A DNA stretch of 64,000 nt from assembly GCA_963749595.1 (NCBI GenBank), contig CAVVNJ010000002.1, positions 32,606 to 96,605 on the forward strand. Direction: 5' to 3'. Below the pieces are notes generated by a model. It was not told where the DNA came from and ran no database searches. It saw nothing but the letters and a program-made list of their open reading frames with translations. Position numbers and translations under genes: made by a program. The stretch comes from Candidatus Woesebacteria bacterium (lineage in GTDB: Bacteria > Patescibacteriota > Microgenomatia > UBA1400 > UBA1396). Shown here in pieces: positions 1-64,000 of this stretch (position 1 is the first letter of the stretch; each line of letters starts with the position of its first letter).

Positions 1-271
1 CTCGCTCAACCTCGCCGGAAAAATCGGCGTGGCCCGGAGTATCAAGAATATTCAGTTTATAGCCATTCCAGTTGACCGCCGTATTTTTGGCCAAAATGGT
101 CACCCCACGTTCACGCTCCAGAGCGTTGGAATCCAGGATCGTGGTCTGTTGCATTTCTGCCTGGTACGACGCGAAAACCTTGGCCTGTTTAAGCAGCCCA
201 TCAACGAGAGTCGTTTTACCGTGGTCGACGTGAGCGATGATGGCGATATTGCGGATGTTTTCTGTTTTCAT
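1..271 (-). CDS. typA: Translational GTPase TypA/BipA, N-terminal fragment (gene runs off the window start)
   Basis: Not in the ORF track. Reverse translation from ATG at 271 gives [30 protein letters not shown]...[21 protein letters not shown]...[15 protein letters not shown]. The G1 (AHVDHGKT) and G3 (DTPGH) motifs and flanking pattern fit BipA better than LepA or EF-G. Confidence 0.85.
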
Positions 272-280
272 ACCAAACCG

Positions 281-2980
281 TTATTGTACCTTATTTTTAT
301 AGGGTTTGCCAGCCAAGTATTTATACAACTCAAGGGCCCAAATCACGGTGGAGGAAGCAATAACTATGACCAACATTTCCAAAAAGGAAAGGGAAACAAA
401 CTGAAAAATGTTTTTTAGCCAAGGGGTATAGAGAACGGCAAGCAGCAAGGCGACTGAGGCCACCAGGGCAGCAGTGATGGCCGGATTGGGAGCCAAATGG
501 AAGACCGAGCCTTTGAGAGAACGGAGGCTGATCATATTCATCAACTGCGTCCAGGCCATAACCGCGAAAGCTCCGGTCCTCGCCTTAGCTAAACCAGTGG
601 GCCAGAATAGCCAAAAAAACAAGGTCGTTAAAATGGCCATAACCACTGTGCTAATCAGCAAAAATGGCAACATTTCCAGATTCAAGATTTGTTCCTTGAC
701 CGGACGCGGTGGTGTTTTCAATACATCCTCGTGCGACGGTTCAACCGCTAAAGCCACATCGGTTACACCATCGGTTACCAGATTAAGCCAGAGGATTTGG
801 GTTGGTAACAGTGGTAGCGGCCAACCTAACATCATGGTTATTAGAATGGTCGCGCTTTCCGCCAAATTAGTCGTCACTAAGAATAGAACCGCTCGCCTGG
901 CATTACGAAACTGCGTCCGTCCTTCCTCAATAGCGTTGATGATCGAAGCAAAATTATCATCGGCTAAAACAATTTCGCTGGCTTCCCGGGCCACCTCGGT
1001 ACCGGTAATGGCCATAGAAATACCCACGTCGGCCTGCTTCAACGCTGGAGCGTCATTAACACCATCGCCGGTCATGGCCACGATTTCGCCGCGGCGTTGC
1101 AGGGCGGCGGCCAGTTTTAGTTTGATCGTGGGTGTAAAACGAGCGCAAATAATCGCCTGACCCGCCAGTTGATCAAAGACCGCGTCGTCGGCCGTTTCCA
1201 ATTCAGAACCATTAATTACCTCTCCGAGCTTGGGCACACCGATTAAGCCGATCTGCCGTCCAATGGCTACGGCTGTCAGTGGATGATCGCCAGTGGCCAT
1301 GATGACCTTAATACCAGCCGTACGGGCCGATTCAATCGCCTTAGCCACCTCGAGGCGCGGCGGGTCTAGTAATCCAACCGCCCCTAAATATACTAAGTCC
1401 GAGACCATTTCCTCAGTCAATTTCGTCTGATCTCTGGGAACCGGACGATAGGCTAAAACCACCACCCGCATGGCCAGATCGGTTAACTGACTGATGTGGG
1501 ATTGAATCCTTTCCCGATCCGCAACCGTCAGCGGCCGCGCCTGGCCGTCAGATTGCCAAGCCTGGCAAATTGATAAAACTGCCTCTGGAGCTCCGACCAC
1601 GAAGATTTCATGTCCCGGCGCGGCCGCCTTGTCCTGAACTAGACTTGCCCGCCAGCGCTTTTCTTGGACGAATCCCAAATCCTGAACTAACCGGTAAGGA
1701 TTGCTTTTCCTATCCTGATCCTGACCAAGCGAACTTGCCAGCTCAGATAGGGCGATCTCGGTCGGATCACCAACTAATTTCACCTCGCCGTTTTGCGTCA
1801 CCTGACGCAAGGAATGACAGGTGGCCGCCACCCGCAACAATTTCTGACCATCCAAGGAATCGAAGGCTTTAATGTTGCGGGAAAACTTGCCTGAAAGATC
1901 GCGATCAATAAACTCGGATTTTCCGATCATTACGGCCTGGGCCTGCATCCGATTTTGCGTCAGGGTGCCGGTTTTGTCGGTCACAATGACCGTCACCGCT
2001 CCTAAAGTTTCAATTGAGGAAAGTTGACGCACGATCGCATTGCGTTTGGCCATCCTCCGAGCGCCAACGGCTAAAACAATGACCAAAATCACCGGTAAGC
2101 TTTCGGGTATGCCAGAAACCAGCGCCGCTACCGTAAACGAGAGCATTTCCGTCAGCGGAAATCCCCGCAAGCCATACCCAATAACAAAGGTTAGACCAGC
2201 TACAGCCAGCGCCAACAGCGCCATCTGCTTGGTTAGTCGCCGCATGCGTCGTTCAAAATGTCCGGGAGAAACCGGAATTTTGGCTAATTGACTGGCGATT
2301 TCACCAACGGCAGTTTGCAATCCCGTTCCGACCACAATTGCTTCGGCCGTTCCTCGAACCACCAGCGTCCCCATCCAAACCATGTTTGAACGCTCGGCTA
2401 AGGCCACTTTTTCTGGAACCGGCTCAGTTTTCTTTTCCACCGGGAACGATTCGCCGGTTAAAGAGGCTTCCGAGGTTTGCAGATTGCTTGCCACGGTCAA
2501 ACGTGCATCAGCCGGAACCTTGTCACCATCAGCAAGCACTAAAAGATCCCCGGGAACCAAATCTTTGGCGGGGACAATGGTGAGCCGACCGTCACGATAT
2601 ACTTTAGCCTGTAGAACCAACAAGCCTTGCAACGCTTCCAGCGATCGCTCGGCCCGGTATTCTTGAATAAAACCAATGACCGCGTCAGCCAGTAGCACGA
2701 CAATAATCACGCCGGCATCTAACCAGTAACTAAAGAAAGCGGACAGGATTGCCGCGGCCAGAAGCACCACCGTCATCAAGCCAGTAAACTGCCGCCAAAG
2801 AATCTGCCAAGGCGCATTTCTACCAGTCTGGGGAAGTTCATTTAATCCAAAATGCTGCTTTCGGCTCTCCGCCTCGCTACTGCTTAGTCCCTCCGTTGGC
2901 GAGCGGAGTACTGATCGAACCGTTTCCACGGGTGCGGCATGAAAATTAGCACGATTTTGCGGTGCAGAAAAGGACATCAT
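281..2980 (-). CDS. Cation-transporting P-type ATPase (type IIA, Ca2+/SERCA-like)
   Basis: 899-aa ORF with TGES (SLTGESFPVEK), phosphorylation site DKTGTLT, MATGDHPLTA and TGDGVNDAPALKQADVGISM, plus many hydrophobic segments. Ion specificity cannot be read from sequence. Confidence 0.9.
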   Translation of the reverse strand: MMSFSAPQNRANFHAAPVETVRSVLRSPTEGLSSSEAESRKQHFGLNELPQTGRNAPWQILWRQFTGLMTVVLLAAAILSAFFSYWLDAGVIIVVLLADAVIGFIQEYRAERSLEALQGLLVLQAKVYRDGRLTIVPAKDLVPGDLLVLADGDKVPADARLTVASNLQTSEASLTGESFPVEKKTEPVPEKVALAERSNMVWMGTLVVRGTAEAIVVGTGLQTAVGEIASQLAKIPVSPGHFERRMRRLTKQMALLALAVAGLTFVIGYGLRGFPLTEMLSFTVAALVSGIPESLPVILVIVLAVGARRMAKRNAIVRQLSSIETLGAVTVIVTDKTGTLTQNRMQAQAVMIGKSEFIDRDLSGKFSRNIKAFDSLDGQKLLRVAATCHSLRQVTQNGEVKLVGDPTEIALSELASSLGQDQDRKSNPYRLVQDLGFVQEKRWRASLVQDKAAAPGHEIFVVGAPEAVLSICQAWQSDGQARPLTVADRERIQSHISQLTDLAMRVVVLAYRPVPRDQTKLTEEMVSDLVYLGAVGLLDPPRLEVAKAIESARTAGIKVIMATGDHPLTAVAIGRQIGLIGVPKLGEVINGSELETADDAVFDQLAGQAIICARFTPTIKLKLAAALQRRGEIVAMTGDGVNDAPALKQADVGISMAITGTEVAREASEIVLADDNFASIINAIEEGRTQFRNARRAVLFLVTTNLAESATILITMMLGWPLPLLPTQILWLNLVTDGVTDVALAVEPSHEDVLKTPPRPVKEQILNLEMLPFLLISTVVMAILTTLFFWLFWPTGLAKARTGAFAVMAWTQLMNMISLRSLKGSVFHLAPNPAITAALVASVALLLAVLYTPWLKNIFQFVSLSFLEMLVIVIASSTVIWALELYKYLAGKPYKNKVQ

Positions 2981-2999
2981 CTTTCATTGTACACACCGG

Positions 3000-3701
3000 C
3001 TACGCGACTGGCGCGACTGGGGGATTACCGCCCTCAAGCGGAGAATCTACCTTGTGGAGCCAACCAATCAACCAGGACAGCATCTCGATTATCCCGACTA
3101 TCCCCACAACCCAAAACAAACGATGGTTGGCGGTCAGGGCAATGTGGGCAAAAATGAAAAACAACGCCAAATAAGTCAATTTATGAATCCAATGCCATCC
3201 GGAACCCAGGCGGCGAACGGAGTATTCGTTAGAAGTGAGCCAAAGAGGAAAGAGCAAAATAAAGGCGAGCGTTCCCACTTGGACTTGCAAGTCAAGCATG
3301 GTAAGCAGTTTGGGATTGGTGAAAAAAATCGGCAACGTTCGGATCAGCATCTGATGGGTAATCGCGGTATTAAACATGGCAATCCCGAGGTAGCGGCGCC
3401 AAAGCATGAGAATCGCTTTGGTCAAAGGAAGTGTTTGAAAACGCCGCATCATACCTGGTATGAGGGTGATGAGATAAATTACCGCTGCGATTTGTCCCAT
3501 TTGACGCGCTAAACCGTCAAAAAAAGGAAAATAACTGGTCGGATTTTTCCAAAGAACATAGGTCCCCCAAAATACCGGCAAAACCACGAGCACCGAATAG
3601 AGCTGAATTAGTCGGACTACGATTTTGGAACGGAGAATAATCCAACCGTAAAACCGCCGGAACCAGGCAGTTTGCTCAATTCGGTTTAGTCGCTGCAACA
3701 T
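3000..3701 (-). CDS. Ferric-reductase-like transmembrane protein (MsrQ/YedZ-like heme-binding membrane subunit)
   Basis: 233-aa polytopic ORF. RRYLGIAMFNTAITH and LTSNEYSVRRLGSGWHWIHKLTYLALFFIFAHI match the His-bearing helix pattern of E. coli MsrQ. No MsrP partner is adjacent. Confidence 0.55.
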   Translation of the reverse strand: MLQRLNRIEQTAWFRRFYGWIILRSKIVVRLIQLYSVLVVLPVFWGTYVLWKNPTSYFPFFDGLARQMGQIAAVIYLITLIPGMMRRFQTLPLTKAILMLWRRYLGIAMFNTAITHQMLIRTLPIFFTNPKLLTMLDLQVQVGTLAFILLFPLWLTSNEYSVRRLGSGWHWIHKLTYLALFFIFAHIALTANHRLFWVVGIVGIIEMLSWLIGWLHKVDSPLEGGNPPVAPVA

Positions 3702-3746
3702 CAGTCTATTGTAACCTAGCGACTATGCAATCGCCAGCGAAACAAA

Positions 3747-4130
3747 TTAACGTTTATTACCATTTTTTGTGATACTTGGAAAGCCAAACTGATCCTTGAT
3801 ATATACGCTGAGTACCAACATTCCGGTCTTCGGCTCGTAGAGAATCCGCGCTCCATGGGTGGAACTATTTTGCTTGACCCAGACAAACTGGTCTTCCAGA
3901 TCTTGAATGGCGGCCAATCTAGCCTCTTGATCTCTCATCACCGCATCAACTTGGGACAGAACTGATGAGGCATCTTGTCTGGCCGCGCGAATCTTCTCCA
4001 AAAAGATAGCCTCGCTGATCTCCACCGGCTTTCCCGGCATTTCCGAAAACTGGTCGGGCAAATCAGATCTAGAGGGTTCTTGACGTTGTAGGGCCATTCG
4101 TCTTTCAGCAAGGGAAACGCGCTTGGTCAT
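3747..4130 (-). CDS. Hypothetical protein
   Basis: ORF track lists 3747..4187. I trimmed it to the ATG at 4130, which follows a strong RBS (cgGGAGGAtcATG). No recognisable domain. Confidence 0.5.
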   Translation of the reverse strand: MTKRVSLAERRMALQRQEPSRSDLPDQFSEMPGKPVEISEAIFLEKIRAARQDASSVLSQVDAVMRDQEARLAAIQDLEDQFVWVKQNSSTHGARILYEPKTGMLVLSVYIKDQFGFPSITKNGNKR

Positions 4131-4212
4131 GATCCTCCCGATCGTTAAAGAATGAAAATATTCTTTTCTGCATACTAAGCTTGCCAATTCGCAAATGCAA
4201 GCACCAGCCCAA

Positions 4213-4938
4213 CTACTGCGCCAAATGGTAGAGTTCTCTGGCCAAAGTACTCATGAATAACTCCCGCTCCTGGCGAGATTGTCCAGGGGGCTCCAGCGGC
4301 TCGCCAATCCGAACGACGACCGATATCTTGGGCAAGGAATGACCCCGAAAATGGCGAACTAACCTCTGGCCCGCACTGTCGCTACCTTTGCGCGGTCGAT
4401 AGTTGTCAGGATAGAAATAGCCGATCGGAATAACCAATTTGTTCAGCCTCTTGGCCATTACCACCACCCCCGGCTTGAGTTGCTGAAGCAGCGCTACCTC
4501 AGAATCAACTTCTCCTAATCGGGAACCTTGCGGGTAAATTAGCAAGTGCTTGCGTCGTTGGTCTAAGACCCAACCTTGCCGCTCCAATTCCCGGCGGTGA
4601 CTGCCGATAGCCTCTTCCTCCCGCACAACCGGTAAGGTGTCCAGCAAAAAGGAACTGCCCACCTGGACCAAGCGATTGGTATAAAGCAAATCCGCCGCCG
4701 CCAAAAAAACGATATTATTGGGCGGAAGAAAAAGAGCGTCAATATGCTCGGCGTGGGGATAGGCCGCTAAAATTGCCGGCTCGGCCGGAAGCTGCCCCTC
4801 AATTCTTATCTGGTAATTGGCAAGAGAGAGCAATAGATAACGCAGGAACGGTTGGCTAACCTTACGGATTGGTTCCGGTAAATGAAACTCCGACTCGATC
4901 GTTTTTCTTTCATTAGGCACGTTGATCCCGCAAAACAA
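4213..4938 (-). CDS. Lysophospholipid/1-acylglycerol-3-phosphate acyltransferase family protein (PlsC-like)
   Basis: 241-aa ORF with the HX4D acyltransferase motif (HAEHID) and IYPQGSR (compare FPEGTR). The listed start is TTG, so the start is uncertain. Confidence 0.7.
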   Translation of the reverse strand: MFCGINVPNERKTIESEFHLPEPIRKVSQPFLRYLLLSLANYQIRIEGQLPAEPAILAAYPHAEHIDALFLPPNNIVFLAAADLLYTNRLVQVGSSFLLDTLPVVREEEAIGSHRRELERQGWVLDQRRKHLLIYPQGSRLGEVDSEVALLQQLKPGVVVMAKRLNKLVIPIGYFYPDNYRPRKGSDSAGQRLVRHFRGHSLPKISVVVRIGEPLEPPGQSRQERELFMSTLARELYHLAQ

Positions 4939-4942
4939 CTCG

Positions 4943-4984
4943 ATAGTTTTCTATGTACTAGTGTACTAGTACATAGAAAACTAT
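4943..4984. repeat. 42-nt hairpin/palindrome with a tandem (GTACTAGT)x2 core
   Basis: Arms atagttttctatgtactag (4943-4961) and ctagtacatagaaaactat (4966-4984) are perfect reverse complements around the spacer tgta. The core ATGTACTAGTGTACTAGTACAT recurs at 28692-28713 with one mismatch. Confidence 0.8.
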
Positions 4985-5021
4985 TCCTGAGAACGATCTA
5001 TCTCGCTCAGTTTAGAAAAGA

Positions 5022-5282
5022 TTATCTACTCGGGGGAAAATCTTTGGTAATTTCCGTCACTGGATTCAATAAAAAGTTTAATAGGGTTGAATTCCAAAAT
5101 TTCCACGAAAACTGCCGACCCTCGGTGAGTCGATGTTCTCCACGAAATCGCTGCGTAACCAATAGACGATGTTTATGACCATCGACGGACACGTCTACCC
5201 AAGCAAAACTATCCGGCTCGAAAGGATCATCTTTAACCCCAATTACTTGGCCAGACATTTCGTGACGGAGACTTAGCTTCAT
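5022..5282 (-). CDS. Hypothetical small protein (86 aa)
   Basis: ORF track lists 5022..5384, whose N-terminus overlaps tRNA-Gly. I trimmed it to the ATG at 5282 (MKLSLRHEMSGQ...). The RBS is weak and there is no domain. Confidence 0.3.
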   Translation of the reverse strand: MKLSLRHEMSGQVIGVKDDPFEPDSFAWVDVSVDGHKHRLLVTQRFRGEHRLTEGRQFSWKFWNSTLLNFLLNPVTEITKDFPPSR

Positions 5283-5326
5283 GGCGTTTACCCTTTCGCT
5301 ATTACTAAAAAGATTAACCTCTACTG

Positions 5327-5399
5327 AGCGGAAAACGGGACTCGGACCCGCGACCTTCTCCTTGGCAAGGAGACGCTCTACCAACTGAGCTATTTCCGC
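5327..5399 (-). tRNA. tRNA-Gly(GCC)
   Basis: Reverse complement is GCGGAAATAGCTCAGTTGGTAGAGCGTCTCCTTGCCAAGGAGAAGGTCGCGGGTCCGAGTCCCGTTTTCCGCT. It folds as a cloverleaf with anticodon loop TTGCCAA. The T-loop reads TCCGAGT, which is slightly atypical. Confidence 0.85.
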
Positions 5400-5436
5400 A
5401 ATCTTAGCCGATATTGTAGCATTTACCGGCTAACTT

Positions 5437-5940
5437 GTGGCAAGCCGAGGAGTCGAACCTCGATTTCATGTTCTTCAAAACTCCATCCTCGGCCTGCCTA
5501 TTACGCCACGAGTCTCCGAGGCCATCACTCTGGTTGAAGCCATTCTGGCCGCGGTTTCTGCTTCCCAAATCTCTTTGACTGTCGCGGTCGCACTGACTGA
5601 ATATATTCTCATTCAAGTCGTTACTCAACTTTCAGTTAGTGAGCAACTTGCCCTTTCAGAGTCTCTTGGATTAGATATTCAAATTTACCCCACCGGTCAA
5701 GACTCCATTTCTCTTACAGACCAAGTTGCTATTTCCATGCCCGGGTCCCTGTCACCCGCAAACTCTGATTTGGTCGCGCTGACTGAAAGTACTTCTGTTC
5801 TGGCGTACGCTACGAACTTAGACGTCTCAACAAGTGACAATATTTCGCTCTCTGATAACGTCGCTCTCTCGGTTCGAGGTGTTGTTGATTCAGCTTCAAC
5901 TATTATCCAAATCATTATGCTCGATATAGACCCAAGTTGA
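5437..5940 (+). CDS. Repeat-containing hypothetical protein (S/T/L/D-rich, phage structural-like)
   Basis: 167-aa ORF with recurring short motifs (ISLTDQVAIS, ISLSDNVALS, LALSESLGL, VALTESTSV). The listed start overlaps the tRNA-like element, so the true start is probably downstream. Confidence 0.3.
   Translation: MASRGVEPRFHVLQNSILGLPITPRVSEAITLVEAILAAVSASQISLTVAVALTEYILIQVVTQLSVSEQLALSESLGLDIQIYPTGQDSISLTDQVAISMPGSLSPANSDLVALTESTSVLAYATNLDVSTSDNISLSDNVALSVRGVVDSASTIIQIIMLDIDPS
5438..5498 (-). other. tRNA-like acceptor/T-arm minihelix (pseudo-tRNA or tRNA 3' remnant), not a canonical tRNA
   Basis: Minus-strand RNA is GGCAGGC-(29 nt)-CGAGG TTCGACT CCTCG-GCTTGCC-A. It has a 7-bp acceptor-like stem (one G-T pair) and a canonical T-arm. 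No D-arm or convincing anticodon arm is present. It lies 38 nt upstream of tRNA-Gly on the same strand. Confidence 0.35.
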
Positions 5941-5974
5941 CATTTTAAGTGTTAGTGAGATAGACATAATAATT

Positions 5975-6142
5975 ATGACAAACTCAAAACGCTATTGTTT
6001 TTATTTAACCGCAAAAGATATTCACATTCTAAAAACAGTTGCTGACCAAAAAACCACCAGTAAATCGCAATTAGTAAGAGAAGCCATTTCATTCACATTG
6101 CTGAATTTGTGGTTACCTACCAAGAAAGGGGAAGATTATGAC
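5975..6142 (+). CDS. Ribbon-helix-helix (CopG/Arc-like) DNA-binding protein, 55 aa
   Basis: Below the ORF-track size cutoff; found by reading. Translation is MTNSKRYCFYLTAKDIHILKTVADQKTTSKSQLVREAISFTLLNLWLPTKKGEDYD. The layout (beta strand RYCFYL, helix, helix SKSQLVREAI) is typical of RHH proteins. Its stop overlaps the next ATG. Confidence 0.5.
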
Positions 6143-6359
6143 TAAAAAAGAACACGAGCGACTACTTAACTTGCTCGAGATTACTCTCGGAGCAACCAAA
6201 TCCCTCCACAATAACTATTTGCGAACACTTATGGGAATAAGTTCTTCTTCGTCTTTAGCAGAGGAAGCCCGCCAACAAATGAGTCAGCAGAGCTTTACCC
6301 TGGTGAAGTCGCTATATGAAACAACGAAAGTTTTAACCGGAAATGTCAAGCATAGCTAA
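6138..6359 (+). CDS. Hypothetical protein (73 aa)
   Basis: Start overlaps the RHH gene stop (ATGACTAA). No domain recognised. Confidence 0.4.
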   Translation: MTKKEHERLLNLLEITLGATKSLHNNYLRTLMGISSSSSLAEEARQQMSQQSFTLVKSLYETTKVLTGNVKHS

Positions 6360-6621
6360 TCTGGAACTGGTTTTCGCGGTTGGCCTGCAAAAGTATGGCC
6401 AAGACGAATTGATTAGAATGATTCACTCAACTCTTAGTGGCATTCTTTACGATGGCCTGGCTTGGGATGATGGTTTTTTAGACTTAGTAACAGAAACCAT
6501 AAATAAGCGCAGATTCCAACCGAAAAAGGGCCTTATCACCCTCAAATCCCGGGCGGTTGTTGTGAAACTGCAATCGCCGCCCGGGAAACAACACACCAAG
6601 AAAGGAACGGTCGTTGTATGA
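6343..6621 (+). CDS. Hypothetical protein (92 aa)
   Basis: Overlaps the previous ORF by 17 nt on the same strand. No domain recognised. Confidence 0.4.
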   Translation: MSSIANLELVFAVGLQKYGQDELIRMIHSTLSGILYDGLAWDDGFLDLVTETINKRRFQPKKGLITLKSRAVVVKLQSPPGKQHTKKGTVVV

Positions 6622-6772
6622 CTAACATTTATATCAGGCTAATCAGCCTTCTGCCAAGAATAAATAAAGAGGCAGTAGAAGACATTGAGGAGACTGCCGC
6701 CTGGCTGGCCGTTCATGTCTCGGAAAACATAAAAAAGAATAGCCAGACCATTGCCGGAAGCAATAGAAAGTA
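6617..6772 (+). CDS. Hypothetical protein (51 aa)
   Basis: Not in the ORF track. The ATG at 6617 overlaps the previous stop (ATGA). Translation is MTNIYIRLISLLPRINKEAVEDIEETAAWLAVHVSENIKKNSQTIAGSNRK. Confidence 0.3.
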
Positions 6773-6858
6773 AAAAAATTACCGCCGTGGCTAATGTCTG
6801 CTAGGACACCACGGCGGGAAATAAAACAGCTTTATCACTCACGAAAGGAGTAATAGTT

Positions 6859-7644
6859 ATGAAAAAGTATAAGCGACAACCGTTAAAAAAGCAAAGTATC
6901 CGTTTTGCCGACGAGTCGAAGCGCTCGGGGTTTGTGAATGCCCCAAATTCACTTATTAAAAGTCCATACCTAAGCATTGGGGCCAAGATGGTCTACCTGT
7001 TGCTGCATAGTTATGCGTGGGACGGTGATAAATGTTATCCCGGTCACAATAAAATCGCCGCGGAACTGGGTTTTAAGTCTCCAAAAACGGTTAGAAAATA
7101 CCTAAACGAATTAAGAAACTACATGCTCATTGATTGGCAAGGAAAGAGCGAGCTCAATACTAACCTTTATGAGATTAAAGAAATCCCGGCTATTTTATTA
7201 TCTGACAGCAAACAATCACAAAAACTCATTGCTGAACGCATCGTAAGACTTAACGAAAAACATGAAAAACCACTCGGTTTATGGTCAAAAGGTGGGGTAA
7301 AAAAGGTACCCGAGGGTGGGGTAAAAAAGGTACCCGAAAGCAACACTCAGGAAAATAACACACAGGGGGTGTTTTTGGATTCTTCTTTGGACCACGAAGC
7401 CTCAAAGTCTACTGAAGCCCCCCCATTCGTTCGTGTTGGCCCTAAGCGCAGCGCCTCCGGCAAAGCCGGGACACAAAAGGCGCGAAAACAAACCGCGTAT
7501 ATTCCGTTGACTGAGCTGGAGGTTTACGAGTTGGCCAAGAAGTACACCATTCACCCGGAAGACGTGAAAGAGACATGCGCCGTGACCACCTTGGCTAGCT
7601 TGCCGCTGAGAGTATTTTATCACAAGACGCTCGGCTGGAGATGA
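6859..7644 (+). CDS. Winged-helix/HTH protein, replication-initiator-like (phage/plasmid type)
   Basis: 261-aa ORF preceded by the RBS AAAGGAG. YPGHNKIAAELGFKSPKTVRKYLNELRNYMLIDW resembles HTH replication or DnaD-like N-domains. It contains a GGVKKVPE duplication, and its 3' end overlaps the convergent gene by 25 nt. Confidence 0.5.
   Translation: MKKYKRQPLKKQSIRFADESKRSGFVNAPNSLIKSPYLSIGAKMVYLLLHSYAWDGDKCYPGHNKIAAELGFKSPKTVRKYLNELRNYMLIDWQGKSELNTNLYEIKEIPAILLSDSKQSQKLIAERIVRLNEKHEKPLGLWSKGGVKKVPEGGVKKVPESNTQENNTQGVFLDSSLDHEASKSTEAPPFVRVGPKRSASGKAGTQKARKQTAYIPLTELEVYELAKKYTIHPEDVKETCAVTTLASLPLRVFYHKTLGWR
7291..7338 (+). repeat. 24-nt tandem duplication inside the HTH gene
   Basis: ggtggggtaaaaaaggtacccgag followed by ggtggggtaaaaaaggtacccgaa (23/24 identical). 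It encodes GGVKKVPE twice. Confidence 0.9.
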
Positions 7645-10145
7645 TAATACGGAGGACGATTGCGGTAACGCTTGATCGCCAAAGCGATGATCTCTTCCAA
7701 AAAATCACCATAGTCCTGACCGGCAATCTCCGCCACGCTGGGAACACAGTCGCCAATACCAATCGACGGATTGGGATTCATTTCCAAAACGTAGGGATTG
7801 CCATCCGAGTCAACCCGCACTTCAACCCGGGCGTAATCATGGCAGTCAAGAATGTTATAGGTATCCAGACCGATTTCACTGATCAAAGCCGCCAGCTTGG
7901 ACGGGATTTTTGGCGGACGCTCAACTTTAATACTTTTCTTATAGACCGAATCTTTATAGCCAGGTTCACCATAACGCTTGGCCTCGAACGGAAAAATATG
8001 CCAGTAGCCCTTGGGCAACTTGTCAAAACGAGAGCGCGACAACGGCAGCACCCGCACATCGTCCGGCTCACTGCCCAGAATCGAAACGTCGTACTCGTCG
8101 CCTTCAATATATTCCTCAACTAGCGCCGGACGCTGCAATTTCTCAATCACGAACTTAATCTGTCGGCGCAGTTGCTTTTTATTGGTCACCACCGAATCAT
8201 TGGTTACGCCGATCGAGTTGTCCGTGTTGGCCGGCTTGACGATCAGTGGGTACTGCAACTCGTCGTCAATTGAGTCGTCAATCGTATAGGCGTAATCCCA
8301 CTTTGGCGTTGGAATATTATGATAATCCAGTAATTTCTTCACCCGAATTTTGTCAATACAGAGGGCCAGAGTCGTGGGATTGGAACCGGTGTAGGGAATC
8401 TGCAAGATATCAAGCAACGCCGCCGAATGGGACTCCAGTAGACTGGAGTTATTGATCCGTTCCGCCACGTTAAAAACCAAGTCGACCTGACTTTTTTGCA
8501 GCTCATTGAACGCTTGCGAAATATTATTAAAATCAAAAAGCGTAACGCGGTAACCGCGCTCGGCCAAAGTCCGCTGAATCTCATGACCAACCTGGGTTAA
8601 TTCCGCCTCCACGCCGCCGATTCCATCAAATTCGTTACTGGCGATTCCGATATGCAATTGGCGCTGTTTTTTGATTGGCGTATGACGCAGTTTGGCCAAT
8701 CTGGCCTGACCAGGAAATTGTTGTTTGCGTAGGGTTGCGGCCGCAAAAGGGCTACTCCGAGAAGTTTGACCTACCGAGGAACCGGGTTCAAACGGCACGA
8801 CCTCAAACTCGACCGCGTCATAGACCCGATCTAAATTATCGCGAGCATCATTAGCATTTTCGCCCTTGGCCGTGACCCAACCCAAAAAATCATAACCCTC
8901 AGGCGGGGCATAAACCGGATCACCAACTTGTTTAAAGAAATGTAACTCACCTTGGGCTGGGATGTTTTTTTTCTCCGGCAAATCAAGATTCACTAGTATG
9001 CCCGATTCCTCCGGCAAAAAATATTTTCCGGCCAGGCAGGCATATGGTTCTTCTGGTTTTTCCAGTTTAGGAACATAACGTCCCAAGGCAATGTTGACAG
9101 CCTGATCTATTAAATCCACGTGCCAGGCGGATTTCACAAATGAGTGGACCTCATCGCCGCCCATACGCAAGTTAACTTCAATCGGGACTGGTCCTTTTTT
9201 GGTCATCTTGGCCTCAAAATGAATAACGCCGTTGATAACCCCTAACTTTTCTAGCGTCACCTCAGCTAGATCCACTAAATCCTGTTGATCTTGTTCCGGC
9301 AGAATGGAGGGTATTTGCTGGCCGGTTTCCACAAAAAAAGGTTCATTGGTCTGGTAATTGTCACTCATCGACCAAAATTTGACCTTGCCATTTTGGATTA
9401 CCAAATCAATGTCCACTTCGTCACCATCGATATATTCCTCACAAAAAATTCCCAAGCCATCACCGAGGGCCGACTCGACCTGCACCGAAACGCTCTTGCG
9501 CAAATAATGGACGACGTCTTCCAAACCAGCCAGGTCGTCTACCTTAACCACATAGGCGCTAGAGGAACCGTACGTCGGCTTAACAACCAGAGGAAATTTA
9601 AGTCCTTTGATCGCGATTTTTGGCTCGACTGAGTTGAGAAAGGTGTGCTTAGGGTATGGCAAACCATTGGCCGCGCAGAATTGACGAAACTTGAATTTAT
9701 TGCGGGCCAGGCGCGACACCTCAAAGGGAATTCCGGTGGTCTTAAATTCATCGGTTAATTTGCTGGTCAGCAGAACGTCATCTTCCCAAAAAGTCAGGAT
9801 TCCATCCGGTCGGCGCTCCGGATGTTGGCGAACATAATCCTTGACCGCCCGCAGCGATTCGGAATGGTTGCCGGTATTGGCCATAATCCAGTCATCAACG
9901 TAGAGATCGGCCCAGTTTTTTTCCGCATTCAAAACGACCAAAAATAAATTTAGTTTGGCCAGACGCTGCAAAATAAACCGTTTTTTTTGGCTACCGGTGT
10001 TGACTAAAAGTAGGATTGGTTTATGGGCCAGCTGTTGAGAAACAGCGGCCGGACTAGGTCCAGGTTCTTCAGAATCTTTGATCATAAAGGCGGTATATTT
10101 TACCCGCGCAATAGTAGATCTTACTCCCGTCAGGCTAGAATGCAA
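7620..10145 (-). CDS. Two-module ATP-grasp ligase (N-terminal L-amino-acid-ligase/carnosine-synthase-like module + C-terminal D-Ala-D-Ala-ligase-like module)
   Basis: 841-aa ORF. Module 1 has FPLVVKPTYGSSSAYVVKV...EEYIDGDEVDIDLV...IEVNLRMGGDEV. Module 2 has YPLIVKPANTDNSIGV...VEEYIEGDEYDVSILG...YVLEMNPNPSIG. Each module carries ATP-grasp K, E and N hallmarks. Confidence 0.8.
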   Translation of the reverse strand: MHSSLTGVRSTIARVKYTAFMIKDSEEPGPSPAAVSQQLAHKPILLLVNTGSQKKRFILQRLAKLNLFLVVLNAEKNWADLYVDDWIMANTGNHSESLRAVKDYVRQHPERRPDGILTFWEDDVLLTSKLTDEFKTTGIPFEVSRLARNKFKFRQFCAANGLPYPKHTFLNSVEPKIAIKGLKFPLVVKPTYGSSSAYVVKVDDLAGLEDVVHYLRKSVSVQVESALGDGLGIFCEEYIDGDEVDIDLVIQNGKVKFWSMSDNYQTNEPFFVETGQQIPSILPEQDQQDLVDLAEVTLEKLGVINGVIHFEAKMTKKGPVPIEVNLRMGGDEVHSFVKSAWHVDLIDQAVNIALGRYVPKLEKPEEPYACLAGKYFLPEESGILVNLDLPEKKNIPAQGELHFFKQVGDPVYAPPEGYDFLGWVTAKGENANDARDNLDRVYDAVEFEVVPFEPGSSVGQTSRSSPFAAATLRKQQFPGQARLAKLRHTPIKKQRQLHIGIASNEFDGIGGVEAELTQVGHEIQRTLAERGYRVTLFDFNNISQAFNELQKSQVDLVFNVAERINNSSLLESHSAALLDILQIPYTGSNPTTLALCIDKIRVKKLLDYHNIPTPKWDYAYTIDDSIDDELQYPLIVKPANTDNSIGVTNDSVVTNKKQLRRQIKFVIEKLQRPALVEEYIEGDEYDVSILGSEPDDVRVLPLSRSRFDKLPKGYWHIFPFEAKRYGEPGYKDSVYKKSIKVERPPKIPSKLAALISEIGLDTYNILDCHDYARVEVRVDSDGNPYVLEMNPNPSIGIGDCVPSVAEIAGQDYGDFLEEIIALAIKRYRNRPPYYHLQPSVL

Positions 10146-10148
10146 GGA

Positions 10149-10784
10149 TCAGTGCTGAATCAGACGTCTTATTTTATTGACCAGACTGGGAAAAGCTTTA
10201 CTGTCACCAAGAAGATCGGTTTTTTCCACATCGATCGCGATCAGCGGTGTTTTGTCCCAGCGGGCAAACCAGTGCTCATTAAGGGCACAAATCTTTTCGA
10301 TCCAAGCTAGCGGCGTATCGGCGTCACTTTTCGGTCCGGTTCCTGATTCAATCCGACTTAGCCGACGGACACCATGCAAAAACTTTGGATCGGCGTGCAG
10401 ATAGATCACTACATCCGGCAGGGGAAAATGCTGGCTGGCCACCTCAACCAGGTCCGCGAAAACCTGTTGGTCAATTTCATTAAGCTTGGTAGCGCCGAAA
10501 ATCAGAGTGCTGAAATAAAAAGTATCCAAAACCACCCCGGTACCGGCACGATTCAGTTCTTTAGCCTGATTTAAGGCCGCCAAACGCTGGGTGAGAAACC
10601 AAAGCTGGGAGCGAAAGTAATCACGGGGTTTGTGATCTCGGAATGGATCTTGCCACCAGGGTTCGTCGATTGAAGTGAATCCCAATTGCTCTTTAAAAAG
10701 AGAACAGAGTAGAGACTTGCCAGCATAGTGCGGACCAACAATGGCAATTGTTAAAGGCTTAGTAAACTCAAATTTTCTAGCCAT
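10149..10784 (-). CDS. Deoxynucleoside kinase family protein (divergent)
   Basis: 211 aa with P-loop IAIVGPHYAGKS, LDTFYFS (ERS-like region) and PDVVIYLHADPKFLHGVRR (lid region). Confidence 0.65.
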   Translation of the reverse strand: MARKFEFTKPLTIAIVGPHYAGKSLLCSLFKEQLGFTSIDEPWWQDPFRDHKPRDYFRSQLWFLTQRLAALNQAKELNRAGTGVVLDTFYFSTLIFGATKLNEIDQQVFADLVEVASQHFPLPDVVIYLHADPKFLHGVRRLSRIESGTGPKSDADTPLAWIEKICALNEHWFARWDKTPLIAIDVEKTDLLGDSKAFPSLVNKIRRLIQH

Positions 10785-11640
10785 CGACTAAAACCTTTCG
10801 CTGCAGATCTGACCAAAAAAGATCGTAGTCGGCAGTCACGCTCACTTGGGTCGACGAACCATGGTCGGTTTCAATGAATTCGCCAATCGAGGACAACTCA
10901 ATATATTTTGCCTCAAAATCCACTGTTGGTAAGAAAAGGGTACTAAACGTTAAGGGGTCGTGCATCCGAGAATCGGGAAACATGGTATCAAAAAAACGAT
11001 CAAAATTCTCAATGATGAGACGGTCAAAGAAATCCGAACGATTTTGAAAATGACGGTATAAATCGTGCTGCCGCGTTACGGAAAGCTGAGGTACAAAAGT
11101 GAAGTCACTGAGCACCCAACGCTTTGGGCTCAATTCACCAAAAACCTGTCTGGCCGCGGATAAATCCAGCCTGACATTGTGTTCAGCCACTCCCGGTTTG
11201 CGAAAATGGATGGCGCCACCCATAATTATAGTTTCCATCATGGGCCAAATGTTCGGATAAGCCAACCCCAACTCTGCCCGGTTTGAAAGCGCGCCAATCG
11301 ATAGGTATTTTCCACCTTCCTGGGAGACTTTTTTTAAAATACGTTTCAACTCCGGCGCGGTGACAGCCGGTAGATCAGCCGGTTCAACCAAATCCTCAAG
11401 CAAAAATAGCTTGCTATTGCCCAGATCGCGTCCAGAAAAGACCGGAATGTCACGATCAATTGACTTCAGCCAACGTCGGAGCACTAAGGCCCGATGATTG
11501 GTCTGGAATTCATCGTTGGTTAAAAGGGCTTTAATTTCAATTTCCGGCGATTTGAGGGCATAAACCAGCGCGATTACATCATCAGGATCACCACCAAAAT
11601 CGGTATCAATGATGACGGGAAGCGGCCGGCCGGTATCCAT
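10777..11640 (-). CDS. Nucleoside hydrolase (inosine/uridine-preferring NH family-like)
   Basis: 287 aa. The N-terminal IIDTDFGGDPDDVIAL matches the DxDxxxDD Ca2+/ribose-binding signature of the IU-NH family. Confidence 0.75.
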   Translation of the reverse strand: MDTGRPLPVIIDTDFGGDPDDVIALVYALKSPEIEIKALLTNDEFQTNHRALVLRRWLKSIDRDIPVFSGRDLGNSKLFLLEDLVEPADLPAVTAPELKRILKKVSQEGGKYLSIGALSNRAELGLAYPNIWPMMETIIMGGAIHFRKPGVAEHNVRLDLSAARQVFGELSPKRWVLSDFTFVPQLSVTRQHDLYRHFQNRSDFFDRLIIENFDRFFDTMFPDSRMHDPLTFSTLFLPTVDFEAKYIELSSIGEFIETDHGSSTQVSVTADYDLFWSDLQRKVLVDG

Positions 11641-11664
11641 AACTGGTCCTCTGATTGTAGCAAT

Positions 11665-13635
11665 TTACCGGTGCGGCACAACTTGCCACCCGATAGCTTT
11701 CGTCCGGCCGGCCGCACGAATATCGACCCAACCATCGCCAATAAAAATCAGTTGCCGAACCGGAACACCCAATTTTTCAGCCAAGCTATTCATCGTTTTG
11801 GTGTCAGGTTTTTGCCGACCCAGTGCGGACGACACTAAGATATTCTTTTCGTCCAACCGGCCCGGACCGACAAAGCCAAAATGACGCAGTAAAGCAATCA
11901 TTTCCTCGCGTGGCAGTCGAGAGTTGGAAAAAACACCGACCGCTGACGAACCAAACAGCTGGACCGCAGTTTGCACGGCCTCAATCATTCCCGGCAAAAC
12001 TTGGTGCGTGGCCATCTCATAGACTACCTCATCGAACAGCATTTCCTTGGCCCGCTGTCCGTCCTGGCCAACCCCCAATGATTTCAGTATTTCGGACCAT
12101 AACTCATGATCACTAAACTCGGCTAGTTCACCGTTCTTTTCCTTGGCCGACAAAACCAGCTTTTCTCTGACCTTAAGGTAGGTTGATCGAAGACGAGCCT
12201 CGCTAATGCCTGGTTGCCAGGTCTTCAGCCGCTCCAACCAAACTTTGAACAATACCTCTTTGCGCCGTTTGGAGTCAAAGTTGGGCGCGCCAATTAAGGT
12301 GCCAAAAACATCAAAACCCACTCCCATCGCTCGTCCGCTATCTTTGGCCTCCGCCAAGCGTTGGGCGATTTCAAAACCGTCTTGGGTCCGGCGACTGGCA
12401 TTGAGGCTATCCCTAGTGCGAATCCGGGGTTCCAGAGTTTCTTCCTGACGATGTTTGCCCAAGAATTTTCTGGTCTGAGGCAGAATCGCCAGCCCATACG
12501 AGGCCGCCATTTCCTCCGGTGAAGCCACGTCATTAACCGCCCACCGCGTGCCAACGTAATGGAGCCGCTGGTCAACTTGCTGGATTTTAGAATTGGCTTG
12601 CAAAAACTTCCGCAAATTTTTGGGTGAGGCTCCGGTCGCCAAGGTATCATCGATGATCACTGCCCGCGAATCCCGGTCAAATTTAGCAATGCGCTCTCGC
12701 TGCTGATCATACAAAGAAACCACCACCCCACGTTCCCGCATGGAACGGGAAGCGCCGCCGATCGGAGTTACTTTGGGTAGCAAATACACGTAATCGCGCG
12801 GAAAAAGCTCGGCCGCGAAACCAAACTCTTGCCGATGTCTTTCAATGAACTGCACGGCTTCGGAAGTATCAATACCACCCAGCAGAGGGGCGATCGCCAC
12901 ATCATAGCCAGCTAATTTTCCGTGCGCTACCCACCAGTAGGCAGTGCCTAAAGCCTGAGCGGCTGGACATTCATGATCAGTGCGGAATAAATCTAAATCA
13001 GCGTACTTGACCCAAGCTTGATGATATGGCTCGACTAATTGTTTCATTCGCCGAAGATCGGATCGCACTAAATTTACCAAATGATCGGTGGACTGTCCTA
13101 AAAGAGTCAAGAAGTAACCCTCATACAACTTTCGCAAAATCAATTCGGCTTTGGCCACCTCTGGAAAAGTTTTCTTCTCCAGCAGCGATAGTGCGGTCAG
13201 AGCATAAAACTGCGCCGTTCCCAAGCCGATCAAATTATCCCAAAGCGCCAGCTTGGCCTTCCACTCCTCTTTCTTTTTATCCGAGAGCAGTGTCAGCAAT
13301 TCGGGTATCTCCCCAAATTCCGTCGCCAAATTAAGAAAGCTTTCAAAGCGTTTGGCGCCACCCACGCCACCGGAATAATTACCGTCTAATAAGATCAGAT
13401 CGGTGCTGCGTAGGGCAATGCGATCAGTTTTGTACTGCGCCGAATTTCCCGCTAAAAAAAACTGGCGAGCCTTCATTGGTAATCGGCTAAGCTCTCCTGG
13501 GGTAAACAAGACCGCGCCGTTGGTTTCTAAACGAAGCCACTTGGCTTGCGGAACGCGCTCTTGGTAGAGCGTTTGCACCTCGCTCGCCCGAAGACGCGCC
13601 TGTTTTTCTATTTCCTTGTATGGCAAAAGAGACAT
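11665..13635 (-). CDS. Multidomain protein: unknown N-terminal region + phosphoribosyltransferase-like core + C-terminal HAD-like hydrolase
   Basis: 656 aa. AVIIDDTLATGAS is a PRPP-binding loop. GVGFDVFGTLI (HAD motif I variant, as in DxYGT-type members) and IFIGDGWVDIRAA (motif IV-like) mark the HAD part. The first ~300 aa are unrecognised. Confidence 0.6.
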   Translation of the reverse strand: MSLLPYKEIEKQARLRASEVQTLYQERVPQAKWLRLETNGAVLFTPGELSRLPMKARQFFLAGNSAQYKTDRIALRSTDLILLDGNYSGGVGGAKRFESFLNLATEFGEIPELLTLLSDKKKEEWKAKLALWDNLIGLGTAQFYALTALSLLEKKTFPEVAKAELILRKLYEGYFLTLLGQSTDHLVNLVRSDLRRMKQLVEPYHQAWVKYADLDLFRTDHECPAAQALGTAYWWVAHGKLAGYDVAIAPLLGGIDTSEAVQFIERHRQEFGFAAELFPRDYVYLLPKVTPIGGASRSMRERGVVVSLYDQQRERIAKFDRDSRAVIIDDTLATGASPKNLRKFLQANSKIQQVDQRLHYVGTRWAVNDVASPEEMAASYGLAILPQTRKFLGKHRQEETLEPRIRTRDSLNASRRTQDGFEIAQRLAEAKDSGRAMGVGFDVFGTLIGAPNFDSKRRKEVLFKVWLERLKTWQPGISEARLRSTYLKVREKLVLSAKEKNGELAEFSDHELWSEILKSLGVGQDGQRAKEMLFDEVVYEMATHQVLPGMIEAVQTAVQLFGSSAVGVFSNSRLPREEMIALLRHFGFVGPGRLDEKNILVSSALGRQKPDTKTMNSLAEKLGVPVRQLIFIGDGWVDIRAAGRTKAIGWQVVPHR

Positions 13636-13650
13636 ATTGTTATTGGTTAT

Positions 13651-13660
13651 ACACTAGTGT
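13651..13660. promoter_or_regulatory. 10-bp perfect palindrome ACACTAGTGT in a divergent promoter region
   Basis: Lies 16 nt upstream of the 13635 start codon, in the gap to the divergent 13747 gene. It shares the CACTAGTG core with sites at 28694-28701 and 57265-57274. Confidence 0.4.
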
Positions 13661-13746
13661 TTTTCGAGCAGTAAAGTAGTAATTGTCAGCTTGCAATATA
13701 GATGCTTGTTATCTTTGATATTAATAGGATATACTAGAGGACGTTT

Positions 13747-14604
13747 ATGGGTAAATACGATCGCGAGTTAGAATCGCGAAAATACGATCAACCCAGGGTT
13801 CTTCCCGAGCATCTTCCCGGGCACGATAAGGAATTGACCGCTCTCCAGATACTGACGGGAGAAGCGGACAATATTCTCATCGTTGATCTGGATGATACCC
13901 TCTATGACACCTTTTCGGCACTGACGGAATATATCCCCATGTTCATTCGCCAAGAAGTTGATCCGGAATTCTCTATAAGTTCGTTGGAGTTGCGCGCGGC
14001 AGTTATCGGCGCCCCAGGTGGTCGCTTCGATAATACTGAGGTCCTAAAAAATACTATGGACGCAGCCAATTTGTCGATCGACCAACTAATAAACCACGCG
14101 AATTCTGATCCCCAGCTGCTCAAATTAGCTAAACTTTTTCCGGAAGCCCGAGCCTTAATCCAGGCTTTTGCCACTCGCGGCATACCACTGGTCGGCGCCC
14201 TCACCGCCCGACCGGAAGCGGTAATTCCGGAGACCTACGCCATCTTGCATCAGGATGGCTTTCGTGCCCGGATACCGGGACATGGTTTCGGTCATTACCC
14301 GGATCATAGTCGGCCGATTACCGTCCTTCGTCCGGACGGTGTCACGACCCAGAATCCCGCCGGACCAAAAATTGTATCTTTTGAACGATTGTTGTCACTG
14401 TTACCGCCCCAAACCAGGATCCACTATCCGGAAGATACGGTAAAAACCGCCATCGAAATTCATGCTCGATTCAAGGATCGCGTTACCGTGATCGTGCCGC
14501 TGATCCCGCGAAATCTCAAGGATCGTCAAAAATTGGAGGAACTGGGAATTGTTTGTGGCACCCACGCGGAATTAGTGGCCCGGGTCCAAAATAATCATCG
14601 CTAA
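13747..14604 (+). CDS. HAD-superfamily hydrolase (possible nucleotidase)
   Basis: 285 aa with HAD motif I ILIVDLDDTLYDT. Context is a nucleotide salvage cluster. Substrate unknown. Confidence 0.6.
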   Translation: MGKYDRELESRKYDQPRVLPEHLPGHDKELTALQILTGEADNILIVDLDDTLYDTFSALTEYIPMFIRQEVDPEFSISSLELRAAVIGAPGGRFDNTEVLKNTMDAANLSIDQLINHANSDPQLLKLAKLFPEARALIQAFATRGIPLVGALTARPEAVIPETYAILHQDGFRARIPGHGFGHYPDHSRPITVLRPDGVTTQNPAGPKIVSFERLLSLLPPQTRIHYPEDTVKTAIEIHARFKDRVTVIVPLIPRNLKDRQKLEELGIVCGTHAELVARVQNNHR

Positions 14605-14622
14605 GCAAATTAATTAAGTATC

Positions 14623-14650
14623 TTTACTGCCGCAAGTTTGCTGATATAAT
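14623..14650 (+). promoter_or_regulatory. Candidate sigma70-type promoter for the PfkB kinase/RNR genes
   Basis: TTTACT (14623-14628), 16-nt spacer, then extended -10 TGaTATAAT (TATAAT at 14645-14650). It lies about 40 nt upstream of the ATG at 14693. Confidence 0.4.
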
Positions 14651-14692
14651 TTTCGGTTGGCAGTCAGAAGCAAATAAAATCTCTGGATTTTT

Positions 14693-15760
14693 ATGAGCAA
14701 GGAGCTAATTACACTGGGTCCAGCCCTGGTCGACGTGGTCGCCGACCTGACTCGTCGTCCCCAGGATTATTACGCCATTCTCGATGGCCTCCACGCCGGC
14801 CCCGGTGATTGGGTACCGATTGCCGACGAATACCAGTTGAATCAAATTCTCGGTATTTTGGGTCAACAACTTGCATTTTCCTTGAGTCAAGATTTTTTTG
14901 CTCTCGCTCAGACTCCCCAAATTAGTATTGAGGCTGGTTCCACCGGTTTGGGCATGGTTTCGGCCTTTACTCCTAATCAGCGGCGTCAAACTTCCGTTGT
15001 CACCAGCATCGGCTCGCCTGATGGGCAGCAACCAGACCAAATTTCAACTTTTTTTTCTTCCGCCGTAAAGGACTTAGGCGCCCGTCATGACACCGTTCCG
15101 GTGAGGGGAATTAACCCGATTGGGCTGGTCCTGGCCACTGCCGACTCAACAGATAAGGTCCTCGCTAATTTTGCCGGAGTAGCGCACGAACTGCCCTGGC
15201 TTCCAGAATCGGTCCAGTCGCCGCGCGTGCTACACATCGACGCCTATGAACTGAGAGAGGGGACACTTGCCCAAAGGGCGAACGAACTGATCCGTTCTGG
15301 GACCGCACCAATCGCCTTGGGACTGGGCAACCCACAAATTATTCACGGAAAATTGAAGGCCAAGATTCAGGAGTACGTTAACGATGGCCTGATCACTTAT
15401 CTGATGGGTAATAGTGAAGAATATCGCTTGGCTTTTGATTTGGGCCCAACTGACTTAGAGCCCGCCAAGCTGCCCCAGCTCGGCTTGCAAACCAAAGTCC
15501 CTCATATTTTGATCACCCTCGGCGCCGAAGGAATGGCCGCCTTTGACCGCGGTCAATTTGCGCACGTTGAATCAAAAAAACCAGCCCGAATAGTGAATAC
15601 CTCAGGGGCAGGGGATACAGCGGCGGGAGTTTTCCTATCCGGAATCCTAAAAAATAAACCGCTGGAGCAAATTTTGCGGGAAGCGACTTTTTATGCGGCG
15701 CAAGTTTTGGGCGTACCAGGAAATCGATTACCAGAGGGAAGAGAAACGGAGTGGCGATGA
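14693..15760 (+). CDS. PfkB-family carbohydrate/nucleoside kinase (ribokinase/adenosine-kinase-like)
   Basis: 355 aa with the C-terminal PfkB signature VNTSGAGDTAAGVFLSG. Confidence 0.8.
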   Translation: MSKELITLGPALVDVVADLTRRPQDYYAILDGLHAGPGDWVPIADEYQLNQILGILGQQLAFSLSQDFFALAQTPQISIEAGSTGLGMVSAFTPNQRRQTSVVTSIGSPDGQQPDQISTFFSSAVKDLGARHDTVPVRGINPIGLVLATADSTDKVLANFAGVAHELPWLPESVQSPRVLHIDAYELREGTLAQRANELIRSGTAPIALGLGNPQIIHGKLKAKIQEYVNDGLITYLMGNSEEYRLAFDLGPTDLEPAKLPQLGLQTKVPHILITLGAEGMAAFDRGQFAHVESKKPARIVNTSGAGDTAAGVFLSGILKNKPLEQILREATFYAAQVLGVPGNRLPEGRETEWR

Positions 15761-17547
15761 AAAAAACAGAAAAGTTAAGGGTTGACGCCAGCTGGTATGA
15801 TCCACACTCAACCGAACCATTGATGCGAAAACGGGGAATTGTCAAAGACAGAGAAACAGTTTCTGATGCGCTAAGCCGCGTGGTTCATGCTCTCTGTAAT
15901 GCTGATACGGAACTGGAAGGCAATGCGGATGAGCAATTCCTTAATGACGTTGCTTATTTCACCGAAAAAGGTATTTTTGTTTATGGCACACCCATTTTAA
16001 CTAATGCCGGGAGGGGTGAAATCACCACTGCCGCATGTACCGTTATTCCACTTCCCGTTCGTCAGGGCTTGTTAGAGATAGATCAGTTTCGAGAACGTTC
16101 TTTAGAGTCGCTAGATGCGGCCATTGGAACTGGGTACGACCTCTCAACTTTGGCAAATCCAACTGTCGAGCTCCATCGGATGAATGAAACGATCAATGAA
16201 ATAAATTTAGCCTTACTGAAAGCCAAAAAACGCCCAGTGGCTTGCATGGCCACCCTCCGAGCCGATCATCCGGATATCTTAAATTTTATCTCTGCAAAAA
16301 ACGATGCTGATTTTACTAATTGGCGATTCAACATTTCTGTCTGGGCTAGCGAGAAATTATTCGAGCAAGCTAAAAGAAATTCACTTTGGAATCTGCATGA
16401 CAATGAAGGTCGCGCTGTCGGTCAAATTCCGGCGCAGGAACTATTACAACGAATTGCGACTAACGCCCATTACTGCGGCGAGCCAGGGCTACTCTTCAAA
16501 GATCGCTACAGTCGCGACAACGCAACGCCACAGTGGGAATACGAGAGCACTGCGCCTTGTGCCGAGGTGGCCATGGCCGCCGGAGAGGTTTGTCAATTTA
16601 GTTACATTAATTTGGCTGAACTTTGGTCCGATTCGGGTCAAGGACCGAGTTTTGATTTTGACCAATTCCAAAAGAGCGTGAGAACCATGACCCGCCTTCT
16701 TGACGCCTCGGTGCAGATCACGATTGATTTTGACCCGCTCCACTCCGCAATAATTGGCGCCAAACGACGGATTGGTGTTGGAGTAACTGGTTTTGCAGGT
16801 TTGCTGCTCCGGCTTGGAATCCCATACGCATCACCTGAAGCGGAAAAACTAGCGTACCAAATCTCCGAAACACTTGCCTTTGCCTCAAAAACAGAATCTG
16901 TTGAGCTGGCAACTCGACGTGGAGTGTTTCCGGCATTTTTGGATAGCCGTTATACGAACAAAAGCTGGCTTCGCCGGCATCGAAAAAAATCGACAGGGAT
17001 CATTTCCAATCGAGACTGGGAACTGCTCTATCAGTCTATTCTGAAATCAGGTATTCGAAATGCGTCCACGACTGCTTTTCCGCCAACCGGAACCAGCAGT
17101 CAAATTGCCAGCACCTCAACCAGTTTTGAACCATATTTTTCCCTCGTCAGCTACAAATATGGCTATCCACAGTCGCCGGACACAGCAGTACCGGTTATTA
17201 CCAGAGATGTTTTGTCGGCCTTACAAGTGGTAGCGAAAAATCCCCAGGAGCTGGCTGAATTAATCCGAACGGTCTATGACCCGACTAACCAACATCAGAT
17301 CTCAAATGTTGATCAGTATCCAACTCTCGCCACCGCGCGCCAGATTTCATTGGATTGGCATCTCCGCATCCAAGCCGCTTTCCAAGCCTTTGCTGACGAA
17401 GCCGGGTCAAAAACGATTAATCTCCCCAATCATGCCCAACCTGAGGATGTTATGGCAGTGCTCTTCCGCGCCTATGAACTTGGCCTCAAGGGAGTAACCG
17501 TTTTCCGCGACAACTGTCTCAACGAACGGACCTGCGCCAAGCGTTAA
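15751..17547 (+). CDS. nrdJ: Ribonucleotide reductase, class II (adenosylcobalamin-dependent)-like
   Basis: 598 aa. LTNAGRGEITTAACTVIPL, APCAEVAM and FPPTGTSSQIASTS resemble RNR large-subunit active-site regions. No R2 subunit or NrdD/G partner is nearby. The start overlaps the PfkB gene stop. Confidence 0.8.
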   Translation: MAMKKTEKLRVDASWYDPHSTEPLMRKRGIVKDRETVSDALSRVVHALCNADTELEGNADEQFLNDVAYFTEKGIFVYGTPILTNAGRGEITTAACTVIPLPVRQGLLEIDQFRERSLESLDAAIGTGYDLSTLANPTVELHRMNETINEINLALLKAKKRPVACMATLRADHPDILNFISAKNDADFTNWRFNISVWASEKLFEQAKRNSLWNLHDNEGRAVGQIPAQELLQRIATNAHYCGEPGLLFKDRYSRDNATPQWEYESTAPCAEVAMAAGEVCQFSYINLAELWSDSGQGPSFDFDQFQKSVRTMTRLLDASVQITIDFDPLHSAIIGAKRRIGVGVTGFAGLLLRLGIPYASPEAEKLAYQISETLAFASKTESVELATRRGVFPAFLDSRYTNKSWLRRHRKKSTGIISNRDWELLYQSILKSGIRNASTTAFPPTGTSSQIASTSTSFEPYFSLVSYKYGYPQSPDTAVPVITRDVLSALQVVAKNPQELAELIRTVYDPTNQHQISNVDQYPTLATARQISLDWHLRIQAAFQAFADEAGSKTINLPNHAQPEDVMAVLFRAYELGLKGVTVFRDNCLNERTCAKR

Positions 17548-18369
17548 TCACCGACGCTGATTTTTTAACGACCGTTCGAAAGCTCGAGCCATCGCCGGAG
17601 CATCATCCACCGGAAAAGCTTTCAGCAATTGGTCGTCCAACTTCTCTCTGGTTTCAAAAAACATCCGGAGCAGGAGATTGAGCAACGTGGCGTCCAGATA
17701 AGTTTCAGCATCTTGAGGGTTTTCCGACTGCATCACCGGAGCGCTGATATTCAACTCCTCAGCCTTGTTGCGCCAAATTTGGGTGAAGCCGTCGACATGA
17801 AGCAATCCGCCGGCCAGGTCGTCGGCAGCGGCGATTTTGACGTGATCAATGCCGGAGTTAACCACCGCGCCCACCGTGCACATCGGGCAGGGTTCAAGAG
17901 TGGTAAATAATTCCCGTTTTGGCTGTCCCGGTTTAGCGGCCCGGGTGATTTCCGGATTTCCGTCTTCGTCCCTACCAAAAACATGAATCTTATGCCCGGC
18001 AATTAATTGCAGGATCGCCACTTTATCACCGTCTTTTCCAGCCAGTAGAAACTCTCGCAGGGCAGCCGTAGCGTTCATTTCGGCATGGCCATGGGGGTTA
18101 CTTTCGGAAAAAATCGTGTTGTGACCCAGGAAAATCATCTCCCGACCACCTTGGCGCACCACAACTGAGGCGGCAATCCCATAGTTGCCGCGTTGCCGCG
18201 CTTCAATGCCGTGCTCGAGAAGAATCAAAAAATATTCCGCCGCGGAATGCGTACCGCGCAGTTTTTCACGGTTGGCGGCAATGTATACCTCGGCCTCGCG
18301 AATCAACTGCTTAGTTTCCCGGGAAAATTCCTGGTGGGGGGAATGTTTTTCTAACTTGCCAGATCTCAT
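17548..18369 (-). CDS. CMP/dCMP-type zinc deaminase family protein (nucleoside/nucleobase deaminase)
   Basis: 273 aa with HAEMNA and PCPMCTVGAV (the H-A-E ... PCxxC zinc site). Substrate not assignable. Confidence 0.8.
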   Translation of the reverse strand: MRSGKLEKHSPHQEFSRETKQLIREAEVYIAANREKLRGTHSAAEYFLILLEHGIEARQRGNYGIAASVVVRQGGREMIFLGHNTIFSESNPHGHAEMNATAALREFLLAGKDGDKVAILQLIAGHKIHVFGRDEDGNPEITRAAKPGQPKRELFTTLEPCPMCTVGAVVNSGIDHVKIAAADDLAGGLLHVDGFTQIWRNKAEELNISAPVMQSENPQDAETYLDATLLNLLLRMFFETREKLDDQLLKAFPVDDAPAMARAFERSLKNQRR

Positions 18370-18459
18370 GATGCCTTTCTTCGTGGCCGAACGAGTTTGA
18401 CTCTGTTAGAGAAGGATTATATCACCTATAATTATCAAAAAGCCATAGACGGAGGCATT

Positions 18460-19251
18460 ATGTTTACCGAACAACAAGCAGCCCAAGTCCTGACTAAACG
18501 GGTCAAAAAGTTTCCTTCTTTTCTGGCCGTTCTCGGCAGCGGCTGGAACAAAGTTCTCTCCTCCGCCAAGATTGAGACTGAAATCCCTTATTCCGAGCTG
18601 TTCGGCGTGGCGGCCACGGTTCCGGGGCACGATGGCAAACTGGTCATCGCCAAAATTAAAGGGCAAAGAGTAGCCGTGATGTCCGGACGCTTTCACACCT
18701 ATGAGGGTTTTTCCGCTCGCGAGGCTACTCTGCCGATTCGGGTTTTTGCCAAAGCCGGAGCTAAACAGCTCATTCTCACCGCTGCCTGTGGCGCACTCAA
18801 TGAAAAATATCGCGTCGGGGATTTCGTCCTCCTTAACGACGTTATCACTCTTTTCCTGGCCTTGGATAATCCGTTAATTGGCCCGCAGTTCCTTGATGTC
18901 TCCGAAGTCTTTGATCCGGAAATGCGTAAAACTGCCCGGGAGGTAATGGTCAAAAATGACCTGCCGCTGAAGGAAGGTTCCTATTGCTATTACCACGGAC
19001 CAAACTACGAGACCCCCGCCGACAAAATGGCCCTTCGTTTTTTGGGCGCCGATGTGGTCGGCATGAGCACGGTCCCGGAAGTATTAATGGCCCGCTGGTT
19101 GAAAATGGAAGTGATGGGTTTGGCGTTTGTGACCAATCTGGCTTTTGTCAAACATGATCACAAGGACGTCATTGCCGCGGCCGAAAAAGCCAGCGCCCAG
19201 ATGACAACCGTGCTTGAGGGATTTTTCAATCAAACAGCGAAAAAAGCTTAA
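18460..19251 (+). CDS. Purine nucleoside phosphorylase (PNP/MTAP family, PunA-type)
   Basis: ORF track start is 18397. I prefer the ATG at 18460, which follows the RBS GGAGG. Motifs are GRFHTYEG, YYHGPNYETPAD and GADVVGMSTVPEV. Confidence 0.85.
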   Translation: MFTEQQAAQVLTKRVKKFPSFLAVLGSGWNKVLSSAKIETEIPYSELFGVAATVPGHDGKLVIAKIKGQRVAVMSGRFHTYEGFSAREATLPIRVFAKAGAKQLILTAACGALNEKYRVGDFVLLNDVITLFLALDNPLIGPQFLDVSEVFDPEMRKTAREVMVKNDLPLKEGSYCYYHGPNYETPADKMALRFLGADVVGMSTVPEVLMARWLKMEVMGLAFVTNLAFVKHDHKDVIAAAEKASAQMTTVLEGFFNQTAKKA

Positions 19252-20778
19252 TTATTCCCACTCCATCGTAGCCGGTGGTTTAGTGGTGATATCGTAAACG
19301 ACCCGCGAAATATTGGGTACTTCATTGACAATACGCGATGAAATTTCCTGAAGAACCTCATAAGGAAGATGAGCCCAACCGCATGTCATTTCATCATTGG
19401 AAGTGGTAATGCGTAAAGCGACCACCTCGCCAAAAAAGCGCTCATCACCTTTGACTGATGTCGACGACGCTCCAGTCATTACCGGAAAAGAATGTAGCAC
19501 TTTCCCTAGCCAGCCGGATTGAGTGATCACCTCCATCACAATGGCATCGGCTTGGCGCTCGGCGGTGAGGCGCTCCGCCGTCACTTCACCGCGAATTCGG
19601 ATTCCGTAACCAGGACCGGGAAACTTTTGCATCTGGACAAACTCTTCCGTAATGCCCAACATCATGCCCATCGCCCGTACCTCGTCCTTATAAAAATCGC
19701 GCAGCGGTTCCAGTAGCTTCAGAGCCAATTTTTCCGGCAGTCCGCCCACATTGTGGTGGCTCTTAATTTTGTCGGCGTGCTTGGTACCTTTGCTTTCAAT
19801 AACATCAGAGTAAATCGTTCCTTGCAGCAAGAATTTTGCCGCAATGCCATCTTTTTTCAAACGCTTCATTTCTCGTTCAAAAACTTCGATAAAGAAACCA
19901 CCGATAATTTTTCGTTTGGCCTCAGGATCAGTAACGCCCTTTAACCGCTCCAGCATTTCCGCTTCAACATGCACCACACGCGGCTCAACCCCAGCTGCGC
20001 GGAAAATCTTCTGGACATTGGCAAACGTTCCCTCCCGCATCAGACCGTTGTCGACATAGATGGGAATAAATTTTTCGCCGATCGCCCGGGCCGTTAGCAC
20101 GCCGGCGACCGTGGAATCAACGCCGCCGGATACCGCGCCGATAACGTAAGCGTCGCCGACTTTTTCCCGGATTTGTTGCTCCAGGGGTGAAGGATCCAGG
20201 GCATAGGCGGCGGTTTCCAATCCACATAGCTTGACAAAATTCTCGTAAATCTGGGTGCCGTGCTCAGTATGTTGAACTTCCGGATGGAATTGAATGCCGA
20301 AAATATTTTTATCCTGATGCTTGATGAACGCGAAAGGTACAGTCTTGGTTGAACCGATGACCCGATACTCTTTAGGAATGCCGACTACTTCATCGCCGTG
20401 ACTCATCCAGACCGTAAAAGTTTTGGGCAAATCCTGCAACATTTGGGTAGTGGTTTTTTTCAACGTAATCACCGCTGGGCCGTATTCCTTGCGTCCACGA
20501 ATAACCTTGCCACCCAAAAGGTGAGCGATAAGCATCATGCCATAACAAACTCCCAAAATGGGAATATCCAGTTCAAAAATCGATGGGTCAATGGTTGGCG
20601 CCTGATCGGCATAAACCGACATTGGCCCACCAGAAAGTATAATTCCTTGAGGAGATCGGGCATTTATTTCCGCCTGGGCCACTTCCGGCTCCACAATCTT
20701 AAATTCACAACCCAGTTCTTTTAATCGTCGACCAATGTAGTGGGTGTACTGCGAACCAAAGTCGATGATTAAAATCAT
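19252..20778 (-). CDS. guaA: GMP synthase (glutamine-hydrolysing)
   Basis: 508 aa. N-terminal GATase (ILGVCYGM, HPEV), ATP-PPase loop AVSGGVDSTV, and the canonical C-terminus PPATMEWE. Confidence 0.95.
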   Translation of the reverse strand: MILIIDFGSQYTHYIGRRLKELGCEFKIVEPEVAQAEINARSPQGIILSGGPMSVYADQAPTIDPSIFELDIPILGVCYGMMLIAHLLGGKVIRGRKEYGPAVITLKKTTTQMLQDLPKTFTVWMSHGDEVVGIPKEYRVIGSTKTVPFAFIKHQDKNIFGIQFHPEVQHTEHGTQIYENFVKLCGLETAAYALDPSPLEQQIREKVGDAYVIGAVSGGVDSTVAGVLTARAIGEKFIPIYVDNGLMREGTFANVQKIFRAAGVEPRVVHVEAEMLERLKGVTDPEAKRKIIGGFFIEVFEREMKRLKKDGIAAKFLLQGTIYSDVIESKGTKHADKIKSHHNVGGLPEKLALKLLEPLRDFYKDEVRAMGMMLGITEEFVQMQKFPGPGYGIRIRGEVTAERLTAERQADAIVMEVITQSGWLGKVLHSFPVMTGASSTSVKGDERFFGEVVALRITTSNDEMTCGWAHLPYEVLQEISSRIVNEVPNISRVVYDITTKPPATMEWE

Positions 20779-20868
20779 AAAGGTCCTTAGTTAGTTGAGA
20801 AGTGTATAGACATCTATACGGTCTGATGATACTATGGAGAACCGCTACTTGCAAGAAGAAATGCTGTT

Positions 20869-21450
20869 ATGAATATCCTAATTATCTCGGACATTCACGA
20901 GAATTTTCACAATCTTGAAATAATTTTGACCTATGCCAAAAATGAAGGAATTTCTCGGGGATTTGCTCTTGGCGATTTGATTAACCCTGGCATTATGCAC
21001 CAACTTGGCCGCTCAAAAATTAACTTCGATATAGTTCTGGGCAACAATGACGGCGACAAATTTATGCTCGCTGCTAGCGCTGGTAAATATAAGAATCTTC
21101 ATCTCGAAGATCTGTATGAAGAATTGGAAATAGATGAGAAAAAAATCTTTATAACCCATTACGATAAAATCGGCGACTTGGCCGCGAAATCGGGTGATTA
21201 TCAAGCAACTTTCTGTGGTCACAATCATGTTTTTAACTCGGTAGTACTAGCAAACGGCTGCCTGCTAGCTAACCCGGGAGAGGTATCTGGCCACATGTTT
21301 GGCAAGCCAACTTTCGGTGTGTGGGACAGCATAACGAATAGGTTCAAAGTGATTCAAATTGCTGGAGCATGGGTGGATGTCAAAAGATTTAAGCGTGATA
21401 ACCAGCCTGTTCTCAATGAAGTTTCCTTTACGGAAATTGCTTCCGAATAA
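20869..21450 (+). CDS. Metallophosphoesterase (YfcE/MJ0936 family)
   Basis: 193 aa with MPE motifs SDIHEN, LGDL, GNNDGD and CGHNH. Confidence 0.8.
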   Translation: MNILIISDIHENFHNLEIILTYAKNEGISRGFALGDLINPGIMHQLGRSKINFDIVLGNNDGDKFMLAASAGKYKNLHLEDLYEELEIDEKKIFITHYDKIGDLAAKSGDYQATFCGHNHVFNSVVLANGCLLANPGEVSGHMFGKPTFGVWDSITNRFKVIQIAGAWVDVKRFKRDNQPVLNEVSFTEIASE

Positions 21451-22711
21451 GCTGAGAAAATTCCAATTGAAACTGCTTTCTAGCCAGCATCTCGTTTTCG
21501 CTAAATACTCCAGAGGAGCGCTTAAGTTTAGTGGTAACGCCCTGCAACAACTCAACTCCTGCTCCCCCCAAATCGGAAAATAATTGTGGACGGATAATCA
21601 TCTGCACGGAACCACCTATCTCAAAAAAGGCAGTGCTATAGCATAAACCTGCCAAAGGATAAACGTGAATGGCTACGTCCCGAAAATTAGAATCCCGAAG
21701 TAGATGTGAATTTCGGCTCAACAGACTTGGCTTAAGATTTTGCAAAAAATTTAATAGGGTTTCTAGCGACTCTGGTTCAATCCATTTTAGATTTGAGAGT
21801 CGACTTCTAAGAAACTGAGATTGATGATCATCGGTTGATTCTTGAATACTGGGTCGCTGCCACATTCCTGACTGGCCATCTGTGCAAGCTGCCATCAGGG
21901 ACTCGTGAACCTGAACAAGTGCTGAATGAATCGCGATAAAGTCGGCATCAAATGCGTCAGTAAGCAGAGTATCCCAACCCTGAGCTAAAGTAAAACTCAA
22001 GAATGGTGACTCATCGTCCGCAAAAGGACGTACCATTTTCAGCTTATAGAGAGGCGCTCCATGACGAATAAAATCATATGCCAGAATTGACCCAACCACC
22101 GTGGACTCATCGATAAGACGCCGACGACGCAACGGTGATAATTCGGAAAGCTGTCTTGCCCCGCTCCGTACCACTGCCATTTCTTCAATTGATCTTCCAA
22201 TAAAATGAGCGTGAAAACGTTTTTCGCACTGCCCGCTTTCCCGATCAAAAGTTTCCGGATCATAGCTAAAGGCAATATAGGGGTACAAATCATGTGTCTT
22301 AGCATATTGGGGGAAGTTATTAGCAATAGTAAAAAAAACTGCTCTAGTTTTTCGATCGTGTTCGGATAAAGCAGACTTGGTCACTTTTCCGGCCGACATG
22401 ACCATCAGCTCATACTGGGAATGGGGAGTTAATTTGTCCATTAAAAACAGAGATTCCTCTGCTTGGGTGGTTATTTCAGCAAGTTTAAAAGGTGCGGAAG
22501 ATTCTAAGAAAGTTAAATGCTCATTCGCCTGAAGATGACCATTGGGGGAAAAGGCCAGAAATTTTTTCACGTCAGCACGACCGTTTATCCTCAGTGAATC
22601 ATAGACCAGAGATCTCAACCTTTTCTCTTCAAGCTTCGGAGGCAATAGAGGAAACTCTCGAGATAATGATTCAAATAAGCTGGCAATTCTTTCCTCTGAT
22701 CGATTTACCAT
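21428..22711 (-). CDS. Hypothetical protein (427 aa), no confident family; weak HIT/GalT-like H-x-H element (RFHAHFIG)
   Basis: Long uninterrupted ORF. Its stop lies 2 nt from the start of the next gene, and its 3' end overlaps the convergent MPE gene by 23 nt. The only motif noticed is KRFHAHFIGRS. Confidence 0.55.
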   Translation of the reverse strand: MVNRSEERIASLFESLSREFPLLPPKLEEKRLRSLVYDSLRINGRADVKKFLAFSPNGHLQANEHLTFLESSAPFKLAEITTQAEESLFLMDKLTPHSQYELMVMSAGKVTKSALSEHDRKTRAVFFTIANNFPQYAKTHDLYPYIAFSYDPETFDRESGQCEKRFHAHFIGRSIEEMAVVRSGARQLSELSPLRRRRLIDESTVVGSILAYDFIRHGAPLYKLKMVRPFADDESPFLSFTLAQGWDTLLTDAFDADFIAIHSALVQVHESLMAACTDGQSGMWQRPSIQESTDDHQSQFLRSRLSNLKWIEPESLETLLNFLQNLKPSLLSRNSHLLRDSNFRDVAIHVYPLAGLCYSTAFFEIGGSVQMIIRPQLFSDLGGAGVELLQGVTTKLKRSSGVFSENEMLARKQFQLEFSQLIRKQFP

Positions 22712-22713
22712 GG

Positions 22714-23355
22714 TTACTTTCTGCTCCGTCGCGGCAGCGAGTAGCCTTCCAAATCAGTTCGTGAATCTTGTCGAAATTCTACCTCGATGAGTTTGGAAAG
22801 TTTCGATTTAACCTCTTCTAAACTTTCTGTATTGTTTATTCGTTCAACTTTAAATTGGCCGCAGGTTTGCTCGACCTGATAGTAGCCCTCCCTAACTTTC
22901 GTGATATATGGCTGCCAATAGCTCGCCCAGCTGTCGGCTGTAACGCCATCTCTTTGCGCCAATCGATCGCGAATGACTGAATCAGGTGCGTCGAGTAAAA
23001 TTATGGTTCCTTCAAGCCAAGACTGGCTGGCAACCAAAATTAAACTTTGCAAAAAGACCTCGTTGCTCATAGCCCAAGAGTAGGCTAAAGCATCAAATAC
23101 TCCACGATCCATTATGGTTGATCGACCGTCTTCCCTGGCGATTTTAGTTTTTAAAGCGTGCTGATTAATCGCCCATTCCTGAGCCCGAATTCGACTTGCT
23201 TCGTCTCTTTCTCCGCGCTCATTAACGAATTGCGGAAATGGTTCTAGAAATTCAGGCAGAAATAAGTATTTTTGACCAAAGATCGACCCTAGATAATTCA
23301 GCATCGTACTCTTTCCTGTGGTCGGCAAACCGGATAAATACACAACTTTTTGCAT
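22714..23355 (-). CDS. P-loop nucleoside/nucleotide kinase-like protein (dNK/AAA_17-like)
   Basis: 213 aa with Walker A GLPTTGKST, DRGVFD and LLDAPDSVIRDRLAQR (lid-like). Confidence 0.6.
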   Translation of the reverse strand: MQKVVYLSGLPTTGKSTMLNYLGSIFGQKYLFLPEFLEPFPQFVNERGERDEASRIRAQEWAINQHALKTKIAREDGRSTIMDRGVFDALAYSWAMSNEVFLQSLILVASQSWLEGTIILLDAPDSVIRDRLAQRDGVTADSWASYWQPYITKVREGYYQVEQTCGQFKVERINNTESLEEVKSKLSKLIEVEFRQDSRTDLEGYSLPRRSRK

Positions 23356-23360
23356 TCAAA

Positions 23361-24272
23361 TCACCTCAAAATTCCTCTAACTCGAGCGGTTAGGTAATCC
23401 CAATTATCGGCCAATTCAGGCGTAGACGTACCAAAGATCATTTGGAAGACCCTGTTTCCACCGCCCACCAAAGCCGTTCGGAAAGCTGAGTATAATATTC
23501 TATCAATTGTTGGATCTGACAGGCTCTTCCCGTTTATGGTTGAGATAGCTCCTAGTCTGATTAGGACCGGAAGTGCGAGACCGCCACCAATCTTCAATAG
23601 TGAAGAGGCATATTCCAAATCGAAAGCATGATCCTGATATTTGTCAGCAACTGCCAGATACTCGCCGAAACCGCTTGGGGTGGATAATACTTCTATGACC
23701 GACGGATGAAGCCCAACCACCATTCCTCTCCGACTAACAAAGGATCTTTTATCATTAGATAACACCGCCGCAGAATTAACAAAGTAATACCAATCAGATC
23801 CACTATAACGGGCCTGTTGTCCTAGTGCTAATAAATTTTCCCTAATTTCTTCAAAATTTCTCGGCTTGGCCAACGGCCCACAGCAAGGTATATTAGTTTG
23901 GCTATCAATTCCCAAGCACCACACATCATCTGATTTAATGTTCAAATTTTTCTGCAACGCAATCTCGTCTGGATTTGAAAATTGATTTTCCTCACCAGTC
24001 GGGGCTTGAAAACTTATGTCCAGGTTTGATCCAGAAGCGTTATTGAGATATAACAAGAATTTTTTTCTTAAATAGCTGCCGGTTGAAACCTTTATTTTCT
24101 GAAAGATTACCGATTCGTTACCGAGTGAAAGGTAAATCCTAAATTGGATTTTTCCTTGATCAGAAAACTCCGCGTAACCTTCAAAGCCAGAATCTAAAAC
24201 TTGTTGCATTTCAGGCAGAACGACAATATATTCCGGATTAACAATCTGTCCCTCTTTATTATTTATAACCAT
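23361..24272 (-). CDS. Hypothetical protein (303 aa), no recognisable domain
   Basis: Uninterrupted ORF with its own candidate promoter upstream, followed 5 nt later by the P-loop kinase gene. Confidence 0.55.
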   Translation of the reverse strand: MVINNKEGQIVNPEYIVVLPEMQQVLDSGFEGYAEFSDQGKIQFRIYLSLGNESVIFQKIKVSTGSYLRKKFLLYLNNASGSNLDISFQAPTGEENQFSNPDEIALQKNLNIKSDDVWCLGIDSQTNIPCCGPLAKPRNFEEIRENLLALGQQARYSGSDWYYFVNSAAVLSNDKRSFVSRRGMVVGLHPSVIEVLSTPSGFGEYLAVADKYQDHAFDLEYASSLLKIGGGLALPVLIRLGAISTINGKSLSDPTIDRILYSAFRTALVGGGNRVFQMIFGTSTPELADNWDYLTARVRGILR

Positions 24273-24299
24273 AAATTACTCTGGCAAATTATCGCCAGC

Positions 24300-24328
24300 A
24301 TAATGTCACAACTTATGGGCTTTGTCAA
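24300..24328 (-). promoter_or_regulatory. Candidate sigma70-type promoter for the 23361..24272 operon
   Basis: On the minus strand: perfect TTGACA (24323-24328), 17-nt spacer, CATTAT (24300-24305). A short hairpin, ctggcaaattatcgccag, lies in the predicted leader. Confidence 0.4.
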
Positions 24329-24350
24329 TACAATTTATACGAGAATAAAA

Positions 24351-24971
24351 TTAGGATGTTAAAAGGAAGTTTTCAACTACTGCCCCAATCTGTTGAGCAG
24401 GAAGAGCCTCGGCTTGAATTTCCAAGCAGCGTGTTCCTTGACGGCGCAAGCGCTCCACCAGGGCAGCGATTGAACTGGAAATACCATCGAGGTACTCGGC
24501 TGAATGATATTTAATTTCAAACTCCCGGCCCCGCTTCTCAATCCTTTGACGCAAAAAATCGACTGGACCGTTCAGAAAGACCACCAACTCCGGCGCGGGA
24601 ATTTCCTCGGTTAAATAAGAAAACAGACGTTCGTAAAGTTCCCATTCGTCCGCGGTCATATAACCTTGACTAAGCCGGGAATGTGCGTAGACATAACTCA
24701 TCAACAAACCACTATCAACAACTAAGGGTTGCGGGGAGGGGAGACTCAAGGCTTGCCGCATGAGCAAAAGCCTCTCCAGCAAGAACCAGGTGTCGCTGGT
24801 GAACGACCAACGTTGACGGTCCTTTAGTGCTTCGGGGAAAAAGGGATTCGTTTCAAAAAAACGATCGGCCGGCACCAACTCTCCCTGTAATTTATCGGCC
24901 AACGCTTTGGCCAAAGTGCTTTTACCAGTGGCCACGTTACCAATTACGACAATGTGGGAACGATTGATCAT
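24351..24971 (-). CDS. Deoxynucleoside kinase
   Basis: 206 aa with P-loop VVIGNVATGKSTLAKALA, VVDSGLLMSYVYA, and LVVFLNGPVDFLRQRIEKRGREFE (the dNK lid R-x-x-x-R-G-R). Confidence 0.8.
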   Translation of the reverse strand: MINRSHIVVIGNVATGKSTLAKALADKLQGELVPADRFFETNPFFPEALKDRQRWSFTSDTWFLLERLLLMRQALSLPSPQPLVVDSGLLMSYVYAHSRLSQGYMTADEWELYERLFSYLTEEIPAPELVVFLNGPVDFLRQRIEKRGREFEIKYHSAEYLDGISSSIAALVERLRRQGTRCLEIQAEALPAQQIGAVVENFLLTS

Positions 24972-25569
24972 GCCAGGATTAACTTTCCTTCCGGCGTTAC
25001 TTCCTTAACCCTGATCAGGGAAAAGACATCCACACCGGTTTCACTTTTTATGCGCTGGGTACCATTTTGCCACACCTTGTCAAATAGCACCGCTAAACCA
25101 ACCACTTTAGCCCCAGCGGCCTGCAAAGCCTGGATACCAGCAATGGCGGTTGAACCGTGAGCAACTACGTCGTCGATCACCAAAATGCGCATTCCTGGTT
25201 CAACAAAACCAAAGTGACTAATTACATTTTTTTGACCGGTCGTAAACGATTCGTTAGAAAAAGTCACCACGTTGCTCCAGGCTCCCGGGGGACGGGCAAA
25301 CGTTTAGAGGGCAGGATGTGCTTGGCCCTAATCATTGGCGCCACTACCGAAACCAGACGGGAACCGGCATCGGGCAGACCAACCACGCCATCGATCGGTC
25401 CTTGCTGATGGTAGTGTTCGGCCCAACAACGCGAGGCAAACTCTAAAATATCCGGGTCAATCCGGAGGTTAAATTCTTCCGCCACAATATACCCACTGGC
25501 CGCGTCACGAACATAAACCGTTTCGAGAAATTTTTGTTTTAAAAAGGAAAGCTTGGCATCCTGAGTCAT
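24968..25569 (-). pseudogene. Type I phosphoribosyltransferase (APRT/OPRT-like) interrupted by one frameshift
   Basis: Two adjacent ORFs (25264..25569 and 24968..25270) together form one PRT. The N-part has GVVGLPDAGSRL and the C-part has the PRPP loop ILVIDDVVAHGSTA. The frames join near the C5/G5 run at about 25284-25292. Confidence 0.7.
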
Positions 25570-25617
25570 AATAGGGTCGAGTATAGCCCGCCGAACTGCT
25601 CTAAGCTAGTTGGAATT

Positions 25618-26271
25618 TTGCACATAAGATATAATATAAACATGATTGTCGAGGTGACCGAAGATCTGCAAGCCATTCGCAACCCGATCTTGGTCGATCT
25701 GAATCACGTTTTGGCCAACAACTCGTTACCCCTTGTCCCGAATCCCGAAGCTGCGCAATTCCTCAGCGCGCTTCGCGCCATTGGCACGGTGCTGATCGTT
25801 ACCAGCGCTTCCGATTGGAAATTAGTACACCAATTTTTACAGGATTCCCAACTTTGGACTAAAGATCTGGTTCTGATCACCTCCGGCAATTATCAGTCGA
25901 CCACCGGTGAATATTCTGGTGACTGGAAAAAAGTAAAAGAGCTACAACAACAATATGAAGATCTGGCCCAGAAACATCACCTTCTTACTCCTGAAATAAA
26001 TGATCACCTTGCCAAGTTTCCGGACCTTTTTTGGGGTGGGGCGATCGCCGACAAACGAGTAGCCTTTGCCTTCATGAAACCTCATTTACTACCGATCATC
26101 GATGACGCTGCAATCGCCACGAAGTACAATCCAGGAATGTTGGGCATTCGGGTTAATGCATGGTGTAGTCCAGACGAAATCGCCAAGGGTCGCAAGCCTA
26201 GGACTGACGGTAAAACTTTGGCGGAAGCGGCAAAAATAGTGCGCGATCATTACCAGCCAAAAAATCGATGA
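25618..26271 (+). CDS. HAD-like hydrolase-fold protein (degenerate motif I)
   Basis: 217 aa with ILVDLNHVLA (DxNxV instead of DxDxT), LIVTSASDW (motif II-like) and PIIDDAA (motif IV-like). An alternative start lies at 25642. Confidence 0.45.
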   Translation: MHIRYNINMIVEVTEDLQAIRNPILVDLNHVLANNSLPLVPNPEAAQFLSALRAIGTVLIVTSASDWKLVHQFLQDSQLWTKDLVLITSGNYQSTTGEYSGDWKKVKELQQQYEDLAQKHHLLTPEINDHLAKFPDLFWGGAIADKRVAFAFMKPHLLPIIDDAAIATKYNPGMLGIRVNAWCSPDEIAKGRKPRTDGKTLAEAAKIVRDHYQPKNR

Positions 26272-26277
26272 TCTGGG

Positions 26278-26350
26278 TGGCCGCTGAGGGACTTGAACCC
26301 CCGACCTGCCGGATGTAAACCGGACGCTCTACCAACTGAGCTAAGCGGCC
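26278..26350 (-). tRNA. tRNA-Val(TAC)
   Basis: Reverse complement is GGCCGCTTAGCTCAGTTGGTAGAGCGTCCGGTTTACATCCGGCAGGTCGGGGGTTCAAGTCCCTCAGCGGCCA. Clean cloverleaf with anticodon loop TTTACAT. Confidence 0.92.
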
Positions 26351-26360
26351 AGAAACTAAG

Positions 26361-26441
26361 TGCCCGAGAGAGGACTTGAACCTCCACGGCTTGCGCCATA
26401 CGCACCTCAAGCGTACGTGTATACCATTTCACCACTCGGGC
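26361..26441 (-). tRNA. tRNA-Leu(GAG)
   Basis: Reverse complement is GCCCGAGTGGTGAAATGGTATACACGTACGCTTGAGGTGCGTATGGCGCAAGCCGTGGAGGTTCAAGTCCTCTCTCGGGCA. Class II tRNA with a long variable arm and anticodon loop TTGAGGT. Confidence 0.9.
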
Positions 26442-26528
26442 AATAGTGCCGAAATTATATCATTTCCGACCTAAAAAACCAGCCTGATAACTATGGACAA
26501 AAACCAATTTTTCTGCTAGAAATGTAGC

Positions 26529-26864
26529 ATGTCCCTGACTGTTAATGACCTTCGACTCATTCGGTCGATTGTCCGCGAAGAGATCGATCCGCTTAGGCTC
26601 GATGTCACTGAACTCAAGGGAGACGTTGCTGAACTTAAAAAAGATGTGGCTGTGCTTAAGAGCGACGTGGCTGGTCTCAAGAAGGATGTCGCCGTACTTA
26701 AAACCGATGTTGGTTTACTGAAAAAAGGCCAGAAGAAAATCATTGCCGAAGTGCATTTCATCCGAGAATCATTAAACGCGACGATCGGCCATTTCGACCA
26801 CTGTGAGCTTGATTTGACCAAGAGAATGCTTCGCGTTGAGACCGATCTTGGGTTAGCCAATTAA
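26529..26864 (+). CDS. Coiled-coil protein with six tandem DVxxLKx heptads
   Basis: 111 aa containing DVTELKG DVAELKK DVAVLKS DVAGLKK DVAVLKT DVGLLKK. The antisense ORF (26516..26860) is judged an artefact of the repeat. No RBS seen. Confidence 0.5.
   Translation: MSLTVNDLRLIRSIVREEIDPLRLDVTELKGDVAELKKDVAVLKSDVAGLKKDVAVLKTDVGLLKKGQKKIIAEVHFIRESLNATIGHFDHCELDLTKRMLRVETDLGLAN
26601..26726 (+). repeat. 21-nt tandem repeat x6 (coding heptads)
   Basis: gatgtcactgaactcaaggga and five diverged copies lie in phase with the reading frame. Confidence 0.85.
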
Positions 26865-26866
26865 TG

Positions 26867-26949
26867 TGCCGAGAAGAGGAATTGAACCTCCACGAGATTG
26901 CTCTCATACGCTCCTGAAGCGTACGCGTCTACCATTCCGCCACCCCGGC
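26867..26949 (-). tRNA. tRNA-Leu(CAG)
   Basis: Reverse complement is GCCGGGGTGGCGGAATGGTAGACGCGTACGCTTCAGGAGCGTATGAGAGCAATCTCGTGGAGGTTCAATTCCTCTTCTCGGCA. Class II tRNA with anticodon loop TTCAGGA. Confidence 0.9.
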
Positions 26950-26998
26950 ATGAGCGCCAATTATATCATTTTCCCGAGATTTTCGGTATAACAGACGC

Positions 26999-27511
26999 AT
27001 GACTAATATCATTTTTCGTTACTGCCCGGTCTGCGGCTCGGCTTATCCGGAGAACGTGAATCCCAAAGCTAGAACTTGCGCCGATTGCGGTTTTACGCTT
27101 TATGAAAACCAAAGCGCCACCGTTGGAGCAGTGATAAGACGCGGTCGTGAGGTGCTTCTGATCGAGCGAGGCGTTGATCCTGGTAAAGGAACTTGGGATA
27201 TTCCCGGTGGTTTTGTCGAGCCGGACGAGACGGCCGAACACGCAATTCTGCGCGAACTGGAAGAAGAACTTAGCGTTAAGGGAAAAATTATCCGCCTTTT
27301 GGGGGCTTTTGGTCCTACCTGGTACGAATTTCAGGGTCGGGGCCAGTACAACACCGATCTATTTTTTGAAGTCGAGCCGGAATCAATACATTTTGTAGCC
27401 GGGGATGATGCCGCCGGATTTAGATGGTTTTCTCTGAATAATTTGCCGCCGGAAGATCAATTAAGTTTTCCCTCGATCAGCAAGGTTCTACAACTGATTC
27501 GTCAAAACTGA
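26999..27511 (+). CDS. NUDIX hydrolase with N-terminal zinc ribbon (NudC-like architecture)
   Basis: 170 aa with CPVCGS...CADCGF and the NUDIX box GGFVEPDETAEHAILRELEEELSV. Confidence 0.85.
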   Translation: MTNIIFRYCPVCGSAYPENVNPKARTCADCGFTLYENQSATVGAVIRRGREVLLIERGVDPGKGTWDIPGGFVEPDETAEHAILRELEEELSVKGKIIRLLGAFGPTWYEFQGRGQYNTDLFFEVEPESIHFVAGDDAAGFRWFSLNNLPPEDQLSFPSISKVLQLIRQN

Positions 27512-28443
27512 GGTAAAAATTGGACTCCCAAAAAGCCCAAATAGATAAGCATCATGATGAATCCCTCGCGTCGCGATAAAGTTTTCCTGCTCGTCGCCAG
27601 GAACCAGAATCCAACATAGCCGATACCCATCACCACCACCGTTAACCAAACTTTGGGCGGCAGCGTAATGTCCCGACCCGCCAGCAAACTGAAAACTCCG
27701 AAAAATAACGTATTCGCTGCGGCCGAACCCAGATAATCGCCAAAAGCTACTTCTTTCCGGTGGGTAAGAATCGAGCGAAAGCCTAGAGTGATTTCCGGAA
27801 CGTTGGTACCCAGCGAGAGAATAAAGAGACTCACCAGCAAAGCGGGTATTCCCCAATCGGCAGCCAAGGCCACCGTACCTTCTACTAAGTAATGACTGGC
27901 CACGTAAACCACCGCGGCCCCAAGTAATAAGCGGGCGACATCGACAAGGGAGCGAGAAAAAATATGTCGATTAAGATTTTGGCGAAGATGGGTTAACAAT
28001 CCTCGATCCGATGGCAAAATAATAATTAGAAGGGCGTAGAGCAGCAATAAGATCGCCCCTTCGGACATACTCAAGCGACTATCTACCACCAGAATCGCTG
28101 GCGCCATGATTACCGCCAGGGCCAAACCAAGCTGTTTGGACTGAAAACCACCGTTTAACTTGACTCCATTGCCAAAGATCGCCAGCAGGGGAATAATCAG
28201 AAAAAATAATACCGCTGAGGCGCCGAGTAGGTTGCCAATAAAAATGTCGGGATTATTACTGAAAACAGCATTGAGGCCGACCGAAAACTCCGGCACGGAG
28301 GTCAACAATCCCAGAACCGTGAATGACAGAGCAAAGACGGAAAGGTGCAGCCGAGCAGCAACGCGATTGACGGCACTAACCACCAATCCCGACCCCAACC
28401 AGAGAAAAAATAATGCCAGAAGAAAAACCCACCATTGGGACAC
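27502..28443 (-). CDS. Ca2+/cation antiporter (CaCA family, YrbG-like sodium/calcium exchanger)
   Basis: 313-aa polytopic ORF with two alpha-repeat signatures, GLLTSVPE and GTNVPE. GTG start. Confidence 0.85.
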   Translation of the reverse strand: MSQWWVFLLALFFLWLGSGLVVSAVNRVAARLHLSVFALSFTVLGLLTSVPEFSVGLNAVFSNNPDIFIGNLLGASAVLFFLIIPLLAIFGNGVKLNGGFQSKQLGLALAVIMAPAILVVDSRLSMSEGAILLLLYALLIIILPSDRGLLTHLRQNLNRHIFSRSLVDVARLLLGAAVVYVASHYLVEGTVALAADWGIPALLVSLFILSLGTNVPEITLGFRSILTHRKEVAFGDYLGSAAANTLFFGVFSLLAGRDITLPPKVWLTVVVMGIGYVGFWFLATSRKTLSRREGFIMMLIYLGFLGVQFLPQF

Positions 28444-28526
28444 GATCTTTTTATTGTGTCATCTTGAAAAGACTGCTGTCAAACGCTGTCTGGGAAATTG
28501 TGATTTTTCGTTGTTATCACGATTTG

Positions 28527-28669
28527 CTTCACGAATTTGGGAACATCTATCTTCTTTTGGACAATTCCAGCTTGCCGCTACTTGTACAAGTTGTTGTACA
28601 AGTTAGACGAAGCAGAAAATTCCAAAATTAATACCTATTTTCCTGAACTCGTGAAGTTCGTCGTGAAAG
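28527..28669. repeat. Intergenic motif set: inverted TTCACGA-type repeats flanking a tandem AACTTGTACAA pair
   Basis: cttcacgaatttggga (28527-28542) is an imperfect inverted copy of cctgaactcgtgaag (28642-28656). cttgtacaagtt and gttgtacaagtt are tandem at 28581-28604. cctgaactcgtgaag-N6-gtgaaag (28642-28669) recurs at 57597-57624. Confidence 0.7.
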
Positions 28670-28691
28670 GATAACTCGACTCGTGCTTTCT

Positions 28692-28713
28692 ATGCACTAG
28701 TGTACTAGTACAT
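28692..28713. repeat. Second copy of the ATG(T/C)ACTAGTGTACTAGTACAT motif
   Basis: atgcactagtgtactagtacat is 21/22 identical to 4953-4974. It lies between tRNA-Lys and the antiporter gene. Confidence 0.8.
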
Positions 28714-28771
28714 GAAAATGGGAGGGATATTGATTTGTTGGATTCCTGCGAGAAACGTTTCGGGAAAAAAG

Positions 28772-28845
28772 TGGGTCAGGTGGGACTTGAACCCACGACA
28801 CCCTGCTTAAGAGGCAGGTGCTCTAACCAACTGAGCTACTGACCC
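28772..28845 (-). tRNA. tRNA-Lys(CTT)
   Basis: Reverse complement is GGGTCAGTAGCTCAGTTGGTTAGAGCACCTGCCTCTTAAGCAGGGTGTCGTGGGTTCAAGTCCCACCTGACCCA. Anticodon loop CTCTTAA. Confidence 0.92.
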
Positions 28846-28900
28846 GACGGCAGTTATTATACTACGTTTTGGTGGCAAGAAAGGTATAATAGTTCCCACT

Positions 28901-29839
28901 ATGCGCCGCGCTCTCCTCACGCTCTTCCTGCTCTTTTTCTGGCTATCAGTGCTTACTCCGGCTAAAGCCCAAGTCCGAACCAACCGTCTGGGCCAAACTC
29001 CAACGGAAGAGCCAGCGCCCCTAGCCACCCAATCGGCTGAGACCGCCAGCCCGTCGGCAGAAATAGTGGCCAAAATAGAGCAAAAGGAAGAAAAGGATAT
29101 TACTCAGACCACCCCGCAGGTGAAAAGCCGATTAGCGCGTATTTTGGATGACAATCCCATCGGGCCGCTCAGCTGGAATAACTTTATCCAGCAGACAATC
29201 CGCCGGGCAGTTGATGGGGGAGTTCCGGCCAACATCCTAGTCCTGCTGCTACTTTTCCCGGTCATCGCCTCGTTTATCGCCGTCTCCCGTCACTTTATCG
29301 GCCTGGAGGGCTTCGGCGTCTACATCCCGGCCGTCCTGGCGGTCGCGTTACTTTCAACCGGTATCATTTCCGGCCTGTCGTTATTTATCGTTATTATCCT
29401 GGTCGCCACTCTCGGTAGAGATGTCGTCAAGCGCTTGCGTTTGCAATACCTGCCCCGCACCGCGATCGTTCTCTGGGCGGTATCTTTGGCGGTGTTCGGA
29501 GTGTTATTGATTTCACCTTTTTTGGTCCGCGTCGGAATTGATTTGATCACTCTGAGCATTTTCCCAATCCTGGTTTTGATTCTACTCTCGGAAAACTTCA
29601 TTGACGCCCAATTATCCAGCACCCAATCCCGAGCACTCCAACTGATGACCGAAACCATCGTTCTGGCGGTTGCATCAGCTCTATTCGTCCGTACCCAAAT
29701 AGTGCAGGATTTCGTGATTCTTCATCCGGAAATAGTCATTCTGGCCGTACTCTTCATCGATTTGGCGGTGGGCAAATACACCGGCTTGCGCGTCACCGAA
29801 TATTTGCGTTTTAAAAGCATTATTGACCGGGAGGAATGA
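28901..29839 (+). CDS. Multi-pass (about 7-TM) membrane protein, first gene of the ATP-grasp/QEGLA triad
   Basis: 312 aa with a signal-like N-terminus (LFLLFFWLSVLTPAKA) followed by a long run of hydrophobic segments. The stop overlaps the next start. It resembles the 7TM module that accompanies RimK-related ligases, but has no transglutaminase-like domain. Confidence 0.6.
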   Translation: MRRALLTLFLLFFWLSVLTPAKAQVRTNRLGQTPTEEPAPLATQSAETASPSAEIVAKIEQKEEKDITQTTPQVKSRLARILDDNPIGPLSWNNFIQQTIRRAVDGGVPANILVLLLLFPVIASFIAVSRHFIGLEGFGVYIPAVLAVALLSTGIISGLSLFIVIILVATLGRDVVKRLRLQYLPRTAIVLWAVSLAVFGVLLISPFLVRVGIDLITLSIFPILVLILLSENFIDAQLSSTQSRALQLMTETIVLAVASALFVRTQIVQDFVILHPEIVILAVLFIDLAVGKYTGLRVTEYLRFKSIIDREE

Positions 29840-31122
29840 CCGTGGTCAACCCACGTCACCTGTTGGGAATGAATGCCAGAGTTCAGCTTTACACGGCCCT
29901 GAATCCGATGGCGGCCAAAAAATATGGCTTTTCCAAATTACGCGCCAAATCATTTTTAAAAAAACACGGGGTTCTGGTACCCGAATTGTACGGCCAAATC
30001 GGTTCACCGGAGGATCTGCGTCAATTTTCCTGGCATAGCATTCCCGGCGGATTTGCCGTCAAGCCGGCTAGCGGCAGCGCGGGCAAAGGCATTGTAGTAA
30101 TTAAGCGGAAGAAACCGCGACAACTGGTTTGGATTGACGTTGCCGGCCGCGACTGGACGGAAGACGATCTCAATCTGCACGTCAGCGACATCCTGGCTGG
30201 CCAGTACAGCACTTGGGGCTCGCGCCACATGGCGCTAATTGAGGAGAGGATCCCAATCCACCCGGATTTGGAATCATACGCCCAACTAGGTACGCCGGAC
30301 ATACGCGTCATTGTCTTTCACAACATCCCGGTGATGGCGATGGCCCGTATTCCCACCGAAACTTCCGGGGGTCGGGCCAACCTGGATCAAGGGGCGATCG
30401 GCTTGGGGCTAGATATGGGAACCGGCAAATCAATCTACGGTGTTTCCGGCAAAAAGAAAGTGATTACTCATTTTCCCCACAACAACCTCTCCGTTCGCGG
30501 CATTCAGATTCCTTTCTGGACCGATGTCTTAAAAACTGCCGTCCGGGTTGCCAACTCAACCGGCTTGATTTTCATGGGTTGTGACATTTTTCTGCACCCG
30601 GAAAAGGGTCCCATGGTCGCGGAAGTTAATGCTTACCCAGGTCTATCGATCCAGCTGGCCAACCGTGCCGGCTTGCGGCGGCGCCTGGAAAGACTGGAGG
30701 GTGTGGAAGCCCGTAATGTCGCTCACGCCGTTAAGATCGCCCAATCCTTATTCGCGGAAAGTTATCCAGGCGCCGCCGGAGAGCTAGATCGGCCGATCAT
30801 CGCGCCCAAGGAAAAAATTAAAGTCTATGACCTTGAGGAAGAGTCACATGAGGTTCTGGCTTTAGTTAATACCGCCCGCGGCCGAAGCGTCATCGCCGAA
30901 AATCTGGCTCAGCAACTCGGGTTGGATAAACAAACCACGGTGCTATCGGAAGAGCTGGAAGAGGGGGATGGAAAGTCGCTGGTGGTTCCGGTGCGAATCA
31001 AAATTAGCGACCGCATTCTAAACACGTCTATGGCCATTTCTAAGCGCTTAAACAACAAGCGGCACCGGGTGGAATTGGGGCGCAAAGAATTATCCGGATT
31101 TCTGGTTGGGGAAGAACTATGA
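29836..31122 (+). CDS. RimK-related ATP-grasp ligase (alpha-L-glutamate-ligase-like)
   Basis: 428 aa with FAVKPASGSAGKGIVVI, IEERIPIHPDL, PDIRVIVFHNIPVMAMARIPT..GGRANLDQGAIGLGLD and VAEVNAYPGLSIQ. Confidence 0.8.
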   Translation: MTVVNPRHLLGMNARVQLYTALNPMAAKKYGFSKLRAKSFLKKHGVLVPELYGQIGSPEDLRQFSWHSIPGGFAVKPASGSAGKGIVVIKRKKPRQLVWIDVAGRDWTEDDLNLHVSDILAGQYSTWGSRHMALIEERIPIHPDLESYAQLGTPDIRVIVFHNIPVMAMARIPTETSGGRANLDQGAIGLGLDMGTGKSIYGVSGKKKVITHFPHNNLSVRGIQIPFWTDVLKTAVRVANSTGLIFMGCDIFLHPEKGPMVAEVNAYPGLSIQLANRAGLRRRLERLEGVEARNVAHAVKIAQSLFAESYPGAAGELDRPIIAPKEKIKVYDLEEESHEVLALVNTARGRSVIAENLAQQLGLDKQTTVLSEELEEGDGKSLVVPVRIKISDRILNTSMAISKRLNNKRHRVELGRKELSGFLVGEEL

Positions 31123-32147
31123 AACAACCACAAAAAAAACTGACTTTACTCCAAAAGATTAATCCGATAAACAAGGACCAAGAAAAACGTAAATTCTTTT
31201 TCGATCCGCTTTATAATCCGCAGTTTGAATACTTGGAGGACGTCAGCCTGGAAGATTGGATGAAGTACGGCCCAGCCGCTACTGAGTTCTTACCAGCGGC
31301 TCAACATATTTTAGATTCAGTACTCAAACAGTGGGGTACCGAATCCCAATATTTGGCGGACACCGAAGGCGAGGTTTTAACCCAAGAAGCGGCGCAAGCA
31401 GAGATTAACGATTATTTAAAAAAAAACAGTTTAGAAAAGGAAATCGTCCTGGTATTTTCGCCCAAGCAGACCGCTCGCACTTTAATGCGGAAAAACGTGC
31501 TCAGCATTCGTACTCCGATTCAATATCGCCAGCGCGCAATTATTGGCATGCTCAACCACGAGCTGGGAACCCATTACTTCCGGGGAATAAACGAAAAACA
31601 ACAGCCCTGGCATGGCCAACACCAGGCCTTTGGTCTTGGCGCTGGGGAGTCAGAGGATGGCTTCTGGTCAGGCTCCTATTTGGAAACGGAAGAGGGCCTG
31701 GCGGTAATCAACTCTAATGCCTCCTTGCCGGATAAACACTTGTGGTTTCCCGCCTTATCTTATCTTTCGGTTAACCTGGCGAAAGAGCTTTCATTCTCCG
31801 AACTTTTTCATGAACTAAAACGCTACACTGATGATCGCGACCGTCGTTGGAGTTTAAGTTTGAAAGCCAAGCGCGGGCTGAGGGACACCTCTCTCCCAGG
31901 CGCTTTCACGAAAAACCAGCTCTATTTTTCCGGCGCCATTAAGACTTTACACTGGCTAAAAGAAAATAATTTTGCGGCCGAGAAACTTTACCTTGGAAAG
32001 ATTTCCCTGGATGACGTCGAGCAAGCCAAAGAAATAGCCCAGTTTTCTTCCATCCGCTTGCCGAGCTTTCTAAACGATCGGGAGAAATATCGCGATGCGG
32101 TGAAAAAAATCATCGCTCTTAATAAACTTGAGTCCTGGTTAAAATAA
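31119..32147 (+). CDS. DUF1704/QEGLA-motif family metallopeptidase-like protein (MATCAP-type carboxypeptidase fold)
   Basis: 342 aa. NHELGTHY is an HEXXXH motif, followed by YLETEEGLAV (the family QEGLA motif with Q->E). The start overlaps the ligase stop. Confidence 0.7.
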   Translation: MKQPQKKLTLLQKINPINKDQEKRKFFFDPLYNPQFEYLEDVSLEDWMKYGPAATEFLPAAQHILDSVLKQWGTESQYLADTEGEVLTQEAAQAEINDYLKKNSLEKEIVLVFSPKQTARTLMRKNVLSIRTPIQYRQRAIIGMLNHELGTHYFRGINEKQQPWHGQHQAFGLGAGESEDGFWSGSYLETEEGLAVINSNASLPDKHLWFPALSYLSVNLAKELSFSELFHELKRYTDDRDRRWSLSLKAKRGLRDTSLPGAFTKNQLYFSGAIKTLHWLKENNFAAEKLYLGKISLDDVEQAKEIAQFSSIRLPSFLNDREKYRDAVKKIIALNKLESWLK

Positions 32148-32151
32148 AATT

Positions 32152-33309
32152 ATGAACAATCGTTTGACTAAAGTCTTTGCCCGCTGGCCCCGTCATTATT
32201 GGATCGCCGCTACCCTCGGACTAATCGCCGGAGGTCTGATTCTCTCTGGTCTCTGGATTTGGTCTACCTATCGAACTATCTCGGTCCAGCGCACCGAGCC
32301 GGTTATTTCTCCCGGATTACCCAGTCCAACTCCCACCCCGGAACCGCCCTATGAAACTTTAGTTCTGCTGGGTTACGGCGGTGGTGGACACTCTGGCGGC
32401 CGGCTTACCGACACTATCATTACTGTTTTTATCGACCGCGATCGCCAAAGGATTACCCTCTTGTCTTTGCCGCGTGATTTGTGGGTTTCTCTACCCACTC
32501 AACCGGATCAAGAAACCGGTTGGAAATTAAACGCCGCCTATGCCATTGGTTCAGATGACCAACGCTATCCGCTTAAACCGGCACAATACACCGGGCCGGC
32601 CGGTGGCGGCGAATTAGCCAAATTTGCCATCGAAAAAATCCTTGGTATTCCAGTTAAATATTTTGTCGCTCTCGATTTTGACGGTTTTGTCCGCTCGGTT
32701 GACGTTCTTGGCGGCGTGGAAATTAACGTGACCCGGACCTTCACCGATCCGCTCTATCCGATCGAAGGCCAAGAAGAAAATACCTGTGGAAAATCACCAG
32801 AGGAGTTGGCAACCATTGAAGCCACCACCTCAGCCGAGCAAGCGGAAAAACTATTTGCTTGCCGCTATGAAATCCTACATTTTGAACGCGGTCCACAACT
32901 TATGTCCGGAGATACAGCCCTGAAATATGTGCGATCTCGTCATTCCCCGGAGGCTGGTAATGACTTTAGCCGCTCACAGCGCCAGAGGGAACTACTGGTG
33001 GCCGTCAAAAATAAGGTGTTAAGTATCGGGTTTTTGCCCAAAGCGATCACGTTCGTTAATACTCTGGCCGGTCATCTGCAGACCGATCTACAAATTGAGG
33101 ACTTCCAGCGCTTGATCGCCGAGGCACCAGAATTAGGCGGTTATACGATTGTTAACCTGGCTCTAACCGATAAAAATCTGTTAAAACAAGGTCGGAGTGC
33201 TAATGGGCAATTCGTACTGTTGCCAAGGGAGGGGGAGGGACAGTTTAGTGCCATTCACTCCTGGATCGAGGCCGAGCTGGCAACCCCGGCAGCAAAACTA
33301 CAACCATAA
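32152..33309 (+). CDS. LytR-CpsA-Psr (LCP) family cell-envelope phosphotransferase
   Basis: 385 aa with an N-terminal TM segment, then LLGYGGGGHSGGRLTDTIITVFID..ITLLSLPRDLWV and TALKYVRSRH. Confidence 0.85.
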   Translation: MNNRLTKVFARWPRHYWIAATLGLIAGGLILSGLWIWSTYRTISVQRTEPVISPGLPSPTPTPEPPYETLVLLGYGGGGHSGGRLTDTIITVFIDRDRQRITLLSLPRDLWVSLPTQPDQETGWKLNAAYAIGSDDQRYPLKPAQYTGPAGGGELAKFAIEKILGIPVKYFVALDFDGFVRSVDVLGGVEINVTRTFTDPLYPIEGQEENTCGKSPEELATIEATTSAEQAEKLFACRYEILHFERGPQLMSGDTALKYVRSRHSPEAGNDFSRSQRQRELLVAVKNKVLSIGFLPKAITFVNTLAGHLQTDLQIEDFQRLIAEAPELGGYTIVNLALTDKNLLKQGRSANGQFVLLPREGEGQFSAIHSWIEAELATPAAKLQP

Positions 33310-33510
33310 AAAGGGAAAGATTAACGGACCTGACGATCATAATTGTCCATCTTAAGCCAGCAAGTTCGACAACCTATGTTCCCTAGAAAATCACCTGTCA
33401 GTGACTGCCATTGGTGACAGTGGGTGACAACGGTGACAGTGACTGACATATTGAATTTTTTGGAAAGCATACTCCGGGACAGAGTAATCGTTAATGAAAA
33501 TTGGAAAAGC

Positions 33511-33586
33511 TGGTGCACCAGGAGGGATTTGAACCCCCGACCCTCTGATCCGAAGTCAGATGCTCTATCCACTGAGCTACTGGTGC
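33511..33586 (-). tRNA. tRNA-Arg(TCG), CCA encoded
   Basis: Reverse complement is GCACCAGTAGCTCAGTGGATAGAGCATCTGACTTCGGATCAGAGGGTCGGGGGTTCAAATCCCTCCTGGTGCACCA. Anticodon loop CTTCGGA. Confidence 0.92.
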
Positions 33587-34506
33587 AGTAAGGCAATTTT
33601 ACCACCATTAGCCTCTAAAGCCTGGCGGAATGCCTCCCAGTTACCAGTCGGCTGACCTTTTTCATCGCGGAAACTAAATCCTGAGAAAGGACCGGGACTG
33701 CCAGCAAAAACAAAAGGAGTAACGGCTTTAACTTGTTCGTCTGACCAAATCGATTGCAAGGCGTACTGGTAATACCCTGGCAACTTCGAAGATCTGACTG
33801 CCGAAGTATCCCAACCCGTCTCGGTAATAAAAACCTCAAGCTTACGGTCGGTATACCGGTTTAGAAAAGCCAACTCGCTCTCAAACCCACGGAGGGAATT
33901 TTTTCCCGAACGCTGCGGAGCCGAGGCAAAACCGGGATTAGGATAGCTGTGGGAATTCCAAGCGGTGATTTTGTCAAGAATTTCCGGTTTTGAACCCAGT
34001 ACTTCCCGCCAGTAGCCAAAAGCCTCTTTGGTCACGCGGCTATCAGGGGCCGCAAGATCCAGGGCGGCCGGCAGGAGGGCGTAGTGGGCGTTTTCGGTGC
34101 CGAACCAGTCCAGGGCGAAATCAGTGATCCGGGCAAACTCGTGCGGGTCCAGCCGGCCGCCCCATTCCTTAGCATGATTAGGCTCGTTGAACAAAATAAC
34201 GTGACGCTCTTCTTGCGGCCAGTCCAACCGATTCAACGCCTTGGTTAACTCGACGATATCCTTGCGGGTCGGCACGCGCCAATAATCGTGTTCGGGATCG
34301 TACTCGGTCGCCAACCGGACCAGGGGAATGATATTTTTTTCCCGGGCTACATCGAAAGCCGCCTGCCAGTCGCCCAACCGATCCATGTCGGCCAAAGTGA
34401 AAGGAATCGTGACATACAAAGATTCATCCGCTGCTCGGTAGGGCGCAAATTGATCCGCCACGGCCGTCATTTCCCGCGGGTAGAGAACGTGCATTCCCAG
34501 GCCCAT
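33577..34506 (-). CDS. TIM-barrel glycoside hydrolase (GH5-like / Glyco_hydro_cc-like)
   Basis: 309 aa with VILFNEPNH (acid/base Glu context) and VFITETGW (nucleophile Glu context). A signal-peptide-like ORF start at 34577 lies out of frame upstream. The stop overlaps the tRNA-Arg 5' end by about 10 nt. Confidence 0.65.
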   Translation of the reverse strand: MGLGMHVLYPREMTAVADQFAPYRAADESLYVTIPFTLADMDRLGDWQAAFDVAREKNIIPLVRLATEYDPEHDYWRVPTRKDIVELTKALNRLDWPQEERHVILFNEPNHAKEWGGRLDPHEFARITDFALDWFGTENAHYALLPAALDLAAPDSRVTKEAFGYWREVLGSKPEILDKITAWNSHSYPNPGFASAPQRSGKNSLRGFESELAFLNRYTDRKLEVFITETGWDTSAVRSSKLPGYYQYALQSIWSDEQVKAVTPFVFAGSPGPFSGFSFRDEKGQPTGNWEAFRQALEANGGKIALLHQ

Positions 34507-34606
34507 GGCCAGCGCCGGCGCACTGCCAACATTAGGGCACCAACAATTAGCAACAATCCAAAAATTTTCTTGTGCATCTGACTATATTGTACGCCAGCTA
34601 CGCAAG

Positions 34607-35158
34607 TTATTCGGTTTTCTTCTTACCCTTTAGCCGGGCGCTGACACTGAACTCGCGCTCCCCGCCACTGGCGGTCTCGATAACCTGCGAACCGGTCAGC
34701 TGGTAGTAACGGATCAAGTGGTTACTGACGGTCTGCTTGACCTCATTGGCCTCTTCCAGTAATTCTTTGATCTTGATCTGAAACTGGACGGCTTCCGGCG
34801 ATTCCTTAATCCGCTGTTTCTTGGCGGTTACCTCGGTCTTGACGGCTTTTTCTTTTTGCTCCGCCTCCTGCAACTCCTCGTTATTCTCAAACAAATTAGT
34901 CAATGATTCGCGCAAGTCGCGAATTTTTTTATTAAGCTCGTCGAGTTGGTCGCCGTAGCGTTCAACGATGTTCTGGATTGCGGTCAATTGCTCGCCAAAT
35001 TCCTCGGCTTGGACAGTTTGGGAAGCCAACTCATCAGCAGAGAGGGCTCCGATTTCACCCTCCGGCAAAACCTCGATTTCCGGCTCAGGTAAGGCCAGCT
35101 CGTCACCTTCGGGCAACGACTCGACGGCAGATTCGGCTAGAGCGGTTTCTTCAGGCAT
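34607..35158 (-). CDS. Acidic coiled-coil hypothetical protein
   Basis: ORF track lists 34607..35221. I trimmed it to the ATG at 35158, which follows the RBS AGGAGAA. N-terminal E/P/L-rich repeats (LPEGDELALPEPEIEVLPEGEIGAL) precede a coiled coil. Confidence 0.5.
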   Translation of the reverse strand: MPEETALAESAVESLPEGDELALPEPEIEVLPEGEIGALSADELASQTVQAEEFGEQLTAIQNIVERYGDQLDELNKKIRDLRESLTNLFENNEELQEAEQKEKAVKTEVTAKKQRIKESPEAVQFQIKIKELLEEANEVKQTVSNHLIRYYQLTGSQVIETASGGEREFSVSARLKGKKKTE

Positions 35159-35271
35159 GGGTTCTCCTCTTGGGTTCCTCGAAAAGCCACTGTAGCAGGC
35201 GGGGTAGAAAATTACAACCAACTGCCTCTAGGCGAAATTATCGGTCGAAAGTACAATCCAAAAAAACCTAT

Positions 35272-36105
35272 ATGAAAAACGAAATACAAGTCTCGTTAGT
35301 CAATATTATTAATCACAAAAAGGGAATCGATACCCGCATTCTTGATCATAGCGGCAAAAGAGAACTAATCCAGATCAGCCGCCGCCTGGCTGAGCATGCC
35401 CACAATCAAGGCATCAGGCGTGTGGCGTTCATTGACCGCAGCGCGCGTTTGGGCTACATCGGCTTTAGGAAGGAATGGCACAATCTCTATCCGCAGGAAA
35501 AACTGCCGTCCATCATCTTTTTTAATCCGCGCAGCTTCGTCTATCAAGATTTTTTGAATCAAAAATTTAAACTTTCCGATGAATTAACCCTCACCAGAGC
35601 GATGATGATCGCCGGAAAGGAAATGAGCGAAATTCAACTACTGCTGTTCTCCTGGAGAGAACTAGTCAACGAGATTTTGCCACAAAAAGGTCGGGCTCTC
35701 ACCAAGAACGCCCCCGCTAATGTGGGCGGAATTGTTGAGCGGTTGCGACAAGATTTTCCCCGGCTATGTCAGGACAAAAAGAGTCCGCTCCTGCTTATTG
35801 ATACTTGCCGCCATACCGGCAATGCTTATATGCCGATCGCGGAAACCTTGAAATGCGCCGGATTCAAAGATGTTCGATTGGCTTTGGTCTCCCATACTCG
35901 CGATCTGTCCGGGCAGTCCAATCCCGACTTTGTGGCTCTACCTGGCGAGCCGACTTATGCCTGTTATCCCTTTAAGCAGGATTCAATGGTGGAAAAAACT
36001 ACCAATCACCTTTACTCCGCGCCAACAGCTTCCTCTATGGAGCGACGCTGCGGGCAAGAACTCCGGCGCTCCTTAAAAGCAATCTTTGCGATGGAAATTA
36101 GATAG
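35272..36105 (+). CDS. Phosphoribosyltransferase-like hypothetical protein
   Basis: ORF track lists 34978..36105, whose N-part is antisense to the previous gene. I trimmed it to the ATG at 35272 (MKNEIQVSL...). PLLLIDTCRHTGNA resembles a PRPP-binding loop. Confidence 0.5.
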   Translation: MKNEIQVSLVNIINHKKGIDTRILDHSGKRELIQISRRLAEHAHNQGIRRVAFIDRSARLGYIGFRKEWHNLYPQEKLPSIIFFNPRSFVYQDFLNQKFKLSDELTLTRAMMIAGKEMSEIQLLLFSWRELVNEILPQKGRALTKNAPANVGGIVERLRQDFPRLCQDKKSPLLLIDTCRHTGNAYMPIAETLKCAGFKDVRLALVSHTRDLSGQSNPDFVALPGEPTYACYPFKQDSMVEKTTNHLYSAPTASSMERRCGQELRRSLKAIFAMEIR

Positions 36106-36107
36106 GG

Positions 36108-36181
36108 TGCGCCCGGCGGGATTCGAACCTGCGACCTACTCCTTAGAAGGGAGGCGCTCTATCCAGCTGAGCTACGGGCGC
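36108..36181 (-). tRNA. tRNA-Arg(TCT)
   Basis: Reverse complement is GCGCCCGTAGCTCAGCTGGATAGAGCGCCTCCCTTCTAAGGAGTAGGTCGCAGGTTCGAATCCCGCCGGGCGCA. Anticodon loop CTTCTAA. There is one A-C mismatch in the T-stem and one non-Watson-Crick 27-43 pair. Confidence 0.8.
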
Positions 36182-36197
36182 GCACGTGTATTCTACA

Positions 36198-36279
36198 GGA
36201 TCGTCCCTCCAGGTGTAAGGGTGGGAGAGGACGATCCCGGGATCGTCCCTCCAGGCCTGGGGTTGGTATAGGACGATCC
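36198..36279. repeat. Two tandem copies of a ~41-nt hairpin repeat immediately upstream of tRNA-Arg(TCT)
   Basis: GGATCGTCCCTCCAGG at 36198-36213 and again at 36240-36255. Each copy pairs with a downstream GGACGATCC (36229-36237 and 36271-36279). Confidence 0.8.
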
Positions 36280-36408
36280 TCCCCGGCTTGGGGTAAAAAA
36301 AATCGGAAAGTATCCCGGTGAGGGGGTAACTGTCCGACCTGTGTTGTATTAAACCTCATACTATAGGTTCCGTCAAGGGGTAGTTTCGGATAGTGTTCGG
36401 TTATGGGA

Positions 36409-37089
36409 TTAGCGGGTACTCGAGGCTGGTTTAGCCAGACGCTGGTACACCACCCCCAGATTGACTCCCACAAATGGGTAGCCATCGGTATAGATGGACA
36501 TTACGGCGGTCCGTTCGACCCGCCAGTGGAGATCAGCAGGCGGACGCTCAGTATCGAACGAACCGGAACAAATAAATCGACCGCCGGGCCGAACGTGCTT
36601 TGCCAGACAATCTAATAGGTCTTGTTCGCGTAGTTGTCGTTCCATATTGGGCAAGCGGAACATTGTCACGGTGTCAAACTGCACCGAGACCGGCCATTTA
36701 TCCAACAAATATCCCGCCCCAACGTCATAATAATCAATGATCAGAGGATTTTGCTTTGGAACTTCCGGAATTGGATCAACATCTCTACTCTCAGTTTCCA
36801 AACCAAAAATTATTGACTCTGGGTTAGAAAGAAACTCCGGTTCGGTGGTAACTAGCGATTTTACCTCTGGTCGCAATTTTTCGCGAAAACCTCCTTCCGG
36901 CAAAAAGAACAAGCATCGCTCTGGAAAGGCCTGACCATGGCCAATAACGAAGACATCACCGCTTACTTCCGACGGTTTGATAGCCATTGCTTCAATCGAT
37001 CCAAAGAATCCGCGAATCACGGAGGGGATAGATCGATCGTAATGGTCGATATCAAAAAAAACTTCCTCAGGCCGTCGGGATCGTGACAT
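36409..37089 (-). CDS. Class I SAM-dependent methyltransferase-like protein with unknown N-terminal domain
   Basis: 226 aa with YDVGAGYLL (motif I-like), FDTVTMFRL (motif II-like) and LAKHVRPGGRFI (motif III-like). Confidence 0.5.
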   Translation of the reverse strand: MSRSRRPEEVFFDIDHYDRSIPSVIRGFFGSIEAMAIKPSEVSGDVFVIGHGQAFPERCLFFLPEGGFREKLRPEVKSLVTTEPEFLSNPESIIFGLETESRDVDPIPEVPKQNPLIIDYYDVGAGYLLDKWPVSVQFDTVTMFRLPNMERQLREQDLLDCLAKHVRPGGRFICSGSFDTERPPADLHWRVERTAVMSIYTDGYPFVGVNLGVVYQRLAKPASSTR

Positions 37090-37123
37090 CGGGGAATTAT
37101 ACCACTTTTGCTATCAATATCGG

Positions 37124-37522
37124 CTATTCGGCTACTTTCACACGCCGATAGACCACGCCCAGATTGTGTCCGTAGAAAGGATAATCGGCATCGATTGTCG
37201 ACATCTCGGCAAACCGCTCAACCTGCCAATGCTTATTCTTCACCGGCTGATCGCTCGAATGAGAACCGGAGCAAATAAACCGACCACCGACCATGGACTT
37301 CACCTCCGGCCGAAATTTCTCGGTAAAAAAATCATCAGGCAACAAAAGCGAGCCGCGCTCGGGAAACAACTGCGCCTGGCCGATAACAAAAACTTTGCCG
37401 ATAATTTCACTAGGCTTCAATTGGAGTCGTCGCAGCGAAATTAAGAAGTTACGAATCATCGTTGGTGCTTCATCGCTCGAAAAGGTATCGTGTTCCTTTT
37501 CCATTGGTCGGGTGGGTGACAT
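37124..37522 (-). pseudogene. Internally deleted paralog of the 36409..37089 gene (lacks the methyltransferase core)
   Basis: 132 aa. It matches the neighbour at KVFVIGQAQLFPER/DVFVIGHGQAFPER, FREKLRPEVKSLV/FTEKFRPEVKSMV and GGRFICSGS...HW(R/Q)VER...GVVY(Q/R)R. It jumps directly from EVKSMV to GGRFICSGS. Confidence 0.45.
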
Positions 37523-37545
37523 ATCGGTTATAATAACACCGCCGA

Positions 37546-37616
37546 TCCCGGGTAGTGAAATGGCATCACAACTGGCTCTGAACCAGTTATTCGAGGTTCG
37601 AATCCTTGCCCGGGAA
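37546..37616 (+). tRNA. tRNA-Gln(CTG)
   Basis: TCCCGGGTAGTGAAATGGCATCACAACTGGCTCTGAACCAGTTATTCGAGGTTCGAATCCTTGCCCGGGAA. The U1-A72 pair is typical of tRNA-Gln. Anticodon loop CTCTGAA. Confidence 0.85.
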
Positions 37617-37691
37617 CCTTTGAGATTACACTCAAAAAAACATTTGCGTAGTTTTTACATAAAAAGTCATGATTACTATACAATCAAATTT

Positions 37692-37919
37692 ATGAAGAAA
37701 ATTAGCTTGTTATTAGTCGTAATTATTTGTTTGATCGCAATTTTCCAAGGTATTTTTAAAATCTACAAAGTTGACGTAGCTAATACGTGCCAGTGGAAAA
37801 ACGGAAAAATTGTCTTATCAACAGTGATGATAGCTAAGGTTAAGTATGTACTTGTTCGTAGATCCAATGAAACAGAGTTTATAAAAAGATCCGAAAAAAA
37901 TGGTGTCTGCATTTATTAG
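37692..37919 (+). CDS. Small membrane-anchored/secreted hypothetical protein (75 aa)
   Basis: I trimmed ORF 37293..37919 to the ATG at 37692 (MKKISLLLVVIICLIAIFQG...). The local sequence is AT-rich. Confidence 0.4.
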   Translation: MKKISLLLVVIICLIAIFQGIFKIYKVDVANTCQWKNGKIVLSTVMIAKVKYVLVRRSNETEFIKRSEKNGVCIY

Positions 37920-37955
37920 CAGCGCAGTAGTCTTTTTCGCTATAATTAACCCGGA

Positions 37956-39137
37956 ATGATCTCTGGTTTTATTACCAAAATATATCTCTATCGATTCTTC
38001 GCGGATTTAATCTTTATTTATCCGGTTTATTCGGTAATGTTTGTCGATCATGGTCTCAGTCCGATCCAGATATCAATCTTGTTGATGACTTGGGCGGGAA
38101 CCTCATTTATTCTGGAAGTACCCTCCGGTGTCTTGGCTGATAAGTATTCCCGGAAAAATATTTTGGCACTGGCCCAAATAATCAGAATTGCGGGTTATCT
38201 ATTTTGGATCTTGCGACCGGATTTTTTTGGTTTCTTGATCGGCTTTATCTTGTGGGGCGTCCAAAGTGCCTTTACCTCTGGTACTTTGGAAAGTTTTGTT
38301 TTCGACGAACTTAAAGCCCAGCAACTCGAATCCCGGTACACTAAAGTATGGGGGCAACTAGAAAGTTTGGGATATCTGGCGCTCTTGTTCTCCGGTGTAG
38401 GAGCAGCTTTAGCAGTGAATTTTGGTTATAGTTTTGTTTTGGTAATCAGCCTTATTTCCTTGGTTGTTTCGACTATTACTGTCTGTCTGATACCAAGCGT
38501 GAAAGCCGCTGCCTCAACCGAGGAAACAAAGTACTTCGCCTTGTTACGCCGGGGCCTGAAGGCCAGTTTTAAAAATATTCCGGTCTTAAAGATCATCGTC
38601 TTTGTCTCTCTGGTTCAAGCCCTGTTCGGCGCCCTGGATGAGTACTGGCCGATTTTTGCTAATGAGGCGGGGTTAGCTCGGTCTGGTTTAGGTGTCTTTT
38701 TTGCCCTGTATGGTTCAGTCCAAATTCTGGCCAGCCTGATCGCCTACCGCTTGGAAAAACTATCCTCCACCTTCTTTGAGTTTTTGTTTGTCATCAATGG
38801 ATTATTGCTTCTCGCCGCTTCATATTTCTATCGAGTATCGTCTTTGGTGCTGCTCTTGTTGTTCAGTTTCCTTTTCAAATTAATCGACGTTGTTCTGCAG
38901 AGCCGGCTCCAACATCAGGTGACAGAAGTCAGCGTCCGGGCCACCATCACGTCGGTCAAAGGCTTTTTTGTCGAGTTAACCGTCATGGCACTCTATCTGA
39001 TCATGGGTCTGATGGCGAAGTCTATGGGTTACCAAAGTGCCTTCGGAGGGGTCGGGATTATTATCAGCGTCATCGGCATGATATATTTGGGCCTCGAACT
39101 TATAAAGGCAATCAAGACGAAAGAAAGGCAAAAATGA
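37956..39137 (+). CDS. MFS transporter
   Basis: 393 aa with about 12 hydrophobic segments and an MFS loop-like motif, GVLADKYSRKN. Confidence 0.8.
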   Translation: MISGFITKIYLYRFFADLIFIYPVYSVMFVDHGLSPIQISILLMTWAGTSFILEVPSGVLADKYSRKNILALAQIIRIAGYLFWILRPDFFGFLIGFILWGVQSAFTSGTLESFVFDELKAQQLESRYTKVWGQLESLGYLALLFSGVGAALAVNFGYSFVLVISLISLVVSTITVCLIPSVKAAASTEETKYFALLRRGLKASFKNIPVLKIIVFVSLVQALFGALDEYWPIFANEAGLARSGLGVFFALYGSVQILASLIAYRLEKLSSTFFEFLFVINGLLLLAASYFYRVSSLVLLLLFSFLFKLIDVVLQSRLQHQVTEVSVRATITSVKGFFVELTVMALYLIMGLMAKSMGYQSAFGGVGIIISVIGMIYLGLELIKAIKTKERQK

Positions 39138-39589
39138 CTCCTCTCGAACAAGGATCAGGTTATCCCGGGTATCAGGATCTGATCTCTCAGCTGCAATTGG
39201 CGATCAAAATTCAGATCGACTCGTTTCGTCAGGATATAGAACAACGCCTTGGCAATCGGCCACTAAAAGCCGCGGCGGAGAAGCTTCGCCTTCGAGTTGA
39301 TGCGAGAATGACGGAATCGCGGCTAAACGAAACCTGGACGGAAATGCTAGCCTACGATTTGGCGGCAATGGAAGAAGCCAGAAAGATTTTAAATTATCTT
39401 CGGGTCGGCCGAATCGCTGACGTGGACGGAACGGCGATTATTTACTCCCTAGGACAAATCTGCCAATCAGTTGGGGTTGACGTCAAGCGAACCTTTGACG
39501 ATCCTGATTTGGCAACCCAACTAGCCAGACGACAACTGGCGTCGGAAATCCAGACCTTGCTTGCGGACATGCTCGGATTTAATCGTTAA
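39134..39589 (+). CDS. Hypothetical protein
   Basis: 151 aa. The start overlaps the MFS gene stop (ATGA). No domain recognised. Confidence 0.5.
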   Translation: MTPLEQGSGYPGYQDLISQLQLAIKIQIDSFRQDIEQRLGNRPLKAAAEKLRLRVDARMTESRLNETWTEMLAYDLAAMEEARKILNYLRVGRIADVDGTAIIYSLGQICQSVGVDVKRTFDDPDLATQLARRQLASEIQTLLADMLGFNR

Positions 39590-39591
39590 AG

Positions 39592-40052
39592 TTACTCAAC
39601 TTTTTCGATTTGATATTCCACGGCTCCGGAAGGAGTTTCTACTCTGATTTGATCGCCGACTTTTTTACCTAGGACCGCCGCGCCGATCGGACTGGCCAGC
39701 GGATAATTTTTGTTTCACCGGATCTGATTCATGTTCGCTGACCAGCATGAACTTCAGTTCGCCCCGCGGACCGGCCAAAGTTAAGGTGGCCCCGAAATCG
39801 ATGGTGTTACCGGTTGGTCTTTCTCGTATTTCTCCCTCGCGCAGTAAATAATTGAGCTGCCGCAAGCTCCCGCCCAATGTTGCCCAGCTCGAACTTGGCA
39901 TAGCGGTAAGCACCGTTTTCGGAAAGGTCGCCCATTTCGCGCGCCGCCTTGAGGCGCACCAAGGTTTCCTCGCGCAAGTCGTGAAGTTGTTTACGCCGCT
40001 CGATCATTTTCTGAAAGGCGGCGCGCGTGAACGGAATTTTCGGTTCGGGCAT
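39592..40052 (-). pseudogene. greA: Transcription elongation factor GreA, split over three frames (two frameshifts)
   Basis: Frame 1: MPEPKIPFTRAAFQKMIERRKQLHDLREETLVRLKAAREMGDLSENGAYRYAKFELGNIGRE. Frame 2: LRQLNYLLREGEIRERPTGNTIDFGATLTLAGPRGELKFMLVSEHESDPVKQKL. Frame 3: YPLASPIGAAVLGKKVGDQIRVETPSGAVEYQIEKVE*. The shifts lie near 39860-39875 and 39700-39715. Confidence 0.75.
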
Positions 40053-40116
40053 AATGTCCCGAGTATAGTCTTATACCGGGTGTATACACTAGGTCTGTTC
40101 AACAGAGGAGGAAGTC

Positions 40117-41055
40117 ATGAGTCGTATTCTCGTTACCGGCGCTTTCGGTCAAATCGGATCGGAATTAGTTCCGGCTTTGCAACAAAACACGGAATCGATA
40201 ACGTCATCGCCATCGGCCACCGTAACGTGCCGCCTGAGTTTAAGGGCATTCTGGAATCCGCGGATGCGATGGACTTTAATCGGCTGAAAGAATTGGTCGA
40301 GAAATATGACGTCGACACCATTTACCATCTGGTTTCACTGTTGTCCGCCACCGGTGAGAAAAATCCCGATTTGGCTTGGGAATTAAACTTGGTCGGCTTG
40401 AAGGGGATACTTGATTTAGCCAAGGAAAAGAAATTACGTCTATTCTGGCCGAGCTCGATCGCTGCCTTCGGCCCGACCACGCCGCGGCAGCAAACGCCCG
40501 CAACATACCGTCCTCGAACCAACCACGATGTATGGCGTGACCAAGGTCGCCGGCGAGTTATTGGTGCAGTACTACTACCAAAAATACGGCGTCGACGTGC
40601 GCAGCGTGCGCTATCCGGGCATTATCAGCTGGAAAGCCGAACCAGGCGGCGGTACGACCGATTACGCGGTGGCGATTTTCTACGACGGCATCAAATACGG
40701 ACGCTACACCTGCTTCGTTAAACCGGAAACGGTTTTGCCGATGATGTATATGGACGACGCGGTGAAAGCCACGATCCAGCTCATGGACGCCGATCCGGAA
40801 AAATTGACTGTCCGGACCAGTTATAACCTGGCGGCAATCAGTTTTTCGGTGGAAGAATTGGCGAATGAGATCCGCAAACATCTTCCCTTGGAAGTCGCAT
40901 ATGAACCGGACCAGCGCCAGAAAATTGCCGATTCCTGGCCGCAATCGATCGATGACAGCCAGGCTCGACAAGACTGGAACTGGAAACACGAATTCGACTT
41001 GTCGAAAATGACGGAAGTGATGCTGGAAAACTTGGGAAAGAAATTAAAAGCTTAA
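40117..41055 (+). pseudogene. tdh: L-threonine 3-dehydrogenase (SDR/epimerase-type), split over three frames (two frameshifts)
   Basis: RBS GAGGAGG then MSRILVTGAFGQIGSELVPALQQ. After a shift: KHGIDNVIAIGHRNVPPEF...FWPSSIAAFGPTTPRQQTP. After a second shift: QHTVLEPTTMYGVTKVAGELLVQYYYQKYGVDVRSVRYPGIIS... to the stop at 41055. The shifts lie near 40181-40190 and 40495-40503. Confidence 0.75.
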
Positions 41056-41116
41056 AAATCGTAAGGGGATTTTCCTCTAAATGAGGATAATCCCCGCTAC
41101 AATGTAGAAAGGCCAT

Positions 41117-42360
41117 ATGTCCAAACAAGCATTTTTACAGGTACTGCAAAAGGAACTTGAGCGCGTCGACTCGGTCCACGTCAGCAAGCGGCGAGAGCGG
41201 GTGATCAGCGGCTTCACCAAAGACGCTTCGCCCAAAGCGATTATCGACGGAAAAGAATACCGGATCTTCAACTCCAACGACTACCTGGGTCTGCGCCATG
41301 ATCCCGATCTACTGGCGGCCGAACACGCCGCGGGAGAAAAGTTTGGCACCGGCCCAGGCGCGGTGCGGTTTATTTCCGGCACGATGTCGGTTCACCAAGA
41401 ACTGGAGGCCGCCACGGCTAAGTTCCACGGACGGAAAGCAGCAATGGTCTTTTCCTCGGCGTTTGCCACAAACCTGGCGGTATTGCACGCCCTGATTAAG
41501 GGCCAGAGCGCCGATTCGATGGTTAGCGCCAAGACTCTGGTTTTGTCCGATGCCTTGAATCATCGCAGTATCATCGACGGTATCCGCGTCGCCAATCTGG
41601 ACAAAGAGGCGCGGCCAATCTTCGAACACCTTAATCCAGCTGACGCGGGACGAGTGCTGAAGGAAAACGTCGGCAAATTCGATCGCGCCCTGGTGATAAC
41701 CGATGGCGTGTTTCAGCATGCTGGGTGAGTACCAGGACCTAAAGGCCCTGCGGGAAGTAATCGACCAGTACGATGACCAGTATCCGGAGGGCGTCTGGTT
41801 GGTGGTGGACGATGCCCATGGCGTGGGCGCGTTCGGTCCGACCGGCCGTGGCACGGAAGAAATGAGCGGCGCCCAAGCCGACGTTTTAATCGGCACCTAT
41901 GGCAAGGCTTTCGGCGCGGACGGCGGTTACGTCACGGCAGACGAGACGGTGATCGCTTATTTGCGCGAATCCGCCGCCACCTATATCTACTCGAATTCGA
42001 TCTCGCCCGGGAACGGCCGGGGCAGCCAAGAAAGCGCTGGAAATGATGGGTTCGCCGGAAGGGCAACAAAAGCTACATCAACTGGAAAAGAATGTTGCCC
42101 GAATGAAAGAGGGGCTAAAACAAGCCGGGTTCGCCATGGCGGCGGATTCGCGCCACCCCATCCAACCGCTGTTGATCGGCGATCCGGAAAAGACGCAAAA
42201 ATTGGTCGAGTATTTCTTCCAGAACGGCATCCTGGCCACGGCGATTAGTTACCCGGTCGTGCCGCGCGGACGGGACGAAATCCGCATCCAGCTTAGCGCT
42301 GCGCATCAAGATGAAGATGTTGAAGCATTTCTGAAGGTCTTAAGCAGTTTTGTTGGCTAG
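41117..42360 (+). pseudogene. kbl: 2-amino-3-ketobutyrate CoA ligase (glycine C-acetyltransferase), split over three frames (two frameshifts)
   Basis: Frame 1: NSNDYLGLRHDP...ALNHRSIIDGIR...LVITDGVF. Frame 2: SMLGEYQDL...VVDDAHGVGAFGPTGRGT...GTYGKAFG (PLP lysine)...YIYSNSISPG. Frame 3: AGAAKKALEMMGSPEG...ISYPVVPRGRDEIRIQLSAAH. The shifts lie near 41708-41718 and 42006-42022. Confidence 0.75.
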
Positions 42361-43050
42361 CCGACTTAGAAATTGTGAAAGAAGCAACACTTCATTCAGG
42401 ACGCTCTCCGGGCTATCGCTACCATGGAGAACGGTATTGTGTACGTCTTTGGCATACCTGGCGCGGAGAGCATCGGGAGCAATTTCTCTTAATTTCACCA
42501 CATCCCAGTGTTGGCCCATTTGTTCACGCCAATTTTCCACGGCCCAACCTTCGGCAGAGTAGAGCAATAAGAAAGTTGACGGGCCGCGCAACATCAAGCT
42601 CACAAATTCGTCCCACCTGGTTTCGTGGTGAAGTCCATAGCGATTGGCTTCCATCGGCGGCAGATTTTTTTGTCGGGTGGCGCCACCACCATACCACTGT
42701 GCCACCATTTCGGGAGTAAAAATTAGCGAAAGCGAAAAAACGATTTGTAGGGGCGATTTAATATCAACTTTGATTCTCTCAAATAGCTCGGCGTCACCAA
42801 GTAAAGATTCGGTTTGGGGAAAGGCTTGATCCAATTCCGGCCGAATCATGGCTAGCGTCAATTTATTGGCTTGAATTAAAACTTTAATCTCTTCCGATTC
42901 TAGCATCCGCCTAATCGCTTCAATGGAGGCCGGAGAAAAACTAGTTTCCGCCAATAAACCTTGGGCATAAAACTGCCACATCTTTTCCCGACTAAATTCT
43001 TCCGGAATAGGAGTCGCTTTTAGCTGATCAACAATTCGCTTATTCATCAA
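42340..43050 (-). CDS. ndk: Nucleoside diphosphate kinase-like protein with N-terminal extension (divergent)
   Basis: 236 aa with LTLAMIRPE (compare ERTLAMIKPD), MLRGPSTFLLLYS (compare SGPVVAMV) and DALRARYAKDVHNTVLHGSDSPESVLNEV (compare TIRGDF..N.VHGSDS.ESA..EI). Confidence 0.6.
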   Translation of the reverse strand: MMNKRIVDQLKATPIPEEFSREKMWQFYAQGLLAETSFSPASIEAIRRMLESEEIKVLIQANKLTLAMIRPELDQAFPQTESLLGDAELFERIKVDIKSPLQIVFSLSLIFTPEMVAQWYGGGATRQKNLPPMEANRYGLHHETRWDEFVSLMLRGPSTFLLLYSAEGWAVENWREQMGQHWDVVKLREIAPDALRARYAKDVHNTVLHGSDSPESVLNEVLLLSQFLSRLANKTA

Positions 43051-43760
43051 GGTGAATTATACTTGACTACGGTCGCAAACCGGCCCTCTGGTTCTCCAGT
43101 GCGAATCGACCGGTAATGGGAAAAATATCGGTCGGATAATTTGACCGTGTCTTCTCCCAAAAAAGTCATGTTCTCTAGGGTTAAACCCTCGCGCTCAAGC
43201 TGATTTGCCGCATAACCAACCAGGTCGATCGACACCCCCATTTTTACCGGACGAAGAAATGGTTGCCAACTTGGATCGGTTTCATGCTCGATCGGGGAGG
43301 GGAGAATATAAGATTCGGCCGAAATCGACGGGCCAAAAATCGCCTTAAGGTCAGCGGTTTTTTTACCGAATCGATCGACTAGAATCCGCAGCACCTTCCT
43401 TGGCAATCCCAGCGCCGCCGTTTTCCGGCTGACGTGAATCAGAGCGAGAATCGATTCTTCCTGATCAAATAATATTATCGGCAGACAGTCGGCCGTCAGT
43501 AAAAATAATCCCAAGCCTTTTTCCTGAGTAATCAGGGCATCAGCCAACAAGGCTGTCTCTAGATCCAACATCCCTTGTCCCGCGTTGGTCCGATCGACAA
43601 TCGCTACTTCGTCCCGATGCTGCCCTAAAACCGTCACACAGTTTTCTAATTTCAAGTCATGTTTACTAAGCCACCGGTGGCGGTTAGCCAAGACTGCTTC
43701 CGGATCGTCATAACGAAAGGACATATTCCCGTCGGCTTTAGTCGAAACGCCATAAACCAT
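43047..43760 (-). CDS. YfiH/PgeF (DUF152, laccase-domain) family protein
   Basis: 237 aa with STKADGNMS, ADALIT, LLTADCLPIILFD and LIHVSRKTAALG (a variant of HAGWRG). Confidence 0.65.
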   Translation of the reverse strand: MVYGVSTKADGNMSFRYDDPEAVLANRHRWLSKHDLKLENCVTVLGQHRDEVAIVDRTNAGQGMLDLETALLADALITQEKGLGLFLLTADCLPIILFDQEESILALIHVSRKTAALGLPRKVLRILVDRFGKKTADLKAIFGPSISAESYILPSPIEHETDPSWQPFLRPVKMGVSIDLVGYAANQLEREGLTLENMTFLGEDTVKLSDRYFSHYRSIRTGEPEGRFATVVKYNSP

Positions 43761-43844
43761 GGGAAATAGTATAGCTGGTTGGTTTAGTTAAGTTTGACAA
43801 GCAATTCATAAAAACGCTAGCATTGAGCAAAACAGAGGAGGTCA

Positions 43845-44327
43845 ATGACCCGATTTTCGCAACTGTTGGTTTTAGGCGGCACGGCCCTCTTGCTAACCGC
43901 TTGCGCTCCCCAAAGCGCCACTCCCGCCATTACGCCAACCTCGCCACCTGAGGCCGCGGCGCCTGAAGTTTCGCCGCCCACGGAAAAAATATCCATGATG
44001 AAACAAGACGGTATTACCGTTACCATGAACGCTCAAAATGATTCCGGCCAAGCTGGAACCGCGGTTTTGCAGGAAGTGGACGGACAAGTGAAGGTAACAA
44101 TCAATCTGCCGAAGTTGGCTAATGACCGGCAGCCGGCCCACATCCACATTGGCGCTTGTCCATCTCCCGGAGCCGTGCAGTATCCACTTCAGGAGGTGGT
44201 CGCCGGCAAATCTACCACGGTGATCGCGGTCGACGCCGAAACGTTACTGTCCCAGCTTCCGCTGGCAGTCAATGTTCATAAGTCTGCCACCGAAGCCAGT
44301 GTTTACACTTCCTGCGGCGATCTCTAA
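43845..44327 (+). CDS. Lipoprotein with CHRD/Cu-Zn-SOD-like HIHxGxC motif, function unknown
   Basis: 160 aa with lipobox LLLTAC and QPAHIHIGACPSPGAVQYPL. Confidence 0.55.
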   Translation: MTRFSQLLVLGGTALLLTACAPQSATPAITPTSPPEAAAPEVSPPTEKISMMKQDGITVTMNAQNDSGQAGTAVLQEVDGQVKVTINLPKLANDRQPAHIHIGACPSPGAVQYPLQEVVAGKSTTVIAVDAETLLSQLPLAVNVHKSATEASVYTSCGDL

Positions 44328-44384
44328 AGGGTAAAGCCTGGAAGGTTTAACCCTCGCTTCAATCACCCCTGGAGGGTTTAACCT

Positions 44385-45611
44385 TCAGAGAAACTGGTAC
44401 TGCTTGTCGCCCAGGTAACCGGTCACTTCCGGACGAATGATCAGCTGGCTGGCCAAAACGCCTGAGCGCAGCGTGAACAGGCCGTATTTATCGCTGATCT
44501 GGTCCATCGCCTGGCTTAAACGTTCGTTGCGCTCCCACTGCGGGAACCAGGACTGCGGGGTATCGGTTTCCGCTTTCAGCATGCCCAAACTTACCCAGTA
44601 ACGGATCACCGGAAAACTGCGCTGCCAGGAAAGATAAAACTGATGATAAAGCAAATCGAATAAGTCACTGGTGTGGCGGATGTATCTTTTTAGTGTCTGG
44701 TGCCGGAACCAGGATTGGTCGTCGCCGGACAAACCGATGGCTGCATACCGCCCGGACATCCCCAATCGCCGAGTCTTGTAAGTCACTTCCTCCATTAGGT
44801 TGTACAGCACCCGCTTGATCGCGTCCTCGTCCTGGCAGAGTTGATATCCTGTGGTCGAGCGGCTGACGCTTTTCATCGGTTGGACGTCGTCGACCCGTTC
44901 CAAATGGGCAGGTTCCTGGCCAAGACTCATTTTGCGCAACTCCACGCTCCAAAAAGGACCAAACTCCCGCTCCAAGTCATCATTGGGAATCAGGCGGATA
45001 AGATAAGGATTATTAGCTCCCAGCCGATTCAGGCGCCGTCCAAGCCGTGGCCCGATCCCACAAACATCGTCAAAAGACACACTAGCCAGGATTTCATCGC
45101 GGTTCTGCTCATTAATTTCCGAAACCGAGCCCTTGGGCGCGATTTCGCCGGACATTTTCGCCAAAAACCGATTTGGCCCCAGACCGACGTTACAGGTTAC
45201 CCAGTCGCCCAACTCGGCTTTTACGCGCCGCTGAATTTCCCGCCCCAGTCGATGAGGATCGGGATAAATCCGGACGCAATCGCGTAAATCAAGGAAAGCT
45301 TCGTCCAGCGAAAAAACCTCAACGTTGGGTACTAAAGAATTAAAAATCTGGACCAGGCGTTTGGTCGCCGCCAGGCAACGGTCGAACGGCGCGGCGACAA
45401 AAACAATGCCCTGTGCCAGCCGCTCCGCCTCACTCCGGGAGCAACCGGTTTTCACGCCGTAAGTTTTAGCCTCCTTGGAAGCGGCAATAACGCAGGTACG
45501 GCCCATTTCTTTAAGCACGCCCACCGGCCGTCCGCGCAGGGCTGGATTTTCCTGCTGCAGCAAGGTCGCGAAATAGGAATTGATGTCAACATGCAGCCAG
45601 TCAGCCCTCAC
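44385..45611 (-). CDS. dinB: DNA polymerase IV (Y-family translesion polymerase)
   Basis: 408 aa with HVDINSYFATLLQQENPALRGRPVGV, FSLDEAFLDL and other Y-family palm/finger patterns. Confidence 0.9.
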   Translation of the reverse strand: MRADWLHVDINSYFATLLQQENPALRGRPVGVLKEMGRTCVIAASKEAKTYGVKTGCSRSEAERLAQGIVFVAAPFDRCLAATKRLVQIFNSLVPNVEVFSLDEAFLDLRDCVRIYPDPHRLGREIQRRVKAELGDWVTCNVGLGPNRFLAKMSGEIAPKGSVSEINEQNRDEILASVSFDDVCGIGPRLGRRLNRLGANNPYLIRLIPNDDLEREFGPFWSVELRKMSLGQEPAHLERVDDVQPMKSVSRSTTGYQLCQDEDAIKRVLYNLMEEVTYKTRRLGMSGRYAAIGLSGDDQSWFRHQTLKRYIRHTSDLFDLLYHQFYLSWQRSFPVIRYWVSLGMLKAETDTPQSWFPQWERNERLSQAMDQISDKYGLFTLRSGVLASQLIIRPEVTGYLGDKQYQFL

Positions 45612-45849
45612 ACCAAACCTCCTCCAGCCACCAGGTTTCCGCCTCCCGCTGGAAAGCTAGCCGATACAGATTACCGCCAGCCACCAGGGAATACTGCCGC
45701 CAACGAACCCCACCGTCCTTGGTATCGGCCACGAAAGTCACCTGTTCTACCGGTAGATTTTTGCTTCCCCAGCGCATTTTTTTGGGCCAGAACTTACCCT
45801 GATCGAACACGCCGGCCACCGCAACTTTTTCGTGTATTGTTTGGTACAT
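45601..45849 (-). CDS. Small hypothetical protein translationally coupled to dinB (82 aa)
   Basis: I trimmed ORF 45601..45876 to the ATG at 45849 (MYQTIHEKVAV...WWLEEVWCEG). It overlaps the dinB start by 11 nt. Confidence 0.45.
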   Translation of the reverse strand: MYQTIHEKVAVAGVFDQGKFWPKKMRWGSKNLPVEQVTFVADTKDGGVRWRQYSLVAGGNLYRLAFQREAETWWLEEVWCEG

Positions 45850-45934
45850 GGATTCACTGTAACACGAAGAAAACAAGAAGCGTCAAGAGCGATTGTAATA
45901 ATTTTGTAAGATTTGTCTGGCATGATATCGACGT

Positions 45935-46000
45935 GGGCCTGCTGGGCGGGCGCGGGGACCTGTCATTTCCGGCGCAGGGGTTCAACTCCCCTCAGGTCCA
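45935..46000 (+). other. tRNA-like element (acceptor stem with G3-U70, canonical T-arm, reduced D region), not a canonical tRNA
   Basis: GGGCCTG(45935-41) CTGGGCGGGCGC GGGGA CCTGTCA TTTCC GGCGC AGGGG TTCAACT CCCCT CAGGTCC(45993-99) A. An alternative perfect partner for the 3' strand, GGACCTG, lies at 45956-45962. No CCA is encoded (CGA follows). Confidence 0.3.
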
Positions 46001-46090
46001 CGACTGATTCTTGACAGAATATGGTTTATTGCTATCCTATAAGCAGACAGGTTCCCCAATCTAGAAATAGATTGTTGGAGATGCAAGAAG

Positions 46091-46112
46091 CCACTCGCAA
46101 GAGTGGTTTTTT
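46091..46112 (+). terminator. Rho-independent terminator-like hairpin with the T-tract on the plus strand
   Basis: ccactc-GCAA-gagtgg followed by tttttt. It lies 9 nt beyond the argS stop (minus strand), but the U-tract orientation fits a plus-strand transcript. It may act in both directions. Confidence 0.55.
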
Positions 46113-46120
46113 GTTGAAAA

Positions 46121-47980
46121 CTACATTTTATTAACGGCCTCGATACCCAAAAGAGCTAACCCATTTTTCAGAATCTGAGCGGTGGCCGCGGTCAACTGCA
46201 AACGCAGCAGCCGGGTCGGCTCGTCTTCCGCCATTAGAATCGAATGCTTATTGTAAAAAACATTAAAACGCTGGGCCAAAGTAAAGAGAAAACCTGCCAA
46301 ACTATTAGGCGAATATTCTAAGCCTGCTTGCAGCACTACCTCAGGGAAACGGTACAACCAACGTAACAGATCCAGCTCTTCAAGCTGGAAGGTCAGACCT
46401 TCCAGGCTAATCGGCTGAAGCTCCTTGGCCTGCGCCAAAACTGATCGGCAGCGGGCGTGGGTATATTCCAGGTAGGGTCCGGAATCACCCTCGATAGTCA
46501 GAGAAGTTTCAAAATCAAAGGCCGTGTTGGTCATCCGCCCAACTTTAAGAATGCTGTATTTCACGGCCGCCAGAGCAACTTTTTCGGACACTATTTCTGG
46601 ATTTTCGCCACTAAGGCGCTGCGAATCCATCTTGGCCAGTATTTCCGCCTTGGCCGTGTCGATCAGGTCATCAATATAAACCACATTACCCAAGCGAGAG
46701 CTCATCTTGCCCTGACCTTTGATACTCATGTGGCCATAAGAGATGTGTCCGTAATCGGTCACTTTGCCTTGACCTAGTTGCTCGCAAACCGCGAACATTT
46801 GCTTCAAAGCCAGAGCTTGTTCCGGACCGACCACCCAAAATAATTTATCCGGATGAAAAGTATCCCGCTTCAGCTGAGTCAGCGCCAAATCCTGAGTGAT
46901 ATAAAGAGCGGTGCCGTCAGACTTTTCCACGATCGTGTCAGTCAGGCCGAACTTCTCCAAATCAGTCAGGATCGCCCCGTCACCAAGTCGGTGGAAAACG
47001 CCATTTTTTAGCCCCTTTTGCACCAAATCCTTGCCACGTTGATAGTGTTCATGCTCGTGCCAAACCTTATCCCAGTGTGAACCCAGCCGGGCAAGGGTTA
47101 GCTGCTGGCCTTCATAAACGTAATCCAGCACTTTCTGCCAGAGCGCCCAGTTTTTGGCTTCGTGATTTTCCCAGTCGACCACCATTTGCCGCACTTGTTT
47201 TTCAACCTCGGGATTTTTGAAGTCCTCCGCCGCCTTGGCGTACAACTCGTCCATGAACCGATCCGGGCGCTGGCCTTTTTGGTCCGGAGTCAACCATTCA
47301 TCTTGATGGGCAAACCAATAATCGATTTTGGTTTTATCCTGGCTGGCGCGGTGGGCAAATTTCAAGTAACCCCACATCAGCTTGGCGATAGCAATGCCGC
47401 GGTTGTTGTCAATGCAGTCGCGCACCACACTAACGCCCATAAATTCCCAGATATTGCCCAGGGCCATACCTAGCACATTATTGCGCAAATGACCCAAATG
47501 CATGGCCTTATTCGGGTTAGGGGAGGTGTGCTCGATCAGCCATAACTGGCCCTTCCCCCAGTCACTCCGGCCAAAATCCTCGCCTTCCTGAACAATGCGG
47601 TTGAGTTGATCGACAAAGTAATTGGTTTTCAGAAAAAGATTGATAAATCCCGGACCGGCCACTTCAACTTTTTCGATTAAATCCGATTGCTTGATCTGAG
47701 CGGCAATGGCTTCGGCCAAGGCACGGGGCGTAGCAAAATCTTGATTACCATTGGCCTGTAAACGGCCAAATAGTTTCAAAGCTACGTTGGTGGAGAAGTC
47801 TCCGTGTTGCTCCTGAATCGGATGCTCTAATGCCAGTTCAGAACGATCAACGTTTATTCCAAGTTGAGTCAAAACAATCAAGAAAATGTCGACTATCGTC
47901 TTAGCTGGTACCTTGGCCATAGCTTGATTATAACCTGGAAATTGAGTCTTCACGCCAACAACCAAATTGGTATACTCCAC
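46121..47980 (-). CDS. argS: Arginyl-tRNA synthetase
   Basis: 619 aa with HIGH-type motif SPNPNKAMHLGHLRN, a class I core and the C-terminal DALR anticodon-binding pattern. The start is uncertain (alternative ATG at 47917). Confidence 0.93.
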   Translation of the reverse strand: MEYTNLVVGVKTQFPGYNQAMAKVPAKTIVDIFLIVLTQLGINVDRSELALEHPIQEQHGDFSTNVALKLFGRLQANGNQDFATPRALAEAIAAQIKQSDLIEKVEVAGPGFINLFLKTNYFVDQLNRIVQEGEDFGRSDWGKGQLWLIEHTSPNPNKAMHLGHLRNNVLGMALGNIWEFMGVSVVRDCIDNNRGIAIAKLMWGYLKFAHRASQDKTKIDYWFAHQDEWLTPDQKGQRPDRFMDELYAKAAEDFKNPEVEKQVRQMVVDWENHEAKNWALWQKVLDYVYEGQQLTLARLGSHWDKVWHEHEHYQRGKDLVQKGLKNGVFHRLGDGAILTDLEKFGLTDTIVEKSDGTALYITQDLALTQLKRDTFHPDKLFWVVGPEQALALKQMFAVCEQLGQGKVTDYGHISYGHMSIKGQGKMSSRLGNVVYIDDLIDTAKAEILAKMDSQRLSGENPEIVSEKVALAAVKYSILKVGRMTNTAFDFETSLTIEGDSGPYLEYTHARCRSVLAQAKELQPISLEGLTFQLEELDLLRWLYRFPEVVLQAGLEYSPNSLAGFLFTLAQRFNVFYNKHSILMAEDEPTRLLRLQLTAATAQILKNGLALLGIEAVNKM

Positions 47981-47985
47981 TAACT

Positions 47986-48744
47986 ATGGAACAACCCAAA
48001 TCCGGCTTGGCCGAAATCCTCAACCGCTACCTCACTACTTCGTTGTTAGTTGCGGCTGCCTTTATCATCGGCATGCTCGTCACCGAAGTCCGTTACTTGA
48101 AGAAAGGCGCTCCGGTTCAAGCTGGCGCTAATGATCAGGCTGCCGCTCAAGCGACCCCGCCGCCGATGGAAATCTGGACCGAGGATCAATTGAAGAAAGT
48201 CATTCCGGTCACTGACGCTGATAATATTCGTGGCAATAAAGATGCCAAGCTGACACTAATTGAGTATTCTGATTTTGAATGTCCTTACTGCCAGCGCTTT
48301 GTTAGCACTTTGGACCAAATTCAGAAAGAGTTCGGCGATCAGGTGCGAATTGTCTTTCGCCATTATCCTTTGAGCTTCCATCCATTCGCCCAAAAAGCGG
48401 CCGAGGCCTCCGAGTGTGCCGCCAAACAGGGTGGCGACGAGGTCTTTTGGAAATTCCATGACCTCTATTACGAACGAACCACGGCTAACGGCTCGGGTTT
48501 CCCACAAGAAAAACTAGCTGATCTTGCCGCCGAGGCCGGAGCCAAAGACAAGGGCGCTTTCCAAAAGTGTCTGGATTCCGATGAAATGGCCCAGAAAGTC
48601 AAGGATCAATTGGACTCCGGTGCTGCCGTTGGCATCCAGGGCACTCCTGGCACGATCGTCATAACTAAAGACGGCAAGGGTGGATTCATTTCCGGAGCGC
48701 TGCCATTGGAATTGATTAAGCCGGAGCTGGAAAAGTTCCTTTAA
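47986..48744 (+). CDS. DsbA-like thiol:disulfide oxidoreductase, membrane-anchored
   Basis: 252 aa with an N-terminal TM segment (LLVAAAFIIGMLV) and thioredoxin-fold active site FECPYCQRF. Confidence 0.8.
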   Translation: MEQPKSGLAEILNRYLTTSLLVAAAFIIGMLVTEVRYLKKGAPVQAGANDQAAAQATPPPMEIWTEDQLKKVIPVTDADNIRGNKDAKLTLIEYSDFECPYCQRFVSTLDQIQKEFGDQVRIVFRHYPLSFHPFAQKAAEASECAAKQGGDEVFWKFHDLYYERTTANGSGFPQEKLADLAAEAGAKDKGAFQKCLDSDEMAQKVKDQLDSGAAVGIQGTPGTIVITKDGKGGFISGALPLELIKPELEKFL

Positions 48745-48775
48745 GTTAAGCTACTAGCTCTGGCAATATTTGCGT

Positions 48776-48798
48776 CTGGCGGGGCATATCCCCGCCAG
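48776..48798 (+). terminator. GC-rich hairpin downstream of the dsbA-like gene (possible terminator, no clear U-tract)
   Basis: ctggcgggg-catat-ccccgccag, a perfect 9-bp stem 30 nt after the stop codon. Confidence 0.35.
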
Positions 48799-48967
48799 CC
48801 ATTTGCTCTACAGATTCCCCCGAATAAGGACCGTGGACAGTCCAGCTGCCTGGGTTATTCGGGGTCTTTTCCCCTTTGGCCAAAATAGGGATGGTTTAGG
48901 GTCATTTTCTGGCCAGTCCGGGCAAGGATCGGTTAACTTAAGTCCGGTCGATCCTGATCTGAAAGAT

Positions 48968-49021
48968 AAGTACTATTTAAGTACTATTAATGAGCATTAG
49001 AGTTTGTTGTACATATGTACA
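48968..49021. repeat. GTAC-containing repeats: 11-nt tandem pair plus a 14-bp perfect palindrome
   Basis: aagtactattt and aagtactatta are tandem at 48968-48989. tgtacatatgtaca at 49008-49021 is self-complementary. Both lie between convergent gene ends. Confidence 0.75.
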
Positions 49022-49066
49022 TATTGTCTTAGGGCCATGAGCTGACCCTTTCGTCTCATCGGTGGG

Positions 49067-49534
49067 TCAAACCCCTGGAGTTCGCGCGGCAACTGATTGG
49101 AGAATTCTCAGGGCTTCCGCATAGTTCTCACGGTGAAACCAAAGTTCAGCTTGCGCCAGTTGCTGGGAGGCAAAAGCTTCTTGCGCATAACGCTGTTTCA
49201 AATCGTTAAGAAATTCTTCCAGTACCTCATGCTTCATCTGGGCGGTCTTGTCGAGCAGGATTTGATCAAGGTCGGCAACTTTCTCATGCAACCAAGCCAA
49301 CAAATCAGTTTGTCTCGCTATCATAGGCTTTAATTCGTCAGTCAGCATTTGTTTGGCTTGACTCAAGTCTTCCGGAGAAAGTCGAGTAACCAAGTCAGTG
49401 TCGACTAAATCCTGAATTAACAAATTTTGGGCTTCTTCCAAAATTTGGTTCTTCTCGACCTCATCGGTACCGGCATAGCCAAGTAGCTGAAAAATGTCCA
49501 TGGATTGGAGAGCATCACGGGCGGCTGGGGTCAT
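49067..49534 (-). CDS. Hypothetical protein (155 aa, helical)
   Basis: Uninterrupted ORF starting 1 nt after the stop of the upstream gene. No domain recognised. Confidence 0.55.
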   Translation of the reverse strand: MTPAARDALQSMDIFQLLGYAGTDEVEKNQILEEAQNLLIQDLVDTDLVTRLSPEDLSQAKQMLTDELKPMIARQTDLLAWLHEKVADLDQILLDKTAQMKHEVLEEFLNDLKQRYAQEAFASQQLAQAELWFHRENYAEALRILQSVAARTPGV

Positions 49535-49535
49535 A

Positions 49536-50102
49536 TTATTTTCCTCTTTCCTTCATCCAAGCCGTCAGCCTTCTGCCCAGACTTGACGATGCTGGTTCGG
49601 GTTTCGAGAGCTGTTCATCAGCATCAGCATCAGCCTGAGGAACTTCTCCACTCAAGACCATCGGGGCAGCTGCATCAATGGTTGGCATCGGCGATTGTCC
49701 ATACTGGGTCGTATCCCAAAATGGTCGATTTTGAGCCCGCGCCACTATCGGGCTATTTTCCGCGGTGTAAAGAATCGGCTCAGTACTGGGCACGAATGGA
49801 GCAGCCGGGGATTCAGCTTGTGGTGATTGTTGCCAAGGATTTATTGCTGGTTCCGGCGCTACCAAACCAAGTCCAGGTGGAGCGGTCAACGCTCGAGGGG
49901 AATCGGCCGGGGACGATATGGGCTCACCAGTATTCAATCCGGCCTGTTGGCTCAGCAATTGACTCCGCTTTTCCTGTAAAGAATTATTCTCATCCCTTAA
50001 TTTTGCCAACTGAACATTTATCTCCCGTTGCTTCCGGTCATTGTCGGCAAGTTGTGCCTCAATAACTTTCATCTCGTCATTTGGTTGGTCAGTTTCGCCC
50101 AT
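49536..50102 (-). CDS. Hypothetical protein (188 aa; N-terminal coiled coil, P/A/S-rich C-terminal half)
   Basis: Uninterrupted ORF, first gene of a two-gene unit. Confidence 0.55.
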   Translation of the reverse strand: MGETDQPNDEMKVIEAQLADNDRKQREINVQLAKLRDENNSLQEKRSQLLSQQAGLNTGEPISSPADSPRALTAPPGLGLVAPEPAINPWQQSPQAESPAAPFVPSTEPILYTAENSPIVARAQNRPFWDTTQYGQSPMPTIDAAAPMVLSGEVPQADADADEQLSKPEPASSSLGRRLTAWMKERGK

Positions 50103-50201
50103 GTTTCCCTTTTCATTTTATCCGATATCCCATCTTAGAACAGTCCTTCCCGCCAAGACAAGAGGCGCCCGAATTGCCCCAACCATGGTACAATTTCCCC
50201 C

Positions 50202-52031
50202 ATGATCACCGCAACCGAATTGCGCCACCAGTTTCTCGATTTTTTCCGGGAAAAAGATCATGCCGTTATCCCTTCCGCTTCTCTGGTCCCCGATAACGAT
50301 CCAACCACACTTTTTATCACCGCCGGCATGCATCCCCTGGTACCCTATCTTTTGGGTCAACCCCACCCGGAAGGAAAGCGTCTGGTTGACGTCCAAAAAT
50401 GCGTCCGTACGGTCGATATCGAAGAAGTTGGAGATGTCACCCACTTCACCTTTTTCGAAATGTTGGGTAACTGGTCGCTCGGCGATTATTTCAAACGCGA
50501 GGCGATCGAATGGAGCTGGGAGTTTTTGACTTCCCCAAAATGGCTAGGCCTTAATCCGGAAAAATTATTCGTTTCCGTTTTTGCCGGCGACGCCGATGCC
50601 CCGCGCGATGATGAAGCAGCCGAAATCTGGAAATCAGTGCTAGCTAAAAGCGGCGTCAGCCAACCTGAAAAACGGATTTATTTCTACCCCAAATCCGAAA
50701 ACTGGTGGGGACCGGCCGGTCAAACCGGTCCCTGCGGGCCTGACACGGAAATTTTTTACTATACCGGTGAGGCGGACCCATTCGCGCCCGGATTCAATGA
50801 CGAGCCTTCGGCCGGCCAGAGCGCTTTTATCGAAATCTGGAATAACGTTTTCATGCAATACAATAAAAATGCCGATGGTAGTTTTGTGCCCCTGAAGCAA
50901 CATAATGTTGATACCGGACTCGGCCTGGAGAGAATGACTGCCATCTTGAACTGGTTGCAGGGGAATATTGCCGATCCCGATCCTTACACCACCGATTTGT
51001 TCCGCCCGATCATTGCCGAACTGGAAAAAATTTCGGGGCAGAGTTATGCGGATCTGGTTGCCCGGCGCTCAATGCGCATTGTGGCCGATCACTTGCGTTC
51101 GGTCATCTTTGTTATCCAGGACGGGGTCGTCCCAACCAACAAAGAACGCGGTTACGTGCTGCGCCGCTTGATCCGCCGCGCGGTCCGGGAATTATTCAAG
51201 TTGGGCGTACCGACCGAGAACTATCGAACGACGGTCGAGTCCTTGGTCGGTTTGTTCATTGCCAACTCGGAATACGATGAGGCATATCCGGAATTGGCCG
51301 TCAATCGCGAATCGATTACGGCCCTGATCTCGACCGAAGTGGAAAAATTCACTAAGACGCTCCGCAAGGGTCTGCACGAAATCGAAAAGTATCCGCAACT
51401 TGATGGCGAAATTGCTTTCCAGCTTTATCAGTCCTACGGTTTTCCGCTGGAAATGACTCAGGAAATTGCGATGGAACGGGGACAGACCGTTGACGCCGAC
51501 GGGTTCCGTTCAGAATTTATCAAACACCAGGAGTTATCCCGCCAATTATCCGCCGGCACGTTCAAGGGCGGACTGGCTGACCACTCGGAAGCCGCGACGC
51601 GTTTTCACACGGCCACCCATCTACTGCATGCGGCACTGCGCCGAGTATTGGGAGAATCGGTTCATCAGGAAGGCTCCAACATCACCTCTGACCGTCTGCG
51701 CTTTGATTTTTCTTACGACCGTCCGCTAGCCGATCAGGAAATCGAGCAAGTTGAAAATTGGATTAATCAGCAAATTAAACTCGACTTGGTAGTCACGAAG
51801 CAAACCATGCCCAAAGACAAAGCCCTCGCTTCTGGCGCGCTCGCCTTTTTCAAGGAAAAATACCCGGATACCGTTTCGGTTTACACCATCGGCGGAGAAG
51901 AGAACTGGATCAGCCGGGAATTGTGCGGCGGGCCCCATGTGAATCATACCGGTGAAATCGGACCAATTGAGATTTTCAAACAAAAACCGGTGAGTGCGGG
52001 CGTTCGCCGCCTTTATTTGCGATTTTCTTAA
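50202..52031 (+). CDS. alaS: Alanyl-tRNA synthetase, short form (catalytic + editing domains, no C-Ala domain)
   Basis: 609 aa. N-terminus MITATELRHQFLDFFREKDHAVIPSASLVP. FFEMLGNWSLGDYFK. Editing-site motifs HTATHLLHAAL and CGGPHV lie near the C-terminus. Confidence 0.93.
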   Translation: MITATELRHQFLDFFREKDHAVIPSASLVPDNDPTTLFITAGMHPLVPYLLGQPHPEGKRLVDVQKCVRTVDIEEVGDVTHFTFFEMLGNWSLGDYFKREAIEWSWEFLTSPKWLGLNPEKLFVSVFAGDADAPRDDEAAEIWKSVLAKSGVSQPEKRIYFYPKSENWWGPAGQTGPCGPDTEIFYYTGEADPFAPGFNDEPSAGQSAFIEIWNNVFMQYNKNADGSFVPLKQHNVDTGLGLERMTAILNWLQGNIADPDPYTTDLFRPIIAELEKISGQSYADLVARRSMRIVADHLRSVIFVIQDGVVPTNKERGYVLRRLIRRAVRELFKLGVPTENYRTTVESLVGLFIANSEYDEAYPELAVNRESITALISTEVEKFTKTLRKGLHEIEKYPQLDGEIAFQLYQSYGFPLEMTQEIAMERGQTVDADGFRSEFIKHQELSRQLSAGTFKGGLADHSEAATRFHTATHLLHAALRRVLGESVHQEGSNITSDRLRFDFSYDRPLADQEIEQVENWINQQIKLDLVVTKQTMPKDKALASGALAFFKEKYPDTVSVYTIGGEENWISRELCGGPHVNHTGEIGPIEIFKQKPVSAGVRRLYLRFS

Positions 52032-52032
52032 T

Positions 52033-52683
52033 ATGGAACAATCCTGGTTCAAACAATTTAAGATCGAAAGCCTAACACAACTTCATTCGCTTAAACCCTC
52101 GGAAGTGAAAATATTTCGAGATGAACCGGTTCCTGAGAATTTCACGATTGTCGTTCGCCCGGAAGATAAAATACTAACCGCAATCGAAAAAGAGATGTCT
52201 GCCTTAAAGAAAATCGAGCCGAATCAATTTTATTATCCCTTAAGCGATTTACATCTTACGCTTGTGGGTAATATTCCCACCACTATCGACCAGCAAAAAA
52301 TTACCATTGCCCTCGAGAGCATAATCAAGCATTATCAGCTGGAATTCAAACTCGAAGGTCTGGGTAGTAATAAGTATTGCTCCTCATTTTCTGCTTATCC
52401 GATCGATTTTTCGCTCCATAAGTTGAGAGAAGAACTGCGTTCCAGAATCGGTATTCATGGCGATAATTACCAAAACATTCTTCCCAGTTATGAATATGTC
52501 GGTTGGATCAACTACCTGCGTTACCTCCAAATCCCAGGGCAGAAATTTCTTAATCGACTTTATGAAAACAGGGGAGCGGTATTCGGACAATTTCGACCAA
52601 GCTCGGTCCAACTTTTTCGAAACACCAGTAAAGTGCTCGCCTCGCCTCAAGCTCAATTGATCACCGAAATCAGCTTAGTTTGA
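52033..52683 (+). CDS. Hypothetical protein (single HLTL motif; possible 2H-phosphoesterase-like, weak)
   Basis: I trimmed ORF 51994..52683 to the ATG at 52033. SDLHLTLVG resembles one H-x-T-x motif of 2H phosphoesterases. I could not find the second motif. Confidence 0.45.
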   Translation: MEQSWFKQFKIESLTQLHSLKPSEVKIFRDEPVPENFTIVVRPEDKILTAIEKEMSALKKIEPNQFYYPLSDLHLTLVGNIPTTIDQQKITIALESIIKHYQLEFKLEGLGSNKYCSSFSAYPIDFSLHKLREELRSRIGIHGDNYQNILPSYEYVGWINYLRYLQIPGQKFLNRLYENRGAVFGQFRPSSVQLFRNTSKVLASPQAQLITEISLV

Positions 52684-52723
52684 TCTTGCTTATCAGGCAA
52701 AAACTTGCTTCAATGGAACCAGT

Positions 52724-54730
52724 ATGGCTGCCCCTGAACAACATCTGGCGCTAGTATTTCTTGGCGATGCCGTGGCGGCGGCTTTGTGGCAATCGGTTGG
52801 TCGTCAACCCACCGTGATCGCCCAGTCGAGCTTTTCTCCTCTGGATAATCTGACCCTGCCGTCAATTAATGCTGCCCTGGATCCCGCCCTGGATCAATTG
52901 GGCGAGGCCGGTTTGTCAGTCAAAGACTGCCTATTTTGCGTGCCCGCAGCCTGGACTGATGAAGCCGGGTTGCGCTCCGACAAAAAAGGCTTACTTAAGT
53001 CGATTACCGATGATTTGGTTCTCAAACCGTTGGGCTTCGTCGTCAACAGCGATGCCCTGGCAGCGGCCGACAAAGAACGAACCGATCAACCTCTATCCGG
53101 CCTAATTGTTTATGCCACCGATCTCAATCTCTCGGCCGACTATTACCAATCCGGGGAACTGCGGCAAAGCGAGGAATTGGGTCGGAGTCAGCCGGAGGCA
53201 GATTGCAAAGAGCTTTTAGCCCGCTTTACGACTAAACCGAAACGTCTGTTATTGATTGAGGGACAGAATCCGACAGATACCACTAAACTGGCCACCGTTC
53301 TCAAGCAGCAAACCGGACTGGAAGCCGAAACAATTCCCCGAACTGAGTTGCTGCGCTCCGTGATCGTCGCTGGCGGCGGCGCCGTCACCAGTGAAATACC
53401 GCTTCCTGAGGCCACACCGGCCCCTAAAACAGAGGAAGAAGCGGCTTTTACCCCGCCTGACTTTCTGATCCACCGGGCTGAGGAAAAACCGGTCGAAGAA
53501 ATTGCTGAGACGACTACCGCCGCGCCCACCAGGCCACGCCTCCCCAAATTTCATTGGCCCAAAATGAAAAAACTAAGTTGGCCTCGCGTAAATCAAGGTC
53601 GTTGGCCGATTTTAGGCGCATTAGGCATCGTCTTACTGCTTCTGGCTGGCGGCTGGTTCTGGCTAAACCGCTCCTACACCGCCGCCGTTACTGTTTTAGT
53701 TAAAACGCAAAAATTCGAAACTGAGGAAACCTTTTTGTTGGCAACCGCTGATGCTCCCGTGGCCTCTGCTTCGGTCAGCGCCTTGCGGGCGACACCGGTC
53801 ACTGAATCAATCACTCTAGATAAAGAGGTTCCTACTACCGGGTCAAAAATCATTGGTGAAAAGGCCAGTGGTACCGTGACAATTTACAACCGGACGAGTC
53901 AGTCGAAAACTTTTTCCGCCGGAACCAAGCTGGTCGCCGGAAAATTAAACTTTATCCTAAATAATGAGATCACCGTGGCCTCAATCTCTGGAGAATACGC
54001 GCCAGGAACAGCCGAAACCTCAGTTAGCGCCGTAGAGATCGGGCCGGGCAGCAACTTGCCCAAGGAAACCGAGTTTCGGATCGCCAACTTTGACGTTTCT
54101 TCTTATGTCGCAAAAAATAAGTCCGCCCTTACCGGTGGCACCAGCCGTGAAATCCAAGCCGTGTCCGGAAAAGATATTGATCAGGCAAAAAAGGATTTGC
54201 TCAGCGCCGCTCAAACCCAACTTACGGAACGTTTTGCTTCCTTAGCCACTGACGAAGAACCGGTGTTATTTACCGGCGTGACAAGAATAATTGAGGAGAA
54301 GTCCTCCGCCAAAATTGGCGACGAAACCAAATTTGTCAACATCACCATTGAAGTCGAGGGAACCGGCGCCAAAATAGTTAAGGATGACGCCGTGACAGCG
54401 GCGCGAAGAATTTTTACCTTGCCAGAGGGATTCACTCTCCAGGAAGAAACCGTTGAGCTTGAGCCGATTGAGGTTCATCCAGAAAAAGACGGTTTGTATT
54501 TGCGTGCCAGATTGCGCGCGCAGGGCATGCCGATGGTCAGCGCCAGCGAAATCGCCCAGACGATTGCCGGTGTTTACGCCCCGCGCGCGCAAACCCAGTT
54601 GGCGGAAAACCCCAAGTTGGCTCAGGCGGAAATTGTTTTGCGTCCAACCTGGGCGGCGACCTTCTTTAATACCGTACCGGCCGATTCCAATCGAATTTCC
54701 ATCAGCATCCGGCTTGAAGGTGCGCCGTGA
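52724..54730 (+). CDS. Large single-pass membrane protein, function unknown
   Basis: 668 aa with one clear TM segment (WPILGALGIVLLLLAGGWFWL) separating an N-terminal cytoplasmic region from a ~340-aa C-terminal region. The stop overlaps the sortase gene start. Confidence 0.6.
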   Translation: MAAPEQHLALVFLGDAVAAALWQSVGRQPTVIAQSSFSPLDNLTLPSINAALDPALDQLGEAGLSVKDCLFCVPAAWTDEAGLRSDKKGLLKSITDDLVLKPLGFVVNSDALAAADKERTDQPLSGLIVYATDLNLSADYYQSGELRQSEELGRSQPEADCKELLARFTTKPKRLLLIEGQNPTDTTKLATVLKQQTGLEAETIPRTELLRSVIVAGGGAVTSEIPLPEATPAPKTEEEAAFTPPDFLIHRAEEKPVEEIAETTTAAPTRPRLPKFHWPKMKKLSWPRVNQGRWPILGALGIVLLLLAGGWFWLNRSYTAAVTVLVKTQKFETEETFLLATADAPVASASVSALRATPVTESITLDKEVPTTGSKIIGEKASGTVTIYNRTSQSKTFSAGTKLVAGKLNFILNNEITVASISGEYAPGTAETSVSAVEIGPGSNLPKETEFRIANFDVSSYVAKNKSALTGGTSREIQAVSGKDIDQAKKDLLSAAQTQLTERFASLATDEEPVLFTGVTRIIEEKSSAKIGDETKFVNITIEVEGTGAKIVKDDAVTAARRIFTLPEGFTLQEETVELEPIEVHPEKDGLYLRARLRAQGMPMVSASEIAQTIAGVYAPRAQTQLAENPKLAQAEIVLRPTWAATFFNTVPADSNRISISIRLEGAP

Positions 54731-55644
54731 TTATTCGCTTCTCCTGGCAGACAACTCCTTCGCCAAAACAAAGTTGGTCGGCCAGCTCCGGCTCGCCCGT
54801 TTTTTCCAAAGAAGAAAGTTTCCGCCAAAAATTATCCAAAGAATTAAATCGAACTTCACTTCGCCGTCAACGCCGAATTCATCTGGCCTCGGCTCAATTC
54901 CGCACTCGCTCCGGCTTATTACGTCTGCTTCCTGGAATTTCGATGACCCTGGGCAGCGTTTTGCTGGCTAATGCTTTTTGGCCGATCCTGTCCTACTTTA
55001 TTTTTGTATCACCGGACCTGCAGCGAGCCAAACTAGTTTCCCCACTTCCAGATGTGGCGGTAGTTCGGCAGACCAGCGTGGCTTCCGCCAAGGCCGCCGG
55101 CCCGGAGGAAATCCGCCCCAAAATTATTCGGGATAATTTGGATTACACCAATCTGTCCAGCTGGTTTCCTCAATCCAGCGGTCAGGTAACCGAACTATCG
55201 GAGTCCAGTGAAGAAAAAGAATATATTCTTTCCATACCGGCGGTAAATATTGAGAATGCTAAGGTGCGCGTGGGCGGCCTTAACTTAGATGAAAACTTGA
55301 TCCAATATCCCGGAACCGCCGACCCCGGCGAGCTGGGGGCGCCGGTAATTTTCGGCCACTCAACCTTGCAGCAATTCTATAACCCCAATGAAAAAAATCC
55401 ACGCCGCTATCTTTCTCTCTTCAGCAAAATAATGTCGCTCAAGCCAGGGGAGAAGATTTTTCTTGACTACGACGGCATTCGCTACACCTATGTCGTACAG
55501 AAAAAAGTCGAAGTTAAACCTGAAGATACCTACATTTTGGAACAAGAATATGCCGCCCGGCAGTTGAAGCTGGTCACTTGCGTACCCAACGGTACTTATC
55601 TACGTCGGGGAATCGTCCTGGCTCAATTAGAGACAAAGCAGTAA
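54727..55644 (+). CDS. Sortase family transpeptidase
   Basis: 305 aa with a TM anchor, VIFGHS (catalytic His), LKLVTCVP (TLxTC-type Cys) and YLRRGIV (Arg). GTG start. Confidence 0.8.
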   Translation: MIIRFSWQTTPSPKQSWSASSGSPVFSKEESFRQKLSKELNRTSLRRQRRIHLASAQFRTRSGLLRLLPGISMTLGSVLLANAFWPILSYFIFVSPDLQRAKLVSPLPDVAVVRQTSVASAKAAGPEEIRPKIIRDNLDYTNLSSWFPQSSGQVTELSESSEEKEYILSIPAVNIENAKVRVGGLNLDENLIQYPGTADPGELGAPVIFGHSTLQQFYNPNEKNPRRYLSLFSKIMSLKPGEKIFLDYDGIRYTYVVQKKVEVKPEDTYILEQEYAARQLKLVTCVPNGTYLRRGIVLAQLETKQ

Positions 55645-55653
55645 TATACTGGT

Positions 55654-56046
55654 ATGCAACGCTTTCTCGGTCTCGATTTCGGCCTGGAAAGGGTCGGTGT
55701 GGCGATTTCCTATGGCTCTCTGGCCGAGCCACTATTGATTCTGCCCAACAACGATCGGCTTCTTGCCAAAATTAAACAGCTCTCTCTTGATCATAATATT
55801 GATTCGATCGTTATCGGCCGTAGCGAGAATGTCATGGCGAAGAAAACCGAGACTTTTGCCAAACAGCTGGCTCAGGTAATTGACTTACCATTAGTGTTCG
55901 AAGACGAAACTCTGTCCTCAAAAGAGGTAGAGCGCCGATTGCGCGAAACTCGTCTGGGTAAAAAACAACATCGCGGTCCGATCGACCACTTTGCGGCGGC
56001 CTTAATTCTACAACGCCACCTGGACGAAAACCTGCCAACCGTGTAA
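55654..56046 (+). CDS. ruvX: Holliday junction resolvase-like / pre-16S rRNA nuclease YqgF
   Basis: 130 aa with FLGLDFGLERVGVAIS and SIVIGRS. Confidence 0.85.
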   Translation: MQRFLGLDFGLERVGVAISYGSLAEPLLILPNNDRLLAKIKQLSLDHNIDSIVIGRSENVMAKKTETFAKQLAQVIDLPLVFEDETLSSKEVERRLRETRLGKKQHRGPIDHFAAALILQRHLDENLPTV

Positions 56047-56055
56047 CCTGAAATC

Positions 56056-57048
56056 GTGAAACTTACTGTCTCGACCCGAAAGTTGATTCTTGGATTGGCA
56101 GCGATAAGCCTAGGTTTTGCCATGGCCGCCGTTGGCATTGGCTGGTGGCTACTGCAGCCGGTGGGTCAGGCCGAAGCGGAGATTACCGTCGTCATCCCCA
56201 CTAATAGCTCGAGTAAAAATATTGCCGCTTTGCTCAGGCAAAAAGGATTGATCCGATCCTCCTGGGCCTTTTTATTTTCCGTCTGGCAACAAGGTCTGCA
56301 GAACCAGCTACAAGCCGGTAGCTTCCGCCTCAAGCCCTCACAAAGTACGCCGGAAATTGCCCAAGCCTTAACCAAAGGGACCAACGATGTTTGGATAACC
56401 ATTAAAGAGGGTTGGCGGGCAGAAGAAATCGGGGCACTGCTCGAAGAATTAATCAATGGTTTTCAACGCGATGATCCAACTTATCAGACCGAGTGCCTAG
56501 CTTATGAAGGCTATCTTTTTCCGGAGACCTACCTTGTCCCAAGACAGTACTCTACAGCCCAGGCTTGCCAATTATTGCGGCAAGAATATGGTCGCAAAGT
56601 TCCCTTCGAATTGAGGGAGGCCATTCATCGCGCGGGCCGGACCGAAGAAGAGGTGATGACTTTGGCCTCAATCGTTCAGCGCGAGGCCAAAAAACCGGCA
56701 GACATGAAGATTGTTGCGGGCATACTGTGGCAGCGCATTAAGTTATCGATGCCGCTGCAAGTTGATGCCACTCTACAGTACGTGCGGGGTTATGATGAGG
56801 TTGAAAATACCTGGTGGCCCCAAGCCAGACCGGAAGATAAAACTCTCCCGTCACCGTACAATACTTACGCCAATGCCGGATTGCCGCCCGGACCGATCAG
56901 TAACCCGGGGCTGGATGCAATTATGGCCGCGATTTATCCGACGGAGACCGAATACCTATATTACCTCTCCAGCACCGAAGACCAAACGATTTACTACGCC
57001 GAAACCTACGATGGTCATCTGAAAAACATCGAACAGTATTTGCAATAA
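56056..57048 (+). CDS. mltG: Endolytic murein transglycosylase MltG (YceG family)
   Basis: 330 aa with an N-terminal TM segment and YceG patterns LASIVQREAK, LQVDATLQY, SPYNTY and GLPPGPISNPG. Confidence 0.9.
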   Translation: MKLTVSTRKLILGLAAISLGFAMAAVGIGWWLLQPVGQAEAEITVVIPTNSSSKNIAALLRQKGLIRSSWAFLFSVWQQGLQNQLQAGSFRLKPSQSTPEIAQALTKGTNDVWITIKEGWRAEEIGALLEELINGFQRDDPTYQTECLAYEGYLFPETYLVPRQYSTAQACQLLRQEYGRKVPFELREAIHRAGRTEEEVMTLASIVQREAKKPADMKIVAGILWQRIKLSMPLQVDATLQYVRGYDEVENTWWPQARPEDKTLPSPYNTYANAGLPPGPISNPGLDAIMAAIYPTETEYLYYLSSTEDQTIYYAETYDGHLKNIEQYLQ

Positions 57049-57165
57049 GACTTTTACAAGACGAGAACCCCGAAACTCCTCTAAATCCATGATCAAGTTG
57101 GTGGCTGGGACAATGTATCTCCGCCGGTACTATCGACTTGACCGTTGGAGGAATATCTATCCTCC

Positions 57166-57583
57166 CAGCAATTTGCCTCCCAAATTACCCCTCAAAGTAT
57201 CCCCAGATAGGTTAGTTTTAGGAGCAGTTTGTGGTTACTCTAAGGACTTTTGGACAGATGTGGTCCACTAGTGGTCCATCTTTGGCCAGAGTGGGCAAAT
57301 AGGGGTCAAGAATGGGCGAATGGATTCCAATTACTTTCGAGCTTGATTAGCATTGGGAGCAACTACTTATCGACTACTACGCAATCAAGTTCATTCTGAC
57401 AGCATCTTTGGTTTTTAAGTAGTCGATTGGTCCCCAAATTACCCCCTGCTTGCCCGGATGGACTCAAACTAACCCAACAGTGAACCCTGCCTGCCCGTAA
57501 GGTCTGATTAATGACCTGTTTAGGGTCACCTTTAGGGGTAATTAGGGGCCTCCGGAGGGGACAGTTTGAGAGGCAAAACGCTG
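57166..57583. other. ORF-poor region with nested long-range inverted repeats: candidate structured ncRNA or MITE-like element
   Basis: The outer arms are 57166-57195 (cagcaatttgcctcccaaattacccctcaa) and the reverse complement of 57554-57583 (cagcgttttgcctctcaaactgtcccctcc). The inner arms are 57432-57445 (ccccaaattacccc) and 57535-57548 (ggggtaattagggg). Direct repeats ccctgcttgcccggatgg and ccctgcctgcccgtaagg lie at 57444 and 57485. Confidence 0.35.
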
Positions 57584-57643
57584 GGGAAATATATTCCCTG
57601 AACTCGTGAAGAGGAATGTGAAAGACCAAAACATTAGCGTCGA

Positions 57644-58273
57644 TTATTTTAGGTGCAACCTAAACCATTTTTCCGCTTCCTGAGAAACTATTTCCAGAGC
57701 GCCCGGTTCTTCGAACAGATGAGTCGCTCCGGGAACAACCATTAATTTTTTCTTTGCCTGGATTTTTTCCATCGCCCGCTTATTCAGCTCGAGCACCACT
57801 AAGTCGTTTCCACCAACAATCAACAGTGTCGGCGCCACTACCCGATCCAAGTCGGCCGCGGCCAGGTCGGGGCGGCCACCGCGAGAAACAACCGCCTGAA
57901 CCAATTTGGGCTGATTGGCCGCCGCGATCAAGGCCGCGGCCGCGCCGGTGCTGGCACCAAAATACCCCAGCGCTAATTGTCCGGTATCAGCCCGACCACG
58001 CATGGCTAAAGTCACTTGCTCCATTCTCCGAGCCAGCAAAGCAATATTAAACCTGGCTTGCGGATTACGATCCTCCTCCTCGGACAGCAAATCGAATAAG
58101 AGGGCCGCCCACCAATGATCCGCCAAATATTCGGCCACCCAGCGATTACGGGAGCTAGCGCGACTACTACCGCTACCATGGGCAAAAATAATTAAACCTC
58201 GTCGCTGATCCGGCCAAAATAAATCGCCGGTCAAGTATTCCCGATCAATGGCCATCGTGACTTTATTGATCAT
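57644..58273 (-). CDS. Dienelactone hydrolase family alpha/beta hydrolase
   Basis: I trimmed ORF 57644..58405 to the ATG at 58273, which overlaps the prs stop (ATGA). Motifs are IIFAHGSGSSR, GYFGASTGAAAAL (nucleophile elbow) and VPGATHLFEEPGAL. Confidence 0.75.
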   Translation of the reverse strand: MINKVTMAIDREYLTGDLFWPDQRRGLIIFAHGSGSSRASSRNRWVAEYLADHWWAALLFDLLSEEEDRNPQARFNIALLARRMEQVTLAMRGRADTGQLALGYFGASTGAAAALIAAANQPKLVQAVVSRGGRPDLAAADLDRVVAPTLLIVGGNDLVVLELNKRAMEKIQAKKKLMVVPGATHLFEEPGALEIVSQEAEKWFRLHLK

Positions 58274-59136
58274 GGACTGAAGTATTCTTTCAAAATTGGT
58301 AAAACTGAATACGTCCGCCAGCGCGGATCGACTGGTTGCGGAGGTAGAGGTCGGGAATCGCTGAACCACATGTGTTCCAACCCAGCCTCCCATATTCTTG
58401 GCCAATCCGGCTGGGAAAAAACGCCATGAACTACCGCCGCCGAAATACTATCCGCCGTGGGTCGTAGCGCGGATAAACACGACAATATCGTTGATCCGGT
58501 ATCGAAAATGTCATCAACAATCAACACTCGACCGCCAACCAGCCCATCGGAATACTTGTGCCTAACGCTTTGCCGATCACGGGTTTTGGTCATCACCAGC
58601 ACCGCCGGATGGTTTGGTAATAAGATTGCCACTTCTCGGGCCAAATTTTCCGCCCCGACATCAGGTGCCACTACCCAATCAAACAGCTGGCTATCGTCCA
58701 AAATTTTCTGAGCCAAAGGACGAGCGCAGGAAAGGGAAATAATCGGCAAAGCCAGAGCATTGCCCGGACCAGAATCAAAACGGATGTTATGAAGCTGCAA
58801 GACAATAATCTCTTTTATCCCGCACGTTTGCCAATAATCGGTGAACCACTGCAATCCCAGACACCGCCCGGGTTCAGGTTTATCTTGGCGGGCATAAGGA
58901 AAATATGGCGTCGCCAAACTCACCAAACCCCCATTGCGAGCCAAAGTATGCGCCAGCAAACCCAAACCAAACCAGTCTTCATAGCTGCTCGTAAAATCGA
59001 ACAAGAGAACACATTCGTCGCCGTCGACCAAATCCGGCAATTCTACATACAGCTCCCCGTTGGCGTATTTTTTCCAGCGCCACTCGACTTGGTAGGGAAA
59101 AGGGAGGTGATCGGATAGACTGATTAACCGCTTCAT
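58270..59136 (-). CDS. prs: Ribose-phosphate pyrophosphokinase (PRPP synthetase) family, divergent
   Basis: 288 aa with PYFPYARQDK (compare PYFGYARQDR), VVAPDVGAENLAREVA, VLIVDDIFDTGSTI and VVHGVFS. Confidence 0.75.
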   Translation of the reverse strand: MKRLISLSDHLPFPYQVEWRWKKYANGELYVELPDLVDGDECVLLFDFTSSYEDWFGLGLLAHTLARNGGLVSLATPYFPYARQDKPEPGRCLGLQWFTDYWQTCGIKEIIVLQLHNIRFDSGPGNALALPIISLSCARPLAQKILDDSQLFDWVVAPDVGAENLAREVAILLPNHPAVLVMTKTRDRQSVRHKYSDGLVGGRVLIVDDIFDTGSTILSCLSALRPTADSISAAVVHGVFSQPDWPRIWEAGLEHMWFSDSRPLPPQPVDPRWRTYSVLPILKEYFSP

Positions 59137-59777
59137 GACCCCTGAACTTCCCGAACCTGCTTCATGATTTGCAGCACACCCTCGTCATCCACCTGTGGGA
59201 AATCATCATAATAGGCGCCGATTGCACCCAAGAAATCTGCGTCTGACTGCAGAACCACCACTTCGTCTGCCAGTTGTTTTAATGCCCAAATCGTATCCGC
59301 CGGCGCCACTGGGGCAGCGGCCACAATTAACGCCGGATCACGGTGGCGCAACTCCTGCAATGCTGCTTTCATGGTTAGCCCGGTAGCAATCCCATCGTCC
59401 ACCACTACCGCCACCGCACCGGTAACGTCAATCGTTCTTCGATCGCCAAGGTAAATTTTCCGCCGCCGTTGGACCTCTAACTGCTCTTGTTCGATTTGTT
59501 GCAAAAACCAACGTTGATCCACGCCGGTCATTGATTGCTCATCTTTGAAGACATGCCCGTCTTCAGCAACGGCGGCGATCGCGAATTCCGGCGAAGAAGG
59601 ATGACCAATTTTTCGGACCAGAATTAAGTCAAGCGGCGCCTGCAAAACAAGCGCCACCGGGGCAGCGGTCACCACTCCTCCTCTGGGCAAAGCAAAAACG
59701 ACACACTTTTGCGCGGAAAAGCGACGCAATTTCTCCGCCAATAACTGTCCGGCTTCTAATCGATTCTTAAATCGCAC
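59133..59777 (-). CDS. Phosphoribosyltransferase-domain protein (COG1926-like predicted PRT)
   Basis: 214 aa with FALPRGGVVTAAPVA, LILVRKIGHPSSPEFAIAAV and the PRPP loop VAVVVDDGIATGLTM. The stop overlaps the prs start. Confidence 0.8.
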   Translation of the reverse strand: MRFKNRLEAGQLLAEKLRRFSAQKCVVFALPRGGVVTAAPVALVLQAPLDLILVRKIGHPSSPEFAIAAVAEDGHVFKDEQSMTGVDQRWFLQQIEQEQLEVQRRRKIYLGDRRTIDVTGAVAVVVDDGIATGLTMKAALQELRHRDPALIVAAAPVAPADTIWALKQLADEVVVLQSDADFLGAIGAYYDDFPQVDDEGVLQIMKQVREVQGS

Positions 59778-59782
59778 TTAGT

Positions 59783-60904
59783 TTAGGATATTAAGTTTTT
59801 ACTCAGCTTGTCAAGCCGGGTGTAGGTCAGAGCGGCCAAAAAAGTGGTGATCGGCACGGCCAGAATCAGTCCGATACTGGCCACTAAAGTGCGCACTATC
59901 TCGTCAGCAATAAACTCGTAGTTGATCACTTCTGCTAGCGGCCGCGGTGAGTCAACAAAGAGTAGTAACAGCGGTAGGGCAGCACCGGCATAAACCAGAA
60001 AGAGGGTATTAATCAGCGAAGCGATATGGTCGCGACCAATCCTCATTGCTCGGGTAAATAACTGCCTCATCGTCAAGTGATCCGCCGCCGCCTTTAACTC
60101 GGCAACAATTCCCGCCTGAGAAACCGTAATATCGTCAAAAATACCCAAGCCACCGATAATGATTCCGGCGAGCAAAAGACCACGGATATCAATTTGTCCC
60201 GGGCGAAAAGCCTGGAGAAAATTGGCCTCTTCTGACGCAAAACCAGTGAGCTTAGTGAGGCTCACAAAAACTTCAGCCAAAATACCGGTCAAAATCAGAG
60301 TTAGAATTGTGCTGACTGCCGCCACGGTAGTTTTTTTATTAAACCCGTGCGAAAGAAAAAAGGTGATTGGCACAATTAATAGAGAAGCAGTAATCGCGGT
60401 GGCCACCGGATCATGACCTTGCGAAATCTGTGGCAAAATGAAGGCAAAAATGATTAGTAGCGTCAAGCCCATCCCCAGTAACGAAGTCACGCCCTGCCAG
60501 CGACCCACCGCCACCGCGACGACAACAAAAAAAATAAGCAATAGTAATAATCCCCCGCGCCGGACATAATCCACGATTTGAAAATATTGGCTACCTTGCT
60601 GATCAACCGTCAGATTCACCACCACTCGATCCCCGACTTGATACTTTGGCAGGTTCGTCACCGGATAAAGCCCATTTTCGATAATCGCTGACTGGCCCCG
60701 AAGCGGACCTTTGACAATCGCCACCGACACTTTCTGATACAGCTGCTCATCTGAACCACCAGCCGGCACAATTTTCTTTTCCTCAAGCACTTCGGTAATC
60801 CGGCCTTCCAACATTTCTTCCCGAATCTCTTGCGCCGCGATTTTTGTCGGCCAAAAAAAAGCGATTAACCAGACTCCGATAAATAGAACAACCCCACGTT
60901 TCAT
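59783..60904 (-). CDS. YibE/F-like polytopic membrane protein
   Basis: 373 aa with a signal/TM segment, a soluble N-domain (EGRITEVLEEKK...VTNLPKYQVGDRVVV) and then about 7 TM segments. The family call is from overall architecture. Confidence 0.5.
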   Translation of the reverse strand: MKRGVVLFIGVWLIAFFWPTKIAAQEIREEMLEGRITEVLEEKKIVPAGGSDEQLYQKVSVAIVKGPLRGQSAIIENGLYPVTNLPKYQVGDRVVVNLTVDQQGSQYFQIVDYVRRGGLLLLLIFFVVVAVAVGRWQGVTSLLGMGLTLLIIFAFILPQISQGHDPVATAITASLLIVPITFFLSHGFNKKTTVAAVSTILTLILTGILAEVFVSLTKLTGFASEEANFLQAFRPGQIDIRGLLLAGIIIGGLGIFDDITVSQAGIVAELKAAADHLTMRQLFTRAMRIGRDHIASLINTLFLVYAGAALPLLLLFVDSPRPLAEVINYEFIADEIVRTLVASIGLILAVPITTFLAALTYTRLDKLSKNLIS

Positions 60905-61695
60905 AATCGGCGGATGGTCGTTAAACCGAAAATCCCCAGCGCGACCAGCACAATGGAAGCGCCCGCCGGCAAGTTGAGATAGTAGGCTGCAAGTAGCCCG
61001 GCCAGTACGGAAATTAGGGCAAAGATAATCGATAAAATCAAGCTTTGCCGGAAACTTTTCGCCACTTGCATGGCAGTAACCGCCGGAATAATCATCAAGG
61101 CACCAATTAGTAAAATGCCGACCACGCGCATCGCCAGAGTAACCGTTACGGCGGTGAGAACAATCAAGACACTATTGATCAAGCCGACACGGATCCCATC
61201 GACTCGGGCGCTTTCCTCATCAAAGGATGAATACAACAACTCGCGGTAGAGCGTCAACACAACCGTGATCACCACCGCGCCCAAACCTAAAATTAACCAC
61301 ACCTCTTCCGGCCGCACCGTAGTAATACTGCCAAACAGATAACTAAACAAGTTGGCGTTAAACCCATTACCCAAGCTGATTAGCAATACGGCCAACGCTA
61401 AACCACCAGGCAGGAACATGGCTAGTACGGCTTCAGCCGGCAATTGACGGCGCGACCGCAACCATTCAATCGATAATGCTGCCAGAGAAGTCACCAGAAT
61501 CGTCACTACCAAGGGCTGTGCCCCCAGCAGCACACCTAAGCCTACCCCAGCCAAAGCAATATGAGCCAAGGTATCAGCCATCAATGACAAGCGGCGAATC
61601 ACTAGAAAATTACCGATTAGAGGGGCAATAATGGCAATCATCACTCCGGCGAGTAACGCTCTAATCATAAAGTCATATTGCAAGATGGCCAACAT
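60901..61695 (-). CDS. Metal (Zn/Mn-type) ABC transporter permease (ZnuB/MntB family)
   Basis: 264-aa polytopic ORF with YDFMIRALLAG and SFDEESARVDGIRV, typical of ABC-3 permeases. Confidence 0.85.
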   Translation of the reverse strand: MLAILQYDFMIRALLAGVMIAIIAPLIGNFLVIRRLSLMADTLAHIALAGVGLGVLLGAQPLVVTILVTSLAALSIEWLRSRRQLPAEAVLAMFLPGGLALAVLLISLGNGFNANLFSYLFGSITTVRPEEVWLILGLGAVVITVVLTLYRELLYSSFDEESARVDGIRVGLINSVLIVLTAVTVTLAMRVVGILLIGALMIIPAVTAMQVAKSFRQSLILSIIFALISVLAGLLAAYYLNLPAGASIVLVALGIFGLTTIRRL

Positions 61696-61697
61696 AT

Positions 61698-62411
61698 TTA
61701 TTCGTGGTGATGTTCGACAAAACGTACGTTTTTACCGTACATCTGCTCGCGCATCTCCGCTGCTACCCCTTTTGGTTCCCCGTGGTAAATCACTTGGCAA
61801 TTCAGACACAGGATGTGCTGCACCTCCTGGGCCACCACATCGATGTCGTGAGAGACCAGGATCAGAGTTAACTGTTTTTCCTGATTTAAGCGCCGAAGCA
61901 GCGCATAGAATTGCGCTTGAGAGGCCGTATCAACACCAACGGTTGGCTCATCGAGAATCAGTAGACGAGGATTCTCCACCAGTGCCCGGGCAATGAATAC
62001 TCGCTGCTGCTGGCCTCCAGACAACTCCGATAGCAGGCGATTCCGTCGGTCATACAAATCAACCGCTTTCAGGGCCTCGCCCGCCGCTTTTTTCGTACCC
62101 GCCAGACCGACTACCTCTTCCACCGTCAGGGGAAATTTGAGTACGGCCGCCCCTGGTTTTTGTGGAACATATCCGATTTTTTTCCAATCACTAAACTTTC
62201 GGACCGGTTGACCGAAAAGCTTAACTTCACCGGTAGTCGGTTTGAGCAAACCCAGCATCAAGCGCAGCAGCGTCGTTTTTCCGCTACCATTAGGACCAAT
62301 AATGCCGATAAAGTCCCCAGCCGGAACGGAAAAAGAAACATGCTCCAAAACTAATTCCCGATCATAACGGAAACTGACATCCTTGAGTGCGATCACCGAT
62401 TCTGAAACCAT
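61698..62411 (-). CDS. Metal ABC transporter ATP-binding protein (ZnuC/MntA family)
   Basis: 237 aa with Walker A GPNGSGKTT, signature LSGGQQQRV and Walker B LLILDEPT. Confidence 0.9.
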   Translation of the reverse strand: MVSESVIALKDVSFRYDRELVLEHVSFSVPAGDFIGIIGPNGSGKTTLLRLMLGLLKPTTGEVKLFGQPVRKFSDWKKIGYVPQKPGAAVLKFPLTVEEVVGLAGTKKAAGEALKAVDLYDRRNRLLSELSGGQQQRVFIARALVENPRLLILDEPTVGVDTASQAQFYALLRRLNQEKQLTLILVSHDIDVVAQEVQHILCLNCQVIYHGEPKGVAAEMREQMYGKNVRFVEHHHE

Positions 62412-62413
62412 GG

Positions 62414-63337
62414 TTATTGACAGTCTAGCGCAGTGCGCAAACTTTCTAAATTAGCTCTTTGAACCGTAAAATAATTTTCCCCGGCCAGTTGCTGTTCCTG
62501 GGTCAAGCCTTCCAGAGGATCAAGAATCAAAGTTTGCGCCCCAACTTCCCGAGCGATTGTTTCGGCCAGGCGTGGGCTGACCAGAGTTTCCAAAAAGATG
62601 TAGTTCACTTGGTTTTCCTTAGAAAATTTGGCAATTTTGATCAAATCTTGAGGAGTCGGCTCTTCCTCCGGTGATAACCCGGTTAGTGGCACTTGTTTCA
62701 GGCCGTAACGAGCGGCCAAGTGACCAAAAGCAGCGTGTGAGGTCACCATGTTTTTTTGCCGGCAATATTGAGTACCACTCCGAAACGCTTGATCCAACTC
62801 GGCCAATTGGCCCAGCAGAATTGTGGTATTTTTTTCATACTCCTGACTATGAGCAGGATCAATTTCCGTTAAGGCTTGACTGATCCGTTTGACTTCTTCC
62901 TGGGCCAGGACCGGATCCAACCAAACGTGGGGATCGGCCCGATCGTCATCCGCTTCCTCAACCTGGAGATCGGATAGTCCTTCAGCAACGGCTAGAACTT
63001 TTACTTCGCTGCGAACCAGTTGATCGCGTAATCTTTCCGCCCAAGGCTCAAAGCCAACGCCGTTAATGATCAGTAGTCGACTATTTTCAAGCAGGGACAG
63101 ATCGCGGGTGCTGGGCTCAAAATCGTGAGGTTCGGCCCCGGCCGGAATCAGATTTACCACCGACATCCATTCCCCGCCAATTTCCTGAGCAAAGAAGGCG
63201 AGAGGATAAAATGATGCCACCACGGAAAGCTGGTCCGCTTTCCCCGCGGGTCGATTCCGGCTACGAAAAAGCCAAACAAATCCGGCCAACACCATCAAGC
63301 CAAGCAAAGCCAATAAGACAACGCGAGTAATTTTCAA
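62414..63337 (-). CDS. Metal ABC transporter substrate-binding protein (ZnuA/TroA cluster A-I)
   Basis: 307 aa with an N-terminal anchor, PAGAEPHDFEP, DPHVWLDP and an acidic loop EEADDDRAD. TTG start preceded by the RBS AAGGAG. Confidence 0.85.
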   Translation of the reverse strand: MKITRVVLLALLGLMVLAGFVWLFRSRNRPAGKADQLSVVASFYPLAFFAQEIGGEWMSVVNLIPAGAEPHDFEPSTRDLSLLENSRLLIINGVGFEPWAERLRDQLVRSEVKVLAVAEGLSDLQVEEADDDRADPHVWLDPVLAQEEVKRISQALTEIDPAHSQEYEKNTTILLGQLAELDQAFRSGTQYCRQKNMVTSHAAFGHLAARYGLKQVPLTGLSPEEEPTPQDLIKIAKFSKENQVNYIFLETLVSPRLAETIAREVGAQTLILDPLEGLTQEQQLAGENYFTVQRANLESLRTALDCQ

Positions 63338-63345
63338 CCCGACTC

Positions 63346-63368
63346 CTTAATGCAATTGAGTTGCATTA
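63346..63368. promoter_or_regulatory. 9-5-9 perfect palindrome directly upstream of the metal-uptake operon (candidate metalloregulator operator)
   Basis: TTAATGCAA-ttgag-TTGCATTAA abuts the RBS of the substrate-binding protein gene (start 63337). Confidence 0.5.
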
Positions 63369-63403
63369 ATTGTCGCAGATTTTGCCCGTCCTGTCAAAAG
63401 ATG

Positions 63404-63757
63404 CTAGCGTTGACTAGGCCAGGGACCAACTACCACTAAAAATGGCTGCACCCCATCGCGCTGAGTGAGATTGACCGAGATGCCATAATTGCCAATCCTA
63501 ATTAAATTATCCGTGGTTTGAAAACGCTGGATCAGGGCAATTTGAGCCTTCGACTCCATGATGGTGCCGACCAAACCCGCCGATAAGGCTTCAACAATAA
63601 AGGTTGAATCCAGATCGAGATGAGATTCATGTAAGGAGGCCACGACCGATCCAATCAACCGGCGGAGCTCATAGCTGTCGCTAATCAGTTGTCGGTCAAT
63701 CTCCGCTCGTTCGCCAGCGCGGCGGCGGATTAAATTATTTACTTCGTCTTTGGCCAC
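63404..63757 (-). CDS. Hypothetical protein (117 aa)
   Basis: Uninterrupted ORF overlapping the upstream ORF by 23 nt. No domain recognised. Confidence 0.45.
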   Translation of the reverse strand: MAKDEVNNLIRRRAGERAEIDRQLISDSYELRRLIGSVVASLHESHLDLDSTFIVEALSAGLVGTIMESKAQIALIQRFQTTDNLIRIGNYGISVNLTQRDGVQPFLVVVGPWPSQR

Positions 63758-64000
63758 TGCCCTCCCATTCTTTTAATTGTTGTTTTCTCAAGATCTGTCT
63801 CTCATCGGCAGCAATAATTTTTTTTGCTTCGGCCAGGTGTTGTTGCGATAACTCCGGATTATCAAACTCAAGCATCCTGGCAATTCGCAGATGGGCACCG
63901 GAAAGCCAAGCGTTGTAGTTGAAGGTTGAGTCCTCGCGAGCATTCTGCAAATCCGCCAAAGCCCTTATGGCCCGTTCCAGCGCCGTTTTATCGCCCGCTA
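63735..64000 (-). CDS. Hypothetical protein, partial (open to the window end)
   Basis: ORF track starts it at TTG 63959, but the frame stays open upstream to 64000 (...AGDKTALERAIRALADLQNARE...). The true start probably lies outside the window. Confidence 0.35.
   Translation of the reverse strand, partial: AGDKTALERAIRALADLQNAREDSTFNYNAWLSGAHLRIARMLEFDNPELSQQHLAEAKKIIAADERQILRKQQLKEWEGSGQRRSK

Follow-up and report, generated by a model that had tools for sequence, protein, structure and literature searches.

An orphan 448-bp inverted-repeat segment between convergent genes of a Candidatus Woesebacteria genome, possibly a decayed foldback element

Bacterial MITEs and foldback elements such as Correia, RUP and Nezha are non-coding segments of a few hundred base pairs that carry imperfect terminal inverted repeats, can fold into a long hairpin and have a lower G+C content than their flanks. 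A 448-bp segment (positions 57150-57597) of the 64-kb stretch of Candidatus Woesebacteria DNA analyzed here, referred to below as the window, has each of these properties and shares with such elements a location in the gap between convergent genes and an absence from relatives. It differs from them in that no further copy, target-site duplication or known cognate transposase was found, and in its arms, which are unusually long (63 and 84 nt), asymmetric, composed of repeated 12-13-nt units and 80% identical. The transposon ends of the IS21 family, Tn7 and Mu contain multiple transposase-binding repeats. In architecture only, the segment is similar to these ends: several motif copies are present in each arm, and the ends are unequal in that the right arm has an additional block and an additional site. 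Unlike them, it contains no transposition genes and does not resemble any known end in sequence.

The REP and BIME sequences of enterobacteria are, like the segment, imperfectly palindromic and lie in 3′ intergenic DNA, in many cases where two genes converge. BIME-2 binds gyrase, whose recognition motif is periodic in G+C (PMC6379681), and the G+C content of the segment is periodic too. REPs, however, are 35-40 nt long and number in the hundreds, whereas here we see one 448-bp unit, with no exact motif copy elsewhere in the 64 kb, none in ten related loci and no RAYT transposase. The large ncRNAs OLE, GOLLD, HEARO, ROOL and raiA fall in the same several-hundred-nucleotide length class and are likewise intergenic and encoded in a compact genome. 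In contrast to these RNAs, the segment has no Rfam match at E = 10 other than noise and displays neither conservation nor covariation; its local structure is weak, and only one long-range helix is supported.

A 595-nt non-coding gap downstream of mltG

The source genome is a tightly packed genome of ~49% G+C from the Patescibacteria (CPR), for which UBA1396 is the nearest species representative (MltG identity of 53%). In the window, a gap of 595 nt (57049-57643) separates the plus-strand gene for the endolytic transglycosylase MltG/YceG from a convergent, minus-strand gene for an alpha/beta hydrolase (Table 1). The longest ORF of mltG starts at 56056 and its stop codon sets the left edge of the gap, while the longest hydrolase ORF reaches 58405. 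Since both neighbors present their 3′ ends to the gap, neither needs a promoter or a leader there. The G+C content of the gap is 0.45-0.47, as compared to ~0.50-0.58 in the flanks.

We scored coding potential with in-frame hexamer log-odds trained on the long ORFs of the window. The score does not exceed 0.14 in any of the six frames across 57040-57640, versus 0.5-1.2 in both flanking genes, and the scan of all 64 kb identifies the gap as the longest low-coding stretch. This bears out the initial annotation, a reading of the sequence alone, which had called it the window's longest stretch without a credible ORF. The next four long low-coding stretches (570-690 nt) all contain tRNA genes; the 595-nt gap contains none. 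The two ORFs of 60 and 88 aa, previously judged non-protein-like, indeed have no Pfam match and no homolog and were never called as genes. Not one of 5.8 billion proteins has a word in common with ORF88, a third ORF of 49 aa matches none among 1.84 billion representative proteins, and none of eight ORFs is on record as an exact sequence, nor is any ORF of the region as a called gene. A tblastx comparison of the region with the loci of relatives returned only noise. Given the flat hexamer score and the lack of Pfam matches and homologs, we rejected a hidden or decayed protein gene, and 57049-57643 is non-coding.

A gapped inverted repeat with motif-bearing arms

Within the gap, positions 57150-57212 and 57514-57597 form a gapped inverted repeat in which 49 of 61 aligned positions match. 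None of 300 dinucleotide shuffles reached this score (z of 6.6-7.0), and in the whole window no inverted repeat within 1.5 kb is longer than the ungapped core of this one. It is the only repeat in the region that is clearly beyond chance. Its arms enclose 301 nt. Alignment against shuffled sequence detects no further palindromic symmetry beyond chance, either in the interior (57213-57513) or in the outer flanks. The initial annotation had placed a helix of about 25 bp between 57166-57195 and 57554-57583 and proposed bounding imperfect inverted repeats of roughly 30 nt. The helix is real but weaker, with 20 Watson-Crick pairs in 30 plus two G-U pairs on the plus strand or five on the minus strand; bounding repeats do exist, but they extend to 63 and 84 nt and consist of sub-repeats.

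The arms are ~80% identical overall, and their longest perfect shared stretch is ~10 nt. Six of the 12 arm mismatches are transversions, which break the pairing on both strands, four can form G-U pairs on the minus strand and two on the plus strand. The six transversions and the 4:2 split therefore reveal no RNA-type bias; like the low G+C content of the region, they fit divergence at the level of DNA. A 23-nt block of the right arm (57546-57568) is missing from the left arm and overlaps a CCTCCGGAGG palindrome (57549-57558).

Table 1 Features of the 595-nt region and its flanks
Feature	Position	Strand	Basis
MltG/YceG endolytic transglycosylase, upstream flank	56122-57048	+	Pfam YceG, 1.5e-71; 308-aa product on record
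Left spacer, MltG stop to left arm	57049-57149		No significant repeat; no inverted symmetry beyond chance
Left arm, 63 nt	57150-57212		Gapped alignment; degenerate 12-13-nt units
Core between arms, 301 nt	57213-57513		Inner alignment not significant; G+C periodicity significant
Imperfect 38-nt palindrome centered on CACTAGTG (57266-57273)	57251-57288		Repeat scan
Three consecutive 10-11-nt G-run units, GTGGGCAAAT, AGGGGTCAAGA and ATGGGCGAATG	57291-57322		In phase with 10.5-bp periodicity
Hairpin, perfect 10-bp stem (57369-57378/57418-57427) and 39-nt loop	57369-57427		Repeat scan, folding ensemble
Second CCCAAATTACCCC copy (57433-57445) and motif copy CTCAAACTAACCC (57463-57475)	57433-57475	+	Repeat and motif scans
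Right arm, 84 nt	57514-57597		Gapped alignment; motif copies on minus strand
Single sigma-70-like site, TTGAGA-18-TATATT	57566-57595	+	In right arm; 10/12 consensus positions
Right spacer, to hydrolase stop	57598-57643		Position
Dienelactone-hydrolase-like alpha/beta hydrolase, downstream flank	57644-58273	-	Pfam; called product 209 aa

Each arm consists of degenerate 12-13-nt units in which a C run is followed by an A/T-rich stretch. A 13-nt pattern derived from these units after the fact, CYMAAANTRHCCC, has 24 matches in the window when up to one mismatch is allowed; eight of these, including all five exact ones, fall within the 595 nt, and no match occurs in ten related loci (~77 kb). Copies in the left arm lie at 57179-57191 and 57191-57203 on the plus strand and at 57209-57221 on the minus strand, and those in the right arm, all on the minus strand, at 57523-57535, 57535-57547 and 57558-57570. 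The other two copies (57433 and 57463, plus strand) are located in the core. The exact 13-mer CCCAAATTACCCC occurs as a direct repeat at 57179 and 57433, an outcome equaled in 0.5% of shuffles.

Smaller repeats are also present in the core. A GTGGTCCA-cta-GTGGTCCA direct repeat (57260-57278) is contained in the 38-nt palindrome, and the CACTAGTG string at the center of that palindrome occurs three times in the window, always in non-coding DNA, against 0.17 occurrences expected. All the strings quoted in the initial annotation are found at, or within 1-2 nt of, the coordinates it gave. The 15/18 direct repeat, small hairpin and “11-nt series” that it described are thus present, but each of them may be a chance occurrence. 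Tandem Repeats Finder called no tandem array in the region.

The G+C content oscillates with a 10.5-bp period over 57150-57600. The four 451-nt intervals with the strongest 10-11-bp signal in the 64 kb all start at 57101-57176, and the C runs and G runs share one helical phase. Only one of 500 dinucleotide shuffles of the element, and none of 500 of the core alone, reached the observed power. The signal, which was noticed post hoc, is modest, with a power of 3.1-3.3 versus 2.4 in the next best interval.

Folding, related genomes and the search for further copies

Relative to shuffled controls, the minimum free energy (MFE) of the whole region is low (z of -2.5 on the plus strand and -4.0 on the minus strand) as an effect of the single long inverted repeat; folds of 120-nt intervals, by contrast, have z values of -2.7 to +1.4 and are no better than those of the coding flanks. 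In the folding ensemble, the outer helix has a pair probability of 0.72-0.76 on both strands. The most probable local helix is the hairpin at 57369-57427 (0.79 on the plus strand and 0.98 on the minus strand), which also accounts for the only 120-nt interval with a z near -2.7. A second helix, between 57432-57445 and 57535-57548, had been described as nested inside the outer one. The complementarity is there (13/14 positions), because CCCAAATTACCCC has two direct copies (57179 and 57433) and an inverted one (57535), but the pair probability is ~0 on either strand, and the “nested helices” are therefore no thermodynamic prediction.

Searches for signatures of an RNA gene gave little. Rfam produced no match at the gathering score and two noise hits (E of 2 and 5.2 in a search allowing E up to 10), and ARAGORN detected no tmRNA and no tRNA in the region. 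No intrinsic terminator was found, where 1.4 are expected by chance. The single sigma-70-like site faces outward, antisense to the hydrolase 3′ end; with one such site found and 1.3 expected by chance, it is no evidence alone. No collection searched contained homologs of the region for covariation analysis. The novel structured ncRNA suggested by the initial annotation is unsupported in view of the missing Rfam match, terminator and unusual local fold, the chance-level promoters, the lower G+C content and the transversions in the arms. On present evidence, the region is no credible structured-RNA candidate.

We compared 15 loci, 14 of them around MltG relatives (33-77% identity) and one (L010) from a motif scan of JGI metagenomes. 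Seven related genomes, with MltG identities of 53-77%, keep the AlaRS-sortase-RuvX-MltG genes, and in the relatives with 63-64% MltG identity the upstream order is AlaRS, a 680-aa protein, sortase, RuvX and MltG. Downstream of MltG, the spacer in the seven genomes is 0-95 nt and different genes follow. At two of the loci with 63-64% identity, a convergent znu-type ABC operon begins 0 nt after MltG; at a third such locus, a phosphoribosyltransferase gene overlaps MltG and is followed by a convergent znu-type ABC operon; other relatives have spacers of 37-95 nt and then quite different genes. The closest relative (77% MltG identity) diverges right after the stop codon. As judged by tblastn, the phosphoribosyltransferase and ABC operon of the window are orthologous to those of the relatives, and its hydrolase, Prs-like gene and YibE_F are absent from every relative's locus. 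Queries of the fetched loci (~96 kb) with the 595-nt region by blastn, tblastx and nhmmer found nothing similar. Given the variable junction and the gained neighbors, the region therefore sits at a synteny breakpoint, at the edge of the gained genes. The hydrolase gene is G+C-rich (0.55-0.58), and its nearest homologs, 53-62% identical at most, are scattered across many phyla; on sequence grounds, the hydrolase module looks horizontally acquired.

We found no second copy of the segment in the remaining 63 kb of the window, and blastn found none in plasmids and phages. Pattern scans, which see near-exact matches only, detected no copy in viral contigs (arm-consensus and motif-pair patterns) or in JGI metagenomes (arm-consensus pattern); the source genome belongs to neither the JGI nor the GTDB-representative collection. 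A tandem-motif arm pattern matched the JGI metagenomes once, over 27 nt (24/27), at L010 upstream of an ORF. About two such matches are expected by chance, and with no extended similarity and no Rfam family at that site we rejected it as a copy. The multiple copies that, according to the initial annotation, would indicate a MITE are thus absent from the window, the collections and the related loci at the near-exact level of these scans, and single-copy status is weakly established. The target-site duplications expected of a mobile element do not flank the arms either: none of 3-10 nt is seen at the arm ends, and the only matches, trivial ones of 3-4 nt, fall within the AT-rich tips of the arms. 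Among the Pfam-scanned ORFs, several of which have no Pfam match, we identified no transposase or recombinase; the near neighbors and most other scanned ORFs are housekeeping genes. A replication origin or terminus was rejected, as GC skew does not change sign across the window and no DnaA-box-like or dif-like site is visible by eye. In the literature, we found nothing relevant on MITEs or ncRNAs in Patescibacteria.

In the Logan assembly of ERR12037366, the locus appears as two independent contigs, each recovered in two samples, that end at ~57230 and ~57447 and thereby flank the central 216 nt of the core. Reproducible breaks of this kind are expected if the center is polymorphic or repeated, and we treat them as a hint of instability and a lead only. 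Inversion and deletion models for these ends were rejected, as 57230 and 57447 coincide with no boundary of the 13-mer repeat or the inverted repeat.

Possible origins of the segment

The segment is real and an orphan, and it is ordinary in kind. The reading that we tentatively favor, at a probability somewhat short of even, is a decayed MITE-like foldback relic or a scar of the event that brought in the neighboring genes. A non-autonomous transposon-like insertion, MITE-like with multi-site ends, would have landed between the convergent genes, disrupting nothing, and would since have decayed; alternatively, the segment may derive from the recombination event that brought in the hydrolase and PRPP-synthase-like genes. 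Its arms would once have served as transposase or recombinase binding sites, and, with just 80% identity between the arms, the element would no longer be able to move. Whatever effects it has today, such as a hairpin in read-through transcripts or local DNA bending, would be a by-product.

A non-autonomous element, the other proposal of the initial annotation, fits the anatomy better than an ncRNA does, though its mobility is hypothetical. The inverted-repeat architecture and the variable, lineage-specific junction argue for it, and the lack of copies and of a target-site duplication argues against it. The segment has the terminal inverted repeats of a MITE, and it is small (448 bp) and non-coding. 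We refrain from classing it as a MITE in view of the absent target-site duplication and a weakly established copy number. The MITE model also does not predict the 10.5-bp periodicity in core G+C. If the segment is a mobile-element relic, it would be a small data point for the occurrence of foldback or MITE-type DNA in streamlined Patescibacteria genomes and would mark the junction 3′ of MltG as a hot spot for gene gain in the clade.

A neutral leftover would require no mobile element at all. The region would then be a spacer or a fully decayed gene remnant at the edge of the acquired block, never mobile and functionless, with an inverted repeat generated by local inverted duplication or template switching. 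Its orphan status in every search, the missing target-site duplication and nearby transposase, the low G+C content and the position at a synteny breakpoint with variable gene content are all consistent with such an origin. We nevertheless regard it as unlikely. Little space is wasted in small CPR genomes, and a 595-nt stretch of nothing but junk would be unusual where the four other long non-coding stretches hold tRNAs; no coding signal or protein similarity is left, and simple decay leaves unexplained the 13-nt motif in two orientations, the exact 13-mer duplicate and the 10.5-bp periodicity. Another rival is an element acting at the DNA level, in which helically phased G/C runs and 13-nt sites bind or wrap a protein between the convergent units, possibly as a BIME- or REP-like landing pad for gyrase or a nucleoid protein that relieves the positive supercoils of converging transcription. 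The 10-11-bp signal is the strongest in the 64 kb, C and G runs keep one helical phase, the eight motif copies form two oppositely oriented clusters, and the segment is positioned exactly between convergent genes. In E. coli, the motif recognized by gyrase extends to either side into arms of ~47 nt with periodic G+C, and cleavage by the enzyme occurs preferentially at BIME-2 palindromic repeats and downstream of transcribed units (PMC6379681). The argument is one of analogy, however, and it has to contend with relatives whose junction works with 0-95 nt, with exact motif copies that are confined to the region and missing from ten loci when BIMEs and REPs are multi-copy, and with a periodic signal that is modest and was noticed post hoc. 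We therefore consider a DNA-level element decidedly unlikely, and its more specific forms, by which the segment would correspond in CPR bacteria to a BIME or to a strong gyrase site and act as a supercoil sink or transcriptional insulator, very improbable. Should the periodicity and motif array reflect a protein-binding or supercoil-handling element, the segment would matter more; to our knowledge, the way in which CPR bacteria manage chromosome topology has hardly been explored.

Two further explanations assign a present role to the arms. In one, the region would encode either an independent ncRNA in the form of a long hairpin or a structured extension at the 3′ end of the hydrolase operon (minus strand) or of MltG (plus strand), its 45-60-bp outer helix serving as a stabilizer, as a target for RNase III or as a barrier to transcription in both directions. 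The whole-region MFE and the probability of the outer helix on both strands are compatible with this proposal, as are the 25 of 30 pairs, G-U included, that the helix attains on the minus strand and the outward-facing promoter-like site with its 10/12 consensus positions. Yet there is no Rfam, tmRNA or tRNA match and no terminator, promoter-like sites occur at chance level, local folding is no better than in coding DNA, and the inner helix has a probability of ~0. Half of the arm mismatches are transversions, and the flanks are richer in G+C. Conservation is missing even in the closest relatives, which leaves no covariation evidence at all, and a periodicity of 10.5 bp belongs to DNA rather than to RNA. 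These observations make a structured RNA quite improbable. In the other, the arms would be recombination sites of an inverton or similar switch, with the core flipped or excised in part of the population. Such a switch would agree with inverted repeats that flank a 301-nt segment and with the Logan contigs from two samples that stop reproducibly inside the core. It is exceedingly improbable in light of arms that are only 80% alike and share no perfect stretch longer than ~10 nt, contig ends that lie off the arm ends (57212 and 57514) and off the inverted pair at 57221/57463, the absence of a recombinase among the scanned ORFs, and neighbors whose 3′ ends face the region, leaving no gene to switch.

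Two minor observations concern the sequence adjoining the arms. The left spacer contains a weak local hairpin (~57093-57141) in the MFE fold, without a U tract. At the opposite end, positions 57594-57624, which cross from the tip of the right arm into the right spacer, resemble 28639-28669 elsewhere in the window at 24 of 31 positions, including a 15-nt exact match.

Palindromic elements in non-coding DNA

Three copies of the 8-bp palindrome CACTAGTG occur in the window against an expectation of 0.17, a count that none of 100 shuffled sequences reaches. The 38-nt palindrome in the non-coding region 3′ of MltG is centred on one of these sites (57266-57273), and CACTAGTG could serve as a shared operator or recognition site. 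Both copies of the longer palindrome TTTCTATGYACTAGTGTACTAGTACATRRAAA lie near tRNA genes and upstream of minus-strand genes, encoding an acyltransferase in one case and a Na/Ca exchanger in the other; both resemble operators or hairpin elements. A third type of repeat, a tandem hairpin doublet, directly adjoins the tRNA at 36108-36181 and is a REP-like doublet or a terminator pair.

Coordinates of repeated elements and of the ORFs beside the sortase gene
Feature	Positions	Remarks
CACTAGTG sites	13652-13659, 28695-28702, 57266-57273	all in non-coding DNA
TACTAGTG	4956	variant of CACTAGTG
32-nt palindrome TTTCTATGYACTAGTGTACTAGTACATRRAAA	4948-4979, 28687-28718	13-bp stem; two copies, 91% identical
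Tandem 40-nt hairpin units GGATCGTCC...GGACGATCC	36198-36237, 36240-36279	83% alike
ORF, 668-aa product	52724-54730	adjacent to 229-aa ORF
ORF, 229-aa product	51994-52683	adjacent to 668-aa ORF

Partial matches and contig ends of the non-coding region

The right edge of the region (57594-57624) shows direct similarity to 28639-28669 (24 of 31 nt, with the exact 15-nt core CCTGAACTCGTGAAG), a segment of another, tRNA-adjacent intergenic region. There, the similarity overlaps a plausible minus-strand promoter (TTCACG-17-ATTAAT); the copy at 57.6 kb has no equivalent −10 element. Within the right arm of the region's inverted repeat, 57522-57548 is matched at 24 of 27 nt by positions 488-514 of L010, a locus recovered in a motif scan of JGI metagenomes (contig Ga0224498_10001806). 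This match is 5′ intergenic: a good TTGACA-17-TAGCAT promoter closely precedes it, and an unknown 198-aa ORF follows. The match is probably due to chance, since about two chance matches are expected for the search pattern. Two Logan short-read contigs of sample ERR12037366 stop inside the region, at ~57230 and ~57447, flanking its central 216 nt. Each is on record in two samples, which suggests a reproducible graph branch, arising through polymorphism or a repeat.

Gene content around MltG and the sortase gene

The genes that follow MltG differ in every relative (loci L003, L004, L007, L011, L012, and L014, compared with 57644-60904 in the window), and the junction 3′ of MltG is a gene-turnover hot spot in this clade. 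Lineage-specific genes in 57644-60904 encode the hydrolase, a Prs-like protein, and YibE_F. Because the hydrolase gene is G+C-rich and its closest homologues (≤62% identical) are spread across many phyla, it was probably acquired horizontally.

Pfam finds no domain in the 668-aa protein, nor any match for the neighboring 229-aa ORF. The 668-aa protein is encoded immediately 5′ of the sortase gene, a position kept in relatives L004, L007, and L012 (680-748 aa), and it may therefore be a sortase substrate or partner.
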